Shown here one piece after another: positions 1 to 64,000 of a DNA stretch of 64,000 nucleotides. The stretch spans positions 96,001 through 160,000 of the forward strand of contig OZ245015.1 of the NCBI GenBank assembly GCA_965223705.1. Direction: 5' to 3'. Origin of the DNA: Myxococcota bacterium. Lineage in GTDB: Bacteria > Myxococcota_A > UBA9160 > UBA6930. Numbering within the stretch: position 1 is the stretch's first letter; each line of letters begins with the position of its first letter. Below the pieces are notes generated by a model. It was not told the DNA's origin and ran no database searches. It saw only the letters and a list, made by a program, of their open reading frames with translations. Made by a program: the position numbers and the translations under genes.

Positions 1-48
1 TGCATTTGCCGACGCTGCGTCTCCGAACACAACCGATAGGAGTCCCCC

Positions 49-1143
49 ATGAAAGCTGCGGTCCTTCACGAGGTCGGAAAGCCGCTCGTCATTGAAGACA
101 TCGAAATCGATCCGCCGAAAGAAGGCGAAGTCGGCGTGAAGATCGCCGCGAGTGGCATCTGCCACAGCGACTATTCCGTCGCTCACGGGGTCTTGTTGTC
201 TCCGCTTCCGGTCGTCCTCGGCCATGAGGCAGCGGGGGTTGTCGAAGCCGTCGGTCCCGGTGTCACCGGACTCGAGGTGGGCGATCACGTCATCGCAGCA
301 CTCTCACCGTCCTGCGATCGCTGCGTCATGTGCGGCGAGAACAAGCCCTTCCTGTGCAGCGAGATGGGCAAAATACTGAGCGAATCCTCCATGCTCGACG
401 GAACGACGCGCCTCCGGCGGGGAACCAACCGCGTGCATCAGATGGCAGGCATCGCGTCCTTCGCCGAGCGCGCGGTCATTCCCGCGGGCGCGGCGATCAA
501 GATCCCGAAAGACGTACCCCTGGAAACCGTGTGCCTGATCGGTTGTGGCGTCACCACGGGCACCGGCGCGGCGCTCAACACGGCCTCGATCCGGCCGGGC
601 GACAGCGTGGCCGTGGTGGGGTGTGGTGGCGTAGGGCTGTCGATCATTCAGGGCGCTCGAATTGCCGGCGCTGAGATTATCGTCGCCGTGGACCCGATCG
701 CCGAAAAACGTGATCTCGCTCTCTCCGTGGGCGCGACCCACGGAGTCGACCCCTTCAACGAAGATGCGCCTCGTGCCGTGAGAAAGATCACCGGCCTGGG
801 CGCGCACCACGCGTTCGAAGCGCTGGGAAAGCTCGAAACCATCGAAGCGGCGTACAAAATGTTGCGGCCGTCGGGCACCGCCGTGGTCGTCGGCATGCCT
901 CCCGTGCGCGAGAGCGTCCCGGTGCGCGTCGGAGGCTTGTTCCTCGAAAAGAAGATCACGGGCTCTGCCTACGGATCCGCAGTTCCACGCCGCGACATCC
1001 CGAAATTCGTCGACTACTACCAGCGGGGAGAGCTCAAGCTCGACGAAATGATCACGCAGCGCATTCCCCTCGAGCGCGTGAACGACGCCTTCGAGGAAAT
1101 GGGGCGCGGCGAAGGCGCACGCTCGGTCATCGTCTACGACTGA
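49..1143 (+). CDS. Zn-dependent alcohol dehydrogenase (MDR superfamily, class III-like)
   Basis: GICHSD and GHEAAG catalytic Zn motifs, CxxCxxC...C structural Zn, GCGGVG Rossmann motif; AGGAG RBS. Confidence 0.93.
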   Translation: MKAAVLHEVGKPLVIEDIEIDPPKEGEVGVKIAASGICHSDYSVAHGVLLSPLPVVLGHEAAGVVEAVGPGVTGLEVGDHVIAALSPSCDRCVMCGENKPFLCSEMGKILSESSMLDGTTRLRRGTNRVHQMAGIASFAERAVIPAGAAIKIPKDVPLETVCLIGCGVTTGTGAALNTASIRPGDSVAVVGCGGVGLSIIQGARIAGAEIIVAVDPIAEKRDLALSVGATHGVDPFNEDAPRAVRKITGLGAHHAFEALGKLETIEAAYKMLRPSGTAVVVGMPPVRESVPVRVGGLFLEKKITGSAYGSAVPRRDIPKFVDYYQRGELKLDEMITQRIPLERVNDAFEEMGRGEGARSVIVYD

Positions 1144-1225
1144 GGTCTCCGGTCAAGCGACTTCCGCAGCTTGCCGAAAAGAACGGGGTGCGAATCTCTG
1201 CGGCTTTGCCGCCCGGAGGCCCCGA

Positions 1226-1792
1226 ATGACCCACGCGCCGCCCGCCGAACGCATCCGCAAACGCGTCCCGTGCGACGTGCGGTTCCGCGAGTCCCATCGT
1301 TCGGGCATGGTCTTGAACCTCTCGAAGAGCGGCCTTTTCGTCCAAACGACCTTGGGCGCGAAACCCGGCGAACCCGTCGAACTGTTTCTCAACGCGCCGA
1401 ACTCACCGGTGGCGATCCCCGTCCGCGCTGAAGTCGTATGGAACCGCGTGGTGAATCCGACCTTCAGGAGCGTGGTACAAGGGGGCTTTGGGGCGAGGAT
1501 CAGCGCCGCCTCCGATGACTACTACGAACTGATCGGCGCTTCTGCCGGCCCGGTGCGCCCGGATCGAGTGATCGCTGCCAGGACTTCGTCGGCGGCGCCC
1601 AGCGCGCGCGAACTCGAAACCCCCGCGGAGAGCTATCGCGTACGGGTGAAGCTCGAGGGGAAGCCGCGCTCCCGCTTCGTCACCGTCTCAGCGGCCAGTG
1701 CCCAGGACGCCGAAAAGCGGGCCCTCGAACGCTTGGGCAAAGGCTGGACCATCCTGTCCGGCGCCGTCCTCGATCCGCCCTCCGACACCTAG
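1226..1792 (+). CDS. PilZ domain-containing protein
   Basis: RxxxR (RIRKR) and NxSxxG (NLSKSG) c-di-GMP-binding motifs, AEVVW strand; extra C-terminal domain. Confidence 0.85.
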   Translation: MTHAPPAERIRKRVPCDVRFRESHRSGMVLNLSKSGLFVQTTLGAKPGEPVELFLNAPNSPVAIPVRAEVVWNRVVNPTFRSVVQGGFGARISAASDDYYELIGASAGPVRPDRVIAARTSSAAPSARELETPAESYRVRVKLEGKPRSRFVTVSAASAQDAEKRALERLGKGWTILSGAVLDPPSDT

Positions 1793-2656
1793 GCCTCTCC
1801 CCTCACGGCGGCGCGCTTGCACGTCGGGCACCCGGCGCAGCCACGCGTTGTTCTCAAACCAAAACGATCGGATTCTCTCGAGGCCTCCGTTCAAGCGCAG
1901 CGCTTCGAGGTAGTTCGCGAGCAAGTTCGCGAGCAGCGTATCTTCGGGCGGAATCGCGATTCCCATCGGTTCGACGGTCAGCGTCTCGTCGAGATACGCG
2001 AGCCCGGCCTCGGGAAACGACAACCGGGCGAACACGCAAGTCTCGTAGTCGGCGACCACCGCATCGACCTTGTCGTCGACCAACAACGCAACGGCCTCGC
2101 TGAGACTCGCCGGCAACACGAGCTGTGCCTGTGGCGCTTCCCGCGCGACGAAGCTCTCTCCTGTCGAACCGGCCAGCGCTGCGAGGCGCAGGGTCGTCTG
2201 ATTGAGGTTGGGATCCTCGCGCATTCGCTCGAGGGTTTCCGTCTTCGTCAGTATGGACTTTCCGGACACGAAATACGGGCCGACGAACGCCGCCCGCCGG
2301 TTGCGACGCGGTGTGATGGTCATCCCCGACATCACCACGTCGACGTCTCCCGCTTCGAGGGCGTTCAGCAGGCGGGAGAAAGGGCGCTCCACGAAGGTCG
2401 CTTTCACACCGAGGTTCTGAGCCAGGACTTCTAGGATTGCGATCTCGAACCCGAGCCACTCGCCGTTGGACGTGACGAAGTTCATGGGCAGTTGATCGCC
2501 GCTCATGCCGACTCGCAACTCGCCGGATGACATCACGCGCGACAGACCGCGTTTCGGTTCGGGCGGAGGCTCGGGGGCCGCACCGCGGTAACGGCCGCCG
2601 AATTGGCACGCGGCGAAGCCAAGGCATAGAACTGCGACGAGAAGCCGGTGTGCCAC
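1688..2656 (-). CDS. Amino-acid ABC transporter substrate-binding lipoprotein (family 3)
   Basis: Lipobox FAAC; GELRVG, GDVDVVMSGMTITPRR motifs; C-terminal ~35 aa overlap the PilZ gene and may be a frameshift extension. Confidence 0.88.
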   Translation of the reverse strand: MAHRLLVAVLCLGFAACQFGGRYRGAAPEPPPEPKRGLSRVMSSGELRVGMSGDQLPMNFVTSNGEWLGFEIAILEVLAQNLGVKATFVERPFSRLLNALEAGDVDVVMSGMTITPRRNRRAAFVGPYFVSGKSILTKTETLERMREDPNLNQTTLRLAALAGSTGESFVAREAPQAQLVLPASLSEAVALLVDDKVDAVVADYETCVFARLSFPEAGLAYLDETLTVEPMGIAIPPEDTLLANLLANYLEALRLNGGLERIRSFWFENNAWLRRVPDVQARRREGRGLGVGGRIEDGAGQDGPAFAQAFEGPLFGVLGTGR

Positions 2657-2661
2657 AGTGA

Positions 2662-3429
2662 CTACAGGTGGCGACCTCCATCGAGAACCAGATTCTGTCC
2701 CGTCATGAAGGACGACGCCTCGCTCGCGAGGAACACCACGGCGCCGACCATTTCGTCCGGCAGCCCGATCCTGCGAAGTGCCGAGTTTCCGACGAGATCC
2801 TTCACGATGGCCTCACTCTCCCAGAGCGCCCTTGAGAACTCGGTCTTGATGAGCCCCGGAGAAATCGTGTTCACCCGGATCCCTTCTTTGCCCCAGGTCT
2901 TCGCGCACACCTGCGTCAGCATGTTGAGCGCGGACTTCGAGACGGAGTAGCCGCCGATCACATCGCTCGCCTGAAGTCCGCCAAGCGAGCTCACGTTGAT
3001 GATGCTCCCGCCATCGCCGTGCTTCAGCATGGCCTCGCGCGCGAACTTCGAGAGGAAGTGGATCGCTTTCACGTTCGTGTTCATCAACGCGTCAAACGCG
3101 CGCTCGTCGATGTCCTGCACCGGCCCGAACACCGGGTTCGTCCCGGCGTTGTTCACGAGCACATCGAGTCGACCGAGCTCCGTAACGGTTTGATTGACAA
3201 GGTTCTCGAGCTCGTCGAGCTTTCGAACGTTTGTGGGAACCGCGATCGCTTTCTGGCCCGTCGCGCGCACTTCCGCCGCGGCCTCCTCGAGATCCTCGGG
3301 CTTTCGAGCGGCGATCGCGACGTCGGCTCCGGCTTCCGCGAGACCGACACAAATGGAACGACCGATCCCGCGGCTTCCGCCGGTGACGATGGCGACCTTC
3401 CCGGCGAGTGAGAAATCGGCTTTGGGCAT
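2662..3429 (-). CDS. SDR family oxidoreductase
   Basis: TGGSRGIG, NNAG, YSVSK catalytic motif. Confidence 0.95.
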   Translation of the reverse strand: MPKADFSLAGKVAIVTGGSRGIGRSICVGLAEAGADVAIAARKPEDLEEAAAEVRATGQKAIAVPTNVRKLDELENLVNQTVTELGRLDVLVNNAGTNPVFGPVQDIDERAFDALMNTNVKAIHFLSKFAREAMLKHGDGGSIINVSSLGGLQASDVIGGYSVSKSALNMLTQVCAKTWGKEGIRVNTISPGLIKTEFSRALWESEAIVKDLVGNSALRRIGLPDEMVGAVVFLASEASSFMTGQNLVLDGGRHL

Positions 3430-3468
3430 GAGGAACTCCTTCTTTCGAGCCAGGATAACGCTTCGCTG

Positions 3469-3846
3469 CTACTGCGGCGCCTCGGCGATGCAGTCGATCT
3501 CGACCGCTGCGGAGAGGGCGAGATCGACCCCGCCCACGGTGATTCGCGCCGCGCTGCCTTCACCCATCACACCGATGTAGGCCTCGTTCATTTCGCCGAA
3601 CGTCGACAAGTCGCTGAGGAAGACGTTCACTTTCGCGACGTCCGCGAGGCCGGCGCCGTTCGCTTCGAGGATGCGCTCGATGTTGCGGAGGGTTTGCTCG
3701 GTTTCGGGCCCTGTGCCGCCGGGCGCGAGCGTCCCTTTTTCATCGATGGTGCCGAGGGTCCCGGAAACGAAGATCAGATTTCCGACGCGCGTCGCGTGGC
3801 AGAACGCGGGTAGACGAACGAGGCCGGGTACGTTGGTGCGAGTCAC
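3469..3846 (-). CDS. RidA/YjgF family protein
   Basis: IFVSG, MNEAY, AR, VEIDCIA motifs; GTG start after AAGGA RBS. Confidence 0.9.
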   Translation of the reverse strand: MTRTNVPGLVRLPAFCHATRVGNLIFVSGTLGTIDEKGTLAPGGTGPETEQTLRNIERILEANGAGLADVAKVNVFLSDLSTFGEMNEAYIGVMGEGSAARITVGGVDLALSAAVEIDCIAEAPQ

Positions 3847-3856
3847 TGTGGATTCC

Positions 3857-4570
3857 TTACGTATTGTGAGGTTGAGTCCGGAAGAGGCCGACAAGAGCGA
3901 GGCCCGCGAGGAACCCCCCGATGTGGGCCCAGAAAGCGACCCCGCCGCCGGCGGTGGCCAAGCTCGGCAAGCCGCCGAGCACCTGCAGGACGAACCAATA
4001 ACCGAGCATGAGAAACGCCGGCACCGAGACCGTCGTCACGTAGAAGCCGAGGATCAGCAGTGTGTCGACGCGTTGCCTCGGGTGGAGTCGGAGATACGCG
4101 CCCATGACGCCGCCGATCGCGCCGGATGCACCCACCATCGGGATTGCGCTGTCCGGGTCGGTCATCACCTGCGCGCCGGCGGCGGCGAGACCGCAGAGCA
4201 GATAGAAGACGACGAAGCCGCCGCGCGTCATCGCGTCTTCTACGTTGTCTCCGAATACCCACAAGAACCACATGTTGCCGAGCAGGTGGAACCAGCCACC
4301 GTGCATGAACATCGACGAGATGGGTGTGAACCAGCTCCCCGAGCCGTCCAGCCGACACTGGGTTTGCGGGCCGACATCGATCACCGCGTCGAGTGGAAGC
4401 AAGCGGAGAAATTCGCCCGGGATCAGCGCAAAGTGGCAAAGCGAGGCCGCGAGCGAGGCGCTGCTGCCGTAGCCCTGGAGGAGGAACCACGCCGCGAGGT
4501 TTGCGGCGACGATCGCCCAGGTCGTCACAGGCTTCCGTCGGGTCGGATTGCGGTCGCGAAGAGGGAACAA
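3857..4570 (-). CDS. Rhomboid family intramembrane serine protease
   Basis: HGGWFHLLGNM, GASG, AHIGG motifs; multiple TM segments. Confidence 0.95.
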   Translation of the reverse strand: MFPLRDRNPTRRKPVTTWAIVAANLAAWFLLQGYGSSASLAASLCHFALIPGEFLRLLPLDAVIDVGPQTQCRLDGSGSWFTPISSMFMHGGWFHLLGNMWFLWVFGDNVEDAMTRGGFVVFYLLCGLAAAGAQVMTDPDSAIPMVGASGAIGGVMGAYLRLHPRQRVDTLLILGFYVTTVSVPAFLMLGYWFVLQVLGGLPSLATAGGGVAFWAHIGGFLAGLALVGLFRTQPHNT

Positions 4571-4662
4571 GGAGGCCTAGCCTTTTGCAGGAAGAGGGAA
4601 CAAGAGATCCTCACCCTAACACGAGGTGGCGACCCACCGCGGTCCTCGGTACCTCCTCGGGT

Positions 4663-5016
4663 ATGAGCGAATCACTCGTCTCCAAGATCGGCATGATCAT
4701 CCACCCGGTCGACGACCTCGACGCCGCCGCCCGCTTCTTCAGCGAGGGGCTCGGGCTCGAAGAGGCGTTTCGCGACGGCGACCGTTTCTGCGCGTTCTCC
4801 GTCGGCGGCGTCATGATCGCGCTGGCAGCTGGAGAAGAACGGCTGGCCAACGCGACGGCCGTTTCGTTCAAGGTCGACGACGTTCCGGCCACCGTTTCGA
4901 GACTCGAGGCGGCCGGCGCCACGGTGCTGCGCGCGCCCGAGGAGGGGCCGCACGAAATTCGCGCGGTTCTGCGCGACCCGTCGGGCAACCCGGTCATCGT
5001 CTATTCCGGCAAGTAG
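4663..5016 (+). CDS. VOC/glyoxalase family protein
   Basis: VDDLDAAARFF...GL, FKVDD, DPSGN motifs; ATG at 4663 in frame of the 4393 ORF. Confidence 0.88.
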   Translation: MSESLVSKIGMIIHPVDDLDAAARFFSEGLGLEEAFRDGDRFCAFSVGGVMIALAAGEERLANATAVSFKVDDVPATVSRLEAAGATVLRAPEEGPHEIRAVLRDPSGNPVIVYSGK

Positions 5017-5028
5017 GCCGCCCGCGAG

Positions 5029-6243
5029 CTACGCGTAGTCCGGCACCTCGAGCTTCGGCCAGACGTGCGTCATGAAGGCTTCGAGCTCTTCGATGACTTC
5101 TTCTTTCGGGTTCTGCGCGTAGTGCCAGATGAGCGTGATGTATTCCGCCGGCACCTGATCGTAGATGTCCTGCCACGCCTTGATCGACTGTTCGACCGTA
5201 CCCCCGATAAAGACACCCGAGCCCTTCATGTTCTCGACCCAGTCGGTGTCGGGCTCCTGGGGGAACTGCGGGAAGAAAGGACCGTAGAAGTTCTTGTAGA
5301 TGTCGAGGTCGTACTCGACGAGCTTGCGGTCGTAGTCGAGCTCGGATTCACAGATGTGCGGCCAGCGCACGATGTTCTGGTTCTGGCCGAGCTTCATCTT
5401 GCGACCGAACTTCTCGCTCTCTTCGACGTAGACGTGGGCGTTTTTCACGATGCCGTCGAGCTGCATGAAGTACACGGGAATGAAGTTGTGCTTCGCGCAG
5501 AAGCGGATCGAATCGACACTCTTGCTCGCCGCGACCATCACCGGAGGATGCGGATCCTGATACGGCTTGGGGACGACGCAGATCTTCCGCACGTTCCCGT
5601 CGGCGTCGATCTCGCCGTGCCCGCCCGCTTCGGAGGCGATCCGGTTGGCGGGGTAGCCGACGACGCCGGTGTCGTGAGGGAACGGCGCTTCGTAGAACTC
5701 GCCCTTCAGATCGACCTCGTCCTTCGTCCAGCACTCGAGCAGCATCTCCGCCCGCTCTTCGAAGATCTTGCGATTCCGCTCGTCGTTCTCGCTGCCGTCG
5801 GAAACCGTCGCCGGCGTCTCGGTCCACTGGCCGAGGATGTTGGCCCAGCGCGACTGATAGCCCCGCGCCATGCCGACGAAGTAGCGGCCCTTCGTAATAT
5901 GATCGAGGATCGCCGTTTCCTCAGCGACGCGGATCGGATCTTGCGTCGCCATGACGTAGCCCAGTGCGCCGACGTGCATGCGCTTGAGCTGCCCCGCCCA
6001 CCACGCGTTCAGCACGCCCGGATTCGGCCCGACTTCGTAGCCCTCGGAGTGCAGGTGGTGCTCGATGGTGGAGAAGCCCCAGACCCCGAGCTCCTCCGCT
6101 GCGTGCGCGATGTCCATCCAGCCGTGGAGCGCGTCGTGGTACAGATCGGCATTGCGGCCGATCGGCCGCATCGCCTTGCGCCCCTCCTCGCCTTCCGCCG
6201 GAATCATGGGGTAGAGCTGAATGATGACCTTGGGGCGCGCCAT
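5029..6243 (-). CDS. LLM class flavin-dependent oxidoreductase (luciferase-like)
   Basis: EHH motif, PIRVAEETAILDH, GRYFVGMARGYQ, PKPYQDPHPP. Confidence 0.92.
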   Translation of the reverse strand: MARPKVIIQLYPMIPAEGEEGRKAMRPIGRNADLYHDALHGWMDIAHAAEELGVWGFSTIEHHLHSEGYEVGPNPGVLNAWWAGQLKRMHVGALGYVMATQDPIRVAEETAILDHITKGRYFVGMARGYQSRWANILGQWTETPATVSDGSENDERNRKIFEERAEMLLECWTKDEVDLKGEFYEAPFPHDTGVVGYPANRIASEAGGHGEIDADGNVRKICVVPKPYQDPHPPVMVAASKSVDSIRFCAKHNFIPVYFMQLDGIVKNAHVYVEESEKFGRKMKLGQNQNIVRWPHICESELDYDRKLVEYDLDIYKNFYGPFFPQFPQEPDTDWVENMKGSGVFIGGTVEQSIKAWQDIYDQVPAEYITLIWHYAQNPKEEVIEELEAFMTHVWPKLEVPDYA

Positions 6244-6359
6244 GACGTCTCCTGCGAGCTCTCCCGGGGGAACAGCTCGCTCTCGTGTCGAAGATTCACC
6301 GGGCTCGGGGCCGGTCCGGTCGAGGATACGGCTCCTCGACCCGGGGGGTCAATCCGTGC

Positions 6360-7106
6360 CTACGCGCCGAGGGGGTGGATCGCGGCGAGCACGATCATGG
6401 CGTTGTAGCCGGTGTGGACGGCCACGGGGGCCAGGAGACCACCCGTTCGCCAACGGGCGAAAGAGAGAAGCAGCGCGAGCCCCGCGATCGCTACGGTGGC
6501 GGGCGGGAAGCCGGCTGTCTCCGGGAGATGCGCGGCCGTGAAAACGATGGCGACGATTCCCGACGCCAGAAGGGCCCCACAGCGAGACGCGAGAGCCCCC
6601 CACAGCACGCCCCGGAACACGAATTCCTCGATCCAGGGGGCCAGGGCCAAGGCGAGAAGAATCCAGGCGGCACGGGGCCAACCGTCGGCTTCGCCGGGCG
6701 CCAGGCTGGCGATTTCGCCGCCGACCACGCCATCCCGGACGTATCCGAGGTAGGCCACCCCGAACGCGATTCCGAGGGCGAGGTAGACCAGGCAGCGATC
6801 GACGGGAATTTCCCACGAAGCGGATTCCCACGGAGCGCCCTCCGGACCCTCCCAGCGGTGTCGGCTCGCAAGCCACGCGGTCGCGAGACCGGCGAAGCCA
6901 AAACCCACGAGCGAACCCAGAGGCCCCGCGAAACGGACCAGTTCGAGGCGTGCGCCGGGCCCGAGCGACAGATCCTGGAATGCGAAGGAGAGGCCGGCAA
7001 AGGTTCCAACCAAAACCGCCGCCACGAACTGCACCAGGTAGAAGACCCCGAGCAGGCCGGCCGCCCGTGCGGGCCCGAGCGCAGGTGAATGCGGTTGAGG
7101 CGCCAT
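6360..7106 (-). CDS. CPBP (CAAX protease-like) intramembrane metalloprotease
   Basis: EEFVFRG, FxxxH, HxxxN motifs; hydrophobic helices. Confidence 0.85.
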   Translation of the reverse strand: MAPQPHSPALGPARAAGLLGVFYLVQFVAAVLVGTFAGLSFAFQDLSLGPGARLELVRFAGPLGSLVGFGFAGLATAWLASRHRWEGPEGAPWESASWEIPVDRCLVYLALGIAFGVAYLGYVRDGVVGGEIASLAPGEADGWPRAAWILLALALAPWIEEFVFRGVLWGALASRCGALLASGIVAIVFTAAHLPETAGFPPATVAIAGLALLLSFARWRTGGLLAPVAVHTGYNAMIVLAAIHPLGA

Positions 7107-7136
7107 TCACCACGCTTCGGTCGATGGAGCGCGGCC

Positions 7137-7727
7137 CTAAAGGCCGCCCCACATCACGCGCGCGAACACGGCAAAAGTGAGGAGGCATACGGTTGACGCC
7201 GCGGCGACCCGCCGTCCACCCAGCTCGGGGAAAGCGCGCGCCAACCAGACGCCGGCCCCCGAGAAAATGATGAGCTCCGCGGTGCTCACCCAGTCGCCGT
7301 GGAACCGGGGATCCCAGTACGAAATGGGGCTCGCGAAACGGAAGTCCGAAAGCGGCCAGAAGTGGCGGTGCGCATCGTCGTGGTGCGTCGCGAAATCGGT
7401 CGCCGCGTGAAGTGCCATCGCCGCGAACAGCGCCAGCGCGCGCGGGGCCCTGCGCGCCCACGCGATGCTTGCTCCAAAGGCGATGAGGGGAAGCGAATTC
7501 GGTGCGTCGAAGCCCCACTGCCATCCGGGGTTGAAGTAGCGATCCGACCAGATGACGCTTTCCGGCGTCCCCGAAATCTTGTGGAACGCGTAGAAGAACC
7601 ACATCGGCGCGTCGGGCAATAGCGAACCGGCGGTGATGGCGGGCCACAGAGCGGCGTCGCCGGGCCGACGGAAACGACCCGGCCACAAGAGGGCGAACGC
7701 GGCGAGCACGTGGGAAGGTGTGGTCAG
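7137..7727 (-). CDS. Membrane-bound metal-dependent hydrolase-like protein; possible CTG start at 7727 (first GTG at 7709)
   Basis: TPSH...LLPD...HxxxD...THHDDAH...WPLS motif set typical of YdjM-like membrane hydrolases. Confidence 0.7.
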   Translation of the reverse strand: MTTPSHVLAAFALLWPGRFRRPGDAALWPAITAGSLLPDAPMWFFYAFHKISGTPESVIWSDRYFNPGWQWGFDAPNSLPLIAFGASIAWARRAPRALALFAAMALHAATDFATHHDDAHRHFWPLSDFRFASPISYWDPRFHGDWVSTAELIIFSGAGVWLARAFPELGGRRVAAASTVCLLTFAVFARVMWGGL

Positions 7728-7739
7728 AAGACCCGACCC

Positions 7740-8093
7740 TTATTCGAGCGTGACGAACACGGAGACCCGGGGCTCGTCGCTCGTCGCGCGACTGATGTGC
7801 CCGCGACCTGTGGTGTCTTCGGCGAGAAAGATGTCGCCCGCTTCAAAGCGGCGTTTCGAGCCGTCGCCGACTTCGATCTCGACGCCACCCCCGGACAAGA
7901 TCAGGATGTATTGGCGCCGCGGCGCGTTGTGCCAATCGTAGTCGTAGTCGGGTCCCGTCGTCCGAAAGATCACGCCTTTGGCTTCTTGCAATTCGGACAT
8001 CATGCCGACCATGCCGTGGTCGCGAAGCGGAATATCGATGTCTTCGAAATGCGATTCGCCGTCGTCTCCAGTGTAGATACGTGTCGCTTTCAT
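7740..8093 (-). CDS. Cupin domain protein
   Basis: WHNAPRRQY, AEDTTGRGH motifs. Confidence 0.85.
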   Translation of the reverse strand: MKATRIYTGDDGESHFEDIDIPLRDHGMVGMMSELQEAKGVIFRTTGPDYDYDWHNAPRRQYILILSGGGVEIEVGDGSKRRFEAGDIFLAEDTTGRGHISRATSDEPRVSVFVTLE

Positions 8094-8114
8094 TGTCTCC
8101 CCTGTGCGACGAGC

Positions 8115-9323
8115 TCACGCTCCGTGGACGACGCCCGCCTCGCGGAGGGAAGCGATGCGTTTGGCGTCGTAGCCCAGACCCTCGAGAATGGAACGGCTGT
8201 GTTCGCCGAGCTCGGGGGGCGGCAGCGGTTGCTGTTTCGGATGATCGCGCAACTCGATGGGGCTGTTGACGACTCGGGTACCGGGCTGTCCCTCGACTTC
8301 GAGGAAGACCCCGTTGGTCTCCATCTGGGAGTCGTAGGGGACTTCGTCGATGGTTGCGATCTGGCCGAATGTGATGGCGTGATCATCGAGAATCTTCTGC
8401 CATTCGGGCCACGTCCGTTCCAAGAACCGAGCCGAGAGTATCTGAGCCAACTCCGCGGCGTTCTCCCGCCGCTTCTCGATGGGAGCGAACCGGGGGTCCT
8501 CTGCGAGCTCCGGCAGGCCGATCGCCTGGCAGAACTGCGTGAACTCGGTCGCTTCCTTCACCATCACGAGAAAGAACGAGCGACCGTCCTTCGTCCGGTA
8601 GTGATTGACCATCGCGTTCGGGCTGTGCGCCTGGGTGGGAGGCACGTAGGTCGAGCCGCCGCAGAGCGCTGCCTGGATGAGAATGCTGTTCGACCACGCG
8701 CCGTTCGCCATGAGCGAAGTCGACACTTTGGTGCCCTTGCCGGTCTTCTCGCGCGCATAGAGTGCGAGCGCAATGCCGCCGAAGATCGTCATCGCGCTCG
8801 GGTGGTCGCCCATCCCCGCCGTCGAGAGCGCCATTTCGCCTTCCGCCGGCCGCACGGCATCCATCAAGCCCGTGCGCGCCCACCAGGCGGTCGCGTCGTA
8901 GCCCGGTTTCTCGGCGTCGCTTCCGATCTCGCCGTAGCCCGTGCCGTGCGCATAGATCAACCGGTCGTTGACCGCCGACACGTCCTCGTAGCGAATCCGC
9001 AGCTCGTCGAGAACCGACGGGTGGTAGTTCGTGATGAAGATGTCGGCATCCCGGGCGAGGTCGAGCAGGACGTCGCGCCCCTCGTCGCGCTTCAGGTCGA
9101 GCACCAGGCTTTTCTTGTTGCGGCTGTCGAGCATCCAGCAGTAGTTGTCCTCGCATTCGGGCAAGGGCTTCAGGCTGGGGAGCAAGCGATAGGGGTCGCC
9201 GATACCCGGCGGTTCGACGTGGATCACTTCCGCTCCGAAATCCGAAAGCACGGTTCCGGCTGCCGGTGCGAACACGAACGTCGCGACTTCAATGACCTTG
9301 AGTCCTTCGAGCAAACCCGCCAT
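8115..9323 (-). CDS. CaiB/BaiF family CoA transferase (family III)
   Basis: GAEVIHVEPPG.GD, RNKKSLVLDLK, GYD catalytic Asp, PELGEH. Confidence 0.95.
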   Translation of the reverse strand: MAGLLEGLKVIEVATFVFAPAAGTVLSDFGAEVIHVEPPGIGDPYRLLPSLKPLPECEDNYCWMLDSRNKKSLVLDLKRDEGRDVLLDLARDADIFITNYHPSVLDELRIRYEDVSAVNDRLIYAHGTGYGEIGSDAEKPGYDATAWWARTGLMDAVRPAEGEMALSTAGMGDHPSAMTIFGGIALALYAREKTGKGTKVSTSLMANGAWSNSILIQAALCGGSTYVPPTQAHSPNAMVNHYRTKDGRSFFLVMVKEATEFTQFCQAIGLPELAEDPRFAPIEKRRENAAELAQILSARFLERTWPEWQKILDDHAITFGQIATIDEVPYDSQMETNGVFLEVEGQPGTRVVNSPIELRDHPKQQPLPPPELGEHSRSILEGLGYDAKRIASLREAGVVHGA

Positions 9324-9338
9324 CTCAACTCCTTCTTG

Positions 9339-9824
9339 CTACGCGTCTCCGCCATCGGAACGAAGCGCAGTACTCGTTTGTGGAAAACCTCGGGCGAGCG
9401 GTCCGCGGAGCGGGCCACGGCGCGTTTCCTGAGCACCGATTTTCAGCGCTCGCAAGACGGTGCTCCGCTGGGAAGCGTCGAGTCCTTCGGCGACGGTCGC
9501 GAAGGCCGCATCGCCTGTTCGACCCAAGAGTTCGATCAACACGATCGCGTGGTGGGTGAACGCCGACCCTTCGAGTTCGTCGCTGAATACGAGGAGAGCC
9601 CGAAGCGATCCGCTCTCGCCGCCTTCTGCCTGGGCCAAGTTTCGCAGATACTCGAACCCGGCCTCTTCCGCGACGCGCAACACCGTGCGATCGACCCAGA
9701 TCCCGGTGGTCGTGCGCACCATCGCCGGCGGCGCACGCTCTTCCCGCTCGCACGCGACGACCGCGCCGAAGAAGAGGATCGCCCACAACACGGCCAAGGG
9801 ACGGGCGTTCGAAAATTGTCGCAT
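9339..9824 (-). CDS. Hypothetical lipoprotein
   Basis: Signal peptide with VVAC lipobox; fills the gap between neighbours. Confidence 0.55.
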   Translation of the reverse strand: MRQFSNARPLAVLWAILFFGAVVACEREERAPPAMVRTTTGIWVDRTVLRVAEEAGFEYLRNLAQAEGGESGSLRALLVFSDELEGSAFTHHAIVLIELLGRTGDAAFATVAEGLDASQRSTVLRALKIGAQETRRGPLRGPLARGFPQTSTALRSDGGDA

Positions 9825-9847
9825 GGTCCGGAGCGAAGGCGAAGCGC

Positions 9848-10096
9848 TTAGCTGCGAAGCCGGCGGTACAGAAACAGCAGCAGGACGGCGCCCGCAACGG
9901 CGATCGCCAGGCTGCCGAGGTTGAAACCGGTCACCGGACCCAAGCCGACCATTGAGCCGAGGAATCCGCCGACCACCGCTCCCGCAATCCCGAGCCCCGT
10001 CGTGACCAGCAAACCACCCGGGTCTTTGCCGGGCATCACGAGCTTCGCAACCGCGCCGACCACCAGGCCCAGAATGATCCAAGAAAGAATTCCCAT
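9848..10096 (-). CDS. GlsB/YeaQ/YmgE family stress-response membrane protein
   Basis: WIILGLVVGAVAKLVMPG, GIAGAVVGG; GAGGAGG RBS. Confidence 0.93.
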   Translation of the reverse strand: MGILSWIILGLVVGAVAKLVMPGKDPGGLLVTTGLGIAGAVVGGFLGSMVGLGPVTGFNLGSLAIAVAGAVLLLFLYRRLRS

Positions 10097-10123
10097 GCCG
10101 CCTCCTCGTAAGCGCCTAACGTA

Positions 10124-10513
10124 TCACGGCTGGGCGGCGTCGAGGCGAACCGGCACGGAGCCCTCGCCGTCGCGCATGAGGCTGATCAGGGCGTCCGCCC
10201 AACCGTACTTTTCCCGCATGAGAGCGTGGATTCGCTCGCGACGCGCCGGCCGTCGGTCCGGCGTCGCGCGGTACGAGGCGGCCGCGCCACCGCGTTCGAC
10301 CGTGACGGTGCCGCCTTCCCCGATCCGACCGAGCCAGGCCGCACCGGGAGTGCCCGCGCGCAACCACAGTGCGCCGTCGTCTTCAACGACCCAGAGCCGG
10401 GTACGGTGCTCGCCGGTATCGAGGGCGACCACTTCGCCGCCGAGTTCAGACGCCGCAAAGATGAACAGGACGAATGCGAAGACGATCGCAATCGCGATTC
10501 CGACCCACTTCAT
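10124..10513 (-). CDS. Membrane-anchored Ddn/nitroreductase-like split beta-barrel protein
   Basis: N-terminal TM; TRLWVV...LWLRAG...WLGRI...REKYG...PVRL pattern. Confidence 0.65.
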   Translation of the reverse strand: MKWVGIAIAIVFAFVLFIFAASELGGEVVALDTGEHRTRLWVVEDDGALWLRAGTPGAAWLGRIGEGGTVTVERGGAAASYRATPDRRPARRERIHALMREKYGWADALISLMRDGEGSVPVRLDAAQP

Positions 10514-10540
10514 GGTCCGGAGGGTAGCGCTCCGGCTCGA

Positions 10541-10750
10541 CTATTCGCCGAGAAGTCGCTTCGTACGCGCTTCAGACTCTTCGACGGAGCGCTGTACGGC
10601 GCTCTCGGCGCGCTCCAGGGTCGTCTTCGGCGACGCATCAGCGGTCTCAGCGGCCGATCCGCCGAGCCACGTCGGAAGGTTTCCGGTGTAGCCCTCGACG
10701 GCCAGCCAAATCGCGGCGGCGATGCAGAGAAAACCCAGTGCTTTGACCAT
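10541..10750 (-). CDS. Small hypothetical membrane protein
   Basis: GGAGG RBS, N-terminal TM, co-oriented with neighbours. Confidence 0.6.
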   Translation of the reverse strand: MVKALGFLCIAAAIWLAVEGYTGNLPTWLGGSAAETADASPKTTLERAESAVQRSVEESEARTKRLLGE

Positions 10751-10758
10751 GGTGCCTC

Positions 10759-11310
10759 CTACGGGGCACTCTTCGGCGAAGCGGTGCCTTCGCGTGAGGG
10801 AGCCGCGTCACCGTTCCCCGGGGTCCCCAAGAGTTGGTCGAGGACGCGCTGGCCGGTTTCGCGAGCGGACTCGCCCATCTTGCGGAGCGCTTCCCCCGCC
10901 TTCTCGGAAACGCGCGCAGAGAGGTCCGGAACTCCGGCGACGCGGCTTCCCGAAGGCAGCGGCGGAGAGAGGTCATCCGCGACTTCGACCCGAACGTGCG
11001 GCGTTCCCAGAATGCCGGCGCCGTCGACGACGAACCGATCGTCGCGGCGCAAAACCACCTCTTCGCTATCGAAGGCCAAGGTGAGTTGGACCTGTGCAGG
11101 ACCAGCCGTTTCCGCTTGCCGCAGCCCTTTCGCTTCAACGCGTCCGACGGGGACACCGCGATAGACCACGGGGGCGCCCACTTCGACGTCGACTTCGTGA
11201 GGGAAGGTGACATAGATTCGTGTCGTCACGGGTCGGTAGGGCAGCCACTCGTAGTGAAACGCCGCCCAAACGCCGAGTGCGGCCACGACGACAAGGGCTC
11301 GCAGAATCAC
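10759..11310 (-). CDS. MlaD/MCE domain protein
   Basis: TM followed by GAPVVYRGVPVGRV and GILG motifs; GTGA overlap with upstream GST stop. Confidence 0.82.
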   Translation of the reverse strand: MILRALVVVAALGVWAAFHYEWLPYRPVTTRIYVTFPHEVDVEVGAPVVYRGVPVGRVEAKGLRQAETAGPAQVQLTLAFDSEEVVLRRDDRFVVDGAGILGTPHVRVEVADDLSPPLPSGSRVAGVPDLSARVSEKAGEALRKMGESARETGQRVLDQLLGTPGNGDAAPSREGTASPKSAP

Positions 11311-11957
11311 GAACGCCGATAAGCGGGGTCGTCGAGACCCGGCATGGTCAGAAAACCCGGCAAGCTTCGGAATCGCTCGATCCAGGCACAGACGGCCGGG
11401 TACGGCGACAGCGGCACGTCTCCCATCGGTGCGAGAGCGATGTACGGAAAGCACGCGATATCGGCGACCGTGGCATCCGCGCCCACCAACCACGAACGCT
11501 CTCGCAGGTGCGCGTCGAGAATTTCGAGGGACCGGCGACCGCGCGTCTGGCCTTCTGTCGCCGATACCGGGAACTCAAACGGCAACCCGTTTGCCATCAT
11601 GCCGAAGGACACGGCCGCGCGAGCCGTGAAGACGCCGTACTGAATCCAACTCGCCGCGAAAGCCAGCCACTCGAGCACCGCACATTCGAGGCCGAGCTCT
11701 TCGGGCAGCCAACGCCTCTCGGAATCGTAGCTGCGTGCCAGATAGACCAAGATCGCCATCGAATCCCGAAGCACGATGTCGTCGTCGACGAGAACCGGCA
11801 CTTCCCCGCGCGGGTTGATCGCGAGAAACGCTTCGCCGCGCTGCTCGGCTTCCAGGAGATCGACGTGCTCGGATTCGTAGGGAAGCTCGAGAAACGACAG
11901 CAGCAGTCGGACCTTATGGCTGTTGCCGGATTCCGGATGTTCGTAGAGTCGGATCAC
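11307..11957 (-). CDS. Glutathione S-transferase family protein
   Basis: SGNSHKVRL, NPRGEVPVL, DSMAILVYLA, TVADIA. Confidence 0.93.
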   Translation of the reverse strand: MIRLYEHPESGNSHKVRLLLSFLELPYESEHVDLLEAEQRGEAFLAINPRGEVPVLVDDDIVLRDSMAILVYLARSYDSERRWLPEELGLECAVLEWLAFAASWIQYGVFTARAAVSFGMMANGLPFEFPVSATEGQTRGRRSLEILDAHLRERSWLVGADATVADIACFPYIALAPMGDVPLSPYPAVCAWIERFRSLPGFLTMPGLDDPAYRRS

Positions 11958-11958
11958 G

Positions 11959-12504
11959 CTACCAGTCCTCGCTTCCCGGGGCGCCCTTCACAGGCCCGCG
12001 GATTTCGTCCGTCAGCCAACCTGCGTAAAACCCGCCGGGCTGGGGCCTCACGCGTCGCCCATCGACGAAACACGCCACGCGTCCGGGGTAGAAACTCACG
12101 TAGTCGGCCAATGCGGAAAACTCGGGGAAGGGATGCGCGTAGGCCCAGGCCACCGGAGGCGTATCGCGCTCGAGGCCGTAGTAGTGCGCCTCGCCTTTCC
12201 ACTCGCAAAGAGATCGGCCCGGGAGGTCGACGAGGAGGTACAACGCGACGTCTCCCGGTGGCAGGTAGAACGTCGGCGGGCTCGCGGTCTCGAGCACCCG
12301 GAACGCCGCACCCGTCTCGGCCAGGCGTCGCGTCCCCGCTTCCACCCGGATGGGTTTTGCCACCGCTTCGAGACGAGGCGGTCGGGGATAGTCCCATACC
12401 GACTCTTCGCCGGCACCCGCGGGCTCGGCGAAGTCGGGCCGGCGATCGCCGCGATACCGCCAGCGAGCGCGAGCGGCTTCGAGCTTTGGATCCCCGAGCG
12501 TCAC
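11959..12504 (-). CDS. DUF427 domain protein
   Basis: ESVWDYPRPP, ETASPPTFYLP, CEWKG, PQPGGFYAGW. Confidence 0.9.
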   Translation of the reverse strand: MTLGDPKLEAARARWRYRGDRRPDFAEPAGAGEESVWDYPRPPRLEAVAKPIRVEAGTRRLAETGAAFRVLETASPPTFYLPPGDVALYLLVDLPGRSLCEWKGEAHYYGLERDTPPVAWAYAHPFPEFSALADYVSFYPGRVACFVDGRRVRPQPGGFYAGWLTDEIRGPVKGAPGSEDW

Positions 12505-13028
12505 GACGACGGATACTTGAGGAGTTCTTGCTCGGAAGCCCCCTCGGCCCGGCGCGCGAGGAGCGCCTCGGGGTCGTAGCGAGCGCCGATCGGGTTCGTC
12601 GCAAACGCTTCGCCTTGGATAAACGCCGTGGCCTCGGCCTTTGATTCAAAACAGTCCACCTGGAACTCGACGCCATTGCCATCGGGATCCCGGTAGTACA
12701 TCGAGAGTGTCAACCCGTGGTGGATGCACCAATAAGGTTCGAGGTCCCTCTCGCGAAGGCGCTCGTACTGATCGAGGAGCGCGTGTGCGGAAGGCACGGT
12801 AAACGCCGCGTGATCGAAACCGACCGCGTCTCCTTCGCCTTCCTTCGCGGGGACACCCATCGCATCGAGGTTTGCGATCGCAAAACGGTGGTGTTCGTCA
12901 TCATGCGACAGGAACGCGAGTTTTTCGTCGCGATGTTGAACGCGAGCCTCGAACACCAAGCGATACCAATCCACCATCTGTTCGAACTTTCGCGTCCGGA
13001 ACACGACGTGCGCGAGCTTCGCTTCCAT
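12501..13028 (-). CDS. VOC family protein (extradiol dioxygenase-like)
   Basis: LAHVVF, DEHHR, DHAAF, HGLTLSMYYRDPDGNGVEFQ; GGAGG RBS. Confidence 0.9.
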   Translation of the reverse strand: MEAKLAHVVFRTRKFEQMVDWYRLVFEARVQHRDEKLAFLSHDDEHHRFAIANLDAMGVPAKEGEGDAVGFDHAAFTVPSAHALLDQYERLRERDLEPYWCIHHGLTLSMYYRDPDGNGVEFQVDCFESKAEATAFIQGEAFATNPIGARYDPEALLARRAEGASEQELLKYPSS

Positions 13029-13058
13029 GGCCGTCCTCCCTCGGCCTATGATACACGC

Positions 13059-13685
13059 GTGGACCGCTCCCCGACCGATTTCACACTCGACGATCCCCGC
13101 GAGCTCGCTCGTTACGGCGGTTGGACCGAAGACGTCTACCGCGATTTCGACGCGCTCTCGCGAGGGACGTTGCGGCGCGAAGATTTTGACGCGCGCTACT
13201 TGGAAACGCGTGCCGTCCTCGTGCTCGACCTCACGGGATTTACCGAGGCAGCACGACAAGATCCGCTGGAAAGTCTGCTGCGTATCTTCGAGGCCAGGAA
13301 GCTGTGCATCCCCGCGCTGCTCGGGCACGACGCGGCGTTCGTGCGCGCGTTCGCCGACGACTTGGTCGCTCTCTTCGCCCGCCCGGAACCCGCCCTCGAT
13401 GCGGCTCTCGAGATCCACCGCAGGCTCGCGATGCAGACCGACGGTGCGCGATCCCAGGCTTGTATTGGCCTCGGGTACGGAGAGATCTATGCCTTCGGCG
13501 CGAACCGCGCGATGGGCCTCGAAATGAACCTGACAAGCCGCCTGGGTGAGGACACCGCGAAGGGCGCCGAGACGTTGCTGACAGAAGGCGCCTACCGCGA
13601 ACTCGCATCGCGTCGAGACGTCTCCTTCGAGTCTCTGACCGACGGAAGCGCGTTTGCGTACTACCGCGTCACGCCGGCCTCGTGA
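13059..13685 (+). CDS. Stand-alone class III adenylate/guanylate cyclase domain protein
   Basis: VLVLDLTGFT (metal Asp), FADDLVALF, IGLGYG, GLEMNLTSRL. Confidence 0.8.
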   Translation: MDRSPTDFTLDDPRELARYGGWTEDVYRDFDALSRGTLRREDFDARYLETRAVLVLDLTGFTEAARQDPLESLLRIFEARKLCIPALLGHDAAFVRAFADDLVALFARPEPALDAALEIHRRLAMQTDGARSQACIGLGYGEIYAFGANRAMGLEMNLTSRLGEDTAKGAETLLTEGAYRELASRRDVSFESLTDGSAFAYYRVTPAS

Positions 13686-13692
13686 ACCGGGC

Positions 13693-14634
13693 CTAGCCAA
13701 AGCCTCCCGCAGTCGGGAGCGGGCGGAGCGGGGCCCTTGGGCCGCGCCTCGGCGGTGATGCCCCCACCTCGTGAATCCAACGCACGACGCGACCGCGCTG
13801 GCCGCGAAACGGCGCGAGCAGATCGAGCATCCGGGCATCGTCCGCGCGTTCTTCGCCGGCCAGGTTGTAGGCGACGATGTTGGGGAGGTGATAGTCACCG
13901 ACCGGAACCGCGTCGGGGTCCCCCAACGCGCGAAACGCGAGAGACTCCGCGGTCCAGGGACCGATCCCCGGGAGTTTTTGGAGGAGCGCTTTCGCTTCTG
14001 CGGGCGGCAGGTCGACCATGGCGTCGATGCGTTTCGCGCGCCAACCGATCTCGCGCAGCAGGGCGCCCTGACGGTAAGGCACGCCCAGCGGAGGGAATGC
14101 CGCTTCGGGAAGTTCGCGCAGCGTTTTCGGAGCCAGGGGAAGCCAGAGCGCGAGGGGCCCGGGCGCGGGTTCCGAGAAGTTGTGGACGAGGTTGCGCAAC
14201 GCGCGGGCGGCTTCCTTCCCGGTCACTTTTTGCTGCAGCACGACGACCACGAGCGCCTCCATCGGGCGATGCGTGCGCGGGAAGCGAGCGCCGGCTGCGC
14301 GCTTCGCCATCGCGCGCAGAGACGAAGGTGGCGTCCAGACGTGGGGATCGTCCGCTGCGCCGACGAGATCGGGAAGCCGATCGAGCAGCCAGTCGGCGCC
14401 GGCACCGAAGGCCTCTGCTACCACCGTTCCGGGAGCGTTGTTCGCGACTTCGATCGCGGCGGCGCCGTCGGGAGTTCGAGCCGCCATGGAAACGCGGGCC
14501 CCGACCCCGAAGGTGCCGCGGCCTCGTCGGACACGCATCGTGGGATCACCGAAACTCGCGCCCAAGGGCGCGAGCGTCCCGACGAGGTCGAGCGGGCCGA
14601 CGACGTCGAGTTGCCGCGTTTTGCTCGCGCTCAA
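13693..14634 (-). CDS. AlkA-like DNA-3-methyladenine glycosylase (HhH-GPD)
   Basis: VLQQKV, LPGIGPWTA helix-hairpin-helix, PVGD. Confidence 0.88.
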   Translation of the reverse strand: MSASKTRQLDVVGPLDLVGTLAPLGASFGDPTMRVRRGRGTFGVGARVSMAARTPDGAAAIEVANNAPGTVVAEAFGAGADWLLDRLPDLVGAADDPHVWTPPSSLRAMAKRAAGARFPRTHRPMEALVVVVLQQKVTGKEAARALRNLVHNFSEPAPGPLALWLPLAPKTLRELPEAAFPPLGVPYRQGALLREIGWRAKRIDAMVDLPPAEAKALLQKLPGIGPWTAESLAFRALGDPDAVPVGDYHLPNIVAYNLAGEERADDARMLDLLAPFRGQRGRVVRWIHEVGASPPRRGPRAPLRPLPTAGGFG

Positions 14635-14637
14635 ACG

Positions 14638-15183
14638 CTAGCCGCCGAGGAGCACTTCGGTGGGCGCGACTTCGGCGTAGGGAGAGGAGAGCGCCGACAT
14701 GAAAGCCGCGTGGACTTCGCCAGCGGGAAGTGTGCGCCCCTCGTAAGCGAGATCACGCGTCGCGCAGGCGTCACTTGCGACCCGGACGGCGAAACCGAGA
14801 TCGAACGCTGCGCGCGCGCTCGCGTCGACGCACATGTGGCTCATCGCCCCGCACACAGTCACCGTCGAGACATCGTCGGCGCGGAGTCTGTCCGCGAGGT
14901 CGGTCGCCCGAAACGCATTGGGGAAGTTCTTCGCGATCACCGCCTCAGAGTTGCTGGGCGCAACCGATCCGTGAATCTCGACGCCCGGAGTATCCGGGAC
15001 GAAGAAGGTCGCGCCCTCGCGCACTGAGAAGTGCTGAATGTGATAGATCGGGGCTCCGCGGGAGCGAAACGATTCGAGCAGGGCGGCGGCGCGACCCGCC
15101 GCAGCATCGATACCGACGAGCTCCATCGCCCCACCGGGGAAATAGTCGCGTTGGATATCGATCAGCAGCAATGCATCGGCCAT
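14638..15183 (-). CDS. Isochorismatase-family cysteine hydrolase
   Basis: LLLIDIQRDY, KxxPNAF, SHMCV catalytic triad; GGAGG RBS. Confidence 0.92.
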   Translation of the reverse strand: MADALLLIDIQRDYFPGGAMELVGIDAAAGRAAALLESFRSRGAPIYHIQHFSVREGATFFVPDTPGVEIHGSVAPSNSEAVIAKNFPNAFRATDLADRLRADDVSTVTVCGAMSHMCVDASARAAFDLGFAVRVASDACATRDLAYEGRTLPAGEVHAAFMSALSSPYAEVAPTEVLLGG

Positions 15184-15238
15184 GGCGCCTCCCTTGCGCA
15201 GTGAAGAAACGGTACCACGCGTTCGGTAAACTAGAGAC

Positions 15239-15718
15239 ATGCTGCGCAAGCGCCGAGCCGCCGTCGCCTTCTTCCTCGCTTGCGTGTGCGTCGTCTCGAT
15301 GGGGTGCCGAGATCCGCTCGACACGAAGCTCGAACCGGCGCCCGAGTACGGCCCGCAAGAAGTCGTGCGCATTCAGCTCGAAGCGCTGCGCAACAACGAC
15401 GATCAGGACCGAGGGATCGCGCTGGCATTCCGGTTTGCGTCCCCGGCGAATCGGAGAATCACCGGCCCGCTGCCGCGCTTTGCGCGCATGATCAAGGAAG
15501 AGCCGTACGACTTGATGCTTCACTACGAAGAGGCGCGCTTCGGACCGCTCGAGGAAGAGAGCAATAGTGCCCGGATGCGCGTGATGTTGATCGACGAGGG
15601 CGCGGTGCGACAGTACGTTTTTCAGCTGTCGCGCCGTCCGTTCGCGCCGTGCGAAGGCTGCTGGATGACCGACTCCGTTCTCGTCGACGAGTCTTCGACG
15701 CGAAAAATCTCGCTGTAG
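15239..15718 (+). CDS. DUF4864-like lipoprotein
   Basis: Lipobox SMGC; PQEVVRIQLEAL...AFRFASP...GCWMTDSV. Confidence 0.75.
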   Translation: MLRKRRAAVAFFLACVCVVSMGCRDPLDTKLEPAPEYGPQEVVRIQLEALRNNDDQDRGIALAFRFASPANRRITGPLPRFARMIKEEPYDLMLHYEEARFGPLEEESNSARMRVMLIDEGAVRQYVFQLSRRPFAPCEGCWMTDSVLVDESSTRKISL

Positions 15719-15726
15719 CTCCGTTT

Positions 15727-16389
15727 CTACTGCGTCGTCATCGCGCGCCCACTCGCCTTGACGAGGTCGGCTTTTCCGGGAGACGGCGGGACTTCGACGC
15801 CGCGCTGGCTCGCGGGCCGCGCGGCGATCGCCTCCATCCAGCGCTCGAGATGCGGTAGGCCTTCGACAGGAACGCGTGCCCAATAATGGCTGCGCACCCA
15901 GGACCAGTTCGCGATATCGGCGATGCTGTAGTCGCCGGCCAGGTATTCGCGATCCGCGAGCCGCGTGTTCAGCACTTCGTAGAGTCGGCGCGTTTCGTTG
16001 CAGTAGCGATCGATCGCCTGGGGAACCGGCTCGGGGAAGTAGCGCACAAAGACAACCGCCTGCCCTTGCATGGGACCGATTCCGGACATTTGAAACATCA
16101 ACCACTGCATCACTTCGTAGCGTCTGGCGGGATCCTTCGGCAGCAGCCGCCCGGTCTTCTCCGCGAGGTAGATCAGGATCGCACCGGACTCGAAGAGTGT
16201 GAGATCCAGCGCGTCGCGATCGACGATCACCGGGATTCGCCCGTTGGGATTCATCGCCAGGAACTCCGGCGTTTGTTGCTCGCCCTTCGAAAGGTCGATG
16301 TTGTGCACGGTGTAGGGCAGCTCGAGCTCCTCGAGCGCGATAGCGACTTTCCAGCCGTTCGGTGTCGGCGACGTGTAGAGATCGATCAA
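15727..16389 (-). CDS. GST-family disulfide-bond oxidoreductase (YfcG/YghU-like)
   Basis: [36 protein letters not shown] start after GGAGGAG. Confidence 0.93.
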
Positions 16390-16414
16390 GAGAAGCTCCT
16401 CCGTCTCGGTGACC

Positions 16415-17119
16415 CTACCCGAACAGGGTGCGGGCGAGAACCGCCAGCGCAGAAAGCGTCGAGAGGCCGAGCACCGCCGGGCGCACGCCTTGCCGGTCGA
16501 TCCAGGCGGCACCCCAACGCGACGCCAGGAAACCACCGATCGCCCCGGGGAAGAGGAGCGACGCTCGGCCGATTTCCGCGGCTCCGAAACGGTCGATCCA
16601 GACGAGACCCGTCAGAGACAGCAAGGCTCCGAATACGAACATCGCCGCGAGGGTCCCGCGCATTCGCGGCCCCGTACTGTGCTGGTAGAGCAAGGCGAGA
16701 GGAGGACCGCCAATCGCGGAGATGGTTCCCATGAAACCCGACGCCGCGCCGGCTATGACGGAAGACACCGGCGTTGGCGAGATCCGCCACCCGCCCATAC
16801 TGAGCGCCACGCCGATTAGTACGAACGCGGCGAACATCACGTCGAACATGGCTGCGGTGATCTTCGCGAGCACAGCGATCGCGAGCGCCGTACCCGGTAC
16901 GCGGCCGAGCAATGCGAACATCACGCCTTCGAGATGGATCGATTTGCGTTCGCGGAACGCGACCAACGAGGTGAGAACGAGGGCGGTCGCCAACATCGGC
17001 CCGGGCAAGAAGCCGGAATCGAGAAGGAGAAGAATCGGCCCCGCGATCAGCACGAGGCCAAAGCCCACCGACGATTGAACGAACGCCGCGACAAACATCA
17101 CGCCGACGATGAGAGCCAA
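16415..17119 (-). CDS. Sulfite exporter TauE/SafE family protein
   Basis: VGFG, IGGPP motifs, about 8 TM helices; start uncertain. Confidence 0.88.
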
Positions 17120-17200
17120 CTCGAGAATCGCGAAATCGGTGAGGTGGAGCGTCAGGCCATGGCTCGTTCTGGTCGAGCCGGCGAGGTCGCGAGCTCCGAG

Positions 17201-17689
17201 CTAGACGGTAGCGCCTTCGCCGCGCTCAAAGAGCGCCTGCGTGCAGGGAAAGCGGTTGCGCACGTCGTCGATCGGCACCCGGGAGAACACTTCGCGAACG
17301 CGGTTGCCGAACATCGACATCGGGATGTAGAGCGCATCGTGCTCGACAGACAGCGTCTTTGTGGCGTGCCCCTTCGCGAGCGCGTCGTAATAGCGGATGC
17401 TGACGCGGGCCGGTCCACTGTCCGTAATCTCGAGCTCCTGGACGGGACTGCAGCGCCCCTCATAAACCGAGACACTTCGGCCTTCGTGATAGACGTGGAG
17501 GATGTTCCCGAACAGCTTCGGATCGCTGAGCAGGCGCCATTGCTCGTCGGTGAACTGGCCGTGGTCGAAGAGCTCGCCGAGCGTTCGACTGCGATCGGAC
17601 TGCCAGGCACCCGCCAGAATCGAGGCTTCCTCGCCCCAGGAGCAACCGAACATCGAGATCAGTAGGAGTGCCGTGAATCGCGCAGCCAT
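17201..17689 (-). CDS. Hypothetical lipoprotein
   Basis: Signal peptide with MFGC lipobox; LAGAWQSD motif. Confidence 0.6.
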   Translation of the reverse strand: MAARFTALLLISMFGCSWGEEASILAGAWQSDRSRTLGELFDHGQFTDEQWRLLSDPKLFGNILHVYHEGRSVSVYEGRCSPVQELEITDSGPARVSIRYYDALAKGHATKTLSVEHDALYIPMSMFGNRVREVFSRVPIDDVRNRFPCTQALFERGEGATV

Positions 17690-17760
17690 GCGCAGCCCAT
17701 CGGCAGGTTCGTCCGTAGGCTTGAGTTCGACCTACGCTTCTCGCTCGAGTGGCGGACGCG

Positions 17761-18471
17761 CTAGGCGACGACCAAACGGCTCTTTCGGGACGAAAGCCAG
17801 CCGAGCACGGAGAGACTCAGGCCGAGCATGACCGCTGTTGCGGGCTCGGGGGTCGTGGTCACGACCTGTGAAGTGAGCGTGGTCGAGCCCCCGTTGGCGT
17901 CCCACTCGCCATCCGTCCCCCAGCGAAGGCCCTGATTGCCCGTCGCCGTCGTCACGGAGAAGCCGATTCCGAAGAGTCCGCTACCGGTCCGGGCGGCTTC
18001 CATATCGGCGGCGGCCTGAGCGGACATGTTGAAGCTCAGCACCGTCCCGGCGTCGCCGGAGTTTGCGGTGACCGTCGCGTAGAGAGCGCCGTCTGCGAGA
18101 TCGGCGTAGATCGCCAAGCCGGCTGCGGAACCCGACCCGTAGCCGTTCTGGAGCGTGGTGAGATCGGAGGTAACGTCGCGCACTTCGAAGGTCTCAGACG
18201 CGTTCGGCCCCCAGTAGCTCTCGAGCTCGAGCTCGAGGGTGCCGCTCGAGATGGTTTCGGTGACGCTGCTCAAGTCGAACACCATGAACCCGCGGTACGT
18301 CGTTCCCGCCCATCGTCCGACGAAGGCGTTCTGAGATCCAGCGGTGTGACTTCCCGTGTCCGAGAACCAGCCGCGGTCGACGATTTGGATCGTTGCGGCG
18401 AAAGCACTGCCGGCCGAAAGTGTGGTCGCGAGGACAGCGAAGAAGAGTAGGCTTCGGAGTCTAAGAGTCAC
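17761..18471 (-). CDS. PEP-CTERM sorting domain-containing secreted protein
   Basis: Signal peptide (SAFA), Ser/Thr/Gly-rich body, C-terminal TPEP + TM + RKSR; GGAGG RBS before GTG 18471. Confidence 0.88.
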   Translation of the reverse strand: MTLRLRSLLFFAVLATTLSAGSAFAATIQIVDRGWFSDTGSHTAGSQNAFVGRWAGTTYRGFMVFDLSSVTETISSGTLELELESYWGPNASETFEVRDVTSDLTTLQNGYGSGSAAGLAIYADLADGALYATVTANSGDAGTVLSFNMSAQAAADMEAARTGSGLFGIGFSVTTATGNQGLRWGTDGEWDANGGSTTLTSQVVTTTPEPATAVMLGLSLSVLGWLSSRKSRLVVA

Positions 18472-18499
18472 TTTGATGACCTCCGTTCTGACACCCACT

Positions 18500-18570
18500 T
18501 CATTCGGGGTAAATCCACTCACACTTGAGTTTTTTGTTGCCTTTATCACCTTTTTTTTCAGTTTGAAACG
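18500..18570. promoter_or_regulatory. AT-rich intergenic tract upstream of the PEP-CTERM gene
   Basis: Runs of T6 and T8 in an otherwise GC-rich window, between divergent genes. Confidence 0.4.
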
Positions 18571-18651
18571 ACGCCTTCTCATCCGTCTCCGGCCGGCTGC
18601 CGCCCCGGTGCACGCGGGCCGATGCGGTGGCACATTTCCGCGGTGACTGAA

Positions 18652-19452
18652 ATGAGCGCGCCCCGAGGGGGCTTCCTCGACATCGCCGGCGAACGACTCG
18701 AGTGGGCCGGCTGGGGCCCACCGCCGGACGAAGCGCCCACGCTGGTCTTTTTGCACGAGGGGTTGGGCTGCGTCGCACTATGGCGAGATTTCCCGGAGCG
18801 GCTGGCGGCTTTGACCGGCTGGGGCGCGTTCGCGTACAGCCGCAGCGGGTACGGCCGGTCTTCTCCGTGCGCGCTGCCGCGCCCCCTAACCTATATGCAC
18901 CGCGAGGGTGAAGAGATTCTTCCAGCCGTACTGGAAGCGGCGGGCATCCGCTCCTACGTGCACGTAGGCCATTCCGACGGGGGCTCGATCGCGCTGATCC
19001 ACGCAGGTCACAAGCAGCGTCCCGGTCTCCACGGGCTCATCACCGAAGCGGCCCACGTCTTCAACGAAGACATCTGCGTACGCGCGATCCAGTCAATCCG
19101 CGAACGCTTCGAGGCACACGACCTGCGCGCGCGGCTCGCGAAGTACCACGGCGACAATACCGACTGCGCGTTCTTCGGCTGGTGCGATGCCTGGCTCGAC
19201 CCGGGTTTCCTCGCGTGGAATCTCGAAACCTACCTGCCGGACGTTCGCGTCCCGTGGCTGGTGATCCAAGGCGCCGACGACGACTACGGCACCTTGGCGC
19301 AGGTCGACGCGATTGAACGGAAGGCGGCGGGTCCCTGCGAACGCTTTGTGCCGGACGGATGCCGGCACGCTCCCCACGTCGACCGACCGGACCTGCTCCT
19401 CGAGCGGATGGCGACCTTCGTTCGCGAAATCGACGTCACAGAGGGGGCGTAG
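18652..19452 (+). CDS. Alpha/beta fold hydrolase
   Basis: LHEGLG, GHSDGG nucleophile elbow, QGxDD, HAPH. Confidence 0.92.
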   Translation: MSAPRGGFLDIAGERLEWAGWGPPPDEAPTLVFLHEGLGCVALWRDFPERLAALTGWGAFAYSRSGYGRSSPCALPRPLTYMHREGEEILPAVLEAAGIRSYVHVGHSDGGSIALIHAGHKQRPGLHGLITEAAHVFNEDICVRAIQSIRERFEAHDLRARLAKYHGDNTDCAFFGWCDAWLDPGFLAWNLETYLPDVRVPWLVIQGADDDYGTLAQVDAIERKAAGPCERFVPDGCRHAPHVDRPDLLLERMATFVREIDVTEGA

Positions 19453-19903
19453 GCTCCCAGTACCAGACCTCATCGCCCGAAGGGCTGAGTGCCATATAGC
19501 CGACGCGGCGAAACCGCACGCCCGCCATCTTGTGGGGAACGGTGCAGCGACGCAGGCGTTGATCGGCTGACACATCGTCGCCGCGCAACGTCTCGGGCCA
19601 CCATTCGGGGAAGTGGTTCGGCCAGACGATTTCGGAGACTTCGACGATTTCGCAGCGATCCGCGATCCCTCCGAGCTCTTCCTCGGCTTTTCTGAACGTG
19701 AGCCAAATTTCGTTCGTCTCGACGTTGTGACGCTCGATGATGTCGTGCGCCGACTCGGGGATGAAGCGCGGTATCCACCCGCGGCCCCGGGCGCCATCAT
19801 CGTCCGCCGCAACGAGGTCTGCGTAGCGGTTTTCTTTTTCGTCCGGACCGCTTCGACACCCGAGAAACGCCAACAGAACGAACCACACACATAGAAATCT
19901 CAC
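19436..19903 (-). CDS. Hypothetical lipoprotein
   Basis: FLGC lipobox; GWIP..IPESAHDIIERH motif; GTGA coupling with upstream gene. Confidence 0.6.
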   Translation of the reverse strand: MRFLCVWFVLLAFLGCRSGPDEKENRYADLVAADDDGARGRGWIPRFIPESAHDIIERHNVETNEIWLTFRKAEEELGGIADRCEIVEVSEIVWPNHFPEWWPETLRGDDVSADQRLRRCTVPHKMAGVRFRRVGYMALSPSGDEVWYWEPTPPL

Positions 19904-20289
19904 GAAGCTTCCTTCCGCAGGCGCTTTTCGAGTCGCCCCACCACGATCGAACCGTGAACGGCGAAGAGTGCCACCGCGAGCACGACCACGGACCACGCCC
20001 ACGGCGACAAGACGCCGCCCCAGATGGCCACCGTCACGGCCGCCGACACGAGTGCGAGAAACAGCGCGAGAACGAGGGCCAAACGCCTGGCGGCGGGTCC
20101 GGATCGGTCGCGTTCGAGCCAGCAGAAAGCCGCGAGCGCCACGATGGCGGCCCCCGCTATATCGGCCGCCACCGCGCCTCCGCTACTCAAGGGGGCGCCC
20201 AATCGGCCGAAGGCCGAGCGCTCGAAGACGGCCAGTACCACTCCCGAGCAGAGCAGCAGCAGGGCCGTTACACGGAAAGCCACGTGCAT
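19900..20289 (-). CDS. Hypothetical membrane protein
   Basis: Four hydrophobic helices; GAGGTG RBS. Confidence 0.65.
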   Translation of the reverse strand: MHVAFRVTALLLLCSGVVLAVFERSAFGRLGAPLSSGGAVAADIAGAAIVALAAFCWLERDRSGPAARRLALVLALFLALVSAAVTVAIWGGVLSPWAWSVVVLAVALFAVHGSIVVGRLEKRLRKEAS

Positions 20290-20321
20290 TCACACCTCGC
20301 GCGCTTCGCAGGTTTCCGCAG

Positions 20322-20672
20322 TCAAACCTCGCGAAGGATGTTCTCGAGGATCTCGAGACTCTCCTGCTCCTCCGGTGCGACCTCTCCGTCGACCGTGATC
20401 ACGCACTCCATCGCCGCCAAGAAGAGTTCGCGATGTCGCCGGGGAATCGCCTTCGGATCGAGTGACTCCACAGAAGGCGGGCGGTTCAACCAGTGCTCGA
20501 CTTCTTCGCGCTCTTTCGCGTCGAACTCCAAGCGGCGAACCAGCGCTCGCACGAAGCGAATCTCTTCCTCGCGAATCTCTAGATCGGCCCATGCGAAGGA
20601 ACAGACGAACCGCAGGAGCAGTAAACGCTCGTCCCGACTCAGCGACTCGAAACTGGTGGGGGCTTCCGTCAT
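20322..20672 (-). CDS. TerB family (tellurite resistance-like) protein
   Basis: AWADLEIREEE and VDGEVAPEE repeated motifs. Confidence 0.82.
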   Translation of the reverse strand: MTEAPTSFESLSRDERLLLLRFVCSFAWADLEIREEEIRFVRALVRRLEFDAKEREEVEHWLNRPPSVESLDPKAIPRRHRELFLAAMECVITVDGEVAPEEQESLEILENILREV

Positions 20673-21005
20673 CTACACCTCGGCAACGGTGGAATGGATC
20701 TCTTGGAGCCACACTTCGTACTCGAGCTCCGAGTCCGCACGTACGTTCTTCGGTCTCGCGCCGGTCCCGAACGCGAGATGCGGGGAGACGCGCACGCGCC
20801 GGTAGCCCCCGGGGCGCATGCCGCGAAGCGATTCCGTGATCGCGGGTGAGAGGCGACGAGAGCCGAGCCAGGTCTTCTCTTCCCTTCGCTGCTGCACAAC
20901 CTTGCGATCGAGGGTGACGGCGCAATCGAATCGCAAAACATCCCCTTGCTTTGCCGGCGCTCCGTTTCCTTCGAGCTCTTCGAGAATCTCGATGCCGTCC
21001 CGCAT
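20673..21005 (-). CDS. FKBP-type peptidyl-prolyl isomerase-like protein (divergent)
   Basis: GMRPGGYRRVRVSPHLAFG, LEYEVWL. Confidence 0.78.
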   Translation of the reverse strand: MRDGIEILEELEGNGAPAKQGDVLRFDCAVTLDRKVVQQRREEKTWLGSRRLSPAITESLRGMRPGGYRRVRVSPHLAFGTGARPKNVRADSELEYEVWLQEIHSTVAEV

Positions 21006-21071
21006 GATGCACGTCCAAGGGTATCAGGAAAGCCGGATGCTAGGCTGTTTCTCCCGAAGGAGTGATCGCTT

Positions 21072-22304
21072 GTGAATGCCAAAGCGCGGGGTCTGCTCGA
21101 CGGGATCCGAGTTCTCGATCTCACGCGGGTGGTCGCCGGGCCGACTTGCACCCGAGCACTCGCGGATCTCGGAGCCACGGTTCTCAAAGTCGAGCCTCCG
21201 GAAGGGGACTTGCTGCGAAAGGCAGTCCCCCGCGTCGGAGGCGTCCCGGTGATCTTTACTCAGCAGAACGCCGGCAAGCGCTACGTGTCCATCGACCTGA
21301 AACGCGACGGAGCGACGGAGCTGGTCTTGCGAATGGCCGCGGAATGCGACGTGTTCGTCGAGAATTTTCGCGGTGGTATCGCCCAGCGGTTGGGAATCGG
21401 GTACGAGGCCGTGCGCGCCCAGCGTCCCGACGTCGTCTACTGCTCGATTTCCGGTTACGGGCAGACCGGGCCCGTCGCAGCGCGCCGCGCGTACGCCCCG
21501 GTCGTCCACGCGGAGGCGGGCCTCCTCGCCTACAAGGCCGCTCAGCGCGACACCGATCCGTTGCCCGAACCCGTCAGCCACGCCGATCTCGCCGTGGGGA
21601 TGCAAGCCGCGCAAGGCATCCTCGCCGGCCTTTTCCACCGCGAGCGGACCGGTGAGGGGACATACATCGACGCGTGTATGGCCGAAGCCATGCTCGCAGC
21701 CAATGAATGGAGCTCCGCCGAAATCAACGGCGGAGTCGACTGGGACCAGTCGATCTTTCGACCCGGCAAAGCCGCGATTGTTCAAGTGGGCGACGGGACC
21801 TGGGTGCAAATCCCGGGGAGTCCCGCAGGCGTGCTACCTGCCCTCGCGCGCTTGACCGACCAGCCGGCGCTTCTCGACGATCCGCGCTTCGACACGCTCG
21901 AGCACCGCAACCGGCACCTCGATGCCTGCCAAGCCGAGCTCGCCCGAATCGCAGCCGCGTTTCCCGACTTCGAATCCTTCGAGCGCGTGTTGTCGGAAGG
22001 CGCGCGTCTGCCCGCCGGCCGCATCATCCCGATGGCCGAGGTTCCGAAAGCCGACTGGGCGATCGCTCGGGGCGCATTCGTCGACGTTCCGTCGGGCGAC
22101 GAAGGAGAGCACGTCACCATCAACCGCGGCGCCCTGCGTTTCTCAAATGCGGCGGCCGGTGCCCAGGGCGGTGGCAAAGCGCTCGGGGCCGACAACCGTC
22201 TCTGCCTCCGCGAGCTGCTCGGTCTTTCGGAGGACGAGCTCGATCGCCTCGAGCGGGACGGAATCCTTGTCGCACCCGCCGCCTCGGACACTTCTCCCTG
22301 GTAG
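21072..22304 (+). CDS. CaiB/BaiF family CoA transferase
   Basis: LDLTRVVAGP, LGATVLKVEPPEGD, ENFR, SISGYGQTGP. Confidence 0.93.
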   Translation: MNAKARGLLDGIRVLDLTRVVAGPTCTRALADLGATVLKVEPPEGDLLRKAVPRVGGVPVIFTQQNAGKRYVSIDLKRDGATELVLRMAAECDVFVENFRGGIAQRLGIGYEAVRAQRPDVVYCSISGYGQTGPVAARRAYAPVVHAEAGLLAYKAAQRDTDPLPEPVSHADLAVGMQAAQGILAGLFHRERTGEGTYIDACMAEAMLAANEWSSAEINGGVDWDQSIFRPGKAAIVQVGDGTWVQIPGSPAGVLPALARLTDQPALLDDPRFDTLEHRNRHLDACQAELARIAAAFPDFESFERVLSEGARLPAGRIIPMAEVPKADWAIARGAFVDVPSGDEGEHVTINRGALRFSNAAAGAQGGGKALGADNRLCLRELLGLSEDELDRLERDGILVAPAASDTSPW

Positions 22305-22315
22305 CGAGGAACCCC

Positions 22316-22939
22316 ATGCGCCTCTACACCATGCCGGTCGCTCCGAACCCTTCGAAGGTCATGCTCTACCTCGCGGAGAAAGGGATCGAAGTCGAACAAG
22401 TGCTCGTCAACCTCGTCAAAGGAGAGCACCGCCTCTCCGAGCACTTGGCGAGAAACCCGCTCGGTAGCCTGCCGGTGCTCGAGCTCGACGACGGAAGCTT
22501 TCTCACCGAGTCGCTACCGATCATCGAGTATTTCGAAGAGCTCCACCCCGAACCGCCGATGATCGGCGCGACGCCGATTGCGCGAGCCCGTGTGCGACGA
22601 CTCGAGCGCATCGCCGATTTGAGTGTTTCGATGCCGATCGCCCGGGTGATCCATGCGACGCGTTCGCCTCTGGGCCTGCCTCCGAGCGAGGAAGTCGCGG
22701 AACGGGCGCGGCGCGGGTTGCCCGAAGCCCTTGCTGTCCTCGAATCCGAACTCGGCGCTCACCCCTTCGTCGCAGGCGACCACGTAACCATCGCCGACTG
22801 CACCTTGTACGCCGGACTCCACTTCGCGCGGTTCGCGAAGATCGAACTCGGGGTCGCGGTACCTCACATCGACGCCTGGTACGAACGGTTCGCAACCCGC
22901 GAAAGCGCCGCGACCATCCGCCCGCCGAGCGGGCGCTAG
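22316..22939 (+). CDS. Glutathione S-transferase family protein
   Basis: APNP, NPLGSLPVLELDDG, ES, TIAD; GAGGA RBS. Confidence 0.92.
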   Translation: MRLYTMPVAPNPSKVMLYLAEKGIEVEQVLVNLVKGEHRLSEHLARNPLGSLPVLELDDGSFLTESLPIIEYFEELHPEPPMIGATPIARARVRRLERIADLSVSMPIARVIHATRSPLGLPPSEEVAERARRGLPEALAVLESELGAHPFVAGDHVTIADCTLYAGLHFARFAKIELGVAVPHIDAWYERFATRESAATIRPPSGR

Positions 22940-23358
22940 CCGTCGCCCGTAGGCCGGCTCGTCTGCCGAATCCGCTCGGCGGGAATGCGAAGCTGCGCCA
23001 TCAAGTACGCTCGGAAAGCCTCGCTGTAGGGCTGCTCCGCCGCGGCGCGTTCCATGCAGAGCAGCCATGCATCGCGCCGGGCAGCGTCGACGCGCAGATG
23101 TCGATGCGCTTCGGGGATATTGATCGGCCCGTACTTCTCCTGGTAGCGCCGCGGTCCTCCCAACCAGCCGCACAGAAAAGCCGCAAGGCGATCGATCGAA
23201 GCGTCGAGATCGGCCGGATGCATCGCCCGAATCTCCCGGGCTTCGGGCAACGTATCCATCAGCTCGTAGAAGCGCGTCACCAGCGCGCGGATCCCCGCCT
23301 CGCCTCCCGCCGCCTGAAACGAAGCGTCTTCGGTCCCGAAGCGCGCCTCGATTTCCAC
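22936..23358 (-). CDS. Group II truncated hemoglobin
   Basis: GG...LVTRFYELM, FLCGWLGGP, AHRHL, RDAWLLCM. Confidence 0.92.
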   Translation of the reverse strand: MEIEARFGTEDASFQAAGGEAGIRALVTRFYELMDTLPEAREIRAMHPADLDASIDRLAAFLCGWLGGPRRYQEKYGPINIPEAHRHLRVDAARRDAWLLCMERAAAEQPYSEAFRAYLMAQLRIPAERIRQTSRPTGDG

Positions 23359-23883
23359 TTATGTCTCTCGCCGTCGGCGGCGGCGACGTGGTTCCGGAAT
23401 GACGACCAGGCGGAAGAAGTTGATTCCGGCGACGGCCAGGAGCCAACTCACACCGAGGAGGTAGGGGGGAAACGAGCGGTGAAAAACGATATCGGCGGCA
23501 TTCAACACTTGAAGGATTCCGCAAGCGGCGTACCCGAAACTGATGGAGATGAAATAGCGGCGCACACCTTGGGGCAGACCGACGACGCGCACGAACGCCA
23601 CCAGAACTCGGATCGTGTACGCAACGTAAAGGGCGAGGGCTCCGCTCGACAGCGCCCAATCTGCGCGATCCGACGCGCCGAAGGCGCCGATCGGGAAAGG
23701 AAGCAGAGCGAAGAAGCAGGCGAACAGGCTCGAACGGAGCATCCCGCGGTAGGCGAACGCGTCCGGATCGTTCCACGGCTCGGCGTCGCGCCGTCGGAAC
23801 GCGACCACGATGCTCGCGAACCCGGCGAAGCCCAGCGCGAGCTCCGCCATCGTGAGCAGGATGTCACCTCGGTCGGCCACCAT
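23359..23883 (-). CDS. Hypothetical membrane protein
   Basis: AELALGFAGF N-terminal motif; five hydrophobic helices. Confidence 0.7.
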   Translation of the reverse strand: MVADRGDILLTMAELALGFAGFASIVVAFRRRDAEPWNDPDAFAYRGMLRSSLFACFFALLPFPIGAFGASDRADWALSSGALALYVAYTIRVLVAFVRVVGLPQGVRRYFISISFGYAACGILQVLNAADIVFHRSFPPYLLGVSWLLAVAGINFFRLVVIPEPRRRRRRRET

Positions 23884-23895
23884 CGTGACCGAAGT

Positions 23896-24297
23896 CTAGC
23901 TCGGCGAGGCTCCTTCGATCTGGCCGTGGAGAGGGCCTTGGTGCCAACAGATCAGGCTCCACGTGTCGCCGCTTCGGAGCCACGTCTGGGTGAAGCCCAT
24001 AAATCTCTGGCGAAAGCCCGCGTCTTTCGGCTTTCCTCGAAACGTCGCGTATCCCGAGACGATCCCCGTGTCACCTCGCTCCTGGAAGCGAAGCTCCCGA
24101 GGAACCCATTCAAAGGCTTCCCAGTTCGCGCCGTGGAAGTTTATGTGGTCGACGAAGTCGGCCTTGCTGAAACGCCACGGAATATCCTCATCAAAGATCA
24201 CCATGTCGTCCGCCATCACGGCATACATCCCGTCGAGATCGCCTTTGTTGAGCGATCCGCGCCACCCTTGAAACGCCTGTTCGAGATTCATCGTCAT
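23896..24297 (-). CDS. NTF2-like/DUF4440 family protein
   Basis: GDLD..Y..ADD, GDTGIV, TQTW....W.LICWH. Confidence 0.8.
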   Translation of the reverse strand: MTMNLEQAFQGWRGSLNKGDLDGMYAVMADDMVIFDEDIPWRFSKADFVDHINFHGANWEAFEWVPRELRFQERGDTGIVSGYATFRGKPKDAGFRQRFMGFTQTWLRSGDTWSLICWHQGPLHGQIEGASPS

Positions 24298-24776
24298 GAC
24301 TTAGGCGTCGTCTGCTCGGCCCAACCAGTCGCGTGGGCGGCGAGGAACTGGGTGTCGACTCGCAGGCTCTGGAACATCCAGCGACCGTCGCGCTCGACGT
24401 AGGCTTCATCGTAGGCCGAAAGCAACCAGCGGGCTTCGGACGCACCGGATTCGTCTTTCATCGTGCACGGCATGATCAGACGCCACTGCCCCGTCGCCGT
24501 ACCCCCGGAGACTTCGATGATCGGGTTCATCACCAGGTGGGCTGCGAAGACAATCTGTCCAGAAGCGCCTCGGAAAAACGTCCGGATTGCTTCTCGGCCT
24601 TCGTGTTTTCCGAATTCGGGGCCACCGTCCCAAACACCGTCTTCCACGAACAAGCTGGCCAGCCCGTCGGGATCGTAGTCGTTGTCGCAATAGCCGCAGT
24701 AGCGCGCCTTCAGTTGTTTGATGTCTTCGATCGCCGCCAGTCGCGCGATCTGTTTTTCAAGTGTCCGATTCGCCAT
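24294..24776 (-). CDS. SnoaL-like NTF2 protein (LinA/scytalone dehydratase-like)
   Basis: IEDIKQLKARY...D, LFVEDGVW, GREAIR, H..NPIIEV, ATGQW. Confidence 0.85.
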   Translation of the reverse strand: MANRTLEKQIARLAAIEDIKQLKARYCGYCDNDYDPDGLASLFVEDGVWDGGPEFGKHEGREAIRTFFRGASGQIVFAAHLVMNPIIEVSGGTATGQWRLIMPCTMKDESGASEARWLLSAYDEAYVERDGRWMFQSLRVDTQFLAAHATGWAEQTTPKS

Positions 24777-24793
24777 CGCGAAGCCTCCGTTTC

Positions 24794-26179
24794 CTACGGG
24801 TGTCGACTCGTCCAATCGCTCTCCTGCTGAACGGCGTAACCGGCGCGAAGAAGCGCCGATTCCGTCAAATGCGATCCGACGAGCTGGAAGCCGAACGGGA
24901 CACCGGCGCGGTCAAAGCCCCCGGGCAAACAAAGGGCCGGCGCCCCGACAAGATCGGCGGGCGCCGTAAACGCGATCAGACGGTCGACGTCCCCGCCTTC
25001 AATGAGTGCTTCGAGCTCCGCGTTGCTCGGCGTCGTTGTGTAGTTCGACGGCGCGATGATCGCGTCGACGTCCTCGAACATCGTCGCATACTCGCCGCAC
25101 AGGCGGAGGCGCGCGGTGTGCCCCCGCGCGTAGTCGATCGCGCTTCCGGCTCGCCCGGCATCGAGCAACGCCGAAAGTCCGGGACCATATCGATCGGCTT
25201 CCGCGGGATACGTCGCTTCGTGGGCGATCGCCGCTTCGGCGGCGCACAGGATTCCCCAGTGGCTCGAAGCTTCATCGGCGTTCGGGACCGTCACGGCGCA
25301 AATCTCTGCGCCTCGGTCGCGCAACACTTCGATGGCGGCTCGAATCGCTGTGACGGTCTCCGGCGCGACCCCTTCGCTGCAGTGCCGTTCGTCGAACCCG
25401 ATCCGGAGACCCCGAACGCCTTGTTCGAGTTCCGCGAGATAGTGGGGCACGGGCGCGTCGAGTGTGGTCGGATCCTTCGGGTCCTTGCCGGCGATGACGC
25501 CGAGCACCGCCGCAGCGTCCTCCACGGTCCGCGTCATCGGTCCGATGTGATCGAGCGATTCTGCCAGTGCAAATACGTCGTGGCGGCTGACCCGGCCCCA
25601 CGTGGGCTTGAGGCCGACCAAACCGCAGCAATGCGATGGAAAACGGATGGAACCACCGGTGTCGGTACCGAGCGACGCGAAACACAGACCCGCTGCGGTC
25701 CCCACCCCTGAGCCACTGGACGAAACGCCGGTCCAGTAGTCCCCGTTCCACGGGTTGACCGGCTGATGGACGTCGGGATGATGCACGGCGTACGCGCCTT
25801 CGGTGGTCTGAAGCTTGCCGAGCAGGACCGCGCCGGCCTCGCGCAAGCGCGACGCGACGGTTGCCTCACCATCGAGATTCCAGCCGCTCTCCGCAATTCC
25901 GCCGACCAGCGTGGGCGCGTCGGGCGTGGCGCACAGATCCTTGAGAGCGATCGGCACCCCGTGCAAGGGACCGCGAATGTGCCCTGCAGCGAGCTCCGCG
26001 TCGGCTTCCTTCGCGCGCTGGAGAGCGCGTTCCGACATCACATGAACATACGCGTGGAGGCGACCGTTCTCAGCCTCGATACGGCCGAGGAGTGCACGGG
26101 TGAGTTCTTCGCTCGAGATCTCGCGACGACGTAGGCGCTTCGAAACCTCGACCAGAGGCATGTAGTGAAGATCGGTCAT
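24794..26179 (-). CDS. Amidase (amidase signature family)
   Basis: GPLHGVPIALKD, GVSSSGS, GTDTGGSIRFP. Confidence 0.95.
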   Translation of the reverse strand: MTDLHYMPLVEVSKRLRRREISSEELTRALLGRIEAENGRLHAYVHVMSERALQRAKEADAELAAGHIRGPLHGVPIALKDLCATPDAPTLVGGIAESGWNLDGEATVASRLREAGAVLLGKLQTTEGAYAVHHPDVHQPVNPWNGDYWTGVSSSGSGVGTAAGLCFASLGTDTGGSIRFPSHCCGLVGLKPTWGRVSRHDVFALAESLDHIGPMTRTVEDAAAVLGVIAGKDPKDPTTLDAPVPHYLAELEQGVRGLRIGFDERHCSEGVAPETVTAIRAAIEVLRDRGAEICAVTVPNADEASSHWGILCAAEAAIAHEATYPAEADRYGPGLSALLDAGRAGSAIDYARGHTARLRLCGEYATMFEDVDAIIAPSNYTTTPSNAELEALIEGGDVDRLIAFTAPADLVGAPALCLPGGFDRAGVPFGFQLVGSHLTESALLRAGYAVQQESDWTSRHP

Positions 26180-26235
26180 GGTGGGGCTCCTGACTCTCCA
26201 TGGGAAATCACCGCCGTCGGAAAGTCAACGAATAC

Positions 26236-26562
26236 CTACCGGCCCTTGGATTTCCGCCAGCCATACCGAGTGAATGACACCCGAGCGCGTTCATCGAACT
26301 CGACTCCCTCGGCTTCGAGCAGGACTCGCTGCAGTTCGCCGGCAGACGGATCTGCGCGCAGGCTGATCTCCCCTTTCGCGTTGATGACGCGATGCCACGG
26401 CACGTCGTTTCCCGGGCGGAGTGCGGCCAGGGCGTAGCCCACCTGTCTCGGCTGCCGAGGGAGCCCAGCCAAATCTGCGATCTGCCCGTAGGTCGCCACG
26501 CGCCCTTCCGGAATTTTCCGCACCGTGCGATAGATCCGGTCGTACGAAGATGCGGCGGTCAA
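26236..26562 (-). CDS. Alkyltransferase-like (ATL/MGMT family) DNA-damage-binding protein
   Basis: IPEGRVATYGQIA, RQVG, PWHRV (Trp replaces the catalytic Cys); TTGA overlap with tspO. Confidence 0.92.
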   Translation of the reverse strand: MTAASSYDRIYRTVRKIPEGRVATYGQIADLAGLPRQPRQVGYALAALRPGNDVPWHRVINAKGEISLRADPSAGELQRVLLEAEGVEFDERARVSFTRYGWRKSKGR

Positions 26563-27008
26563 TTGAGCACTGCGATCCCAGCGTTCAGATACGTCGCGAA
26601 CGACACCCACGCGAGATAGGGGACGAAAAGCCAACCGGCGACCCGGCTCACTTTGAAAAAGACTCGGGTCGTCGCGGCGATGAGCGCGCACAAAACTGCG
26701 ATCTCGATCAGGGCGAGCGCAACGGCGTGAATCCCGAAGAAAAGAAACGACCAGAGGGCGTTGAGCACCAGCTGCGCGAGCCACAAAGCGACTTCTCTTC
26801 CGAAACCCTTGGCTTCGAAGACGATCCAGCCCGCCACCGCGATCGCGAGATAGAGAAGCGTCCAGACCGGACCGAACACCGCATTCGGAGGGGTCGCCGG
26901 TGGCTTGGCCAAGGCTTCGTACCAGACTCCGGGCTCAAATTGCGCGCCGATCCATCCGGCGACGCCGACACCCACGAGAAACGGAAAGAACCTCACGACG
27001 CGTTCCAT
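26559..27008 (-). CDS. tspO: TspO/MBR family protein
   Basis: WYEALAKP..PP...FGPVWTLLY, LNALWS.LFF, PYLAWVSFA.YLN. Confidence 0.93.
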   Translation of the reverse strand: MERVVRFFPFLVGVGVAGWIGAQFEPGVWYEALAKPPATPPNAVFGPVWTLLYLAIAVAGWIVFEAKGFGREVALWLAQLVLNALWSFLFFGIHAVALALIEIAVLCALIAATTRVFFKVSRVAGWLFVPYLAWVSFATYLNAGIAVLN

Positions 27009-27046
27009 TCGACTACGCTAGCGCCGCGAGAACGACCCAACCAAGA

Positions 27047-27826
27047 CTACACCTCGATTTCACCGCGCAAATACTCGACGACGTGTCCGGCCACGATGAC
27101 TCGATCACCGCGATCTTCGCAGAACAGCTCGCCGCCGCGAGCGGACAGTTGCCGGGCATGGAGCCCGCGGCGCCCCAAGCGTCGACTCCAATACGGGACC
27201 AGCGAGCAGTGCGCGGAACCGGTCACGGGGTCTTCGGCGACGCCCGCGCGCGGCGCGAAGAAGCGCGAGACAAAATCGCAATCGCGCCCCGGTGCGGTCG
27301 CGACGATCGCGAACGCGTCGATCGCCGCCAGAGCTGCGAAGTCCGGCCGAAGCGCTTCGATCTGATCCTGCTTCTCGAATACCGCGACGAGATCGCGCGA
27401 CGCCAGAAGCTCGGAGGGATTCGCACCGAGCGCGCGACCGACTTCGGGATCGAGCGCGCGCGGGATAGGGGGCCTCGCCGGAAAGTTCATCGCCAGACGA
27501 TCGCCGTCTTTGCGAACGCGTAGTTCGCCCGAGCGCGTGCTGAAAGAGACTTCATCGCTGCGCGAATCGTCGATCTGGAACACGACGTGCGCGCTCGCCA
27601 ACGTCGCATGGCCGCACAGGTCGACCTCGAGTTCCGGGGTCCACCACCGAAGTTCGAAACTTCGACCATCTCGAACTAAAAACGCCGTCTCGGAGTAGTT
27701 GTTCTCTCGAGCGATCGCTTGCAGCTGCGAATCCGGGAGCCAGGCCGGCAGGATGACCACCGCTGCCGGGTTGCCTCCGAACACGTGATCCGTAAAAGCG
27801 TCGACCTGGAAGATCGGGTACTTCAT
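27047..27826 (-). CDS. PhzF family isomerase
   Basis: VDAFT...GGNPAAV, SETAF, EVDLCGHATLA, EDPVTGSAH. Confidence 0.95.
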   Translation of the reverse strand: MKYPIFQVDAFTDHVFGGNPAAVVILPAWLPDSQLQAIARENNYSETAFLVRDGRSFELRWWTPELEVDLCGHATLASAHVVFQIDDSRSDEVSFSTRSGELRVRKDGDRLAMNFPARPPIPRALDPEVGRALGANPSELLASRDLVAVFEKQDQIEALRPDFAALAAIDAFAIVATAPGRDCDFVSRFFAPRAGVAEDPVTGSAHCSLVPYWSRRLGRRGLHARQLSARGGELFCEDRGDRVIVAGHVVEYLRGEIEV

Positions 27827-27879
27827 AGTGGTGCAACCCTTAGCAGCAAACCCGAGCTCTTGACGACTGGAGGAAGCCC

Positions 27880-28797
27880 ATGAGTACTTTTTGCGAAGAC
27901 CGCGTCGCGATCGTGACGGGTGCCGGCAGAGGCATCGGCCGAGAGCACGCGCTGATGCTCGCTTCACACGGTGCGAAAGTTCTCGTCAACGATCTCGGCG
28001 GAGCACGCGACGGAGAAGGTTCCGACCTGGGCCCCGCCGACGCGGTCGTCGAGGAAATTCGGGGAGCGGGTGGAGAAGCCTTTGCGAACGGGGCGGACGT
28101 CAGTGATTTCGAAGCGTCGCGGGCGATGATCGCCGAAGCCATCGAACGCTGGGGGCGCCTCGACGTGTTGATCAACAACGCCGGAATCCTGCGCGACCGC
28201 ATGCTGGTCAACATGCAAGAGACCGAGTGGGACGCGGTGATCGGGGTGCATCTCAAAGGAACGTTCGCGCCTTCGCACCATGCAGCCGCGTACTGGCGAG
28301 AGCAATCCAAGGCGGGTGAGCCCGTATCGGCGCGCATCATCAACACCACGTCGGTCTCGGGGATCTATGGCAACCCGGGGCAGACCAACTACGGTGCCGC
28401 CAAGGCCGGCATCGCCGCGTTCACAGTCATCGCGGCTCGGGAACTCGGCCGTTACGGCATCACCGTCAACGCCGTCGCTCCCGGCGCACTCACTCGAATG
28501 ACGGAAGATCTCTACACCGGTGAGATTACGGACGAGATGCGGGTCGCCCAAAGTCCTCGCTGGATCGCGCCCATTGTGACCTGGCTCGCGAGCCGCGAAT
28601 CCGACGACGTGACGGGTCGGGTTTTCGAAGCGTCCGGTCGCATCCTCGCCGTGGCCGAGGGCTGGGTTCGCGGCCCCCGAGTGGACCCGATCGAAGACCC
28701 GACGGTGCTCGGCCCCGTCGTGCGCGATCTCGTAAGCCGCGCTCGACTCAATTCGGGAATGAACGGGGAAGGACAGGATGGCGGGCTCGCGAGCTAG
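27880..28797 (+). CDS. SDR family oxidoreductase
   Basis: TGAGRGIG, VNDLG, NNAGILRD, NYGAAK. Confidence 0.95.
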   Translation: MSTFCEDRVAIVTGAGRGIGREHALMLASHGAKVLVNDLGGARDGEGSDLGPADAVVEEIRGAGGEAFANGADVSDFEASRAMIAEAIERWGRLDVLINNAGILRDRMLVNMQETEWDAVIGVHLKGTFAPSHHAAAYWREQSKAGEPVSARIINTTSVSGIYGNPGQTNYGAAKAGIAAFTVIAARELGRYGITVNAVAPGALTRMTEDLYTGEITDEMRVAQSPRWIAPIVTWLASRESDDVTGRVFEASGRILAVAEGWVRGPRVDPIEDPTVLGPVVRDLVSRARLNSGMNGEGQDGGLAS

Positions 28798-29923
28798 CAA
28801 CGGTCCCAAGCGTCTCCTCTTTGTTTGCGTCGCGGCGCTGCTCTCGGCGGTGCTGCTTGAACTCGGGGTGCGCGCCGTCTTCGCTTTGCGAGTGGGACCA
28901 TCGGTCCTGCTGTACGGAATTCGCTCGCCCCAGGCCGAGGAAGTCACGCTCAGCGTGGAAACGCCTGATTTGAAACAGGGCTCCTACACGAAATTCAAGC
29001 CGCACCAAATCCGCGTCGACCGCGCTCATGCGACGGGCGAGCTGTTCCAAGTGACCATCAACGGTCGTGGCTTCCGAGGAGAAGACCCCGTTGTTCCCAA
29101 ACCGGAAGGTGTCCTCAGGATCGTCACGCTCGGCGCATCTTCTACGTTCGGCTACCACTCTCGAGAACACGAAACGTACCCACAACAACTCGAAGATCTG
29201 CTCAACACGAACGGCGAGCGTTTCGAGGTCGTCAACCTCGGGATACCTCACTCCACCTCGAGCGATCTCGTCGCCCTCTTCAAGGCCGAGGCGCTACCCC
29301 TAGAACCGGATGTCGTCACTCTCTATTCGGGGATCAACGACATGCACGACCGCCTCAACCCCCCGGCCGTGAAAGCCCCGGTTGCGGCTCCGCCTCCCTG
29401 GTGGAGGAGCGCTCTGCGTTGGGCAAAAGAACGCGTGCTGGTCCTCAAGCTCGTCAAGGATTTCGTTTTCCCGATGGGCTACGGCGACCAAGCTCCAAGC
29501 GATGTCGAACGCCACCGCATCGGGAAGAGCGAGCAGTTCTTGCAGAACGTCTCGACCGTGCATGAGGCTTGTCGGGAACGCGGGATCCTCTTCGTCGTCG
29601 CGACCCAGCAAGCGAAATCGATGCTTCTCCGAGACGGTGAGGCGCTGAGCGGCCTCACCTACGCCGAGGAAGTCGAGGTCGTTCGCGAAAAGCTCGCGGA
29701 GCTCGGGTTGATCAGTAGCCGTGAGCGCGACCTTCTGACGCACAACCAGCTGATGAACGACTTGCGAGTCTGGGCGCGGGAAAACTCCGTTCCTCTCGTC
29801 GATGTCATCGCCGCCCTCGACGCGGAACGAGATGTGTTGCTGAGCTGGGTGCACTTGAGCCCGAGAGGAAATCGCCTGATCGCCGAAGCGTTTGCGGAGA
29901 CGCTCCGGCGAGAGCTCCCCTAA
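28778..29923 (+). CDS. SGNH/GDSL hydrolase family membrane-anchored protein
   Basis: GASST block I, NLG, GIND, VH catalytic block; N-terminal TM. Confidence 0.82.
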   Translation: MAGSRASNGPKRLLFVCVAALLSAVLLELGVRAVFALRVGPSVLLYGIRSPQAEEVTLSVETPDLKQGSYTKFKPHQIRVDRAHATGELFQVTINGRGFRGEDPVVPKPEGVLRIVTLGASSTFGYHSREHETYPQQLEDLLNTNGERFEVVNLGIPHSTSSDLVALFKAEALPLEPDVVTLYSGINDMHDRLNPPAVKAPVAAPPPWWRSALRWAKERVLVLKLVKDFVFPMGYGDQAPSDVERHRIGKSEQFLQNVSTVHEACRERGILFVVATQQAKSMLLRDGEALSGLTYAEEVEVVREKLAELGLISSRERDLLTHNQLMNDLRVWARENSVPLVDVIAALDAERDVLLSWVHLSPRGNRLIAEAFAETLRRELP

Positions 29924-29950
29924 GAGCGGTCTCCCCGAAGGGCACCCACC

Positions 29951-29976
29951 TGCGTCCCTCCGCGAGCGGCTGCGTT
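29951..29976 (+). promoter_or_regulatory. Candidate ECF sigma promoter (TGCGTCC-N15-CGTT) upstream of arsI-like gene
   Basis: Bipartite motif with CGT -10 element upstream of an operon that encodes an ECF sigma. Confidence 0.3.
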
Positions 29977-30008
29977 GACTAGGGTGAACACACTGCCAGG
30001 AGGACCCT

Positions 30009-30428
30009 ATGCGTCTACAACTCGCGTTGAACGTGACGGATCTCGAGCGATCCATTGCGTACTACAGCAAGCTCTTCGGGGCCGAGCCGCACAAACGGCG
30101 ACCGGGCTACGCCAACTTCGCCATCTCGGAGCCGCCCCTCAAACTCGTCCTCTTCGAGAACCCGAATGCCGGGGAACGTCTCAACCACCTGGGTGTCGAA
30201 GTCGCCGACGGCGACGAGCTCGCCGCCGCGGAGCGCCGCCTCGCAGAGGCCGGCCTGATCGACAAGATCGAGAACGAAACCACGTGTTGCCACGCGACGC
30301 AGGACAAAGTCTGGTCGGCCGAGCCGGACGGGCTGGCCTTCGAGTGGTACCTCATCACCGACGACGAGCCCGAAGCCGCGCTGCCGACACACCGCGGTTG
30401 CTGCGGCGCGGCACAGGCCCGGCCGTGA
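30009..30428 (+). CDS. ArsI/CadI family metalloenzyme (VOC fold)
   Basis: QLALNV, GYANF..PPLKLVL, NHLGVEV, TCCHATQDKVW, C-terminal CC. Confidence 0.9.
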   Translation: MRLQLALNVTDLERSIAYYSKLFGAEPHKRRPGYANFAISEPPLKLVLFENPNAGERLNHLGVEVADGDELAAAERRLAEAGLIDKIENETTCCHATQDKVWSAEPDGLAFEWYLITDDEPEAALPTHRGCCGAAQARP

Positions 30429-30994
30429 CCGCCGCTCCGCCCGAAGCCAAGGCGTTTCGAGATCGACTCGAGCGCCTGGTTTCGCGGCGTCTTCCGGGAT
30501 CCCCGGACGCCGAAGACATCATCCAAGATGTCTTCTTGCGGTTCATTCGGCGACCGGAAGTGCTTCCGGAAGAGGATCCGCCGATCGCTTGGCTCAAGCG
30601 AGTTGTCGCGAACGCCGTGACGGATCACTACCGCCGGCGTGCGAGCGAAGCCCGGGCGCTCGCTCAGTTCGCAGGCGAGCTCGAAGTCGGGCCTTCGGCA
30701 AGTTCCTCAGAAGAACCCGCCGAGCGGCTTCGCCGGGACCTTGCGGATTGCTTGCGGCCCATGCTCGAGCAGCTCTCCGCCGAAGATCGCGAAGCCCTCG
30801 AGCTAACAGATCTGGGGGGCCTCTCGCAGCGCGAAGCGGCCGATCGCCTCGGAATCTCGCACACTGCGATGAAATCCCGCGTACAGCGCGCGCGGAAACG
30901 ACTCCACGCTCATCTCGATGCGTGCTGCCATATCGAATTGGACGCGCGGAACGCCCCCGTCGATGCAACGCTCCGCTCGAATCGCGGCCGATAA
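30425..30994 (+). CDS. ECF RNA polymerase sigma factor, SigZ-like
   Basis: DAEDIIQDVF, WL..VVAN..DHYR, region 4 HTH KSRVQRARKRL, C-terminal CC; GTGA overlap with arsI-like gene. Confidence 0.9.
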   Translation: MTAAPPEAKAFRDRLERLVSRRLPGSPDAEDIIQDVFLRFIRRPEVLPEEDPPIAWLKRVVANAVTDHYRRRASEARALAQFAGELEVGPSASSSEEPAERLRRDLADCLRPMLEQLSAEDREALELTDLGGLSQREAADRLGISHTAMKSRVQRARKRLHAHLDACCHIELDARNAPVDATLRSNRGR

Positions 30995-31015
30995 GGCGGC
31001 TAGGCTCTCCGAGCC

Positions 31016-31453
31016 CTAAGAAGCGAGCGCTTCGACGACCCGTTGGCAAGCGTCTCGACAATCGCGGCATGCGACGTGCATCCCGGCGTGTTCGTTGCAC
31101 GCTGCGGCACAGGCTTCGCAAACGTCGGAGCACACCCGGGCCATCGCAGCCCGATGCTTCGAGTCCGTCGCGACGAGCCGGCGCATCGCCTCGCAGACGG
31201 CCGTCATCTCGTGCACCGCGGACGCGCACTGCGCCAAATTCGTTTCGCCTCGCTGAAACGATTCGAGACAGTGCGCCGTACATCGCTCACCCGTAGAGAC
31301 ACAGTTTCCGAGCGCAGTTTGCAGCGCGTCGTCGTGCGCGGAAGCATGATGGTGTTGTTCCATCGCAGCCGCGCCAACGCTCGGTAGGGCGGCGGCGGAA
31401 GCGAGAACACCCGCTCCTGCCAGCAATTTCCGACGGTTGATGGAGGGATCCAT
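31016..31453 (-). CDS. Tat-exported four-helix-bundle copper storage protein (Csp1-like)
   Basis: NRRKLL Tat signal, HHH linker, 12 Cys in CxxxC/CxxC spacing. Confidence 0.88.
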   Translation of the reverse strand: MDPSINRRKLLAGAGVLASAAALPSVGAAAMEQHHHASAHDDALQTALGNCVSTGERCTAHCLESFQRGETNLAQCASAVHEMTAVCEAMRRLVATDSKHRAAMARVCSDVCEACAAACNEHAGMHVACRDCRDACQRVVEALAS

Positions 31454-31562
31454 GCACAGCCCCTTTTCGGGTTCGAGACCTAAAAAGGGAAACTTCGGAA
31501 CGCCCGTTCGGCGACTTGACCGACGCACGCAACGCGGGCTCGTGCGTGAGCAACTCCGCCTC

Positions 31563-31985
31563 TTAGTCCGGAATCTCCGTCGGCAGACCGGCTTTCTGCC
31601 AAGCCGTATAGCCGCCTTCCACGTGCAAGACCTTGGAGACACCCGCTTCGAGAAGTGCGGCTTCACCTTTGCGCGCGCGCGGACCGACTCGGCAGTAGAC
31701 GGCGACACCGTTCGACGCGTCGATCTCGGCGATTCTCTTCCCGACTTCTCGATAGGGAATGTGGACGGCACCCGGGATGTGTCCGGCGGCGAATTCCTCT
31801 TTGCTTCGCACGTCGAGCACCAGCGGTGCGGCGTCGCCTTGGCGAAGTTCGTGGAGCTCTCGGGGGCTCACACTGGGAGCTTCCGGGCCGGCGAAGGCCA
31901 GCGCGGTAAAAAGGCTCACCGCCGCGAGCGCCGCCGCGGCGATCCCGAGCTTTGCTGAAGTGCGCTTTTTCTCTTCCGCTCGCAT
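31563..31985 (-). CDS. Rhodanese-like domain protein with signal peptide
   Basis: LDVRS.EEF..GHIPGA, YCRVGPR, GG..AW. Confidence 0.9.
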   Translation of the reverse strand: MRAEEKKRTSAKLGIAAAALAAVSLFTALAFAGPEAPSVSPRELHELRQGDAAPLVLDVRSKEEFAAGHIPGAVHIPYREVGKRIAEIDASNGVAVYCRVGPRARKGEAALLEAGVSKVLHVEGGYTAWQKAGLPTEIPD

Positions 31986-31996
31986 GGTGCCCGAGC

Positions 31997-32413
31997 TTAC
32001 CGAAATTCAGCGCCGTCGAGTTGAATCTCGACGAGGGTCCCGGTGAAAGACGGCGCAGTGGGTCGGAGGCGCTGAAACACCTCTCGGCGAAGCTCGGGGT
32101 CATCTTCGACCGCGCGAGCGTGACCCATCAGTTCTTCGCCCTGCACGAGGAGCGTTACCCGACCGCCGCCTTCCCGAAGCTCGCGCCACCAAGGGAAATC
32201 CGCTCCCGCGTAAACCGTCGCTTCGTCGCGCAAGTAGTTGACGGGGAGTGTCTTCCCCGAAGGCAGCGTCAGGAGCATGACTTTCTTCGCCCGTTCGCCG
32301 GTGGGATCCTCGCGCAACTCTCTCATGACGCCGGTGTTGCCCATGCGCATGACCACGACCCCGCCCACCACGAGTACCGCGACAACCACCAAGGCCCATC
32401 CGAGGAATCTCAT
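31997..32413 (-). CDS. Membrane-anchored Ddn/nitroreductase-like split beta-barrel protein
   Basis: N-terminal TM; LLTL.SGK..PVNY......WWREL...V.IQL pattern. Confidence 0.65.
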   Translation of the reverse strand: MRFLGWALVVVAVLVVGGVVVMRMGNTGVMRELREDPTGERAKKVMLLTLPSGKTLPVNYLRDEATVYAGADFPWWRELREGGGRVTLLVQGEELMGHARAVEDDPELRREVFQRLRPTAPSFTGTLVEIQLDGAEFR

Positions 32414-32459
32414 ACACCGATCATAGCGAGCCCCTCGCCGTCGCTATTCTCACGCGCGA

Positions 32460-32918
32460 ATGATCGAGATCTTTGTCGACGCCGACGCGTGCCCCGTGAA
32501 GGACGAGATCTACGTCGTTGCTACGCGCTACGGGCTCCCCGTATCCCTCGTCGCAAACGCGCGCATGCACGTCCCGGATGGCTTCGGAGTGGAGATGGTC
32601 GTTGTCGACCAAGGCCCCGACGCCGCGGACGACTGGATCGTCGAGAATGTCCGGCGGGGCGACATCGTCGTGACCGCGGACATTCCATTGGCGGCGCGCT
32701 GTATCGAAGTCGGTGCTCACGCGCTCGGAAGCAATGGTCGGGTGTTCGACGAAGACTCCATCGGCGGACTCGTGGCGACGCGGAACCTGAAGGAACACCT
32801 GCGCGAAACGGGTGTCTCCGCGGGTGGGCCCGCGCCGCTGTCAAGCCGCGATCGATCTCGATTCGCGTCGAAGCTCGACGAAATCGCTCAACGGGCCCTG
32901 CGCGAACAGGGAGCCTAA
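32460..32918 (+). CDS. YaiI/YqxD family protein
   Basis: IFVDADACPVK, DAADDWI, VTADIPLA. Confidence 0.93.
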   Translation: MIEIFVDADACPVKDEIYVVATRYGLPVSLVANARMHVPDGFGVEMVVVDQGPDAADDWIVENVRRGDIVVTADIPLAARCIEVGAHALGSNGRVFDEDSIGGLVATRNLKEHLRETGVSAGGPAPLSSRDRSRFASKLDEIAQRALREQGA

Positions 32919-32926
32919 GCTCCTTC

Positions 32927-33244
32927 TCAGGAGCCCTGCTTCTCTCGCTTTTGCTTCCAGCGTTCACGCATGCGTTCGTGCGCTGCGGTCCACTCCTCTT
33001 GCGAAATGGCGCCGCTTCCGTCGCTGTCGATACCGGCGAATCGCTCTTCGGATGCCGCCATCCATTCTTCCTTGCTGACGTTCCCGTCGCCGTTGGCATC
33101 TCGTTTTTCGAACATGTGCTTGCCGTGCTTTTTGTGGTGATGGCCTTCGCCTTTTTCGTGGTGCCCGGCCCAACCCGGCGATACGGCGAACGCAAGCGCA
33201 ACGAGACCTCCGGCGAACACCCATGCAAATCGACTGCGTGACAT
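32927..33244 (-). CDS. Secreted EF-hand domain protein
   Basis: Signal peptide, His-rich linker, two EF-hands DANGDGNVSKEE and DSDGSGAISQEE. Confidence 0.88.
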   Translation of the reverse strand: MSRSRFAWVFAGGLVALAFAVSPGWAGHHEKGEGHHHKKHGKHMFEKRDANGDGNVSKEEWMAASEERFAGIDSDGSGAISQEEWTAAHERMRERWKQKREKQGS

Positions 33245-33292
33245 CCGATACCTCTCTTAAAGTGGGAATGCGGCTCCCCAGGTAACGCTTGA

Positions 33293-33317
33293 GACGTCGC
33301 CCGAAGCGACAATGTTC
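33293..33317 (-). promoter_or_regulatory. Candidate ECF promoter GAAC-N17-CGTC upstream of the EF-hand gene
   Basis: Minus strand reads TGAACATTGTCGCTTCGGGCGACGTCT. Confidence 0.4.
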
Positions 33318-33326
33318 AACCTTTTC

Positions 33327-34412
33327 CTAGCGACCGCCGGCGGCGATGATCTCGCAATCTTCGCGGCGACAACGCTCGAGAGCGCCTCGCTTCGCCTCTT
33401 TCGCACTGCGCCGGGCCGAACGCCACCCGAAGTGACCGCTCTTCCGCGACAGCGCGAAAGCCTTGTGGCCGGGGGCTTCGTGATACCGGCGCCAGTGCAG
33501 GCGTCCGTTCGCGGACAAGCGACCGGGAGGGGAGGGCCATGTCGATCGGCGTTCGGGAGGCGTCGACCAGGTCGGCAGACCGACTTCTCGAAGAAAGACA
33601 TCGACGCCGACGCGCCACAAGTCGATCCCGGCCCGACTCGTGAGCCGATGTCCGTCCGGGTGAAGCTCGGGAAGTCGGAGCATCTGCGCTTCCCCGCCCG
33701 ACGCGGTAAACGCTTGAAAAAACCGCGTGGCCAGGCGGGGCCCGAACAGCGCGTCATTGCGCGCGTACGCCCACAGTGTGGGGATTCGACTCGACGCTCC
33801 GTAGTCGGAGAAAGCGGCGACCAGGCGATCTTCCGAACAAACCGATCCGTCAGCGAGAGAACCCCGACCTCCGGCCAGATTGATGACGGCGCGAACGCCG
33901 GCTGGGCGCGTTGCCGCAAGAGCCAATCCTCCGAAACCTCCCGCGGATTGGCCGACGACGATCACGCGATCGCGATCGACGCGAGGATCGGCGGCGAGCG
34001 CATCGAGTGCGGCACGCATATCGGCCGCCGTGGCGTCGCCGCCGCGCTTGTAGTTCCCGACGCTGCAGCCCCCGTAACCCTCGGACCAGCGCCCGGTCGA
34101 TTCGCCGTAGCCCCGACGCATCACGATCGCCGCGAAGTAGCCACGTTCCGCGAATTCTCGAGCCACGTGCTCGAGCTGCATCGGCGTCATCGCGCGCCGG
34201 CGCGCTGCGCGTCGCGGCGAGCCGTGCATGACGAGTGCCAGTGGGAAAGGGCCTGCTCCCTCGGGCGAAACCGTCTGAGTTTCCAAGGAATTCGCTCGAC
34301 CGTCGATCGAGACGGAAAGCATTCGGAAGCCCGTCTGCAGTGCGGGTGCCGGAACGCCTGGGATCGCGATCCCGGCGCTCAACGCGAGGATCGCCAACTT
34401 CCGTGACGCCAT
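33327..34412 (-). CDS. Secreted dienelactone hydrolase-like alpha/beta hydrolase
   Basis: HGSP, RRGYGES, GQSAGG elbow, ND, DGH. Confidence 0.85.
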   Translation of the reverse strand: MASRKLAILALSAGIAIPGVPAPALQTGFRMLSVSIDGRANSLETQTVSPEGAGPFPLALVMHGSPRRAARRRAMTPMQLEHVAREFAERGYFAAIVMRRGYGESTGRWSEGYGGCSVGNYKRGGDATAADMRAALDALAADPRVDRDRVIVVGQSAGGFGGLALAATRPAGVRAVINLAGGRGSLADGSVCSEDRLVAAFSDYGASSRIPTLWAYARNDALFGPRLATRFFQAFTASGGEAQMLRLPELHPDGHRLTSRAGIDLWRVGVDVFLREVGLPTWSTPPERRSTWPSPPGRLSANGRLHWRRYHEAPGHKAFALSRKSGHFGWRSARRSAKEAKRGALERCRREDCEIIAAGGR

Positions 34413-34466
34413 AGAGGTGACAGGCTAGCGTCGAGACTCGCTCCTTCACATCGTCGGGAGTACGCC

Positions 34467-35336
34467 ATGAAGTTCGGGCTCCGCTACTGCAACACCGGTC
34501 CCTTCGTCGATCCGAAACGCGCGGTCGAACTGCTCCAAGCAGCGGAAGAGGCGGGCTTCGATTCGGCGTGGACTGTCGAGCACACGGTGGTGCCCGCGGG
34601 CTATGCGTCGGCGTACCCCTATTCCGAAGACGGTAAGATGGCCGGCGGGCGGCTCGACATTCCGTTGCCCGACCCCATCGTCTGGATGTCCTACGTCGCT
34701 GCCCACACTGAGCGCATTCGGCTGGCGACCGGGATTTTGATCCTTCCTCAGCACAACCCGGTCATCGTCGCGAAACAAGTCGCCACCCTCGACGCGATGT
34801 CGAACGGACGTGTCATTTTGGGAATTGGTGTCGGCTGGCTGCGTGAGGAATTTGAAGCGATTGGAACCGACTTCGAAAGCCGTGCGGCACGAACCGATGA
34901 ATACATCGAAGCGATGCGGGCTCTGTGGCGACAAGATGCCCCTTCTTACAAGGGGAAGTTCGTCCAGTTCGACGGGGCGTACTGCCGCCCGCAACCGGTC
35001 CGAGGTTCGGTACCGATCGTGATCGGCGGGCACAGCCGGGCGGCAGCGCGACGCGCGGGGCGCTTGGGCGACGGCTTCTTTCCCGCTCGCGGTCTCAAGG
35101 CGGAGCTTCTCGATCTTGTGAAGCAGACTGCGGAAGCCTCCGGTCGCGACCCGGCCGGTGTCGAAATCACGGCGAGCCTTCCGGAAGATCTCGACGATCT
35201 GCCGAAGCTCGCAGCTCTCGGCGTGTCGCGCATCGTCGTTCCAGTGACGCCCGTCACCGGGCTGAAAGCCCCGGTGAGTGGCCCTGAAGACGCCCTCGCC
35301 TGGCGGGGCCGAATCGAGTCCTTCCGCGAAACCTAA
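34467..35336 (+). CDS. LLM class (probably F420-dependent) oxidoreductase
   Basis: GFDSAWTVEH, AKQVATLD..SNGR..LGIGVGW, IGGHS. Confidence 0.92.
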   Translation: MKFGLRYCNTGPFVDPKRAVELLQAAEEAGFDSAWTVEHTVVPAGYASAYPYSEDGKMAGGRLDIPLPDPIVWMSYVAAHTERIRLATGILILPQHNPVIVAKQVATLDAMSNGRVILGIGVGWLREEFEAIGTDFESRAARTDEYIEAMRALWRQDAPSYKGKFVQFDGAYCRPQPVRGSVPIVIGGHSRAAARRAGRLGDGFFPARGLKAELLDLVKQTAEASGRDPAGVEITASLPEDLDDLPKLAALGVSRIVVPVTPVTGLKAPVSGPEDALAWRGRIESFRET

Positions 35337-35358
35337 GCCTTGAGCACGGTGGACCGCT

Positions 35359-35757
35359 CTACGCGGTGTGCTTCTTCGCGCTCTGCTCTTGCAGGTGGAA
35401 CCAGAGCATCAAACCCGGATAGATCAACAAAACCCAGGCCCCGGGCACGTCGACGGAAAGCTTGGCCACACCGACGCGCCCGAGCACAAGGACAGCGGCC
35501 GCAGCGGCGACGCCGCAGACCGCGACGAGCATCTGAATCGCCGGATAAGGCGCCAACGTCTCGCGGCGATGCCAGAGCCACCAGCCGATGACGTTCGGCG
35601 CGAGCCCGAGCCCTAAGACGGCGAGACCGCTGGGCACGGAATGGCGGGCCGCGACGAGCCCGCCCATGAGAACGAGCCAGAGGGTGGCGCCGATCTGTGC
35701 GCCAAACCAACCACCTAGATTCCACTGGAATGCGCCCGGGCCGATTTTCGGTTCCAT
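35359..35757 (-). CDS. Hypothetical membrane protein
   Basis: FQWNLGGWFG motif; four TM helices. Confidence 0.65.
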   Translation of the reverse strand: MEPKIGPGAFQWNLGGWFGAQIGATLWLVLMGGLVAARHSVPSGLAVLGLGLAPNVIGWWLWHRRETLAPYPAIQMLVAVCGVAAAAAVLVLGRVGVAKLSVDVPGAWVLLIYPGLMLWFHLQEQSAKKHTA

Positions 35758-35806
35758 ACCCAGCGGATCGGGGGGCCGGCGCGGGAGCTTGACCCCGAAG
35801 AGAGGC

Positions 35807-36328
35807 CTAGCTCTTGACCTGCATCTGACCCAGGAAATCGAGCTTCCCGATCTTCGTGCCCTTCATGCGCAGAATGTCGTATGTGGTCGTTGCGTGAAAG
35901 AAGAAGTTCGGGAGCGAGAACGAGCGAATAAACCCCTCGGCGGTGAAGGGGACCTTGAGCTTCCCCGCCTCGAACATCATGTCTTTCCCTTCGAGCGCGT
36001 TGATCTCTTCCGGCGAGAACTTTCCGAGGGACTCGATCGCTTCCTTGATGAGGCCGTGCAGACCGTCGTAATCGAGCTCTGGGCGAGCGGCAGGCGGGCC
36101 GAAGACGCCGGCTTGAATGCCGCGAATCGCGCCCAGGGAATGGTGAGCGGTCGAAATCATCTGGAAGCGGAGCGGCAACATGTCTTCCGTCAAACGTGTT
36201 TCGACGAGCTCTGCCAAATCGAGTCCGGAGGACAGCGCGTGTTCCTTCCCCTTGTCGAGAACCGCTGACGTCGACGCGAGAATCTGTTGATAGGTGCCGA
36301 CGCTCAAGTCGAACAGGGAAATAGCCAT
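35807..36328 (-). CDS. DUF1993 domain protein
   Basis: RL..DMLPL.FQ, LPNFFFHATTTYDILR..G..IGKLDF. Confidence 0.92.
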   Translation of the reverse strand: MAISLFDLSVGTYQQILASTSAVLDKGKEHALSSGLDLAELVETRLTEDMLPLRFQMISTAHHSLGAIRGIQAGVFGPPAARPELDYDGLHGLIKEAIESLGKFSPEEINALEGKDMMFEAGKLKVPFTAEGFIRSFSLPNFFFHATTTYDILRMKGTKIGKLDFLGQMQVKS

Positions 36329-36434
36329 GATTCCGTTCCTTTCTGTGTGATTCGGTCCGGATTCTATACCAATGCAACCCTGCGGGCGGGCGCTGGGAGT
36401 CGCGGTACCTTAGGAGCCTAAAAGGAGATCCCCG

Positions 36435-37511
36435 ATGAAATTCAGCGTCACCGTTCCCACCAAGATCGACGATTGGTCACTCGCGAAAACGGCCGAAGAC
36501 TTGGGTTTTGATGCGATCTGGGTCCCCGATTCCCAAATGATCTGGTCCGACTGCTACGCGACGATGGCACTCATGGCGCAGGCGACGTCGCGGATCCAGA
36601 TCGGCACCGGCGTGGCGATCCCGGGCACCCGTATCGCTCCGGTGACAGCCCACTCGATCGCCTCGATCAACCGCCTTGCGCCGGGCCGCACCTTTCTCGG
36701 TATCGGGACCGGCCACACGGCGATGCGCGTAATGGGCATGAACCCGATGCCGCTCAAAGAATTCGCCGAGTACCTTCGGGTGGTTCGCACGCTGCTCGCG
36801 GGAGAGGAAGTCGACTACACGTTCCGCGGTGTGACGAAGAGCATCCAGTTCCTCCATCAGGATATGGGCTTCCGCAACACCGACGACTTCATTCCGATCA
36901 TCGTCGCCGCGAACGGACCGAAAGCGCTCCAGATCGCCGGCCGGTACGGGGATGGCTTGATTTCCGCCGGAGCGGAGAACCCCGATCTCGTGTCGTACAA
37001 CATGGGCATGGTGAAGCAGGGAGCCGAGGCTGCCGGACGCAGCCTGAACGGCAACTACCACACGGCGTCGCTGAGTAACGCCGTAGTGCTCCGCCCCGGC
37101 GAGAAGCTGACCGATGACCGCGTGATCGACGCGTGCGGCTCTTTCGTCGTCGCGCTCATTCACTTCGTGTACGAGATCTACGAGTACACGAACAACGAAG
37201 AGATGATCCCGGAGGCGATGCACGGCATCTGGGAGGAATACCGGGACTACGTCGACAAGATGGAGATGCCGAAGGAAAAGCGTTTTCGGCAGATCCACAA
37301 CGGTCACTGCACGTTCCATCCGCCGGCCGAGCGGCGCTTCATCACTCCGGAACTCATCGAGTCGACGAATCTGGTCGGCAGCCCGGCCGAGATCGCCGAA
37401 AAGGTTCGCAAGGCGGAAGCGGCGGGCCTGAAGGAGATCAGCCTGCTGCCGCCGATGGCCGTTTTCCGCGAGTCGATGAACGACTTCACCGAAGTGATGA
37501 AGGTGCTCTAG
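36435..37511 (+). CDS. LLM class flavin/F420-dependent oxidoreductase (Mer-like)
   Basis: GFDAIWVPDS, IQIGTGV, APGR..LGIGTG, AANGPK. Confidence 0.92.
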   Translation: MKFSVTVPTKIDDWSLAKTAEDLGFDAIWVPDSQMIWSDCYATMALMAQATSRIQIGTGVAIPGTRIAPVTAHSIASINRLAPGRTFLGIGTGHTAMRVMGMNPMPLKEFAEYLRVVRTLLAGEEVDYTFRGVTKSIQFLHQDMGFRNTDDFIPIIVAANGPKALQIAGRYGDGLISAGAENPDLVSYNMGMVKQGAEAAGRSLNGNYHTASLSNAVVLRPGEKLTDDRVIDACGSFVVALIHFVYEIYEYTNNEEMIPEAMHGIWEEYRDYVDKMEMPKEKRFRQIHNGHCTFHPPAERRFITPELIESTNLVGSPAEIAEKVRKAEAAGLKEISLLPPMAVFRESMNDFTEVMKVL

Positions 37512-37604
37512 GTAGACGGCTGATCGCGGCATTCCGGTCCGGGTCACGCCGGCGTAACTTTATCTCGCGGCGCTTCGTAGAGTCGATGTACTCGAAAGGA
37601 GCCC

Positions 37605-38084
37605 GTGATGATTCGACCCGTTTTCGCGATCTGCGCCTTACTCTTCTTCGCCTCGCTTCCGAGTTCTGCCGAGAACCCAGAACCGGCTTCCGCCCGCGGT
37701 CACTACGCCTTGGAAGACGGGTTGGCGATTGAGGGCTACGACCCGGTCGCGTACTTCAGGCAAGGCAAAGCCACGCCGGGCAAGGCGGCCATCGCAACCG
37801 AGTTCGAAGGTGTTACGTACCGCTTCTCCAGCAAGGAGAACCTCGAGGCCTTCGAAGCGGAACCCGATCGATATCGGCCGGCTTACGGGGGATGGTGCGC
37901 CTGGGCGATGGTCGATGGTGGGAAAACGGCGCCGGACCCCGAGAACTTCATTGTCTCGGACGGTCGACTCTTCCTCTTCTTCAAGAACTTCTTTGTCGAC
38001 ACGAAAACCAAATGGGAAGACGGCGATCCCGTTGCGCTCGAGCGGAAAGCGGACACAGCGTGGCGTGCTCTCATCGGCGCCTAA
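37605..38084 (+). CDS. Secreted YHS domain protein (Cys form)
   Basis: GYDPVAYF, YRFSS.ENL..F, PAYGGWCAW. Confidence 0.9.
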   Translation: MMIRPVFAICALLFFASLPSSAENPEPASARGHYALEDGLAIEGYDPVAYFRQGKATPGKAAIATEFEGVTYRFSSKENLEAFEAEPDRYRPAYGGWCAWAMVDGGKTAPDPENFIVSDGRLFLFFKNFFVDTKTKWEDGDPVALERKADTAWRALIGA

Positions 38085-38093
38085 CACAGACGC

Positions 38094-38414
38094 CTAGAAC
38101 GCGATGAGGTCGATCCCCACGAGTGTCGCCAGAATGAGAACCAGGAGCACGAAATTTACCCACACGAGCGAGAAGAGCAGGAAGCTCGCGAGCGCGATCC
38201 CTCCGAGCAACAACCAGCTGTCGACTTCTCGCTTCGCGGATCGCGCGGCCGCGATACCTCCCAGGAACGGAGCGCCGAACAGAAGGAGCCGAAAGGCTGC
38301 GATCTGAAAACGCCGATGCGCTGCTCCTTCCTCAACCGGAGAGGCGAGCGCGGCCACGACGAGCACGATGCACGCGAACACCCACCAGCCAAACTCCGCT
38401 CTACCCACCGCCAT
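38094..38414 (-). CDS. Hypothetical membrane protein
   Basis: Hydrophobic helices; overlaps the methyltransferase stop. Confidence 0.5.
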   Translation of the reverse strand: MAVGRAEFGWWVFACIVLVVAALASPVEEGAAHRRFQIAAFRLLLFGAPFLGGIAAARSAKREVDSWLLLGGIALASFLLFSLVWVNFVLLVLILATLVGIDLIAF

Positions 38415-39294
38415 GGGCGACCGCGTGAACCGTATTGGAGATGTAGAAACGCCCGCCGGTCACCGCAGAGGCGGCACGCGCCACGTGGTAGTAGCCGAGT
38501 TTGAGGCCGAGCCCGAGCCGTGAGCGACCGCCGCCGAGGGTGTACGTCGGCTTCCCCACAAAGAACTCGCAATCCCGGAAGCCCGACGCGGCAGTCGCGG
38601 CTCGCATCGACTCCACCGTGAAGTCATTCACGTGATCGCGCACTTCGAGCAGCGAGACCTCTGCGGGGGCCCTCCCGACGGCACGCATGAGGCGCGCGCG
38701 CAGCAGCTGAAAGTTCGCGTTCGGTGTCTGGATGAAGAGCACACCACCGGGACGCAGCAACGTGCGGCAGTAGCGCAACAAGGGGACTGGCTCGGAAATG
38801 TGCTCGATGACGTCCCAGAGCGTCACGACGTCGAACGAGCCGGGCGAAAACCCGGAGTCTTCGACGCGACCCGCGCAGAGTGTGTCGAGCTCGAGCTCGC
38901 GCTGCCCCCATGCGACCGCTTCCTTGGAGATTTCGTAACCCCAGGCCTGCCAGCCCGCGTCGGCCGCGAAGCGGGGAAAAAACCCGACGCCGCAGCCGAC
39001 ATCGAGGATGCGCCCGCGCCCAGCCCGTGTCGGATCGGAAGCGGCGTCCGTTCGATAAGCGTCGAGTCGGGCGAGAACTTCGCCATAGCTCGGTTCGCGC
39101 GCCGTGCTCCAGTAGAACCGCAGCGCTTCGGCCTCAACTTCGATGTTGCCTTCCCAGTAGCCGTCGTAGTGGCTGGGAGATTCCCAGGTCGAGTAGACAT
39201 GGGTGCAGCGAAGGCATCGAATGAGATCGATCTCGAGCTCGCGAAACACCACGCGGCCCTCGGGAGACTGGCAGATCGGGCAGGCATCGACCAT
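38401..39294 (-). CDS. Class I SAM-dependent methyltransferase with N-terminal Zn-binding Cys pairs
   Basis: CPIC...CLRC, LDVGCGVG, FDVVTLWDVIEH. Confidence 0.9.
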   Translation of the reverse strand: MVDACPICQSPEGRVVFRELEIDLIRCLRCTHVYSTWESPSHYDGYWEGNIEVEAEALRFYWSTAREPSYGEVLARLDAYRTDAASDPTRAGRGRILDVGCGVGFFPRFAADAGWQAWGYEISKEAVAWGQRELELDTLCAGRVEDSGFSPGSFDVVTLWDVIEHISEPVPLLRYCRTLLRPGGVLFIQTPNANFQLLRARLMRAVGRAPAEVSLLEVRDHVNDFTVESMRAATAASGFRDCEFFVGKPTYTLGGGRSRLGLGLKLGYYHVARAASAVTGGRFYISNTVHAVAHGGG

Positions 39295-39309
39295 CTGTGC
39301 GCTTGCGCT

Positions 39310-40104
39310 CTAGTCGGCAGACGCGACGAGGTGTGCGTCGATCGGCTTCTCGAAAGCGATGAACAACGTGCAGGCATCATCGCTCACGCAGCGACCTTCG
39401 TGCGGCGCCTCGGAGGGGCCGTAGATGTACGTGCCCGTTTCGACGTCGAGGGGCAGCTCGCCGTCGTATGCGAGCTGCATGCGCCCCGTCACGAGAATCA
39501 TGCGCTCCGCCGAGCTGTGCCAATGTTTTGGCAGGTCGTAGCCGCCGGGGACTCGAAAAAACACATCGCTGTTCGGCCGCTGCGGGTCGCCGTGGAGGAT
39601 CGCGATTTCGCAGCCCGCCGGAAAGAAATCGGGGCAGGCGCCCCACGACAGTTCCGGATCGCGGCTCGACCTGGCGAGCGGGGAAAGGCTGGACGCTTCC
39701 GGATCCGACGGGTCCAGTCGCACGAAATAGCGCGGCGGAAAACCCGTCAGGAATCGAAAGAAGAACGGTAGAGGGTGCTCACGGCCGATTCGGCCGTACT
39801 CTTCGCCGGTGACGAACACCGCGTGAAAATTCCCTTTCGCGCCGTCGGTCGATACCTCGACTTCCGGCACTTCGAGCAAGCGGTGATACCACGCCCGGGG
39901 CCAATGGTTGACGGCGACATACATCAGGTCGCCACTGTCGAGACGTGTGAGAACCCGCTCGTGGGACGCCCCCGACCGATCGAACGTGGTGAGAACCAGC
40001 GTCGACGCGTTCGAGGGCTGAAAGAACCCGATCAACGACTCGAACGCCACGACGATTCCCATGTAAACGAGCGCTGCGATGACGAGGATTCTGAACAGTT
40101 TCAC
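39310..40104 (-). CDS. Fusion of a membrane-anchored Ddn-like split barrel and a cupin domain
   Basis: N-half TM + LTT..G..H.RVL...NHWPRAWY...FVRLDP; C-half HWHSSAE...PHEG cupin metal motif. Confidence 0.75.
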   Translation of the reverse strand: MKLFRILVIAALVYMGIVVAFESLIGFFQPSNASTLVLTTFDRSGASHERVLTRLDSGDLMYVAVNHWPRAWYHRLLEVPEVEVSTDGAKGNFHAVFVTGEEYGRIGREHPLPFFFRFLTGFPPRYFVRLDPSDPEASSLSPLARSSRDPELSWGACPDFFPAGCEIAILHGDPQRPNSDVFFRVPGGYDLPKHWHSSAERMILVTGRMQLAYDGELPLDVETGTYIYGPSEAPHEGRCVSDDACTLFIAFEKPIDAHLVASAD

Positions 40105-40188
40105 GGTGATCCGACCTTACTTGCAAGGTACGCGGAAGTCGACGTGAAAATGCTCATCGTGCCTCCTTAAAATCGCGGACCGCGGCGA

Positions 40189-40584
40189 CTAGCCGCTCTC
40201 CCGAAGTTCTCGAATTTGAGGAGCGTTCTCGAGGACTTGTTTCACCGCGCAATAGACGCGGCCGAGGGCCTCGTCTCTGCGCTCGCGACCGAGCCATCTG
40301 CGCAACAAGCCCCCTTCCACGAACGCGAATACCCGCCACGCGTGCGGCGCTTCTACTTCGCCGGCGCAGGCGACGTAGCTCTTGTACGGGTCGCAACGAA
40401 CGGGAACACACCAGGCGAAGTCTTCGGCGACGATTTCTCCGACCGCGAGCCCTGCATCGCGGAGTCCGTCCGCGAGCCAGCGCGCCAAGGCGCGGCCGAC
40501 AATGCCCGGGTTCGTTTCTCGGTCTTCGTCAGGCTCGATGGAGAACGCGTCTGAGCGGAACTCGAGCAGCGGTGACTGAGACAT
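40189..40584 (-). CDS. Hypothetical protein
   Basis: EF.S.AF...NPG..G.ALA.WL...EDFAW conserved-looking motif. Confidence 0.65.
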   Translation of the reverse strand: MSQSPLLEFRSDAFSIEPDEDRETNPGIVGRALARWLADGLRDAGLAVGEIVAEDFAWCVPVRCDPYKSYVACAGEVEAPHAWRVFAFVEGGLLRRWLGRERRDEALGRVYCAVKQVLENAPQIRELRESG

Positions 40585-40649
40585 GATCTCAAAGCTAACG
40601 ACCTCAAGGGAAGACGCGAGCGCTAGAATCCCGGACAATGGAGGGCCCC

Positions 40650-41342
40650 ATGATCAAAGGCTTTGCACTCATTCCCCAGAAGGCAGGAATCACCCGCGAG
40701 ACTTTTCACGAGCATTGGGAGAAGGTGCACGCACCCCTGGCTCTGCAAATCCAAGTGCTCCGGCGTTACGTCCAGTCGCACCGGTTGCCTCAAACACTCC
40801 CCGGGTTCGAAGACGTCCCCTACGAGGGCATCGCGGAGATCTGGTTCGATCAACTGAGCGATGTCATGCAACTCGGGGACAATCCCGACTACGTCAATGG
40901 GGCACTCGCCGACGAGCCGAACTTCATCGACCAGAGTGGACTGCGATTCCTCGCGACGCGCGAAGAGATTGTGATTCCCGGCCCGACCATCGAACGCGAT
41001 ACGCCGCTCGTCAAGGCGATATTCTTGCTGAAGCGACGCGCAGATATGACCGTCGCTGAGTTTCAGAAGTACTGGCTTGAGGAACACGCTCCGCAGATTC
41101 CGCGAGATATGGGCGTGATGCGATACGTGCAGTGCCATCAGCTCCCCGAAACCTATGCCGAGGAGACACCCGCTTTCGACGGCGTCGCTGAGCTTTCTTT
41201 TGAAGACATGAGCGCCTTCGAGGCGTACTGGGGAAGCGAGCGGGTGCAGGCGATCTTCGCGGCCGACGCGCCGCGTTTCCTGGGCGAGGGCTGTGTCGCG
41301 CTGCTCAGCGAGGAAAAGCGCATCATCTGGCCAGGTCGCTAG
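40650..41342 (+). CDS. Tandem EthD-domain protein
   Basis: Two repeats of F..HW...HAP...RYVQ.H...(Y/F)(E/D)G.AE; alternative start 40638. Confidence 0.88.
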   Translation: MIKGFALIPQKAGITRETFHEHWEKVHAPLALQIQVLRRYVQSHRLPQTLPGFEDVPYEGIAEIWFDQLSDVMQLGDNPDYVNGALADEPNFIDQSGLRFLATREEIVIPGPTIERDTPLVKAIFLLKRRADMTVAEFQKYWLEEHAPQIPRDMGVMRYVQCHQLPETYAEETPAFDGVAELSFEDMSAFEAYWGSERVQAIFAADAPRFLGEGCVALLSEEKRIIWPGR

Positions 41343-41349
41343 CCCAGCA

Positions 41350-42558
41350 TCAGTTGGGCGAATACGCGTCGAGGCCGAGCGCGACCGCGCCCCAGTTCTC
41401 CGCTGTCCGCTCGAGATCCATGATGTAGTGGGTGCGAATCATCGCGATATCGCGGTAGATGCGCTCCATGTCTTGGCCGATCTGGGTCGCACTTGTACCG
41501 CTCGCCTCAAAGAGGATCTCGATGGCCTCGCTCGAAAGGGCGCACACTTGTTGTGCGTGCATGAAAGCGCGTCGCCGCGCTTGCGGGTCACACGCTACAG
41601 CGCCATCTCCCGCGTCATCTGCCAACTGCTCGAGGCTCGAGACCATGCTGTCCCGAACCGCTGTTGCAGCGTCGGCCTTGGCACGCGAATGCCCGAGGCG
41701 TCGTTGCGTCGAGCGCTCTGCGCGGAGTTCGCCAAACGGCGCGAAGGGGATCTGCTTCGTCATGGCGCGCTCATAGAACGCATCGATCGCGGCCTCCGCC
41801 AGGCCGACACAGATACTGCTCAGCTCGCAGCAGAACACTTCCATCGGCGGACACCGGTAGAACGCGTTGGCGTAGACGCCGTAGCCCGGGGCCTCGCCCT
41901 CGAGCCATGGCGCCTGGTGGATGACGCGTCGCTCCGGCAGGAAGACGTTCTCGACCACGGCCTGCTTCGAGCCGGTCGCTCGCATGCCCATGACGTGCCA
42001 GTTGTCGACGATCTCGTACTCGTCGCGTCGGATGAATCCGAGGATCAGATCGGGAGGCTCTTCCTCTTCCCGCTCTTCTTCGACAACGGCCGAGAGAGCG
42101 ACCCAGTTGGCGTGCTCGCCGCCCGAGTTGTAGTTCCAGCGCCCAGTCAGGCGGTAGCCACCGTCGACGGGCACCGCGACACCCTGCGGCGCGAAGATCA
42201 GAGGTGCGCGGAAATCGCCATCGTCTGCGTACATCTCCACCTGACCTTCCTCGGGAAACGAGGCCATGTGGAAGGTATGAGCGCTGGTCAGACAGAGCAC
42301 CCAACCCGAGGAACCGCAACCGCGCGAAATGTTGGTCATCACCTGACAAAACGTTCGGAGGCCGAACTCGTAGCCGCCGAATCGCCGCGGTTGGAGAAGC
42401 CGGTAGAAACCCGCGTCGAGAAAATCCTGAATCGTTTCCTGCGGCAATTCTCGTGCGCGTTCCGCTTGTTCGGCACGTTTGCGAAGCACGGGAATGAGAT
42501 CGCGCGAACGTGTGACGACCTGCTCCACGGTGAGATTCGGCTCGGGGGGCTTGATCAT
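41350..42558 (-). CDS. Acyl-CoA dehydrogenase-fold flavin monooxygenase (HsaA-like)
   Basis: QPRRFGG, CGSSGW, G.W.YNSG, W.VMGMRATGS, RIYRD...H. Confidence 0.88.
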   Translation of the reverse strand: MIKPPEPNLTVEQVVTRSRDLIPVLRKRAEQAERARELPQETIQDFLDAGFYRLLQPRRFGGYEFGLRTFCQVMTNISRGCGSSGWVLCLTSAHTFHMASFPEEGQVEMYADDGDFRAPLIFAPQGVAVPVDGGYRLTGRWNYNSGGEHANWVALSAVVEEEREEEEPPDLILGFIRRDEYEIVDNWHVMGMRATGSKQAVVENVFLPERRVIHQAPWLEGEAPGYGVYANAFYRCPPMEVFCCELSSICVGLAEAAIDAFYERAMTKQIPFAPFGELRAERSTQRRLGHSRAKADAATAVRDSMVSSLEQLADDAGDGAVACDPQARRRAFMHAQQVCALSSEAIEILFEASGTSATQIGQDMERIYRDIAMIRTHYIMDLERTAENWGAVALGLDAYSPN

Positions 42559-42622
42559 GACGTCCTCCGTCTTCCGCCCAGAGCATACGCCGACGCGTTT
42601 CTGCGTTCACCGTCGGCGGGAA

Positions 42623-45600
42623 TCAGCGCTCTGCGCGTGCCTCGCGGACGTCGGCGAACTCGGTGCCTCCTTCGATCTCGCGCAAGCACACCGCAAGATC
42701 GGCGAGATCGCGCTCTCGATCGAAGCCACCCATCGGGGCGCGCAGACGCCGCAAGAGCGCGCGCATTGCGAGTCCGAGCGCACCTTGCTCCCTCGCGATC
42801 GACAGCGACTCCGTGAGCGCTCGTCGCGCGTCGTCCGGCCGACCGAGTTCGATCAAGAACTCCCCGCGCCTCCCGTGAAGTTCGGCGTCCCAGAAGTGCA
42901 TCCCCAGCTGAGAGGCGACCCCCAGGGCGAGGTCGATCGCTCCGACGGCCTCCTCACATTGGCCGGCCCGGTGCGATACATCCGCGAGGATCCCGAGGAT
43001 GTGCGGTGCGGCGGTCTGGTTCTGGGTCCCCGCCGCCGTCTCGACGCCGTGGCGGGTGATTTGCAACGCGCGCGAGGGATCGCTCTCGCACCATCCTTGA
43101 AGAATGGTCGCGGCACCCAGATACAACGGGAATCCGTGACGTTTCGAAAGCGCGGCGGCCTCGTCTGCGAGCCTGCGGGTGCCGTCGCGATCCCGGAGCA
43201 TCTTTGCGATGGCCGCCGCGAAAACGAGGCAGAAGGCGAGTGAAACGGGGTCACTGACGGAGCGCGCCCGTGCGACGGCGAGATCGGCCTGTCGTTTCGC
43301 TTCTCGAAAACGACCGAGGGGCCACAAAGCCCAGCTCGAGTACGCGTGGGTCACGGCCTGGAAATCGTGTCCCCACCGCTCGATCTGCGTCCCGCTGTCG
43401 TCGGGATCGTTTCGAGAGAGCGCGCACTCGTTGTGAAGACACGCGTCTTGAAACCGGCCTTCGAGGAACGCCACATTGCCCAAGGCGTACGCAGCGGCGG
43501 TTGTCGGAGTCGCGTCCGTACCGATGGCCTCGAGCTGCTCCGCGAGCGTTCGCGCCCGTACGAGTTGGCCGGTGGTCACGCAGTACACGACCGACCCCCA
43601 CAGGCCCGACGCTCGCAGCGATGGGTCTCGGACACGTTCGCAGAGCTCCTGGGCCCGGTCGTACGCCACCCGCAGTGACGGGCTCGAAAACCCTTCGACG
43701 GCTTGGAGCGAAACCCCGAGCGCGATCTGGATCGAGAGCTCCCTCGCGTCCCGGTCGGCTTCCGGCCCGGTGTGCGACAGCGCGGTGAGTCCTCGGCGCA
43801 GCTGAGTCAGCGCCTCTCGGTGAGCGGAACGGGCGTTGTAGAATTCGCCCGAACGACGCCAGTATTCCGACGCGAGCGCAAACTCCTCCGCTTCCGCCAG
43901 ATGGTGGCCCACGAGTTCCGGACGGGCTTCGGCCACTTGCGGCATGCGTGCGAGAATGGTCTGCGCGACGTGCAAGTGGTGTCGCTTGCGCTGCGGACGG
44001 ACCAGCGACTGATAAGCCGCATCGCGCAGAAGGGCGTGCTTGAACAGATACGTCGCTTCGGGCGGGTTGCCTCGACGATAGAAGAGTCCCGCGCGTACCG
44101 CGCGATCCAAGGCTTCGAGCAGCTCGTCTTCCTCCATCGCCGAAACTTTGAGAATCAGGTCGTAGGAGAACTCTCGCCCGAGCACCGAAGCGAGTTGGGC
44201 GAGCTCTTTGGTCGGGCCCAACGCGTCGAGCCTCGCCTCGAACAAGTCGTGGAGCGTATCCGGGATCTCGACATCGCAATCCGAGCGACCATCGTCGCCT
44301 CGACGACTCGAGTCGAGAGCCGACAGAACGAGCTCCTCGACAAACAGCGGGACGCCGTCGGCGCGATCGAGGATCTCGTCGACCCACCGCTCGGACAGCG
44401 TCCGGCCACCCGCCACTTTGCGGATCAACTCGCGGACTTCGTTGTTGTCGAGCCGCACGAGATCCATTCGTTGCAGCATGTCGTGGCTCGCGCCGGCGGG
44501 CTCCAGATCCGCCCGGCACGTCGCGATGAGCAGGATCGGAGAGCGCTCCAATCGTTCCATCATGTGTGCCATCGCTTCGAGCGTCGACGGATCCAGCCAG
44601 TGCGCGTCTTCGACGATCATGACGACCGGTTGTCGCTTCGCGAGGCGAGCCAACCATTCGGAGAACAAGTCGAAGAGCTCTTCCCGCGACGCTTCGGGGG
44701 GTCGGTCTTCGTAGCGTTCGTTCGCATCCGCAATTCCGTGGAAGTACTCGAGGAGAGGCAGCGTGTCTTCCACGTCGAAGTCCATTCGGGCGAGCCCGAG
44801 GCGAAGCGCTTCGCGTTGAACGGAAATCGGGTCTCTCGTGCGAAAGCCGAGCCCGTCTCGCTGAAGGGCCAACACCGGATAGAGTGCGCTGTCCTTCGTG
44901 TGCGCCGACCCGCGCACCTCGAGCCAGCTGTGTGGTTTGCCTTCGATCGAGGCGCGGAACTTCTGCAGCAGGCGCGATTTTCCGACTCCCGCCTCACCGG
45001 AAATCAACACGGCGCAGCCGCGGCCCTGGGACAGCTCGGCAAAACCGTTCTCGAGCATCGCGAGCTCTGAACGGCGACCGACGAAAGGCGATAGCTCGTT
45101 CGTCGAGTTCACGTCGAGCCGACTGCGCATACCGGCGACGTGGACCGCTCGGAACGCATGCTCGGGTTCGGAGACGCCGACGAGGTCGACGGTGCCGAGA
45201 TCTTCCGTCACGAAAATGCCCGACGTGAGCCGCGCGGTGCGAGCGCCCATGACCACGCAGTTGCGTGCGGCGTAACTCTGAAGGCGCGCGGCGACGTGGG
45301 TCGTGCGACCGAGCGCAAGGGTTTCCTTGGCCTCGCCCGTTCCGACCTCACCGACCACGACTTGACCGGTGTGGACACCGACGCGGATGGAGAGCTCCTC
45401 TCCGTAGCGACCCAACAACGCGTCGCGCTGCGCTTCCAAGGTATCGACCAGAGAAAGACCCGCGCGCACCGCGCGCTCTGCGTCATCCTCAAAGGCCTGG
45501 GGATAGCCGAAGTACGCGAGGACACCGTCTCCGAGAAACTGTGCGACGTATCCACCGAACCGGCCGATCACGCCCTGTGCGGCTTCTTGGTAGTCGCGGA

Positions 45601-45904
45601 GCAAGTCGCGCCAGTCTTCGGGATCGAGGCGGCTGGCGATCTGGGTCGATCCGACGACATCGCAAAACAACACGCTGAGCTGCCGCCGCTCTCCCTCGTT
45701 CGAAGGTGCGACCGTTCGGTTCCCAGTCCAGACCAGTGAATCCCCCTCGGCTACGGCGACTTTCTGGACGTCGAGGAGTTCTTCGACGAGATCCGAGAAC
45801 GCTTCGTAGTCGAGTTCCACTTCTCGCTTGAGGGCCCGTCGGGAGAGACACCCTTCTTCGCGCAGCACTTCCCGGGCACGACGCATGGCAACGACGAAAC
45901 TCAT
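42623..45904 (-). CDS. Class III nucleotidyl cyclase + AAA (STAND) ATPase + TPR-like protein
   Basis: RRQLSVLFCDVVGST, FLGDG, GEAGVGKS Walker A, VEDAHW Walker B, GVPLFVEE, FKHALLRDAAY. Confidence 0.93.
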   Translation of the reverse strand: MSFVVAMRRAREVLREEGCLSRRALKREVELDYEAFSDLVEELLDVQKVAVAEGDSLVWTGNRTVAPSNEGERRQLSVLFCDVVGSTQIASRLDPEDWRDLLRDYQEAAQGVIGRFGGYVAQFLGDGVLAYFGYPQAFEDDAERAVRAGLSLVDTLEAQRDALLGRYGEELSIRVGVHTGQVVVGEVGTGEAKETLALGRTTHVAARLQSYAARNCVVMGARTARLTSGIFVTEDLGTVDLVGVSEPEHAFRAVHVAGMRSRLDVNSTNELSPFVGRRSELAMLENGFAELSQGRGCAVLISGEAGVGKSRLLQKFRASIEGKPHSWLEVRGSAHTKDSALYPVLALQRDGLGFRTRDPISVQREALRLGLARMDFDVEDTLPLLEYFHGIADANERYEDRPPEASREELFDLFSEWLARLAKRQPVVMIVEDAHWLDPSTLEAMAHMMERLERSPILLIATCRADLEPAGASHDMLQRMDLVRLDNNEVRELIRKVAGGRTLSERWVDEILDRADGVPLFVEELVLSALDSSRRGDDGRSDCDVEIPDTLHDLFEARLDALGPTKELAQLASVLGREFSYDLILKVSAMEEDELLEALDRAVRAGLFYRRGNPPEATYLFKHALLRDAAYQSLVRPQRKRHHLHVAQTILARMPQVAEARPELVGHHLAEAEEFALASEYWRRSGEFYNARSAHREALTQLRRGLTALSHTGPEADRDARELSIQIALGVSLQAVEGFSSPSLRVAYDRAQELCERVRDPSLRASGLWGSVVYCVTTGQLVRARTLAEQLEAIGTDATPTTAAAYALGNVAFLEGRFQDACLHNECALSRNDPDDSGTQIERWGHDFQAVTHAYSSWALWPLGRFREAKRQADLAVARARSVSDPVSLAFCLVFAAAIAKMLRDRDGTRRLADEAAALSKRHGFPLYLGAATILQGWCESDPSRALQITRHGVETAAGTQNQTAAPHILGILADVSHRAGQCEEAVGAIDLALGVASQLGMHFWDAELHGRRGEFLIELGRPDDARRALTESLSIAREQGALGLAMRALLRRLRAPMGGFDRERDLADLAVCLREIEGGTEFADVREARAER

Positions 45905-46284
45905 GACGACACCTCCAAAGTCGGACGGGGTAGGGGTTCTCGGTCGGGCAGAACGAATTCGCGGCGCGCGCGCTCCGATGCGATGCGCTCGTCCGAGTAG
46001 TAGAGCAATGCGGTCTCCGGGTTCCGAAGCTCGGGGTGGTGAGACAGGAACGCGGCAAAGTCGTGGGCCCTCGTCGGGTCGCCGAGGCGCGCCGCCACGA
46101 GCCGCGTCCAGACGAGAGTCAGCGTTTCGTGGTAGGCGTGCGGATCGCCGGACGCTCCGCCGCCGTTGATCGACTCGCGGATCGCCGCGCGAATCCGCGG
46201 CGTCGCTCGATGAAGCGGAGCGACCCGAAGGTGCTGAAACGCGATTTCCAACCGTGCTTCGTGATCGAGATGGGGCTTTGCCAT
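45901..46284 (-). CDS. Conserved hypothetical protein
   Basis: YHETLT..W and YYS......AR.EFV.PD motifs; ATGA coupling to the cyclase-STAND gene. Confidence 0.75.
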   Translation of the reverse strand: MAKPHLDHEARLEIAFQHLRVAPLHRATPRIRAAIRESINGGGASGDPHAYHETLTLVWTRLVAARLGDPTRAHDFAAFLSHHPELRNPETALLYYSDERIASERARREFVLPDREPLPRPTLEVSS

Positions 46285-46310
46285 GGGTCGAGCATCGACG
46301 AAGCCGCGGC

Positions 46311-46343
46311 GGCGATCTTTTCCGGATCCTTACCGGATTCTTA
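46311..46343. repeat. Tandem 11-bp-period direct repeats (candidate wHTH operator)
   Basis: GGCGATCTTTT / CCGGATCCTTA / CCGGATTCTTA. Confidence 0.6.
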
Positions 46344-46422
46344 TCATTCCAGCTCTCACGGTTTTTGTAGTAGATTCAAGGGGTTGTGCCTTTGCACGCG
46401 ATCTTCGGAGGGCGCGTTTCCG

Positions 46423-49400
46423 GTGACTTACCGCTTCGGAGACTTCGAGCTCGACGCCGCGAAAGGCGAGCTGCGCAAAGCGGGCCGTCGCGTTGCCCTC
46501 CAGCCGAAGCCCCTCGCGTTGTTGATCCTCCTGGTCGCTGAGCGCCACCGGGTCGTCCCGACGGACGAGCTCCTCGACGCGCTCTGGCCGGGCGAGACCG
46601 TCACGCCGAGCTCTCTGGCCCGGGCGGTGAGCGTCGCGCGCGCCGCGATCGACGACACGGGCCGCGGAGCGCGCCTGCGAAGCTACACCCGCCGCGGTTA
46701 CCGCTTCGTCGACCGCGTGGCGGAATTGCCCGCCGGCAGTGATTCCCCAGACGCCGGGGCCTCCGATGTGGACGCCAGCGGGATCCCGTTGATCGGCCGA
46801 GCGCTGCCACTGGCCACGTTGTCGGCGGCTTGGGATCGCGCCGTGCGCGGACAGGGGGGCGTGGTGCTCATCAGCGGCCGCGCCGGGATCGGAAAGACCC
46901 GCCTCGCGGATTCGTTCGCCCGTCGGGTGGAGCGCGACGAAGGCACGGTGCTGCGGGGGCGCGCGCTCGAAGCGGACGGCGAGCCGCCTTTTTGGGTGTG
47001 GGCGCAGGTCTTGCGGGCGCTTCATCGAGTCGATCCCGAGCGGTTGGAGGAGCCGGGACTGGCCGACAGCGGCGAGCTCGCTGCATTGCTTCCGGAGTTG
47101 CGTCAGAAGACCGCTTCGGTGGCGGCGAACCTTCCCGAGAAGCAGCGCCGCTTCGTGTTTTTTGACGCCGTCGCGCGCACGCTTCAAGCCGCGTCCCAGC
47201 ATCGGCCCGTGCTGGTCGTGTTCGAAGATCTCCACTGGGCGGATCCGGCCTCACTGCGTTTGCTCGAGCACATCGCGTTTGACATCGCTACGAGCTCGCT
47301 GCTCCTCGTCGTGACCGCGCGGGAGGAAGCGGAATCGACGGCAGAAGCGTCCCACGCCCTAGCGGCGCTCCGTCGACAAGACCACTTCGAGAGCGTCGCC
47401 CTGGAAGGCCTGTCCGCCACAGAACTCACCGAGTGGGTGCGACAGTGGACGGGCAAGCCCTCTCAAGACTTGGCGGAGCGCCTCTATGAGCGAACCGGTG
47501 GCGTGCCGCTCTTCGTGCGCGAAGCCGTCCGCAGAATCGATGGGGAACGCGCTCTCTCCGATCCGGGAAATCTCGGCGAGGATTTACCCGCCGTCGAGAT
47601 CGACTGGGTGAAAGAAGCGTTCGCGCAACTCTCGAAGGAGTGCGGCGTGTGTCTCGGAGCGGCCTCGGTCGTCGGGCGAGAGTTTTCCCTTCCGCTCCTT
47701 TCCGATATTTGTGCCACCGCTCGCGGCGATGTGCTCGACGTGCTGGACGAAGCGATCGATCGCGGACTCATCCAAAATGATTCGAGCTCTCCGACCGATT
47801 ACCGGTTCGCGCACGATCTCTTTCGCGAAGCCGCTTACGAAGCGCTGACTCCGGGAGCTCGTGCGCGCTGGCATCAGGGCGTCGCTCTGGTTTTGGAGCG
47901 GCGCCACGCCGGAGAAATCGAACGCGTCGTTTCCGAGCTCGCGTTCCATCGCTACCGCGCGCTCGCACTCGGCGACGCCGAATCTTGTTTCCGTTACGCG
48001 ACTCGGGCGGCGGAGCTCGCGGTCGAGTCGCGTGCCTACGAACAAGCGGTGCGCCACTGGACGTGGGCGCTCGAGGCGTTGGAGCAACTGGAGGAGGGAG
48101 ATCCCAATCGCCGTTTGAGGAGTCTCCTCGGCCTGGGAGACGCCGTGCGTCTGGCAGGTGATCGCGAGAGCCGCCGCGAAATCCTGGGCGAGGCGATGGT
48201 ACTCGCGCGTAAGCTCGATCGGAACGTGGAGTTCGCGACGGCAGCACTCGGCTTGTGTGATTTGACCGAGTGGGCCGTACGCGACGACGTTGCGCGAGAC
48301 GCGCTGCTCGAGGCGGCCGAGCGCATCGATCCTTCCGATACCGAGCTGAAAGCGCGCATTCTCACCCGGCTCGGTTATCTCAACTCGATCTCCAATCGCC
48401 CCGCTGCGGAAGAGCATCTGCGCACCGCGGTCGCCATCGCGCGAGACCTCGGTGCCTCGGACCCTTTGGAAGAAGCGCTCTACGCCCTCCACCTCATGTT
48501 GGGAGGACCCGACGACAAGCCGGAGCGCGTCTCGATTCTCGAAGAGTTGCGCGGTGCGGCGACGGCGGCCCGCGACCCGGTCGCCTCGGTGATCGCGGTG
48601 CTCGATGTCGCGTGCGATTCACTCGAGGTCGGAGACCGCGCGAAAGCCGACGCCCTCCGCCGCGAAGCGGACGAAACCGCGGGGAAACCGGCGCATCCGC
48701 TGACGCTTTGGCATCGCCAGGTCTACGACACGGGTTTGGCGCTCATGGAAGGCCGTTTCTCGGAAGTGAAGGAACGCGCGTCCGTGGCACGAAAGCTCGG
48801 GCAACGAATGCAACATCCCTACGCCCTCGCTTGCTATGCCGGTCAGTTGTCGCAGCTCGGTGTGGAGTGCGGCGCGGCGGATGACGTCCTCGCGCTCCTC
48901 GAGCCGGTTCTCGATCCGCGCGACGGTCCCGGCCACTGGGTCAAGGCGCGGGTCGCTCGGATGCGATTTGCCGTCGGTCGAGAAGAGGAAGCACGCTCAC
49001 TGTTTCGGGACGTGTTCGATGAAGGATTCGAGCAGATTCCGCGCAATCTCCGGTGGATCACGACCATGGTCGAGTTGGTGCACTGCGCGGCAGACCTCGA
49101 AGATGCGGAAGCCGCTCTCGCGCTTCGCGAATTGATCCAGCCCTTCGAGACTCACCACAGCGTGTTGCCCATGGTCATCTGTTACGGAGGTCCGGTCACG
49201 TGGGCACTGGGCAGAATCAGTGAGCTCAACGCAGACCCCGACGAAGCGCTGCGCTACTACCGAGACGCCCTCCGCTCGAGCATCCAACTGAGGGCGCGGC
49301 CCAGCGAGGCGGCGGTACATCTCTCGATCGGGCACCTGCTGAAACGCCGAGGCCCTCCGGCCGAAGCACGCGAGCACCTAGAAATCGGGGGCGCGCTGGC

Positions 49401-49464
49401 TGGTGATCTCGGGATGCGCAGCGTTGCGGCCGCGGCTTCGGACGCCCTTCGCGGGCTCGCCTGA
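46423..49464 (+). CDS. OmpR/CadC-type winged-helix + AAA (STAND) ATPase + TPR transcriptional regulator
   Basis: YRFGDFELD...LQPK...LW...RRGYRF wHTH; GRAGIGKT; FEDLHWAD; GGVPLFV; FAHDL. Confidence 0.92.
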   Translation: MTYRFGDFELDAAKGELRKAGRRVALQPKPLALLILLVAERHRVVPTDELLDALWPGETVTPSSLARAVSVARAAIDDTGRGARLRSYTRRGYRFVDRVAELPAGSDSPDAGASDVDASGIPLIGRALPLATLSAAWDRAVRGQGGVVLISGRAGIGKTRLADSFARRVERDEGTVLRGRALEADGEPPFWVWAQVLRALHRVDPERLEEPGLADSGELAALLPELRQKTASVAANLPEKQRRFVFFDAVARTLQAASQHRPVLVVFEDLHWADPASLRLLEHIAFDIATSSLLLVVTAREEAESTAEASHALAALRRQDHFESVALEGLSATELTEWVRQWTGKPSQDLAERLYERTGGVPLFVREAVRRIDGERALSDPGNLGEDLPAVEIDWVKEAFAQLSKECGVCLGAASVVGREFSLPLLSDICATARGDVLDVLDEAIDRGLIQNDSSSPTDYRFAHDLFREAAYEALTPGARARWHQGVALVLERRHAGEIERVVSELAFHRYRALALGDAESCFRYATRAAELAVESRAYEQAVRHWTWALEALEQLEEGDPNRRLRSLLGLGDAVRLAGDRESRREILGEAMVLARKLDRNVEFATAALGLCDLTEWAVRDDVARDALLEAAERIDPSDTELKARILTRLGYLNSISNRPAAEEHLRTAVAIARDLGASDPLEEALYALHLMLGGPDDKPERVSILEELRGAATAARDPVASVIAVLDVACDSLEVGDRAKADALRREADETAGKPAHPLTLWHRQVYDTGLALMEGRFSEVKERASVARKLGQRMQHPYALACYAGQLSQLGVECGAADDVLALLEPVLDPRDGPGHWVKARVARMRFAVGREEEARSLFRDVFDEGFEQIPRNLRWITTMVELVHCAADLEDAEAALALRELIQPFETHHSVLPMVICYGGPVTWALGRISELNADPDEALRYYRDALRSSIQLRARPSEAAVHLSIGHLLKRRGPPAEAREHLEIGGALAGDLGMRSVAAAASDALRGLA

Positions 49465-49465
49465 C

Positions 49466-50428
49466 ATGGAAGAACTCATCACCCACGCGTTGGAACTGAT
49501 CGCCGCTCACGGCTACTTGATCGTATTCGTGTGGATGTTCGCAGACCAGGTAGCACTACCTCTTCCTTCCGCACCTGTGCTCATCGCGGCGGGCATCGTG
49601 GCGGCGACCGGTGCGCTCGACGTTTTCGCCGTCGTCGTCGTCGCGTCGGCGGCGACACTGCTGGCGGATATTCTCTGGTATCTCCTCGGTCGACGCGGCG
49701 GTGCGCGGGCGGTCGACCTCATCTGCCGCCTGTCTCTCGAGCCCGACAGTTGTGTCACGACGACGCGAAACGCTTTCGGTCGCTTCGGACCGGCGACGCT
49801 GGTGATCGCGAAGTTCATTCCCGGCGTTCAAACCTTGGCCCCTGCGTCGGCCGGATTCGCACGAGCGCCGTGGCCCGGGTTCCTCTTTCTCGACCTCGTG
49901 GGCACGCTCCTATTCGTCACGCCATTCATCGGAGTGGGCTTCTTCTTCCAGGCGCAAATCGCGGAACTCGCGAATCGACTCGCCGCGATTTCCGGAGCCG
50001 CGACCTTGGGTGTCCTCGCGGTCGCTTCGCTCTACCTGGGGATCAAGGTGCTGCGCTGGGTCGTGTTCTTTCGAGGTCACCGGTTGCGGCGCCTTAGCGC
50101 GGAGCAACTGAACGATCGCCTTCAATCGGGTACGGCCACGACAATCATCGATCTACGTCAACGCTTCGACTACGACCTGCTGCCGCGCGTCATTCCCACG
50201 GCGCGGCGAATCCCGATCGACGAAATACCGCACCGACACCACGAGATTCCGCGAGAGCACGACATCATCCTCGTCTGTACCTGACCGAGCGAAGCTTCGA
50301 GCGCTCGGGTAGCGCTCTTCCTTCAGAAACACGGAGTTCGTCGCGTGTTTCCCTTGGCCGGCGGAATGGGCGCCTGGGTCGGGCACGGTTTCCCAACCGA
50401 GCCGGTCGACCGCGAGGGATCGCCTTAG
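49466..50428 (+). CDS. DedA/VTT + rhodanese fusion, predicted selenoprotein (Sec273 at TGA 50282-50284)
   Basis: DedA motifs (PLPS, AKFIPG); rhodanese IIDLR...IILVCT-TGA-PSEASSARVA...PLAGGMGAW continues in frame to TAG 50426-50428; SECIS-like hairpin follows. Confidence 0.88.
50291..50320 (+). promoter_or_regulatory. Bacterial SECIS-like hairpin
   Basis: GAGCGCT-CGGGT-AGCGCTC perfect 7-bp stem (50299-50317); loop starts 21 nt after the TGA and has G at position 2. Confidence 0.75.
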
Positions 50429-51171
50429 CGCTGCGGGGGGACCTGCAGAACGAGGCACACGTACCCGTAGTCGTCTCCGCACGCTTCGTAGGTCTCCCGC
50501 TCGCGCCGTGTGGTGTCGTAGATTTCGAGCTCGCCGTGCTGTCGGATCGCCCTGCGCAGGGGCGCTTCGAGACCGGCGTAGTAAGCGTGCCAGTCGTCGG
50601 CCGGGAGCCGGAACGAGCTCAGCAGGTCGTAGTGCGCGCGCCGGGCATCGTCGATGCGCGTCGCCTCGTCTCGGATGTCGGGGTACTCGTTCGCGAAGAA
50701 GGCGCTCGCGCGCTCGTCGGGATGGGCCACGAACCAGACGAGTTCGGTCAACACCAAGCATCCACCGGGGCGAAGCAGTGGACGCCAAAGCCGCAACGCG
50801 TCCTCGAAGCCAATCGAGTACGCACTGCCCTCGGCCCACAATAAATCGAAGTCGCTGCCGAGCGTGTGAGCTTCGGCCATATCGACGGAAACGGTCGTGA
50901 CGCGATCTAGGAGTCCCCGCTCCGCAGCCTGGGCTCGCAACGTCGCGAGGAACGGCGGGTGGATATCCACCGCCGTGACCTCGGCGCCGGTATCTTCGCA
51001 CAGCACGAGGGTCGAGCCTCCGGTTCCGCAACCCAGGTCGAGTACGCGCTCGATCCGCAGCGACTTGGGCAACAGGTCGAGCGCGCGACGGGTCGTGGCG
51101 GCGCTGCCAGGGGCTTGCCTCGGCGTGTCCTCGAACAACTCGAACAAGCGTGTCAGATCATCGGCTCGCAC
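50425..51171 (-). CDS. Class I SAM-dependent methyltransferase
   Basis: PRQAPGS, VLDLGCGTG, FDLLWAEG, LRPGG. Confidence 0.92.
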   Translation of the reverse strand: MRADDLTRLFELFEDTPRQAPGSAATTRRALDLLPKSLRIERVLDLGCGTGGSTLVLCEDTGAEVTAVDIHPPFLATLRAQAAERGLLDRVTTVSVDMAEAHTLGSDFDLLWAEGSAYSIGFEDALRLWRPLLRPGGCLVLTELVWFVAHPDERASAFFANEYPDIRDEATRIDDARRAHYDLLSSFRLPADDWHAYYAGLEAPLRRAIRQHGELEIYDTTRRERETYEACGDDYGYVCLVLQVPPQR

Positions 51172-51192
51172 AGAGGGGCGTTGGAACGCGGC

Positions 51193-52335
51193 TCAGACGT
51201 TCATGTCGAGACGGTGGTAGTCGTGCAACCTCTCGAGCATCGAACTCTTCCAGTTGTGGTGTTCGCCAGCGTCAGCGAACGGTCGGTAGACAAATGCCGT
51301 CTCGTCGGGAAAGCGTTGTCGCCGTGCATCGATGGCGTACCCGATCACCTTCGAGCGTTCGCGGATGTGGTCCTCGGTGTAGACGACTTTCTCGCCGACG
51401 ATCCCTCCGCCTTCCACGCCCAGGACGGACGCGCGCGGAAGGCAGCCGATGTTGACCGTCACCCGCCAGTCGTCGCTGGTATTTGCAAACGAGCCGTGCA
51501 GCAACTGGCGGTTGCTGATCACGGTATCGCCCGGGTTGCACACCATCGGAACCGCCTCGGGCAAGCGCTCCGTCCCTGCGGCCGCCACGCGCGCCTTGAT
51601 GTCGATGCGTCCTTCCTTGTGGGAGCCCGGAACGACCCAAACACCGTTCGCCGGAGTGCAACCGAAGACCTGGCCCATCAGGTTGAAGCCGTGCGAGCCT
51701 TGATTCCAGGTCGGGCTGTTCCAGTGGGTGACGCCGTCCTGGTGCCAGGCGACGGAAGCACCGAGGCCTGGCGCTTTGATGAACAGTGCGTCGGTGTAGG
51801 GAACGAAGTCGTCGCCGTTCACGGCAGCCGAAACGGCAAGCAGATCCGGATGGGCGTACGCGCGCAGGCACGCCTCTGAAAACTGAAGGGCGCCGATGAT
51901 CAGATAGACGATCTCTTTCGGTGCCTCCTCGCTCGGAGCGGGCTCGAACATCTTCACGGGATGGCGCCCCTTGCCAAATGAAGTGCCTCCGAAAGGGTCG
52001 CCCAGCGGCTTTGACCAGAACACGGTTCGCGCCTTACATGTGGCGCCCAGTGCCGGGCGCCCCTTGTGGTCCAACGCGGCACCTTCATGTGTCGGAAGAC
52101 GATCCATGATCGCGTTGAGATCCGCCTCGATGTCCGACAGCTCCTCACCTGAGAACACGTTCTCAAACACGTAGAAGCCGTATCGCCAATACGCGTCGAG
52201 AATGTCGTCCGCGATTCGTCCGTCGACATAGCGAATGGGGCCACGGTTGTTGAGGGCTAGTGCGCGTTCGCGGCCTTCGGCCAGGTAGGTCTGCATCTCA
52301 TCTTCTTGGGCGCCATAGTCTGCGCGGAATCGCAT
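51193..52335 (-). CDS. Phytanoyl-CoA dioxygenase (PhyH) family Fe(II)/2-oxoglutarate dioxygenase
   Basis: K.PG.G..VAWHQD, VVPGSH, LLHGS...R; GGAGG RBS. Confidence 0.92.
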   Translation of the reverse strand: MRFRADYGAQEDEMQTYLAEGRERALALNNRGPIRYVDGRIADDILDAYWRYGFYVFENVFSGEELSDIEADLNAIMDRLPTHEGAALDHKGRPALGATCKARTVFWSKPLGDPFGGTSFGKGRHPVKMFEPAPSEEAPKEIVYLIIGALQFSEACLRAYAHPDLLAVSAAVNGDDFVPYTDALFIKAPGLGASVAWHQDGVTHWNSPTWNQGSHGFNLMGQVFGCTPANGVWVVPGSHKEGRIDIKARVAAAGTERLPEAVPMVCNPGDTVISNRQLLHGSFANTSDDWRVTVNIGCLPRASVLGVEGGGIVGEKVVYTEDHIRERSKVIGYAIDARRQRFPDETAFVYRPFADAGEHHNWKSSMLERLHDYHRLDMNV

Positions 52336-52358
52336 CGTCGTGCCCTCCGAACGTGCGG

Positions 52359-52802
52359 CTAGTTCGACGATTCTAGGACCGTCCGCCGCATCAGGACAGC
52401 CGAGAGCGAACACAAGTTCGAGAACTCATCGGAAGAAGCGATCTCCGGCGGTGCTTCAGCTCGAGGGACCGCGGCAAAGTTGCGCTGGGTAAAGAAGCGC
52501 TCTGCCGTCTCCGTGAGCAGATAGAGCTCTCGGATGTCGCTTTCCGCGGCCTCTCGTTCGAGCCGATCGCACATGGCAGCCGCCAATCCGCGGCGCCGGT
52601 ACGCGGGTTTCACAGCGAGCGATCGGAGCAGCGCATGCGGACGGCGAATCTCGAGCCCGCCGACCCCTACAATCGATCCATCCGACTCGGACACGACGAA
52701 AGATCCGAGGTTTTCGGAGACTCCCTCGAGCGGCAAGTCCGCTTCGCTGAGAATCGCGAGCACCTCCGGGAGATCCGCTTGTCTCGCTCTTCGCAACGTC
52801 AT
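52359..52802 (-). CDS. GNAT acetyltransferase, ArsN2-like
   Basis: ALLRSLAV....RRGLA, LYLLTETAERFF, EF..LC..SA.LM C-terminal Cys motif. Confidence 0.82.
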   Translation of the reverse strand: MTLRRARQADLPEVLAILSEADLPLEGVSENLGSFVVSESDGSIVGVGGLEIRRPHALLRSLAVKPAYRRRGLAAAMCDRLEREAAESDIRELYLLTETAERFFTQRNFAAVPRAEAPPEIASSDEFSNLCSLSAVLMRRTVLESSN

Positions 52803-52949
52803 CTCGAACGCGTTCCCATGTAACCGAAAGCAGACCGTTCGAAGTCTTCGCAAACTTCGCGGCACCGGGAAATGATGCCAGTTTTCCCAGCGAGAGGACA
52901 AAAGTCGCCGCGGACGTTACCCATTACGTCGGCTCAAGTCGGGGGTACC

Positions 52950-53777
52950 ATGGAGTTCGAGGCCATCTACGCGAAACTTGAAGAGGCGCTCATCGCCTGG
53001 GGGCCCAGCGTGGTCGCGGGCCTCGCAATCCTCTTCTTTGGCTGGGTCGGCTCCAAGCTCGCGCGTGCGTTGGCGACACGGCTCATGCGTCGCGGCGGCG
53101 TCAACGAAACCCTGGTGCGCTTCAGCGGAAGCATCTTCTACGGCGCCGCCATGTCCCTCGTGGTCATCGCTGCCCTGGGCAAGTTCGGTGTCAACACCAC
53201 TTCCTTTGCGGCGGTCATCGCGGCCGCGGGCCTGGCCATCGGCCTCGCGTTTCAGGATTCGCTGTCGAACTTCGCTGCGGGGGTGCTGCTGATCGTGTTT
53301 CGCCCCTTTCAAGCCGGCGACTACATCGAAGCGGGCGGCGTCGCGGGCACGGTCCAGGAGATCGAGCTCTTCACCACGGTCTTGAACACGCCCGATAACC
53401 GGCGTGTCATCGTCCCGAACGCGCAAATCGGGAAAGATTCCATCACGAACTACTCCGCGAACGACCTGCGCCGCGTCGATCTCGTCTTCGGCATCAGCTA
53501 CGACGACGACATGCGCGAGGCGAAACGAATTCTCGAAAACCTCATCGCGGGAAACGATCGGGTGCTTTCGGATCCAAAGCCGACCATCGCCGTGTCCGAG
53601 CTAGCGGACAGCAGCGTGAACTTGGTTTGCCGCCCGTGGGTCAAGACGGGGGACTACTGGGCCGTCTTCTTCGAGCTCACCGAAGAGGCGAAACGCGCGT
53701 TCGATGCGGCGGGCCTTTCGATTCCGTTTCCCCAGTCCGATGTCCACCTTCACGCCGTCGGAAGCGATGCCGCCTAG
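52950..53777 (+). CDS. mscS: Small-conductance mechanosensitive channel MscS
   Basis: GLAIGLAFQDSLSNFAAG, RPFQAGD, IVPN, IPFPQ. Confidence 0.94.
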   Translation: MEFEAIYAKLEEALIAWGPSVVAGLAILFFGWVGSKLARALATRLMRRGGVNETLVRFSGSIFYGAAMSLVVIAALGKFGVNTTSFAAVIAAAGLAIGLAFQDSLSNFAAGVLLIVFRPFQAGDYIEAGGVAGTVQEIELFTTVLNTPDNRRVIVPNAQIGKDSITNYSANDLRRVDLVFGISYDDDMREAKRILENLIAGNDRVLSDPKPTIAVSELADSSVNLVCRPWVKTGDYWAVFFELTEEAKRAFDAAGLSIPFPQSDVHLHAVGSDAA

Positions 53778-54607
53778 CTCTGCTGCTTTCCCGTCTTCGG
53801 GTCGGGGTCGCTGATCTTGAAGCTCGACTCGAGATCGTAGATCGTCAGGATCTTCTCTCCCCACTCGTGGGGTAGATCTTCGATCGTTCCGGCTTTGGTT
53901 TCCTCTGCAGCAACCTCGAGCGCGCGCAACAAGATCTGACGCTGAAGCGCCCGCTCCCCCGGACGCCCGAAAGGGTTGCCCATCGGATGGTTGACGAATA
54001 GCGAGCGCGGCGGACGCACGCGGGCCGTGATGTCGCGCCCCGTCGAAACGTTTACCGTGACGATTCCATGCTCTTCAACGACTCTCGAAACCAGACCGAC
54101 CGTCTGGTGATCGAGAGGTCACGCAGGAACGAGGACGAAGATATCGACCCCGTCTTTCCGGAGTTCCTGTGCCAGGCGCGGCGCCGCTTCCTCGATGACA
54201 TGGCCGCGCTTGTAGATGCGGCCCATGAAGCCACTCCACAGGCGGTCCGCGACCCGCCCGATCACTCCTTCAGCCGCGAGCTCTCGCAGCCGCTCGATGG
54301 GGAAGATCACGTTCAGGTCTTTCTCGCCGTCACGCGTATCGTAGTAGTCGTCGTTGATCGTGAATTCGCCCGCCCCGGCCTGCGGATCGATCTCGTCGAG
54401 GCGGAAATCGTTCTTCGCGATGGGGTTGAACGGCTCGCGACTCTCGTGCGCGATCCCGCCGCTCGTCAGCAGTGAGACCGTGCACTCAGAAAGGGGTTTG
54501 CGCAGCGGTGTGAGCGGCGCGTCGTCGTACTCCGACCAATCGTAGGGCGGATACCCTTTCGATTGGTAGCGGCCATCAATGAGGTCGATGTAGCGGATGG
54601 GTTTCAT
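53774..54607 (-). CDS. Glycine/sarcosine/betaine/D-proline reductase selenoprotein B-like protein (GrdB/PrdB family), Sec163 at TGA 54119-54121
   Basis: PL.KPLSE..V.L.TSGG, D.NVIFP..RLREL, DGVD..VLVPA-TGA-PLDHQTVGL..R.VE..GI.TV...VRPPR..F...P.G.P.G joins ORFs 54119..54634 and 53774..54019 in one frame; GAGGAG RBS. Confidence 0.9.
54082..54117 (-). promoter_or_regulatory. Bacterial SECIS-like hairpin
   Basis: Minus strand CTCTCGA-TC-ACCAGAC-GGTCG-GTCTGGT-T-TCGAGAG beginning 1 nt after the TGA; loop starts with GG, 17 nt downstream. Confidence 0.8.
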
Positions 54608-54665
54608 CGGGTTCTCCTCGCTGAACGATACCATCCTCGGCCGCCCGCCCGGTAGACTGGAGCGT

Positions 54666-55073
54666 GTGGTGCGCGTACTCGTCCTGCGGCCGGGAGGCCC
54701 GGGCCTTCATGACTTCACCCGAGAGGTGGAGGAGCTCGTTCGGAGCGCCGGCGTGGAAGAGGGCCTGTGCACCCTATTTGTCCGGCATACGTCCGCGAGT
54801 CTGACGATCCAGGAGAACGCGGATTCCGCTGTGCAACGCGACCTCGAGGCGTGGCTGGCACGCCTGGTGCCCGAGAACGACGCCCTCTTCACGCACACGT
54901 CCGAAGGGCCGGACGACATGCCCGCACATATCAAGGCAGCGCTCACGGCGACATCTCTCTCGATCCCCATTTCCGGTGGTCGCCTCGCCCTGGGGACATG
55001 GCAGGGGATCTATCTATGGGAGCACCGCCAGGCGCACGGCAGCCGCGAAGTCGTGGTACACGTCGGCGCGTAG
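54666..55073 (+). CDS. yjbQ: YjbQ/UPF0047 family protein
   Basis: HTSASLTIQENAD, EGPDDMPAHIK, LGTWQGIYLWEH. Confidence 0.93.
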   Translation: MVRVLVLRPGGPGLHDFTREVEELVRSAGVEEGLCTLFVRHTSASLTIQENADSAVQRDLEAWLARLVPENDALFTHTSEGPDDMPAHIKAALTATSLSIPISGGRLALGTWQGIYLWEHRQAHGSREVVVHVGA

Positions 55074-55085
55074 GGCGGCGGCAGC

Positions 55086-55658
55086 CTAATCGTCCTCGTC
55101 CGTCCGCCGGAACTCTACCCAGAAGAGTCCTCGAAAATCTCCGATGGCGTAGCCCGTGGCCTCGTCCTGGGGATACAGGGCGTGAAGACGATCGCGGACC
55201 CCCGGCGCAACCGCTTCGCCGTGGCACGTGAGGCAAAGAGGCGCCATGTAGATCGGCTCGACGTATCCCATCGAATCCGGCCCGGTGGCTACGACGCGGT
55301 GCTCGATCTCCCCCGGCGAGGCCGCGAGAAACTCATCGAGAAGCGGTGCCATCCACAGCTCGGGGGCGTTCTGCGGGTTGCGAAGTCGTCGGCTGGTGCG
55401 CCCCATGTGAAGGGTCGTGGTTGCAAGAGACGACGCGATCTCGGGTGCTTCTTGCCGACACGCGGTGACAGCTTCCGCCGGACCCTTTTCGAGCCCGGCG
55501 TGGAGCGCTGCCATGAGCTTCTTCTTGAATGGGCCGAGCGCTTCTTGCGCGGCGACAACGACCTCCCCTTCCGCGGCAGGCGCCGCACCTGGCGAGCCCG
55601 CCCCGACGAGAATCGAGACCATCGCGAGTGCGACCAACCACCGACGGCGCTGCGACAT
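55086..55658 (-). CDS. DUF3365/Tll0287-like c-type heme protein
   Basis: Signal peptide, distal C, RNPQNAP, CLTCH, YPQDEATGY..GDFRG. Confidence 0.88.
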   Translation of the reverse strand: MSQRRRWLVALAMVSILVGAGSPGAAPAAEGEVVVAAQEALGPFKKKLMAALHAGLEKGPAEAVTACRQEAPEIASSLATTTLHMGRTSRRLRNPQNAPELWMAPLLDEFLAASPGEIEHRVVATGPDSMGYVEPIYMAPLCLTCHGEAVAPGVRDRLHALYPQDEATGYAIGDFRGLFWVEFRRTDEDD

Positions 55659-55660
55659 CG

Positions 55661-56068
55661 CTACGTCCAAAGACAAGCTCGCGCGAGCTCGGTGTCCATG
55701 TACTCAGTGAGCGACGCGATCTGTCCGTCTCGGAATCTCCACACTCGGCAGTATCGATTGTTGTAATCGCGTCCGTCGACGGTTCGAGCTCGACCGTCGG
55801 CCGTTTCGACCACCGTATCGCCTTCGGCGATCATCTGATGGTTCGTCATTTCGATCGCACCGTTTTCGATCTTGGCTCCGAACATCGCCTGGAGCAACTC
55901 AAGGAGCGGCGTCTTTCCGCGAACGGTGTTGCCACCGGGCGGCTGCCCGGCCAGTACGAACTCGAAGTCGTACGTCGCGTCCGCGAGGAATCCGTCGATA
56001 TCGCCGCGCCCGAGCGCAGCCACCGCCTTGCGAACGAGGTCTTTGTTTCCCGCCTCGGGCCTGCTCAA
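55661..56068 (-). CDS. SnoaL/NTF2-like protein
   Basis: IAEGDTVV, GRDYNNRY, GQIASLTEYMDT; TTGA overlap. Confidence 0.88.
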   Translation of the reverse strand: MSRPEAGNKDLVRKAVAALGRGDIDGFLADATYDFEFVLAGQPPGGNTVRGKTPLLELLQAMFGAKIENGAIEMTNHQMIAEGDTVVETADGRARTVDGRDYNNRYCRVWRFRDGQIASLTEYMDTELARACLWT

Positions 56069-56526
56069 TTTTTGTCTCCTTTCGCGCGCCTCGATCTCGC
56101 GGTGAGCACGGCGAAGGCCCAACCGGCTTTGCGGTATGGGCCGAGAATTTCGACGACTTTTTGGAGGGGACGCGGGAACGATTTAGGAACCCGAAAGCGT
56201 TTGCCCTCGTGAATCACGAACGCGCGGGCTTCGCGCGCGCGGCCGCCCAACCAAAACCGCACCTTGGGCTCCGCCGCCGCATTGAGAACCCACTTCGATC
56301 GAGCGCCCCGTGCTGTTGCAACCAAGACATACTTTCCGACGCGGGTCGCGACGAGCGGAGTCCGGTACAGGCGCCCCGATTTCCGCCCTTTTGTCTCGAG
56401 CACAATGAGGCCTCCGGGAGCCAACCTCGGCGAACCGATCCCCGCGCGGACCAACGGCTCAATGACGCGATTGAGCGTGCGGAAAAATTCCCGCTCGATT
56501 GAGTTGCGAAGATCCCGTAGCGCCAC
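56065..56526 (-). CDS. Ddn-like deazaflavin-dependent nitroreductase family protein
   Basis: LETKGRKSGRLYRTPL, WVLN. Confidence 0.85.
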   Translation of the reverse strand: MALRDLRNSIEREFFRTLNRVIEPLVRAGIGSPRLAPGGLIVLETKGRKSGRLYRTPLVATRVGKYVLVATARGARSKWVLNAAAEPKVRFWLGGRAREARAFVIHEGKRFRVPKSFPRPLQKVVEILGPYRKAGWAFAVLTARSRRAKGDKN

Positions 56527-56838
56527 TCAGCGCTCCATCGGGTCGATGGCGCGGATCCTCGCGACGAAGGCGGCGATCTCACGCTCCGCATAAGACAGGT
56601 ACACGCGCTTGCCCGATGCCGGTCGTTTCGCCAGGGAAAGGCCCGGCCGCCACTCGCTTTTTGGGCGAACAGGGCGGGGCCGGAAGCCGCCGCCGCAGTT
56701 CGGACAAACATTATGCAATTTGTCGTCCACGCACGCCGCGCAGAACGTGCACTCATAGGAGCAGATGCGGGCGTCGCTCGCATCCGGCGGCAGATCCCGA
56801 TCGCAGTATTCGCAATTCGGCCTGAGTTCTAGCGCCAT
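56527..56838 (-). CDS. DUF1272 domain protein
   Basis: LELRPNCEYC, ICSYECTFC, CPNCGG. Confidence 0.92.
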   Translation of the reverse strand: MALELRPNCEYCDRDLPPDASDARICSYECTFCAACVDDKLHNVCPNCGGGFRPRPVRPKSEWRPGLSLAKRPASGKRVYLSYAEREIAAFVARIRAIDPMER

Positions 56839-56839
56839 C

Positions 56840-57808
56840 TTACGTGCGCAGACTTGCGAGAAAACGCAGGATCGCTGCGTTGGTTTCGGCGGGTCTCTCC
56901 ATCTGCACCCAGTGGCCGGCCCCTTCGATGATCTCGATGAAGCGCAGATCGTCGAAGAACGGTTCGAAGTGACTGCGCCAATCCGCGTCGATCATGAGAG
57001 CGATGTCCTGCGCGCCCGCGGCAAAGGCGGCGGGGCGCCGAAACCGCTTGCCCTCGAGCTCGGGCGTGCTGGCGTTGTTGGTCGGGATGTTTCGGTACCA
57101 GCTGTTGGGCCCGTGGAAGCCGCTCTTCTCATATTGGGCGACATAGAATTCGAGATCTTTTTGCGTGAGCCAAGGCGGGAGCTTCTCAGGCGGGGGGAAC
57201 ACTTCGCGGAAGCTCGCCGTGGCTGGAGACTCGATCTGCTTCAGGAACGTTCCCGTCGGCGCCTGTGCACCGAGGGCGTAGTAGATCCCCGAGAGTGAGC
57301 CTTCGATATCGGCCTCGAGGTCCGCTTCCGCGAGACCCGGCGTCTGAAACAGCCGCGCGTACCAAAACCCGTCTTCGGGGGGGTCGACGAATGCGGGATT
57401 GAGACGCCAGAAAGGCACGGAGAGCCCCATGATGGCGGTGCAGACATCGTCGTGAAGGAGCGCGGTGTTCCAGGCGGCGATGCAACCCCAGTCGTGCCCG
57501 ATCAGCGTGAACTCGTCGTAGCCGAGCGCCTGCGAGAGCCCGACGACGTCGGCGGCGAGCTCGCGAATGTTGTAGGCCGCGATATCCCGCGGCGCCGTGC
57601 TCCCGCCGTAGCCTCGCTGGTTCGGAACTGCGACACGAAAGCCCGCATTCGCGATGGCATCGATCTGGTGGCGCCAGAGATACCAACACTGTGGCCAGCC
57701 GTGTAGAAGGATGACCAGCGGTCCGTCGCCCTCGACCACCGTTTCGAGGGTGACCCCGTTCGTTTCAATTCGCTGAAGTTCCCGCGGCTTCGCCGACACG
57801 TTGTCCAT
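56840..57808 (-). CDS. Epoxide hydrolase-like alpha/beta hydrolase
   Basis: HGWP, RGYG, GHDWG (Asp nucleophile), WYRN, GHWVQME. Confidence 0.92.
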   Translation of the reverse strand: MDNVSAKPRELQRIETNGVTLETVVEGDGPLVILLHGWPQCWYLWRHQIDAIANAGFRVAVPNQRGYGGSTAPRDIAAYNIRELAADVVGLSQALGYDEFTLIGHDWGCIAAWNTALLHDDVCTAIMGLSVPFWRLNPAFVDPPEDGFWYARLFQTPGLAEADLEADIEGSLSGIYYALGAQAPTGTFLKQIESPATASFREVFPPPEKLPPWLTQKDLEFYVAQYEKSGFHGPNSWYRNIPTNNASTPELEGKRFRRPAAFAAGAQDIALMIDADWRSHFEPFFDDLRFIEIIEGAGHWVQMERPAETNAAILRFLASLRT

Positions 57809-57850
57809 GCCTCCCATGATAGGCTGAATCGCAGAAACGAGGAGCACCGG

Positions 57851-59143
57851 ATGAACCACACGACCGATTTCAACGCGATGCTCCGCGCGATGCGCGGGGT
57901 CGACGGAACGGCTTTCGAGGTGCGCGCAGAAGCGGCGCCCTACGCGGAGTTCGAGGCGTCCGAGTACGCGACGCGCTACGCGCGCGCCGTGCGGTTGATG
58001 GAAGAGCGCGAGATCGACGCCTTGCTCCTCACCCATGAGCTCAACGTTCGGTATTTCTCGGGCTACCTGACGATTCTGTGGGAATCCCGCTTCCGTTCGC
58101 TGATGTTGCTTCTGCCGCGCGATCCGTCCTTGGGGCCGACACTGATCGTCCCCGGGCAGGAGACGGGAAACGCCGTAGGAACGTCTTGGGTTCCGGATCG
58201 CGTGATCTACCCGGATCAGGAGAACCCGATCCCGTTCGCGGTGGGTGCGCTCCGGGACAAGGGGTTGGCCAATGCCCGTGTCGGCATGGAACTCGGCTTC
58301 GGGCAGCGTCTGGGAATGACGCAGGAAGACTTCGATGCGCTGCGCAACGGCCTTCCGGAAGCGACGATTGAGAGCGCCACTGAGTTAATCCAAGCGGTTC
58401 GGATGCTGAAGTCTCCCGCCGAGGTCGAGCGGGTGCGGCGTGCGTGTGAGATCTCCCAAGTTGCGGTTCGCGAGGGGTTCGGTGCACTTCGCGAAGGGAT
58501 GACCGAGAAGGAACTCGGCGCCGTGCTGGGCGCTGCGATGTTTCGCGAAGGGGCGGAGCTGAGCTCGCGCCCGAGCTTTCTCACGGTGTCGAGCTACCCC
58601 GGACGCCCGATGATGGTGAACTCGTTGGCGAGCGACTACGCGATTCAGCGTGGTGACATGGTGATGCTCGACGGAGGAGCGACCCACGGCGGCTACGCCA
58701 CGGATTTCATCCGGCAAGCGTGTCTCGGCGAGCCCACCGACGATCAACGGCGTTGGTTCGACATCTGCATCGAAGCCAACGATGCGTGTATTACCGCGGT
58801 CGGTCCCGGCGCGACCGGCGCCGACGTCTACGAAGCGGGTCTTGCCGTCTTCGAGCGCCACGGGCTGGCAAAGTACAACCTGATCAACATCGTGGGGCAC
58901 GGGACCGGCATGGAAGTGCACGAGCTGCCGTGGCTCGGTGAACGCGATGTGGTCTACAGCTCGGACACGCGTCTCGAACCGGGCATGGTCCTCTGCGTCG
59001 AACCCGTCATCGCCGGGATGGACGGTCCCGAAGCGCGGGCGGGCATCTTTATCGTCGAAGACAAGTTGCTCGTCACAGATACGGGGTGCGAAGTGCTGAC
59101 GCAATCACTCTCAAAGGATCTGTGGGTCCAGCCGACGCACTAG
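57851..59143 (+). CDS. Xaa-Pro peptidase family (M24) protein
   Basis: RMLKSPAE, DGG....YATD, GHGTG..HE, VEP, VED metal ligands. Confidence 0.92.
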   Translation: MNHTTDFNAMLRAMRGVDGTAFEVRAEAAPYAEFEASEYATRYARAVRLMEEREIDALLLTHELNVRYFSGYLTILWESRFRSLMLLLPRDPSLGPTLIVPGQETGNAVGTSWVPDRVIYPDQENPIPFAVGALRDKGLANARVGMELGFGQRLGMTQEDFDALRNGLPEATIESATELIQAVRMLKSPAEVERVRRACEISQVAVREGFGALREGMTEKELGAVLGAAMFREGAELSSRPSFLTVSSYPGRPMMVNSLASDYAIQRGDMVMLDGGATHGGYATDFIRQACLGEPTDDQRRWFDICIEANDACITAVGPGATGADVYEAGLAVFERHGLAKYNLINIVGHGTGMEVHELPWLGERDVVYSSDTRLEPGMVLCVEPVIAGMDGPEARAGIFIVEDKLLVTDTGCEVLTQSLSKDLWVQPTH

Positions 59144-59481
59144 CCGAGCCACACCTTCGCGATCGCACGGTGGGCGAAGAACCCAACCGGCAACGCTGCA
59201 CAGCCAAAAGCATATGCCTGCCAGAAAGATAGGTTCAGCCGATCGGCCAGCAGAAACGGTACGAAAAACATGAGGCTGATCGGAATCGCGACGAAGATGC
59301 TCTGGGCGAGATGAATCGACGCTTCCGCGCTTCCGTGCTCCCGAAACGAGAGCGGAAGAACGAGCATCGTGGCCACCGGCAGCGCGACGAAAAAGCCCGC
59401 AAGGGATGGAAGCCGACCCGAAAGCCACGATGCGAAGCTGATGACCACGGCGGAAACAATCACGTTGAGCACAAAGGTCAC
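59140..59481 (-). CDS. Small membrane protein (DUF3147-like)
   Basis: LAGFFVALP motif; four TM helices. Confidence 0.65.
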   Translation of the reverse strand: MTFVLNVIVSAVVISFASWLSGRLPSLAGFFVALPVATMLVLPLSFREHGSAEASIHLAQSIFVAIPISLMFFVPFLLADRLNLSFWQAYAFGCAALPVGFFAHRAIAKVWLG

Positions 59482-59555
59482 GAAACGGCGCCCCCACGAT
59501 TTCGTAGTAAGGGAAAGATTAACGAACTAAGATCGCGGATCGGAGGGAGCGAACG

Positions 59556-59975
59556 ATGTCCAAGACCATGGAAGCCAACGCCAAAGCCTTCTTCGAAGCG
59601 TGCGAGACGGGGAAAGGTTGGGAGAGCTGCAAGCTCTACTGCCATCCGGACGCCAGCTTTCGTGCTCAGTCCGAGCCGCTACTCGAGGTCAGGTCCCTCG
59701 AGGCTTATGCCGACTGGATGAAGGCGCTCGTGGGCTTCATGCCCGACGCCGGCTACGACCTCAAATCCTGGGCGGTCGACGCCGATCGCCAGAATGTTTC
59801 CGCCTATGCGATCTTCTCCGGAACGCACACCGGAGAAGGGGGACCTTGCCCGCCCACGGGCAAAGAGACAAAGACCGACTACGTGTACGTCATGTTCTTC
59901 GAAGGCGACAAGATCAAGCACATGACGAAGATCTGGCACTCGGGCCTGGCGATGCAGGAGCTCGGCTGGGCCTAG
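59556..59975 (+). CDS. Ester cyclase / SnoaL-like polyketide cyclase family protein
   Basis: FSGTHTG.G.P.PPTGK, KIW; GGAGGGAG RBS. Confidence 0.88.
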   Translation: MSKTMEANAKAFFEACETGKGWESCKLYCHPDASFRAQSEPLLEVRSLEAYADWMKALVGFMPDAGYDLKSWAVDADRQNVSAYAIFSGTHTGEGGPCPPTGKETKTDYVYVMFFEGDKIKHMTKIWHSGLAMQELGWA

Positions 59976-59980
59976 GCAAG

Positions 59981-60820
59981 TCACTCGGCTTCGGGCGACG
60001 GGCGAGCAATTGGCGGCAATAGAATTTGCGCCTGCTGGCAATAAGCGATCTCCACGCCGCCGTCGCCCAAGAACACCGCGTCGCTCGTCGACCACCATTT
60101 CCCCTTGCGTTCAACATTGTCGATCCAATGGCCGGCGAGCGTGATGCTCTCCGGCGCACGCATCGCACGCAGGTGCTGAACGCGACCGGTGGTGTGGATA
60201 CCGGCGGCGAATCGATACGAGTGTCGGATCAGCAACGTCATCTGTCCCGGCACCCACGAGGGATGGACCCAAGGCGTTGCTCCCTCGTGGTAACGAGGAT
60301 GTTCGTCGCCGAGGCGCTCCGAAGCCCAAGCGCGCGCTTCGTCGGCGGATAGCGCGAGCGACATCGGCGGATAGTCGACGTCGACCGGTGCTTGTTCGGG
60401 CATCAGCAACGGCCGGTCCGTCGCAGGGGGAACAGGCTCGCGACGCACGGGCAACTGCCACTCATCATGCCAAGGGCCCTCGCCGAGACCAGCCCGCCCT
60501 TCAGTGGTGACCTTCCCTTGCTCATTGACCTGCGAAAAGGAGCACGCGGCGTCTCCGTCGCGGGTCGCCGTCGTCTCGAGCCGGTCACCGACGAACACGG
60601 GCCGTCGCAACACGAAATCGGCCCACCCTTTGTCGAGCCACCCCTCTCCCAACAAACCGATCAGGGACGCAGCCGCCCACCCGTACGAGGAGAACCCCGC
60701 CACGATCGGTCGCTCGTAACCGTACGCGGCCGAGCCGCCGGGGGCGTGTACCGGGTTCGAGGCCTGGATGTCCGGCGGGTCTTCGATCGCCACCGCTTCA
60801 GTCTTAACGGCTTCGCTCAT
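59981..60820 (-). CDS. Double hotdog-fold (MaoC-like) protein
   Basis: NPVH...A..YG...PIVAG MaoC motif, RPVFVGD, second half D.HP.Y...VHP. Confidence 0.7.
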   Translation of the reverse strand: MSEAVKTEAVAIEDPPDIQASNPVHAPGGSAAYGYERPIVAGFSSYGWAAASLIGLLGEGWLDKGWADFVLRRPVFVGDRLETTATRDGDAACSFSQVNEQGKVTTEGRAGLGEGPWHDEWQLPVRREPVPPATDRPLLMPEQAPVDVDYPPMSLALSADEARAWASERLGDEHPRYHEGATPWVHPSWVPGQMTLLIRHSYRFAAGIHTTGRVQHLRAMRAPESITLAGHWIDNVERKGKWWSTSDAVFLGDGGVEIAYCQQAQILLPPIARPSPEAE

Positions 60821-60890
60821 CGCACTAAGACGCGCACTCGAGTGCCGACATCGGCATGGACTACTCCTCTTTCGCCGCAGCGAGCCCCGA

Positions 60891-61208
60891 CTACGGGTCG
60901 GACGCCCTCTCGGGGCCCTCGTACGGTACAAGCTCCACGCGGGAATTGCCGTGCCAGATGATGAGTGCGAGCAGGACGTAGCTTGCAGCCGCATACGGGA
61001 ACCAGCGGACCCCCTGGAAGTACATGGATACCGTGAAGAAGAGCGAAGCCGCAGCAATCAATAGCGCCCGCAACTGCCGCCTTTTCGTACCCGCATCGAC
61101 CGTGAATGACTTCCCACAACGCGGACACAGCCGGAAAGTCGCGAACATCGAAGGGTGAGGAAGTTTCCTCAGGACGACGGTTTCGCGGCAGTGAGGACAG
61201 CTAAGCAT
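60891..61208 (-). CDS. Small Zn-ribbon membrane protein
   Basis: CPHC...CPRC followed by two TM helices. Confidence 0.6.
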   Translation of the reverse strand: MLSCPHCRETVVLRKLPHPSMFATFRLCPRCGKSFTVDAGTKRRQLRALLIAAASLFFTVSMYFQGVRWFPYAAASYVLLALIIWHGNSRVELVPYEGPERASDP

Positions 61209-61221
61209 TTCCGACGATCAC

Positions 61222-62574
61222 CTAGCGGACATCCCGACGGTTCAAGAAGGCTTCCGTCTCGCGCACCACAACGCCGGCGAGAAGCAGCAAGCCCACGAGG
61301 TTCGGAAGCGCCATCAAGCCGTTCATGAGATCGGAAAAGGTCCAGACGAACTCCAGCGTGTCGATGGCGCCCCAGAACACCGCGCCGACGAACAGCACGC
61401 GGTAGGGGAGCACTGCGCGAGCACCGAACATGTACGCGATACTCCGGCCCCCGTAGTAGCCCCAACCGAGGATGGTCGAGAACGCGAACAAAGGCAGCGC
61501 GAGCGCGATGATCCCCTTCCCGAGTGCGTCGGGGAATGCGCTCGAGAACGCGAGTTGAGTCAGCGCCGCGCCGTTTTCTCCCTCGCTCCAGGCGCCGCTC
61601 GCGATGATCGCCAAACCGGTGAAGGAGCACACGATGATGGTGTCGATGAACGTCTGGGTCATCGACACGAGGCCTTGACTTGCCGGCTCGTGCGTTTGCG
61701 CCGCCGCTGCCGCGATCCCGGCGGAACCCAGACCGGACTCGTTCGAGAAGATCCCACGCGCGACACCGAAGCGAATCGCTTGACTGAGCGCGGCACCGGT
61801 GAAGCCGCCGGTGGCTGCTGTCCCGGTGAAGGCGTCGCTAAAAACGAGCGCAAACGCCGCTGGAATCGCTTCGGCGTGCGCTGCCAACACGACCGTACAC
61901 GCCAGCAAGTAGAACGCGATCATGGCCGGCACGAGGAAGCTGCTGACCTTTCCGATCGATCGAATCCCTCCGAACAGTACAGCCGCTAGCGCGACGACCA
62001 ACGAGAGCCCGGAGACCGCAGGCGGTACGGAGAAGGCGTTCTCGAGCGCCGCTGAGACCGAGTTGGCTTGCACCATATTGCCGATACCGAACGCCGCGAC
62101 CGCGGTGAAGAGCGCGTAGCAAACGGCGAGAGACTTCCCCAGAAAGCGCCAACGCAGACCTCGCTCGAGGAAGTACATCGGGCCGCCCGCTTGATCGCCG
62201 CGTTCATCGACGATGCGGTATTTGACGGACAACACCGCCTCGCTGTACTTCGTCGCCATCCCGACGAGTCCCGTAACCCACATCCAGAACAGCGCTCCCG
62301 GGCCTCCCAACGCGATCGCGGTGGCGACCCCCACGATGTTGCCCGTGCCCACCGTGGCTGCGAGCGCCGTCATCAGCGATTGGAAGTGGCTGACGTCGCC
62401 CTCGGCGCCGGGCTCGCGGCGCGTGATCAAAGCGAGATAGAGCGCCGGACCGAGTTGCGTGAACTGCAAACCGCGGAGCCGTACGGTGAGAACGACGCCC
62501 GTCGCGAGAAGCAAGGGAATGAGAAGCCACGGCCCCCAGACGAAACCGGCAGCGGTCTTCAGAAGCTCTGTCAT
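61222..62574 (-). CDS. Alanine/glycine:cation symporter (AlsT/AgcS family)
   Basis: [51 protein letters not shown]. Confidence 0.96.
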
Positions 62575-62648
62575 GTGGGCCCTCCGCCGGGACGGGATCG
62601 AAAGCCTAACGAATGAGCCGCGATCGCTCGGCGAAAGACGGCCACGCG

Positions 62649-63122
62649 CTAGACGCCGACCTCGGACTCGCGAATGGGTGCGCAGCGCGAAGCCAGGGGC
62701 TCGAGCTTCTCACGGAATACCTTCCGTCGGGGGATGCGCGCAATCGCGACGAGGTGTGAACCGCACCGGCAATCCGAGGCTCCGAAGCCGGGAACCTCTT
62801 GCGCCCCAGGGAGCGAGCGTGCGGCTGACGCCCACGCACACTCGAGCCGGCGAGCGTCGGAGGTCGACCAGATGCGGACGAGGGCAGCTGCAAGCCGCAA
62901 GTGGTCGACGTGCCAGTGTGGCCGCCGCAACGGACGGAGGTGATGTCGCAGACGCGCGCGCAAGCCGCCCGGCCCGAAGGCGCTCCCTGTATAGAGATAA
63001 GTCGAAGCCGGAAAGTGGAGGGAGCCGAGGCGCCCGACCCTGACCACTCGGTCGAGCGGAAGCTCCAAGAAGAGAGCGTAGGTTCCCGTGCTCTCGGCGA
63101 CCCGCCGAAGGTCGACACCCAG
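62649..63122 (-). CDS. GIY-YIG-like DUF123 (Uri superfamily) endonuclease; start uncertain (CTG 63122?)
   Basis: [38 protein letters not shown]. Confidence 0.85.
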
Positions 63123-63124
63123 AT

Positions 63125-63961
63125 CTAGAGCCTCTCCGCGTGCCAACGCAGGTGATCTTCGATGAACGAAGCGATGAAGTAGTAACTGTGGTCGTGGTCT
63201 GGCTGGCGCCGGAGCTCGAGGGGAACGGCGGCGGCTTTGCACGCGCCCTCGAGGCGTTCGGGCATGAGCTGCTCCACCAAAAAGCCGTCCTCGAGACCCT
63301 GGTCGACGAAGATCGCGGGCACCCGGGCTCCGTCCTCGAGAAGCGCGCACGCATCGTACGCGCGCCACGTCGCGCGGTCGGGGCCCAAATAGTGACCCAA
63401 AGCCTTCTGGCCCCACGGACAGTGGAGCGGCGCGCAGATCGGCGCGAACGCCGAGACCGAGCGAAAGCGATCGGGGTTGCGCAACGCGATCGTCAAGGCG
63501 CCGTGCCCACCCATGGAGTGTCCGCTGATCCCGATGCGCGAGTCATCGACGGGCAATTCGGCTACGACGAGTTCCCGAAGTTCTCGCTCGATGTAGCTGC
63601 GCATTTGATAGTGACGCGACCACGGCGACTCGGTCGCGTCCACGTAGAAACCCGCGCCGAGGCCGAAGTCCCAAGCTCCGTCCGGATCGTCGGGCACCCC
63701 CTCACCCCGCGGTGACGTGTCGGGCGCGAGGATCACCACGCCGAGTTCGCTCGCGACGCGTTGCGCGCCCGCCTTCGCGGTGAAGTTTTCCTCGGTGCAA
63801 GTGAGACCCGAGAGCCAGAGCAACGTTGGCGCCGGGCCTTCGACGCTGTCGGGAACGTAGGCGGCAAATCGCATCCGACAGCCGAGCGTCTTGGAGTCGT
63901 GGGAGTAGGTGTACTGCGTGCCGGCGAAGCAGCGGTTCGCTGACTCGATGGTGATGGACAT
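63125..63961 (-). CDS. fghA: S-formylglutathione hydrolase
   Basis: WLSGLTCT..NF, DFGLGAGFY, GHSMGGHGA, DHSYYFI. Confidence 0.95.
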   Translation of the reverse strand: MSITIESANRCFAGTQYTYSHDSKTLGCRMRFAAYVPDSVEGPAPTLLWLSGLTCTEENFTAKAGAQRVASELGVVILAPDTSPRGEGVPDDPDGAWDFGLGAGFYVDATESPWSRHYQMRSYIERELRELVVAELPVDDSRIGISGHSMGGHGALTIALRNPDRFRSVSAFAPICAPLHCPWGQKALGHYLGPDRATWRAYDACALLEDGARVPAIFVDQGLEDGFLVEQLMPERLEGACKAAAVPLELRRQPDHDHSYYFIASFIEDHLRWHAERL

Positions 63962-64000
63962 TGTTGAGGGACGGCGCTTCACTTGGGGATCAGGTGACAT

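Follow-up and report, generated by a model that had tools for sequence, protein, structure and literature searches.

A DedA-rhodanese fusion from a Myxococcota bacterium with a probable selenocysteine in its active-site loop

The DedA-type gene at positions 49466 to 50428 (forward strand) of the window, i.e. of the whole 64,000-nt stretch of Myxococcota DNA that was analysed, raises the question of whether the single in-frame TGA it contains terminates the protein or is decoded as selenocysteine (Sec). Starting from the ATG at 49466 the frame runs to ...HDIILVCT, meets the TGA at 50282-50284 (codon 273), continues with PSEASSARVALFLQKHGVRRVFPLAGGMGAW... and ends at a TAG at 50426-50428. The table-11 list of open reading frames ends the DedA-rhodanese ORF at 50284, and the window's own called protein, P0002, correspondingly has 272 amino acids (49466-50281, forward strand) with the C-terminus ...IILVCT. 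The ATG at 49466 was preferred over the GTG at 49403 of the ORF list because homologues start with MEE(A/L)L..., in agreement with the N-terminus of the full-length reading. The TAG on the forward strand, the true stop in this reading, overlaps the stop of the convergent ORF at 50425-51171 (reverse strand), whose TAA lies on the complement of 50425-50427. The reading frame thus bears out the coordinates that the original prediction had given for the ORF, for the TGA and for a TAG overlapping the convergent stop. The convergent gene encodes a class-I methyltransferase with a marginal TehB match (21.6 bits, cut-off 20.4), the upstream neighbour is a regulator with Trans_reg_C, AAA_16 and TPR domains, the stop of which lies one base ahead of the ATG, and PhyH and GNAT genes are also among the neighbours. 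Conservation of these neighbours of the DedA-rhodanese gene at other loci was not found, and they were therefore left unused for the assignment of a function. A possible foreign origin of the DNA was considered and dropped, as the GC content of the gene (0.63-0.65) is similar to that of its surroundings (0.60-0.68) and a compositional anomaly is absent.

We propose that the gene encodes a 320-residue inner-membrane selenoprotein, in which the UGA at codon 273 would be decoded as Sec by SelB and tRNA-Sec. We regard this as highly probable, and almost the same confidence is given to the explanation as a whole. The fusion of a DedA/VTT and a rhodanese domain, on which the original prediction was built, was recovered with both of its parts. 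The VTT/DedA domain (PF09335, 46.9 bits, cut-off 33.9) covers residues 33-158 (49562-49939, forward strand), is all-helical with high pLDDT in the structural model, and would belong to an N-terminal membrane domain from residue 1 to about residue 200. The rhodanese domain (PF00581, 41.9 bits, cut-off 22.2) covers residues 211-305 (50096-50380, forward strand) and extends across the TGA. A single polypeptide of about 310-330 amino acids with PF09335 ahead of PF00581, which is the arrangement of PA1209-type fusions, is obtained only given read-through of the TGA. The AlphaFold2 model has a pLDDT of 91.8 and a pTM of 0.79 and places a strand at residues 266-270, a loop at 271-276 and a helix at 277-288. 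Every match that Foldseek lists for this model with E below 0.001, down to rank 48, is a rhodanese or rhodanese-like domain, for example 3tp9_A with an rmsd of 1.6 over 106 columns. It could be argued that translation does end at the TGA, since this genome and the homologues use it as a normal stop codon. The product would then be a DedA protein of 272 residues with a rhodanese stump, and the conservation downstream would have to be ascribed to a small ORF or an RNA element. However, the 47 codons downstream of the TGA complete the Pfam rhodanese domain, the full-length model forms one rhodanese domain at the pLDDT given above, the Cys forms of the family are uninterrupted at the same column, and, in the frame set by the upstream gene, differences downstream fall mainly on third codon positions. 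We therefore consider a real stop to be extremely improbable.

The selenoprotein reading is also supported by the distribution of codons among homologues. At the column of codon 273, 76 distinct homologous loci were collected, 49 with TGA and 27 with TGY (Cys), which is the Cys/TGA pairing expected for a Sec position. Residue 273 is accordingly Cys or Sec in 78 of the 81 family members, the remaining three being divergent paralogues with neither TGA nor TGY at the column. The loop was expected to read C-x-C-P-x-E in DedA-rhodanese fusions, and the homologues indeed show either C-x-C-P-x-E or C-x-U-P-x-E. The TGA loci are drawn from several phyla and from metagenomes. The TGA form is common among the genomes sampled: exactly one TGA is present in 36 of 60 family matches in the soil-type phylum of G436, and in the window's own order one genus has TGA at four loci and Cys at one. 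In the tree, Sec and Cys forms are interleaved, with at least five to six switches between them. Despite the unremarkable GC content of the gene, its closest relatives, at 54-61% identity, come from MAGs of Pseudomonadales and from contigs of metagenomes, not from the window's own order, in which matches are 40-43% identical. Identity to the window is 0.39-0.72 after the TGA (36 codons) and 0.30-0.62 upstream of it. Summed over 15 comparisons, the first, second and third codon positions downstream show 156, 147 and 318 differences, and to judge from these alignments the frame after the TGA is under purifying selection.

A lone in-frame stop in one assembly, at which gene callers end the protein with residue 272, also looks as if it arose by nonsense mutation or faulty assembly, in which case the gene would be a fresh pseudogene. 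The idea that the TGA is a peculiarity of this assembly is contradicted by the same TGA at 49 distinct loci from different sources. Moreover, the selection on the downstream frame, the covariation of the hairpin described below and the presence of selA in every one of the 43 TGA-form genomes all argue against a pseudogene, for which we see hardly any chance. The suspicion that the gene is misannotated as truncated proved justified, as public protein sets carry the 272-residue version. About 70 of the best 72 public clusters end at the TGA, those with a name carry no label beyond VTT/DedA (SNARE-associated) domain protein, and all 31 other TGA-type proteins that were aligned stop at the same C-T as the window's protein.

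The Sec machinery on which recoding would depend was detected in the genome. The profile scores are 486 bits for selA, 320.7 for selB and 269.6 for selD, all of which exceed the cut-offs, and a tRNA-SeC (tca) was found as well. With the Sec and Cys groups fixed ahead of the counting, and with sampled relatives that are not independent of each other, selA is present in 43 of 43 TGA-form genomes (42 of 42 others above the cut-off, plus G000) and in 7 of 23 Cys-only genomes. These counts also bear on a reading of the UGA by other means, i.e. by near-cognate insertion of Trp, Cys or Arg or by codon reassignment. Nothing specific speaks for such a read-through, and the column holds Cys in 27 of 27 non-TGA members that retain the motif, selA accompanies the TGA form in every genome searched, and a structure at the usual bacterial SECIS site is conserved in the TGA loci only. 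In addition, these organisms continue to use TGA as a terminator: the gene upstream of the DedA-rhodanese gene ends in TGA, and several homologues end at a second TGA located 42-47 codons beyond the first one. Read-through without Sec is thus very unlikely.

The hairpin in question, which the original prediction gave as perfect with a loop 21 nt beyond the TGA, is confirmed at 50299-50317 (forward strand). Its 7-bp stem consists of GAGCGCT (50299-50305) and AGCGCTC (50311-50317), which enclose the loop CGGGT (50306-50310; CGGGU in the RNA), and begins 14 nt past the UGA. Published criteria for bacterial SECIS elements include the loop distance and a G in the loop. The 64,000 nt of the window contain 52 perfect 7-bp hairpins with loops of 3-8 nt (shuffled mean 38), the chance expectation is about 0.017 hairpins per 21-nt start window, and 8 of the 677 TGA triplets on the forward strand have such a hairpin after them. 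The hairpin is unlikely to occur by chance at this site, yet it is not rare across the window. Rfam gave no match for the region 49300-50600 at E values up to 1. The 70-nt fold around the site is no more stable than shuffled sequences (z +0.43), its MFE structure adopts another pairing, and synonymous resampling of the window alone is borderline (p 0.05 for pairs, 0.07 for MFE).

Since the thermodynamic test of the local fold is not significant, comparative evidence was used to assess the hairpin. Pairing reaches 82.8% of cells among the TGA loci, compensatory changes occur there, such as the natural AGT...GCA variant at L050, and none of 500 shuffles matches the observed pairing or covariation. 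The Cys loci, which served as control, show 61.9% paired cells and do not differ from shuffles, 330 of 500 of which are equally high. The closing pair is formed in 49 of 49 TGA loci (CG 44, UA 4, UG 1) versus 7 of 27 Cys loci. At the fourth pair the TGA loci have CG 40, UA 3 and GC 1 times, and at the outermost pair GC 18 and CG 11 times. Synonymous resampling gives 5.80 observed versus 3.94 expected pairs for the TGA loci and 4.33 versus 3.93 for the Cys loci, and 48 of the 49 TGA loci use GCG or GCA for the Ala codon in the 3' arm. In the ungapped register 12 of the 49 TGA loci form just four of the seven pairs, for which a bulged stem appears possible by eye. Judged by these comparisons, the structure is conserved with covariation in the TGA loci and absent in the Cys loci. 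It is therefore very probably an intragenic SECIS of the bacterial type, which would direct decoding of the UGA from 14 nt downstream.

The residues C271, T272 and U273 are encoded by TGT ACC TGA (50276-50284, forward strand), so the rhodanese loop reads LVCTU and contains a C-x-U motif; C271 is present in 81 of 81 members. The original prediction had named this motif as the active-site loop. Sec273 does lie in the loop, but the canonical catalytic position goes to C271 according to the model and to two of three informative alignments. In HMMER alignments to solved rhodaneses, the catalytic Cys falls on C271 with 3tp9 and 5ve3, but on U273 with 3iwh. Sequence alone is ambiguous in this respect, and it is the AlphaFold secondary structure, in which C271 follows directly after strand 266-270, that favours C271. 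In the model C271 would thus stand straight after the central beta-strand, and Sec273 two residues into a six-residue cradle loop. The loop-plus-helix segment exceeds that of 3tp9, 5ve3 and 3iwh by two residues, and this extension of the rhodanese loop beyond that of solved rhodaneses is new here. The C271/Sec273 pair could cycle via a selenenylsulfide, or it could bear a sulfane or selenium atom. For the C-terminal part of a second CxU rhodanese protein a class III cyclase was considered on the basis of a motif, and was rejected when Pfam gave a rhodanese domain alone (E up to 0.001).

A second pair of conserved cysteines is found in the DedA domain. The motif C87-x8-C96 (ICRLSLEPDSCV; 49724-49753, forward strand; codons TGC at 49724-49726 and TGT at 49751-49753) lies in a basic, presumably cytoplasmic, segment between membrane helices. 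Of the 81 family members, 80 have C87 and 79 have C96; neither E. coli YghB nor any of three DedA-only paralogues contains the motif. Among the three divergent family paralogues without Cys or Sec at position 273, two have also lost C87 and/or C96. This near-invariant Cys pair of the DedA domain is new here. The rhodanese domain is probably cytoplasmic as well, because the linker RGHRLRRL that comes after the membrane domain is basic and the positive-inside rule would place it there. The likeliest function, put forward tentatively, would be that of a membrane-bound chalcogen transferase or reductase. The C-x-U centre, possibly relayed via C87/C96, would process sulfur or selenium species carried by the DedA-like domain, candidate substrates being thiosulfate, selenite, polysulfide or similar compounds. 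Such an arrangement would resemble pairs of a transporter and a sulfur carrier as well as the membrane rhodanese YgaP. Gene neighbourhoods gave no support for a coupling of selenium or sulfur oxyanion transport to chalcogen transfer: when 476 flanking ORFs of at least 100 amino acids from the 1.5-kb flanks of 50 loci were clustered, there was no family-wide neighbour, and the largest clusters had five members, all on near-identical contigs.

Alternatively, the protein might be a DedA-type undecaprenyl-phosphate (UndP) flippase or scramblase, with a C-x-U centre that is just a redox sensor or regulator. DedA proteins of COG0586 are proposed to be UndP flippases, and in the same source COG0586 is said to include rhodanese fusions, the UndP link is called unclear, and the two arginines R130 and R136 are counted among the residues essential in YghB (PMC10127716). 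UptA models are the best NCBIfam matches of the membrane half, but their scores of 50.3 and 45 bits are far below the cut-offs of 250 and 300. E39 and D51 are further essential residues of YghB. The acidic residue at the E39 equivalent is retained (D or E in 73 of 81 members), whereas the D51 equivalent is lost in favour of hydrophobic or small residues. Position 116, equivalent to R130, holds Lys in 78 of 81 members and Arg in the other three, and position 122, equivalent to R136, is Arg in none of 81 and Q, S, N, A, G or D instead. It is new here that R136, the second YghB arginine needed for UndP flipping, is never matched by Arg at the position aligned with it. Two other VTT-domain genes of the genome could cover the general role, and the near-invariant set of four Cys/Sec residues suggests chemistry beyond sensing. 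Given these four residues and the lost UndP-binding arginine, we argue for a role of this DedA branch distinct from the flipping of lipid carriers. A flippase role is accordingly unlikely, and less likely than that of a chalcogen transferase or reductase. An extended version of the transferase or reductase proposal would make the DedA-rhodanese protein a self-contained machine for chalcogen uptake and activation, in which a proton-driven DedA conduit feeds selenite (or thiosulfate) to a cytoplasmic relay of C87, C96, C271 and Sec273 that reduces it or passes it on. We rate this version as quite improbable; if it were true, the recurrent switches from Sec to Cys would track the loss of the Sec trait.

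With the protein read as a selenoprotein, the bacterial selenoproteome would gain an integral-membrane member with two domains, the TGA form of which is systematically cut short in public protein sets. A single DedA plus rhodanese model that allows U at the C-x-U column could let annotation pipelines recover the family. The motif would also offer a testable chemical handle on the unexplained DedA-rhodanese fusions and connect selenium biology with a DedA protein along a new route. No paper was found in the literature that describes a Sec form of this fusion.

Among known systems, the best NCBIfam match, also in the proposed comparison with selenoprotein models, is NF041203 (rhodanese_LYCAU, "form 3", CxU), which shares a rhodanese domain whose active-site loop contains Cys-x-Sec. 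Residues 204-313 of the window's protein align to positions 17-125 of the 126 profile positions, but the score of 63.5 bits (59 bits in the six-frame search) is below the cut-off of 115, and the six-frame search found no member above the cut-off in this genome. NF041203 models a stand-alone domain, whereas the domain described here forms the C-terminal third of a 320-residue integral membrane protein. The rhodanese-like selenoprotein "form 3" is tabulated in two reviews (PMC13188914, PMC9312934). PA1209 of P. aeruginosa (PF09335 + PF00581, 311 amino acids) has the same two-domain architecture and a similar length, and is catalogued as a DedA-rhodanese fusion in the available parts of PMC12893004 and PMC10127716, in which no mention of selenocysteine was found for such fusions. 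The Cys-type fusions carry the C-x-C-P-x-E loop at the same column, with Cys in place of the window's Sec, and are 32-33% identical to the window's protein; C87 and C96 are present in the Pseudomonadales Cys forms, too (L086: ...VCKVSLSPDSCI...). E. coli YghB/UptA shares a VTT/DedA domain above the Pfam cut-off, alignable re-entrant-loop motifs and the acidic residue E39. It is 25% identical and differs by the substitutions at R136, R130 and D51 and by having neither the C-x8-C insert nor a fused rhodanese domain, and the window's protein scores far below the cut-offs of NCBIfam UptA and PRK10847. E. coli YgaP (PDB 5hbl, 5hbo) is a rhodanese tethered to the inner membrane that matches the rhodanese part structurally (Foldseek E 4e-4). 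YgaP, in which the rhodanese domain comes first and two membrane helices follow, differs from the window's protein in its single catalytic Cys and in having no Sec and no DedA domain.

The plus-strand frame that opens at the ATG at 49466 has 320 codons with one internal TGA (50282-50284, codon 273; context ...HDIILVC-T-[TGA]-PSEASSARVALFLQKHGVRRVFPLAGGMGAW...) and reaches its terminus at a TAG at 50426-50428, whereas the table-11 ORF list ends it at the TGA. Since homologues begin MEE..., this ATG and not the GTG at 49403 is taken as the start. The encoded protein joins a divergent DedA domain to a membrane-anchored rhodanese: the VTT/DedA domain covers residues 33-158 (Pfam 46.9 bits, cut-off 33.9) and the rhodanese domain, which spans the TGA, residues 211-305 (Pfam 41.9 bits, cut-off 22.2), so that the fusion with a domain completed past the TGA, as originally predicted, is found. 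An AlphaFold2 model from a 68-row alignment (mean pLDDT 91.8, pTM 0.79) has 204 helical N-terminal residues followed by an alpha/beta domain with a strand (266-270), the loop C271-T-U-P-S-E276 and a helix (277-288). Every match listed by Foldseek against the PDB down to rank 48 (E below 0.001) is a rhodanese or rhodanese-like domain, among them 3tp9_A (E 2.1e-6, rmsd 1.6 over 106 columns), 3gk5, 5ve3 and YgaP 5hbl, and none of these is a solved DedA-like chain. In the comparison with the NCBIfam (seleno)protein models, the best match is the CxU rhodanese model NF041203 ('rhodanese_LYCAU, rhodanese-related (seleno)protein'), but at 63.5 bits under a cut-off of 115; the UptA and DedA equivalogs give 45-50 bits versus cut-offs of 236-300, and no model of NCBIfam release 20.0 is passed by this protein.

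The convergent ORF for a class-I SAM methyltransferase (50425-51171, minus strand) terminates on the complement of 50425-50427, and the two stops therefore overlap. This methyltransferase matches TehB, a tellurite-resistance methyltransferase family, marginally (21.6 bits, cut-off 20.4) and generic methyltransferases more strongly. Upstream lies a large regulator-like ORF (46036-49464, plus strand; Trans_reg_C, AAA_16 and TPR), whose TGA stop (49462-49464) is one base before the selenoprotein ATG, so that both genes may be co-transcribed. This pairing is not kept at other loci, and no conserved neighbour gene was found among 50 loci with 1.5-kb flanks. The window holds a further rhodanese-domain ORF at about 31575-31922 (minus strand; 127575-127922 on contig C1 of the window's own genome), a 147-aa open frame without internal stop that scores 33.1 bits to NF041203, under the cut-off.

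Searching 5.8 billion protein clusters brought up 823 relatives. Among the best 72 clusters, the window's own protein excluded, 70 are 268-302 aa long and the other two are a 310-aa Cys form and a 225-aa fragment; all 31 aligned clusters terminate at C-T ahead of the window's TGA, and those with a name carry no other label than 'VTT domain-containing protein' or 'membrane protein DedA with SNARE-associated domain'. The suspected truncated annotation is therefore real, and Sec-type DedA-rhodanese proteins are systematically mis-annotated in this way. Full-length forms (310-330 aa, 39-49% identity) read Y/F-C-[TS]-C-P-[SN]-E-A-[ST]-[SA]-A-R... at the TGA column. DNA from species genomes and metagenomes yielded 76 distinct sequences at codon 273, 49 with TGA and 27 with TGY, which establishes the proposed Cys/TGA pairing and means that the TGA is not unique to this assembly (left out of the count were L046 and L048 (partial), L084, which repeats L033, G591, truncated at a contig end, and the unpublished genome G460). 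Outside this count, the paralogues L036, L106 and L108 have neither codon. Past the TGA, all continue with P-[SN]-E-[AVF]-[ST]-[SA]-A-R-[VA]-A... or a close variant, on to G-G-x-x-x-W. When the window is compared pairwise (15 comparisons), identities lie at 0.39-0.72 in the 36 codons after the TGA versus 0.30-0.62 in the 60 residues before it, and nucleotide differences at codon positions 1/2/3 amount to 156/147/318 in total; judged by this substitution pattern, the frame downstream of the TGA is translated. TGA also still serves as terminator in these organisms, since the upstream gene at the window locus ends in TGA and several homologues terminate at a second TGA, 42-47 codons past the first.

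Shortly after the TGA lies the perfect hairpin GAGCGCT-CGGGT-AGCGCTC (50299-50317, plus strand), with its stem beginning 14 nt and its loop 21 nt past the TGA. The 64-kb window contains 52 perfect 7-bp hairpins with loops of 3-8 nt (shuffled mean 38), so that about 0.017 are expected by chance at such a position, and 8 of 677 plus-strand TGA triplets are followed by one. A 70-nt fold does not exceed shuffles in stability (z +0.43), no Rfam family matches the region, and synonymous resampling, in which codons were drawn from each gene's own usage, is borderline for the window alone (p 0.05 for pairs, 0.07 for MFE). The 54-nt stretch from the TGA onwards aligns gap-free across all 49 TGA loci, and 82.8% of the cells of the 7-bp stem are paired. 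The loop-closing pair is formed in 49/49 (CG 44, UA 4, UG 1), the fourth pair varies between CG (40), UA (3) and GC (1) and the outermost between GC (18) and CG (11); the changes fall on synonymous third positions (GCT...GTA versus GCC...GTG, and AGT...GCA in loci L050 and L059). None of 500 shuffles attains as much pairing, as many double changes or as high a covariation score, and slid registers are far worse. The loop reads CGKGY in 48/49, and the 3'-arm Ala codon is GCG or GCA in 48/49 even though these genes use GCC about as often as GCG. The ungapped register gives only 4 of 7 pairs in 12/49 loci, for which a bulged stem is possible by eye. In the equivalent columns of the 27 Cys loci, by contrast, 61.9% of cells are paired, shuffles do as well in 330/500 and the loop-closing pair occurs in 7/27. 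Resampling gives the same picture, with 5.80 pairs observed versus 3.94 expected and an MFE of -10.9 versus -7.6 in TGA loci, and 4.33 versus 3.93 pairs in Cys loci. As far as covariation can tell, the hairpin behaves as the SECIS that it had been proposed to be.

The window's own genome, 4.56 Mb in 2 contigs and 95% complete, has the Sec machinery on which the original prediction depends: with 486 bits for selA, 320.7 for selB and 269.6 for selD, each gene exceeds its curated cut-off, and a 99-nt tRNA-SeC with anticodon tca lies at C1:2761395-2761493. ARAGORN also reports a 93-nt tRNA-like gene with the four-base anticodon 'ttca' (tRNA-???) at C1:4419161-4419253 (minus strand; locus L123:101-193), possibly a selC-like gene or some other unusual tRNA. 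selA is above cut-off in this genome and in 42/42 other genomes with TGA forms, and in 7/23 that carry Cys forms only; as these genomes are not independent of each other, the counts serve to check consistency and are no statistical test. Taken as a whole, we hold it highly probable that the TGA is a genuine, conserved selenocysteine codon with a SECIS hairpin. The same genome encodes a second candidate CxU rhodanese selenoprotein at C1:1887499-1887795 (minus strand; locus L119:799-1809, minus strand), an ORF of 337 aa containing a single in-frame TGA (...IVAYCL-U-SGESSSSRV...). Its rhodanese domain lies at the N-terminus (Pfam 39.2 bits), and the roughly 200 residues behind it match nothing in Pfam at E up to 0.001; homologues that share this layout and the TGA, and have a similar hairpin, are present in genomes G040 (L016) and G033 (L017).

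A maximum-likelihood tree was built from 81 distinct proteins, of which 51 are Sec, 27 Cys and 3 other forms, after removal of L047 and of exact duplicates. The Sec and Cys types are intermixed in it, which needs at least 6 changes, 5 of them forced by well-supported branches, and Cys clades are nested among Sec branches, e.g., L053 beside L051 within one genus. The window's protein belongs to a fully supported all-Sec clade of 12 rows with two Pseudomonadales MAGs and metagenome contigs (54-61% identity), and forms from its own order are placed elsewhere (40-43% identity). This placement suggests that the fusion gene was acquired horizontally; its GC content is unremarkable. The family is rare in the window's phylum (6/401 genomes, five of these carriers in one genus with 4 TGA and 1 Cys) and was not found in two genomes of the window's own genus (75-87% complete). 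In one soil-type phylum, sampled via genome G436, it is present in 53/301 genomes, with exactly one TGA in 36/60 matches, both counts taking in G460. One Acidobacteriota genome has two family members, L036 (G436:C12) and G436:C4:296961-297854, one with TGA; in the other, a divergent paralogue, C87, C96 and residue 273 have all been lost.

Within the rhodanese loop, D-R-E-I-V-L-Y-C corresponds on the N-terminal side to the strand-plus-Cys of solved rhodaneses, and on the C-terminal side Sec273 has the canonical spacing to the helix and the conserved Gly. As C271 fits from one side and Sec273 from the other, the segment exceeds that of 3tp9, 5ve3 and 3iwh by two residues. HMMER pairs the catalytic Cys with C271 in two alignments and with U273 in one, and in the AlphaFold2 model C271 directly follows the strand, with Sec as third position of the six-residue loop. 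Retention of C271 in 81/81 members, including the three without residue 273, agrees with C271 as the canonical nucleophile and Sec as its partner. A further feature of the fused family is the insert C87-x8-C96 (ICRLSLEPDSCV), with C87 in 80/81 and C96 in 79/81 members; one or both are lost in two of the three paralogues without residue 273. The segment around this pair contains six Arg/Lys and is presumably cytoplasmic; the linker past the last membrane helix (RGHRLRRL) is likewise basic. The function proposed here, to which we give rather less than an even chance, would be chalcogen transfer or reduction coupled to a DedA-type conduit and using C87, C96, C271 and Sec273 as a set. Selenite uptake has been connected with a DedA protein in a secondary statement (PMC11422209) and by a reference-list entry, Ledgham 2005 (PMC10127716). 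The window's genome has two further VTT-domain genes, and the fusion gene is therefore an accessory paralogue.

No description of a Sec-containing DedA-rhodanese was found in searches of the main texts of openly accessible papers, and a 2026 review makes no mention of DedA, VTT, PF09335, SNARE or TVP38. When the window protein is aligned with E. coli YghB (NC_000913.3), an undecaprenyl-phosphate flippase reference, and three DedA-only paralogues from related genomes, the C87-x8-C96 insert is missing from both YghB and the paralogues. The acidic residue at YghB E39 is kept (D or E in 73/81) and R130 is replaced by Lys in 78/81; D51 is not kept, and Arg at R136 occurs in 0/81 (S 33, Q 17, N 17, A 6, G 5, D 3). 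R130 and R136 are the likely phosphate-binding residues of these flippases, and the link of rhodanese fusions to undecaprenyl phosphate has been called unclear (PMC10127716). The fusion joins two known kinds of protein, namely the CxU rhodanese selenoproteins, listed as 'form 3' in PMC13188914 (NF041203) and under 'COG0607 form 2' in PMC9312934, and the DedA-rhodanese fusions, which are known as Cys proteins from PA1209 (PMC12893004) and the COG0586 fusions (PMC10127716).
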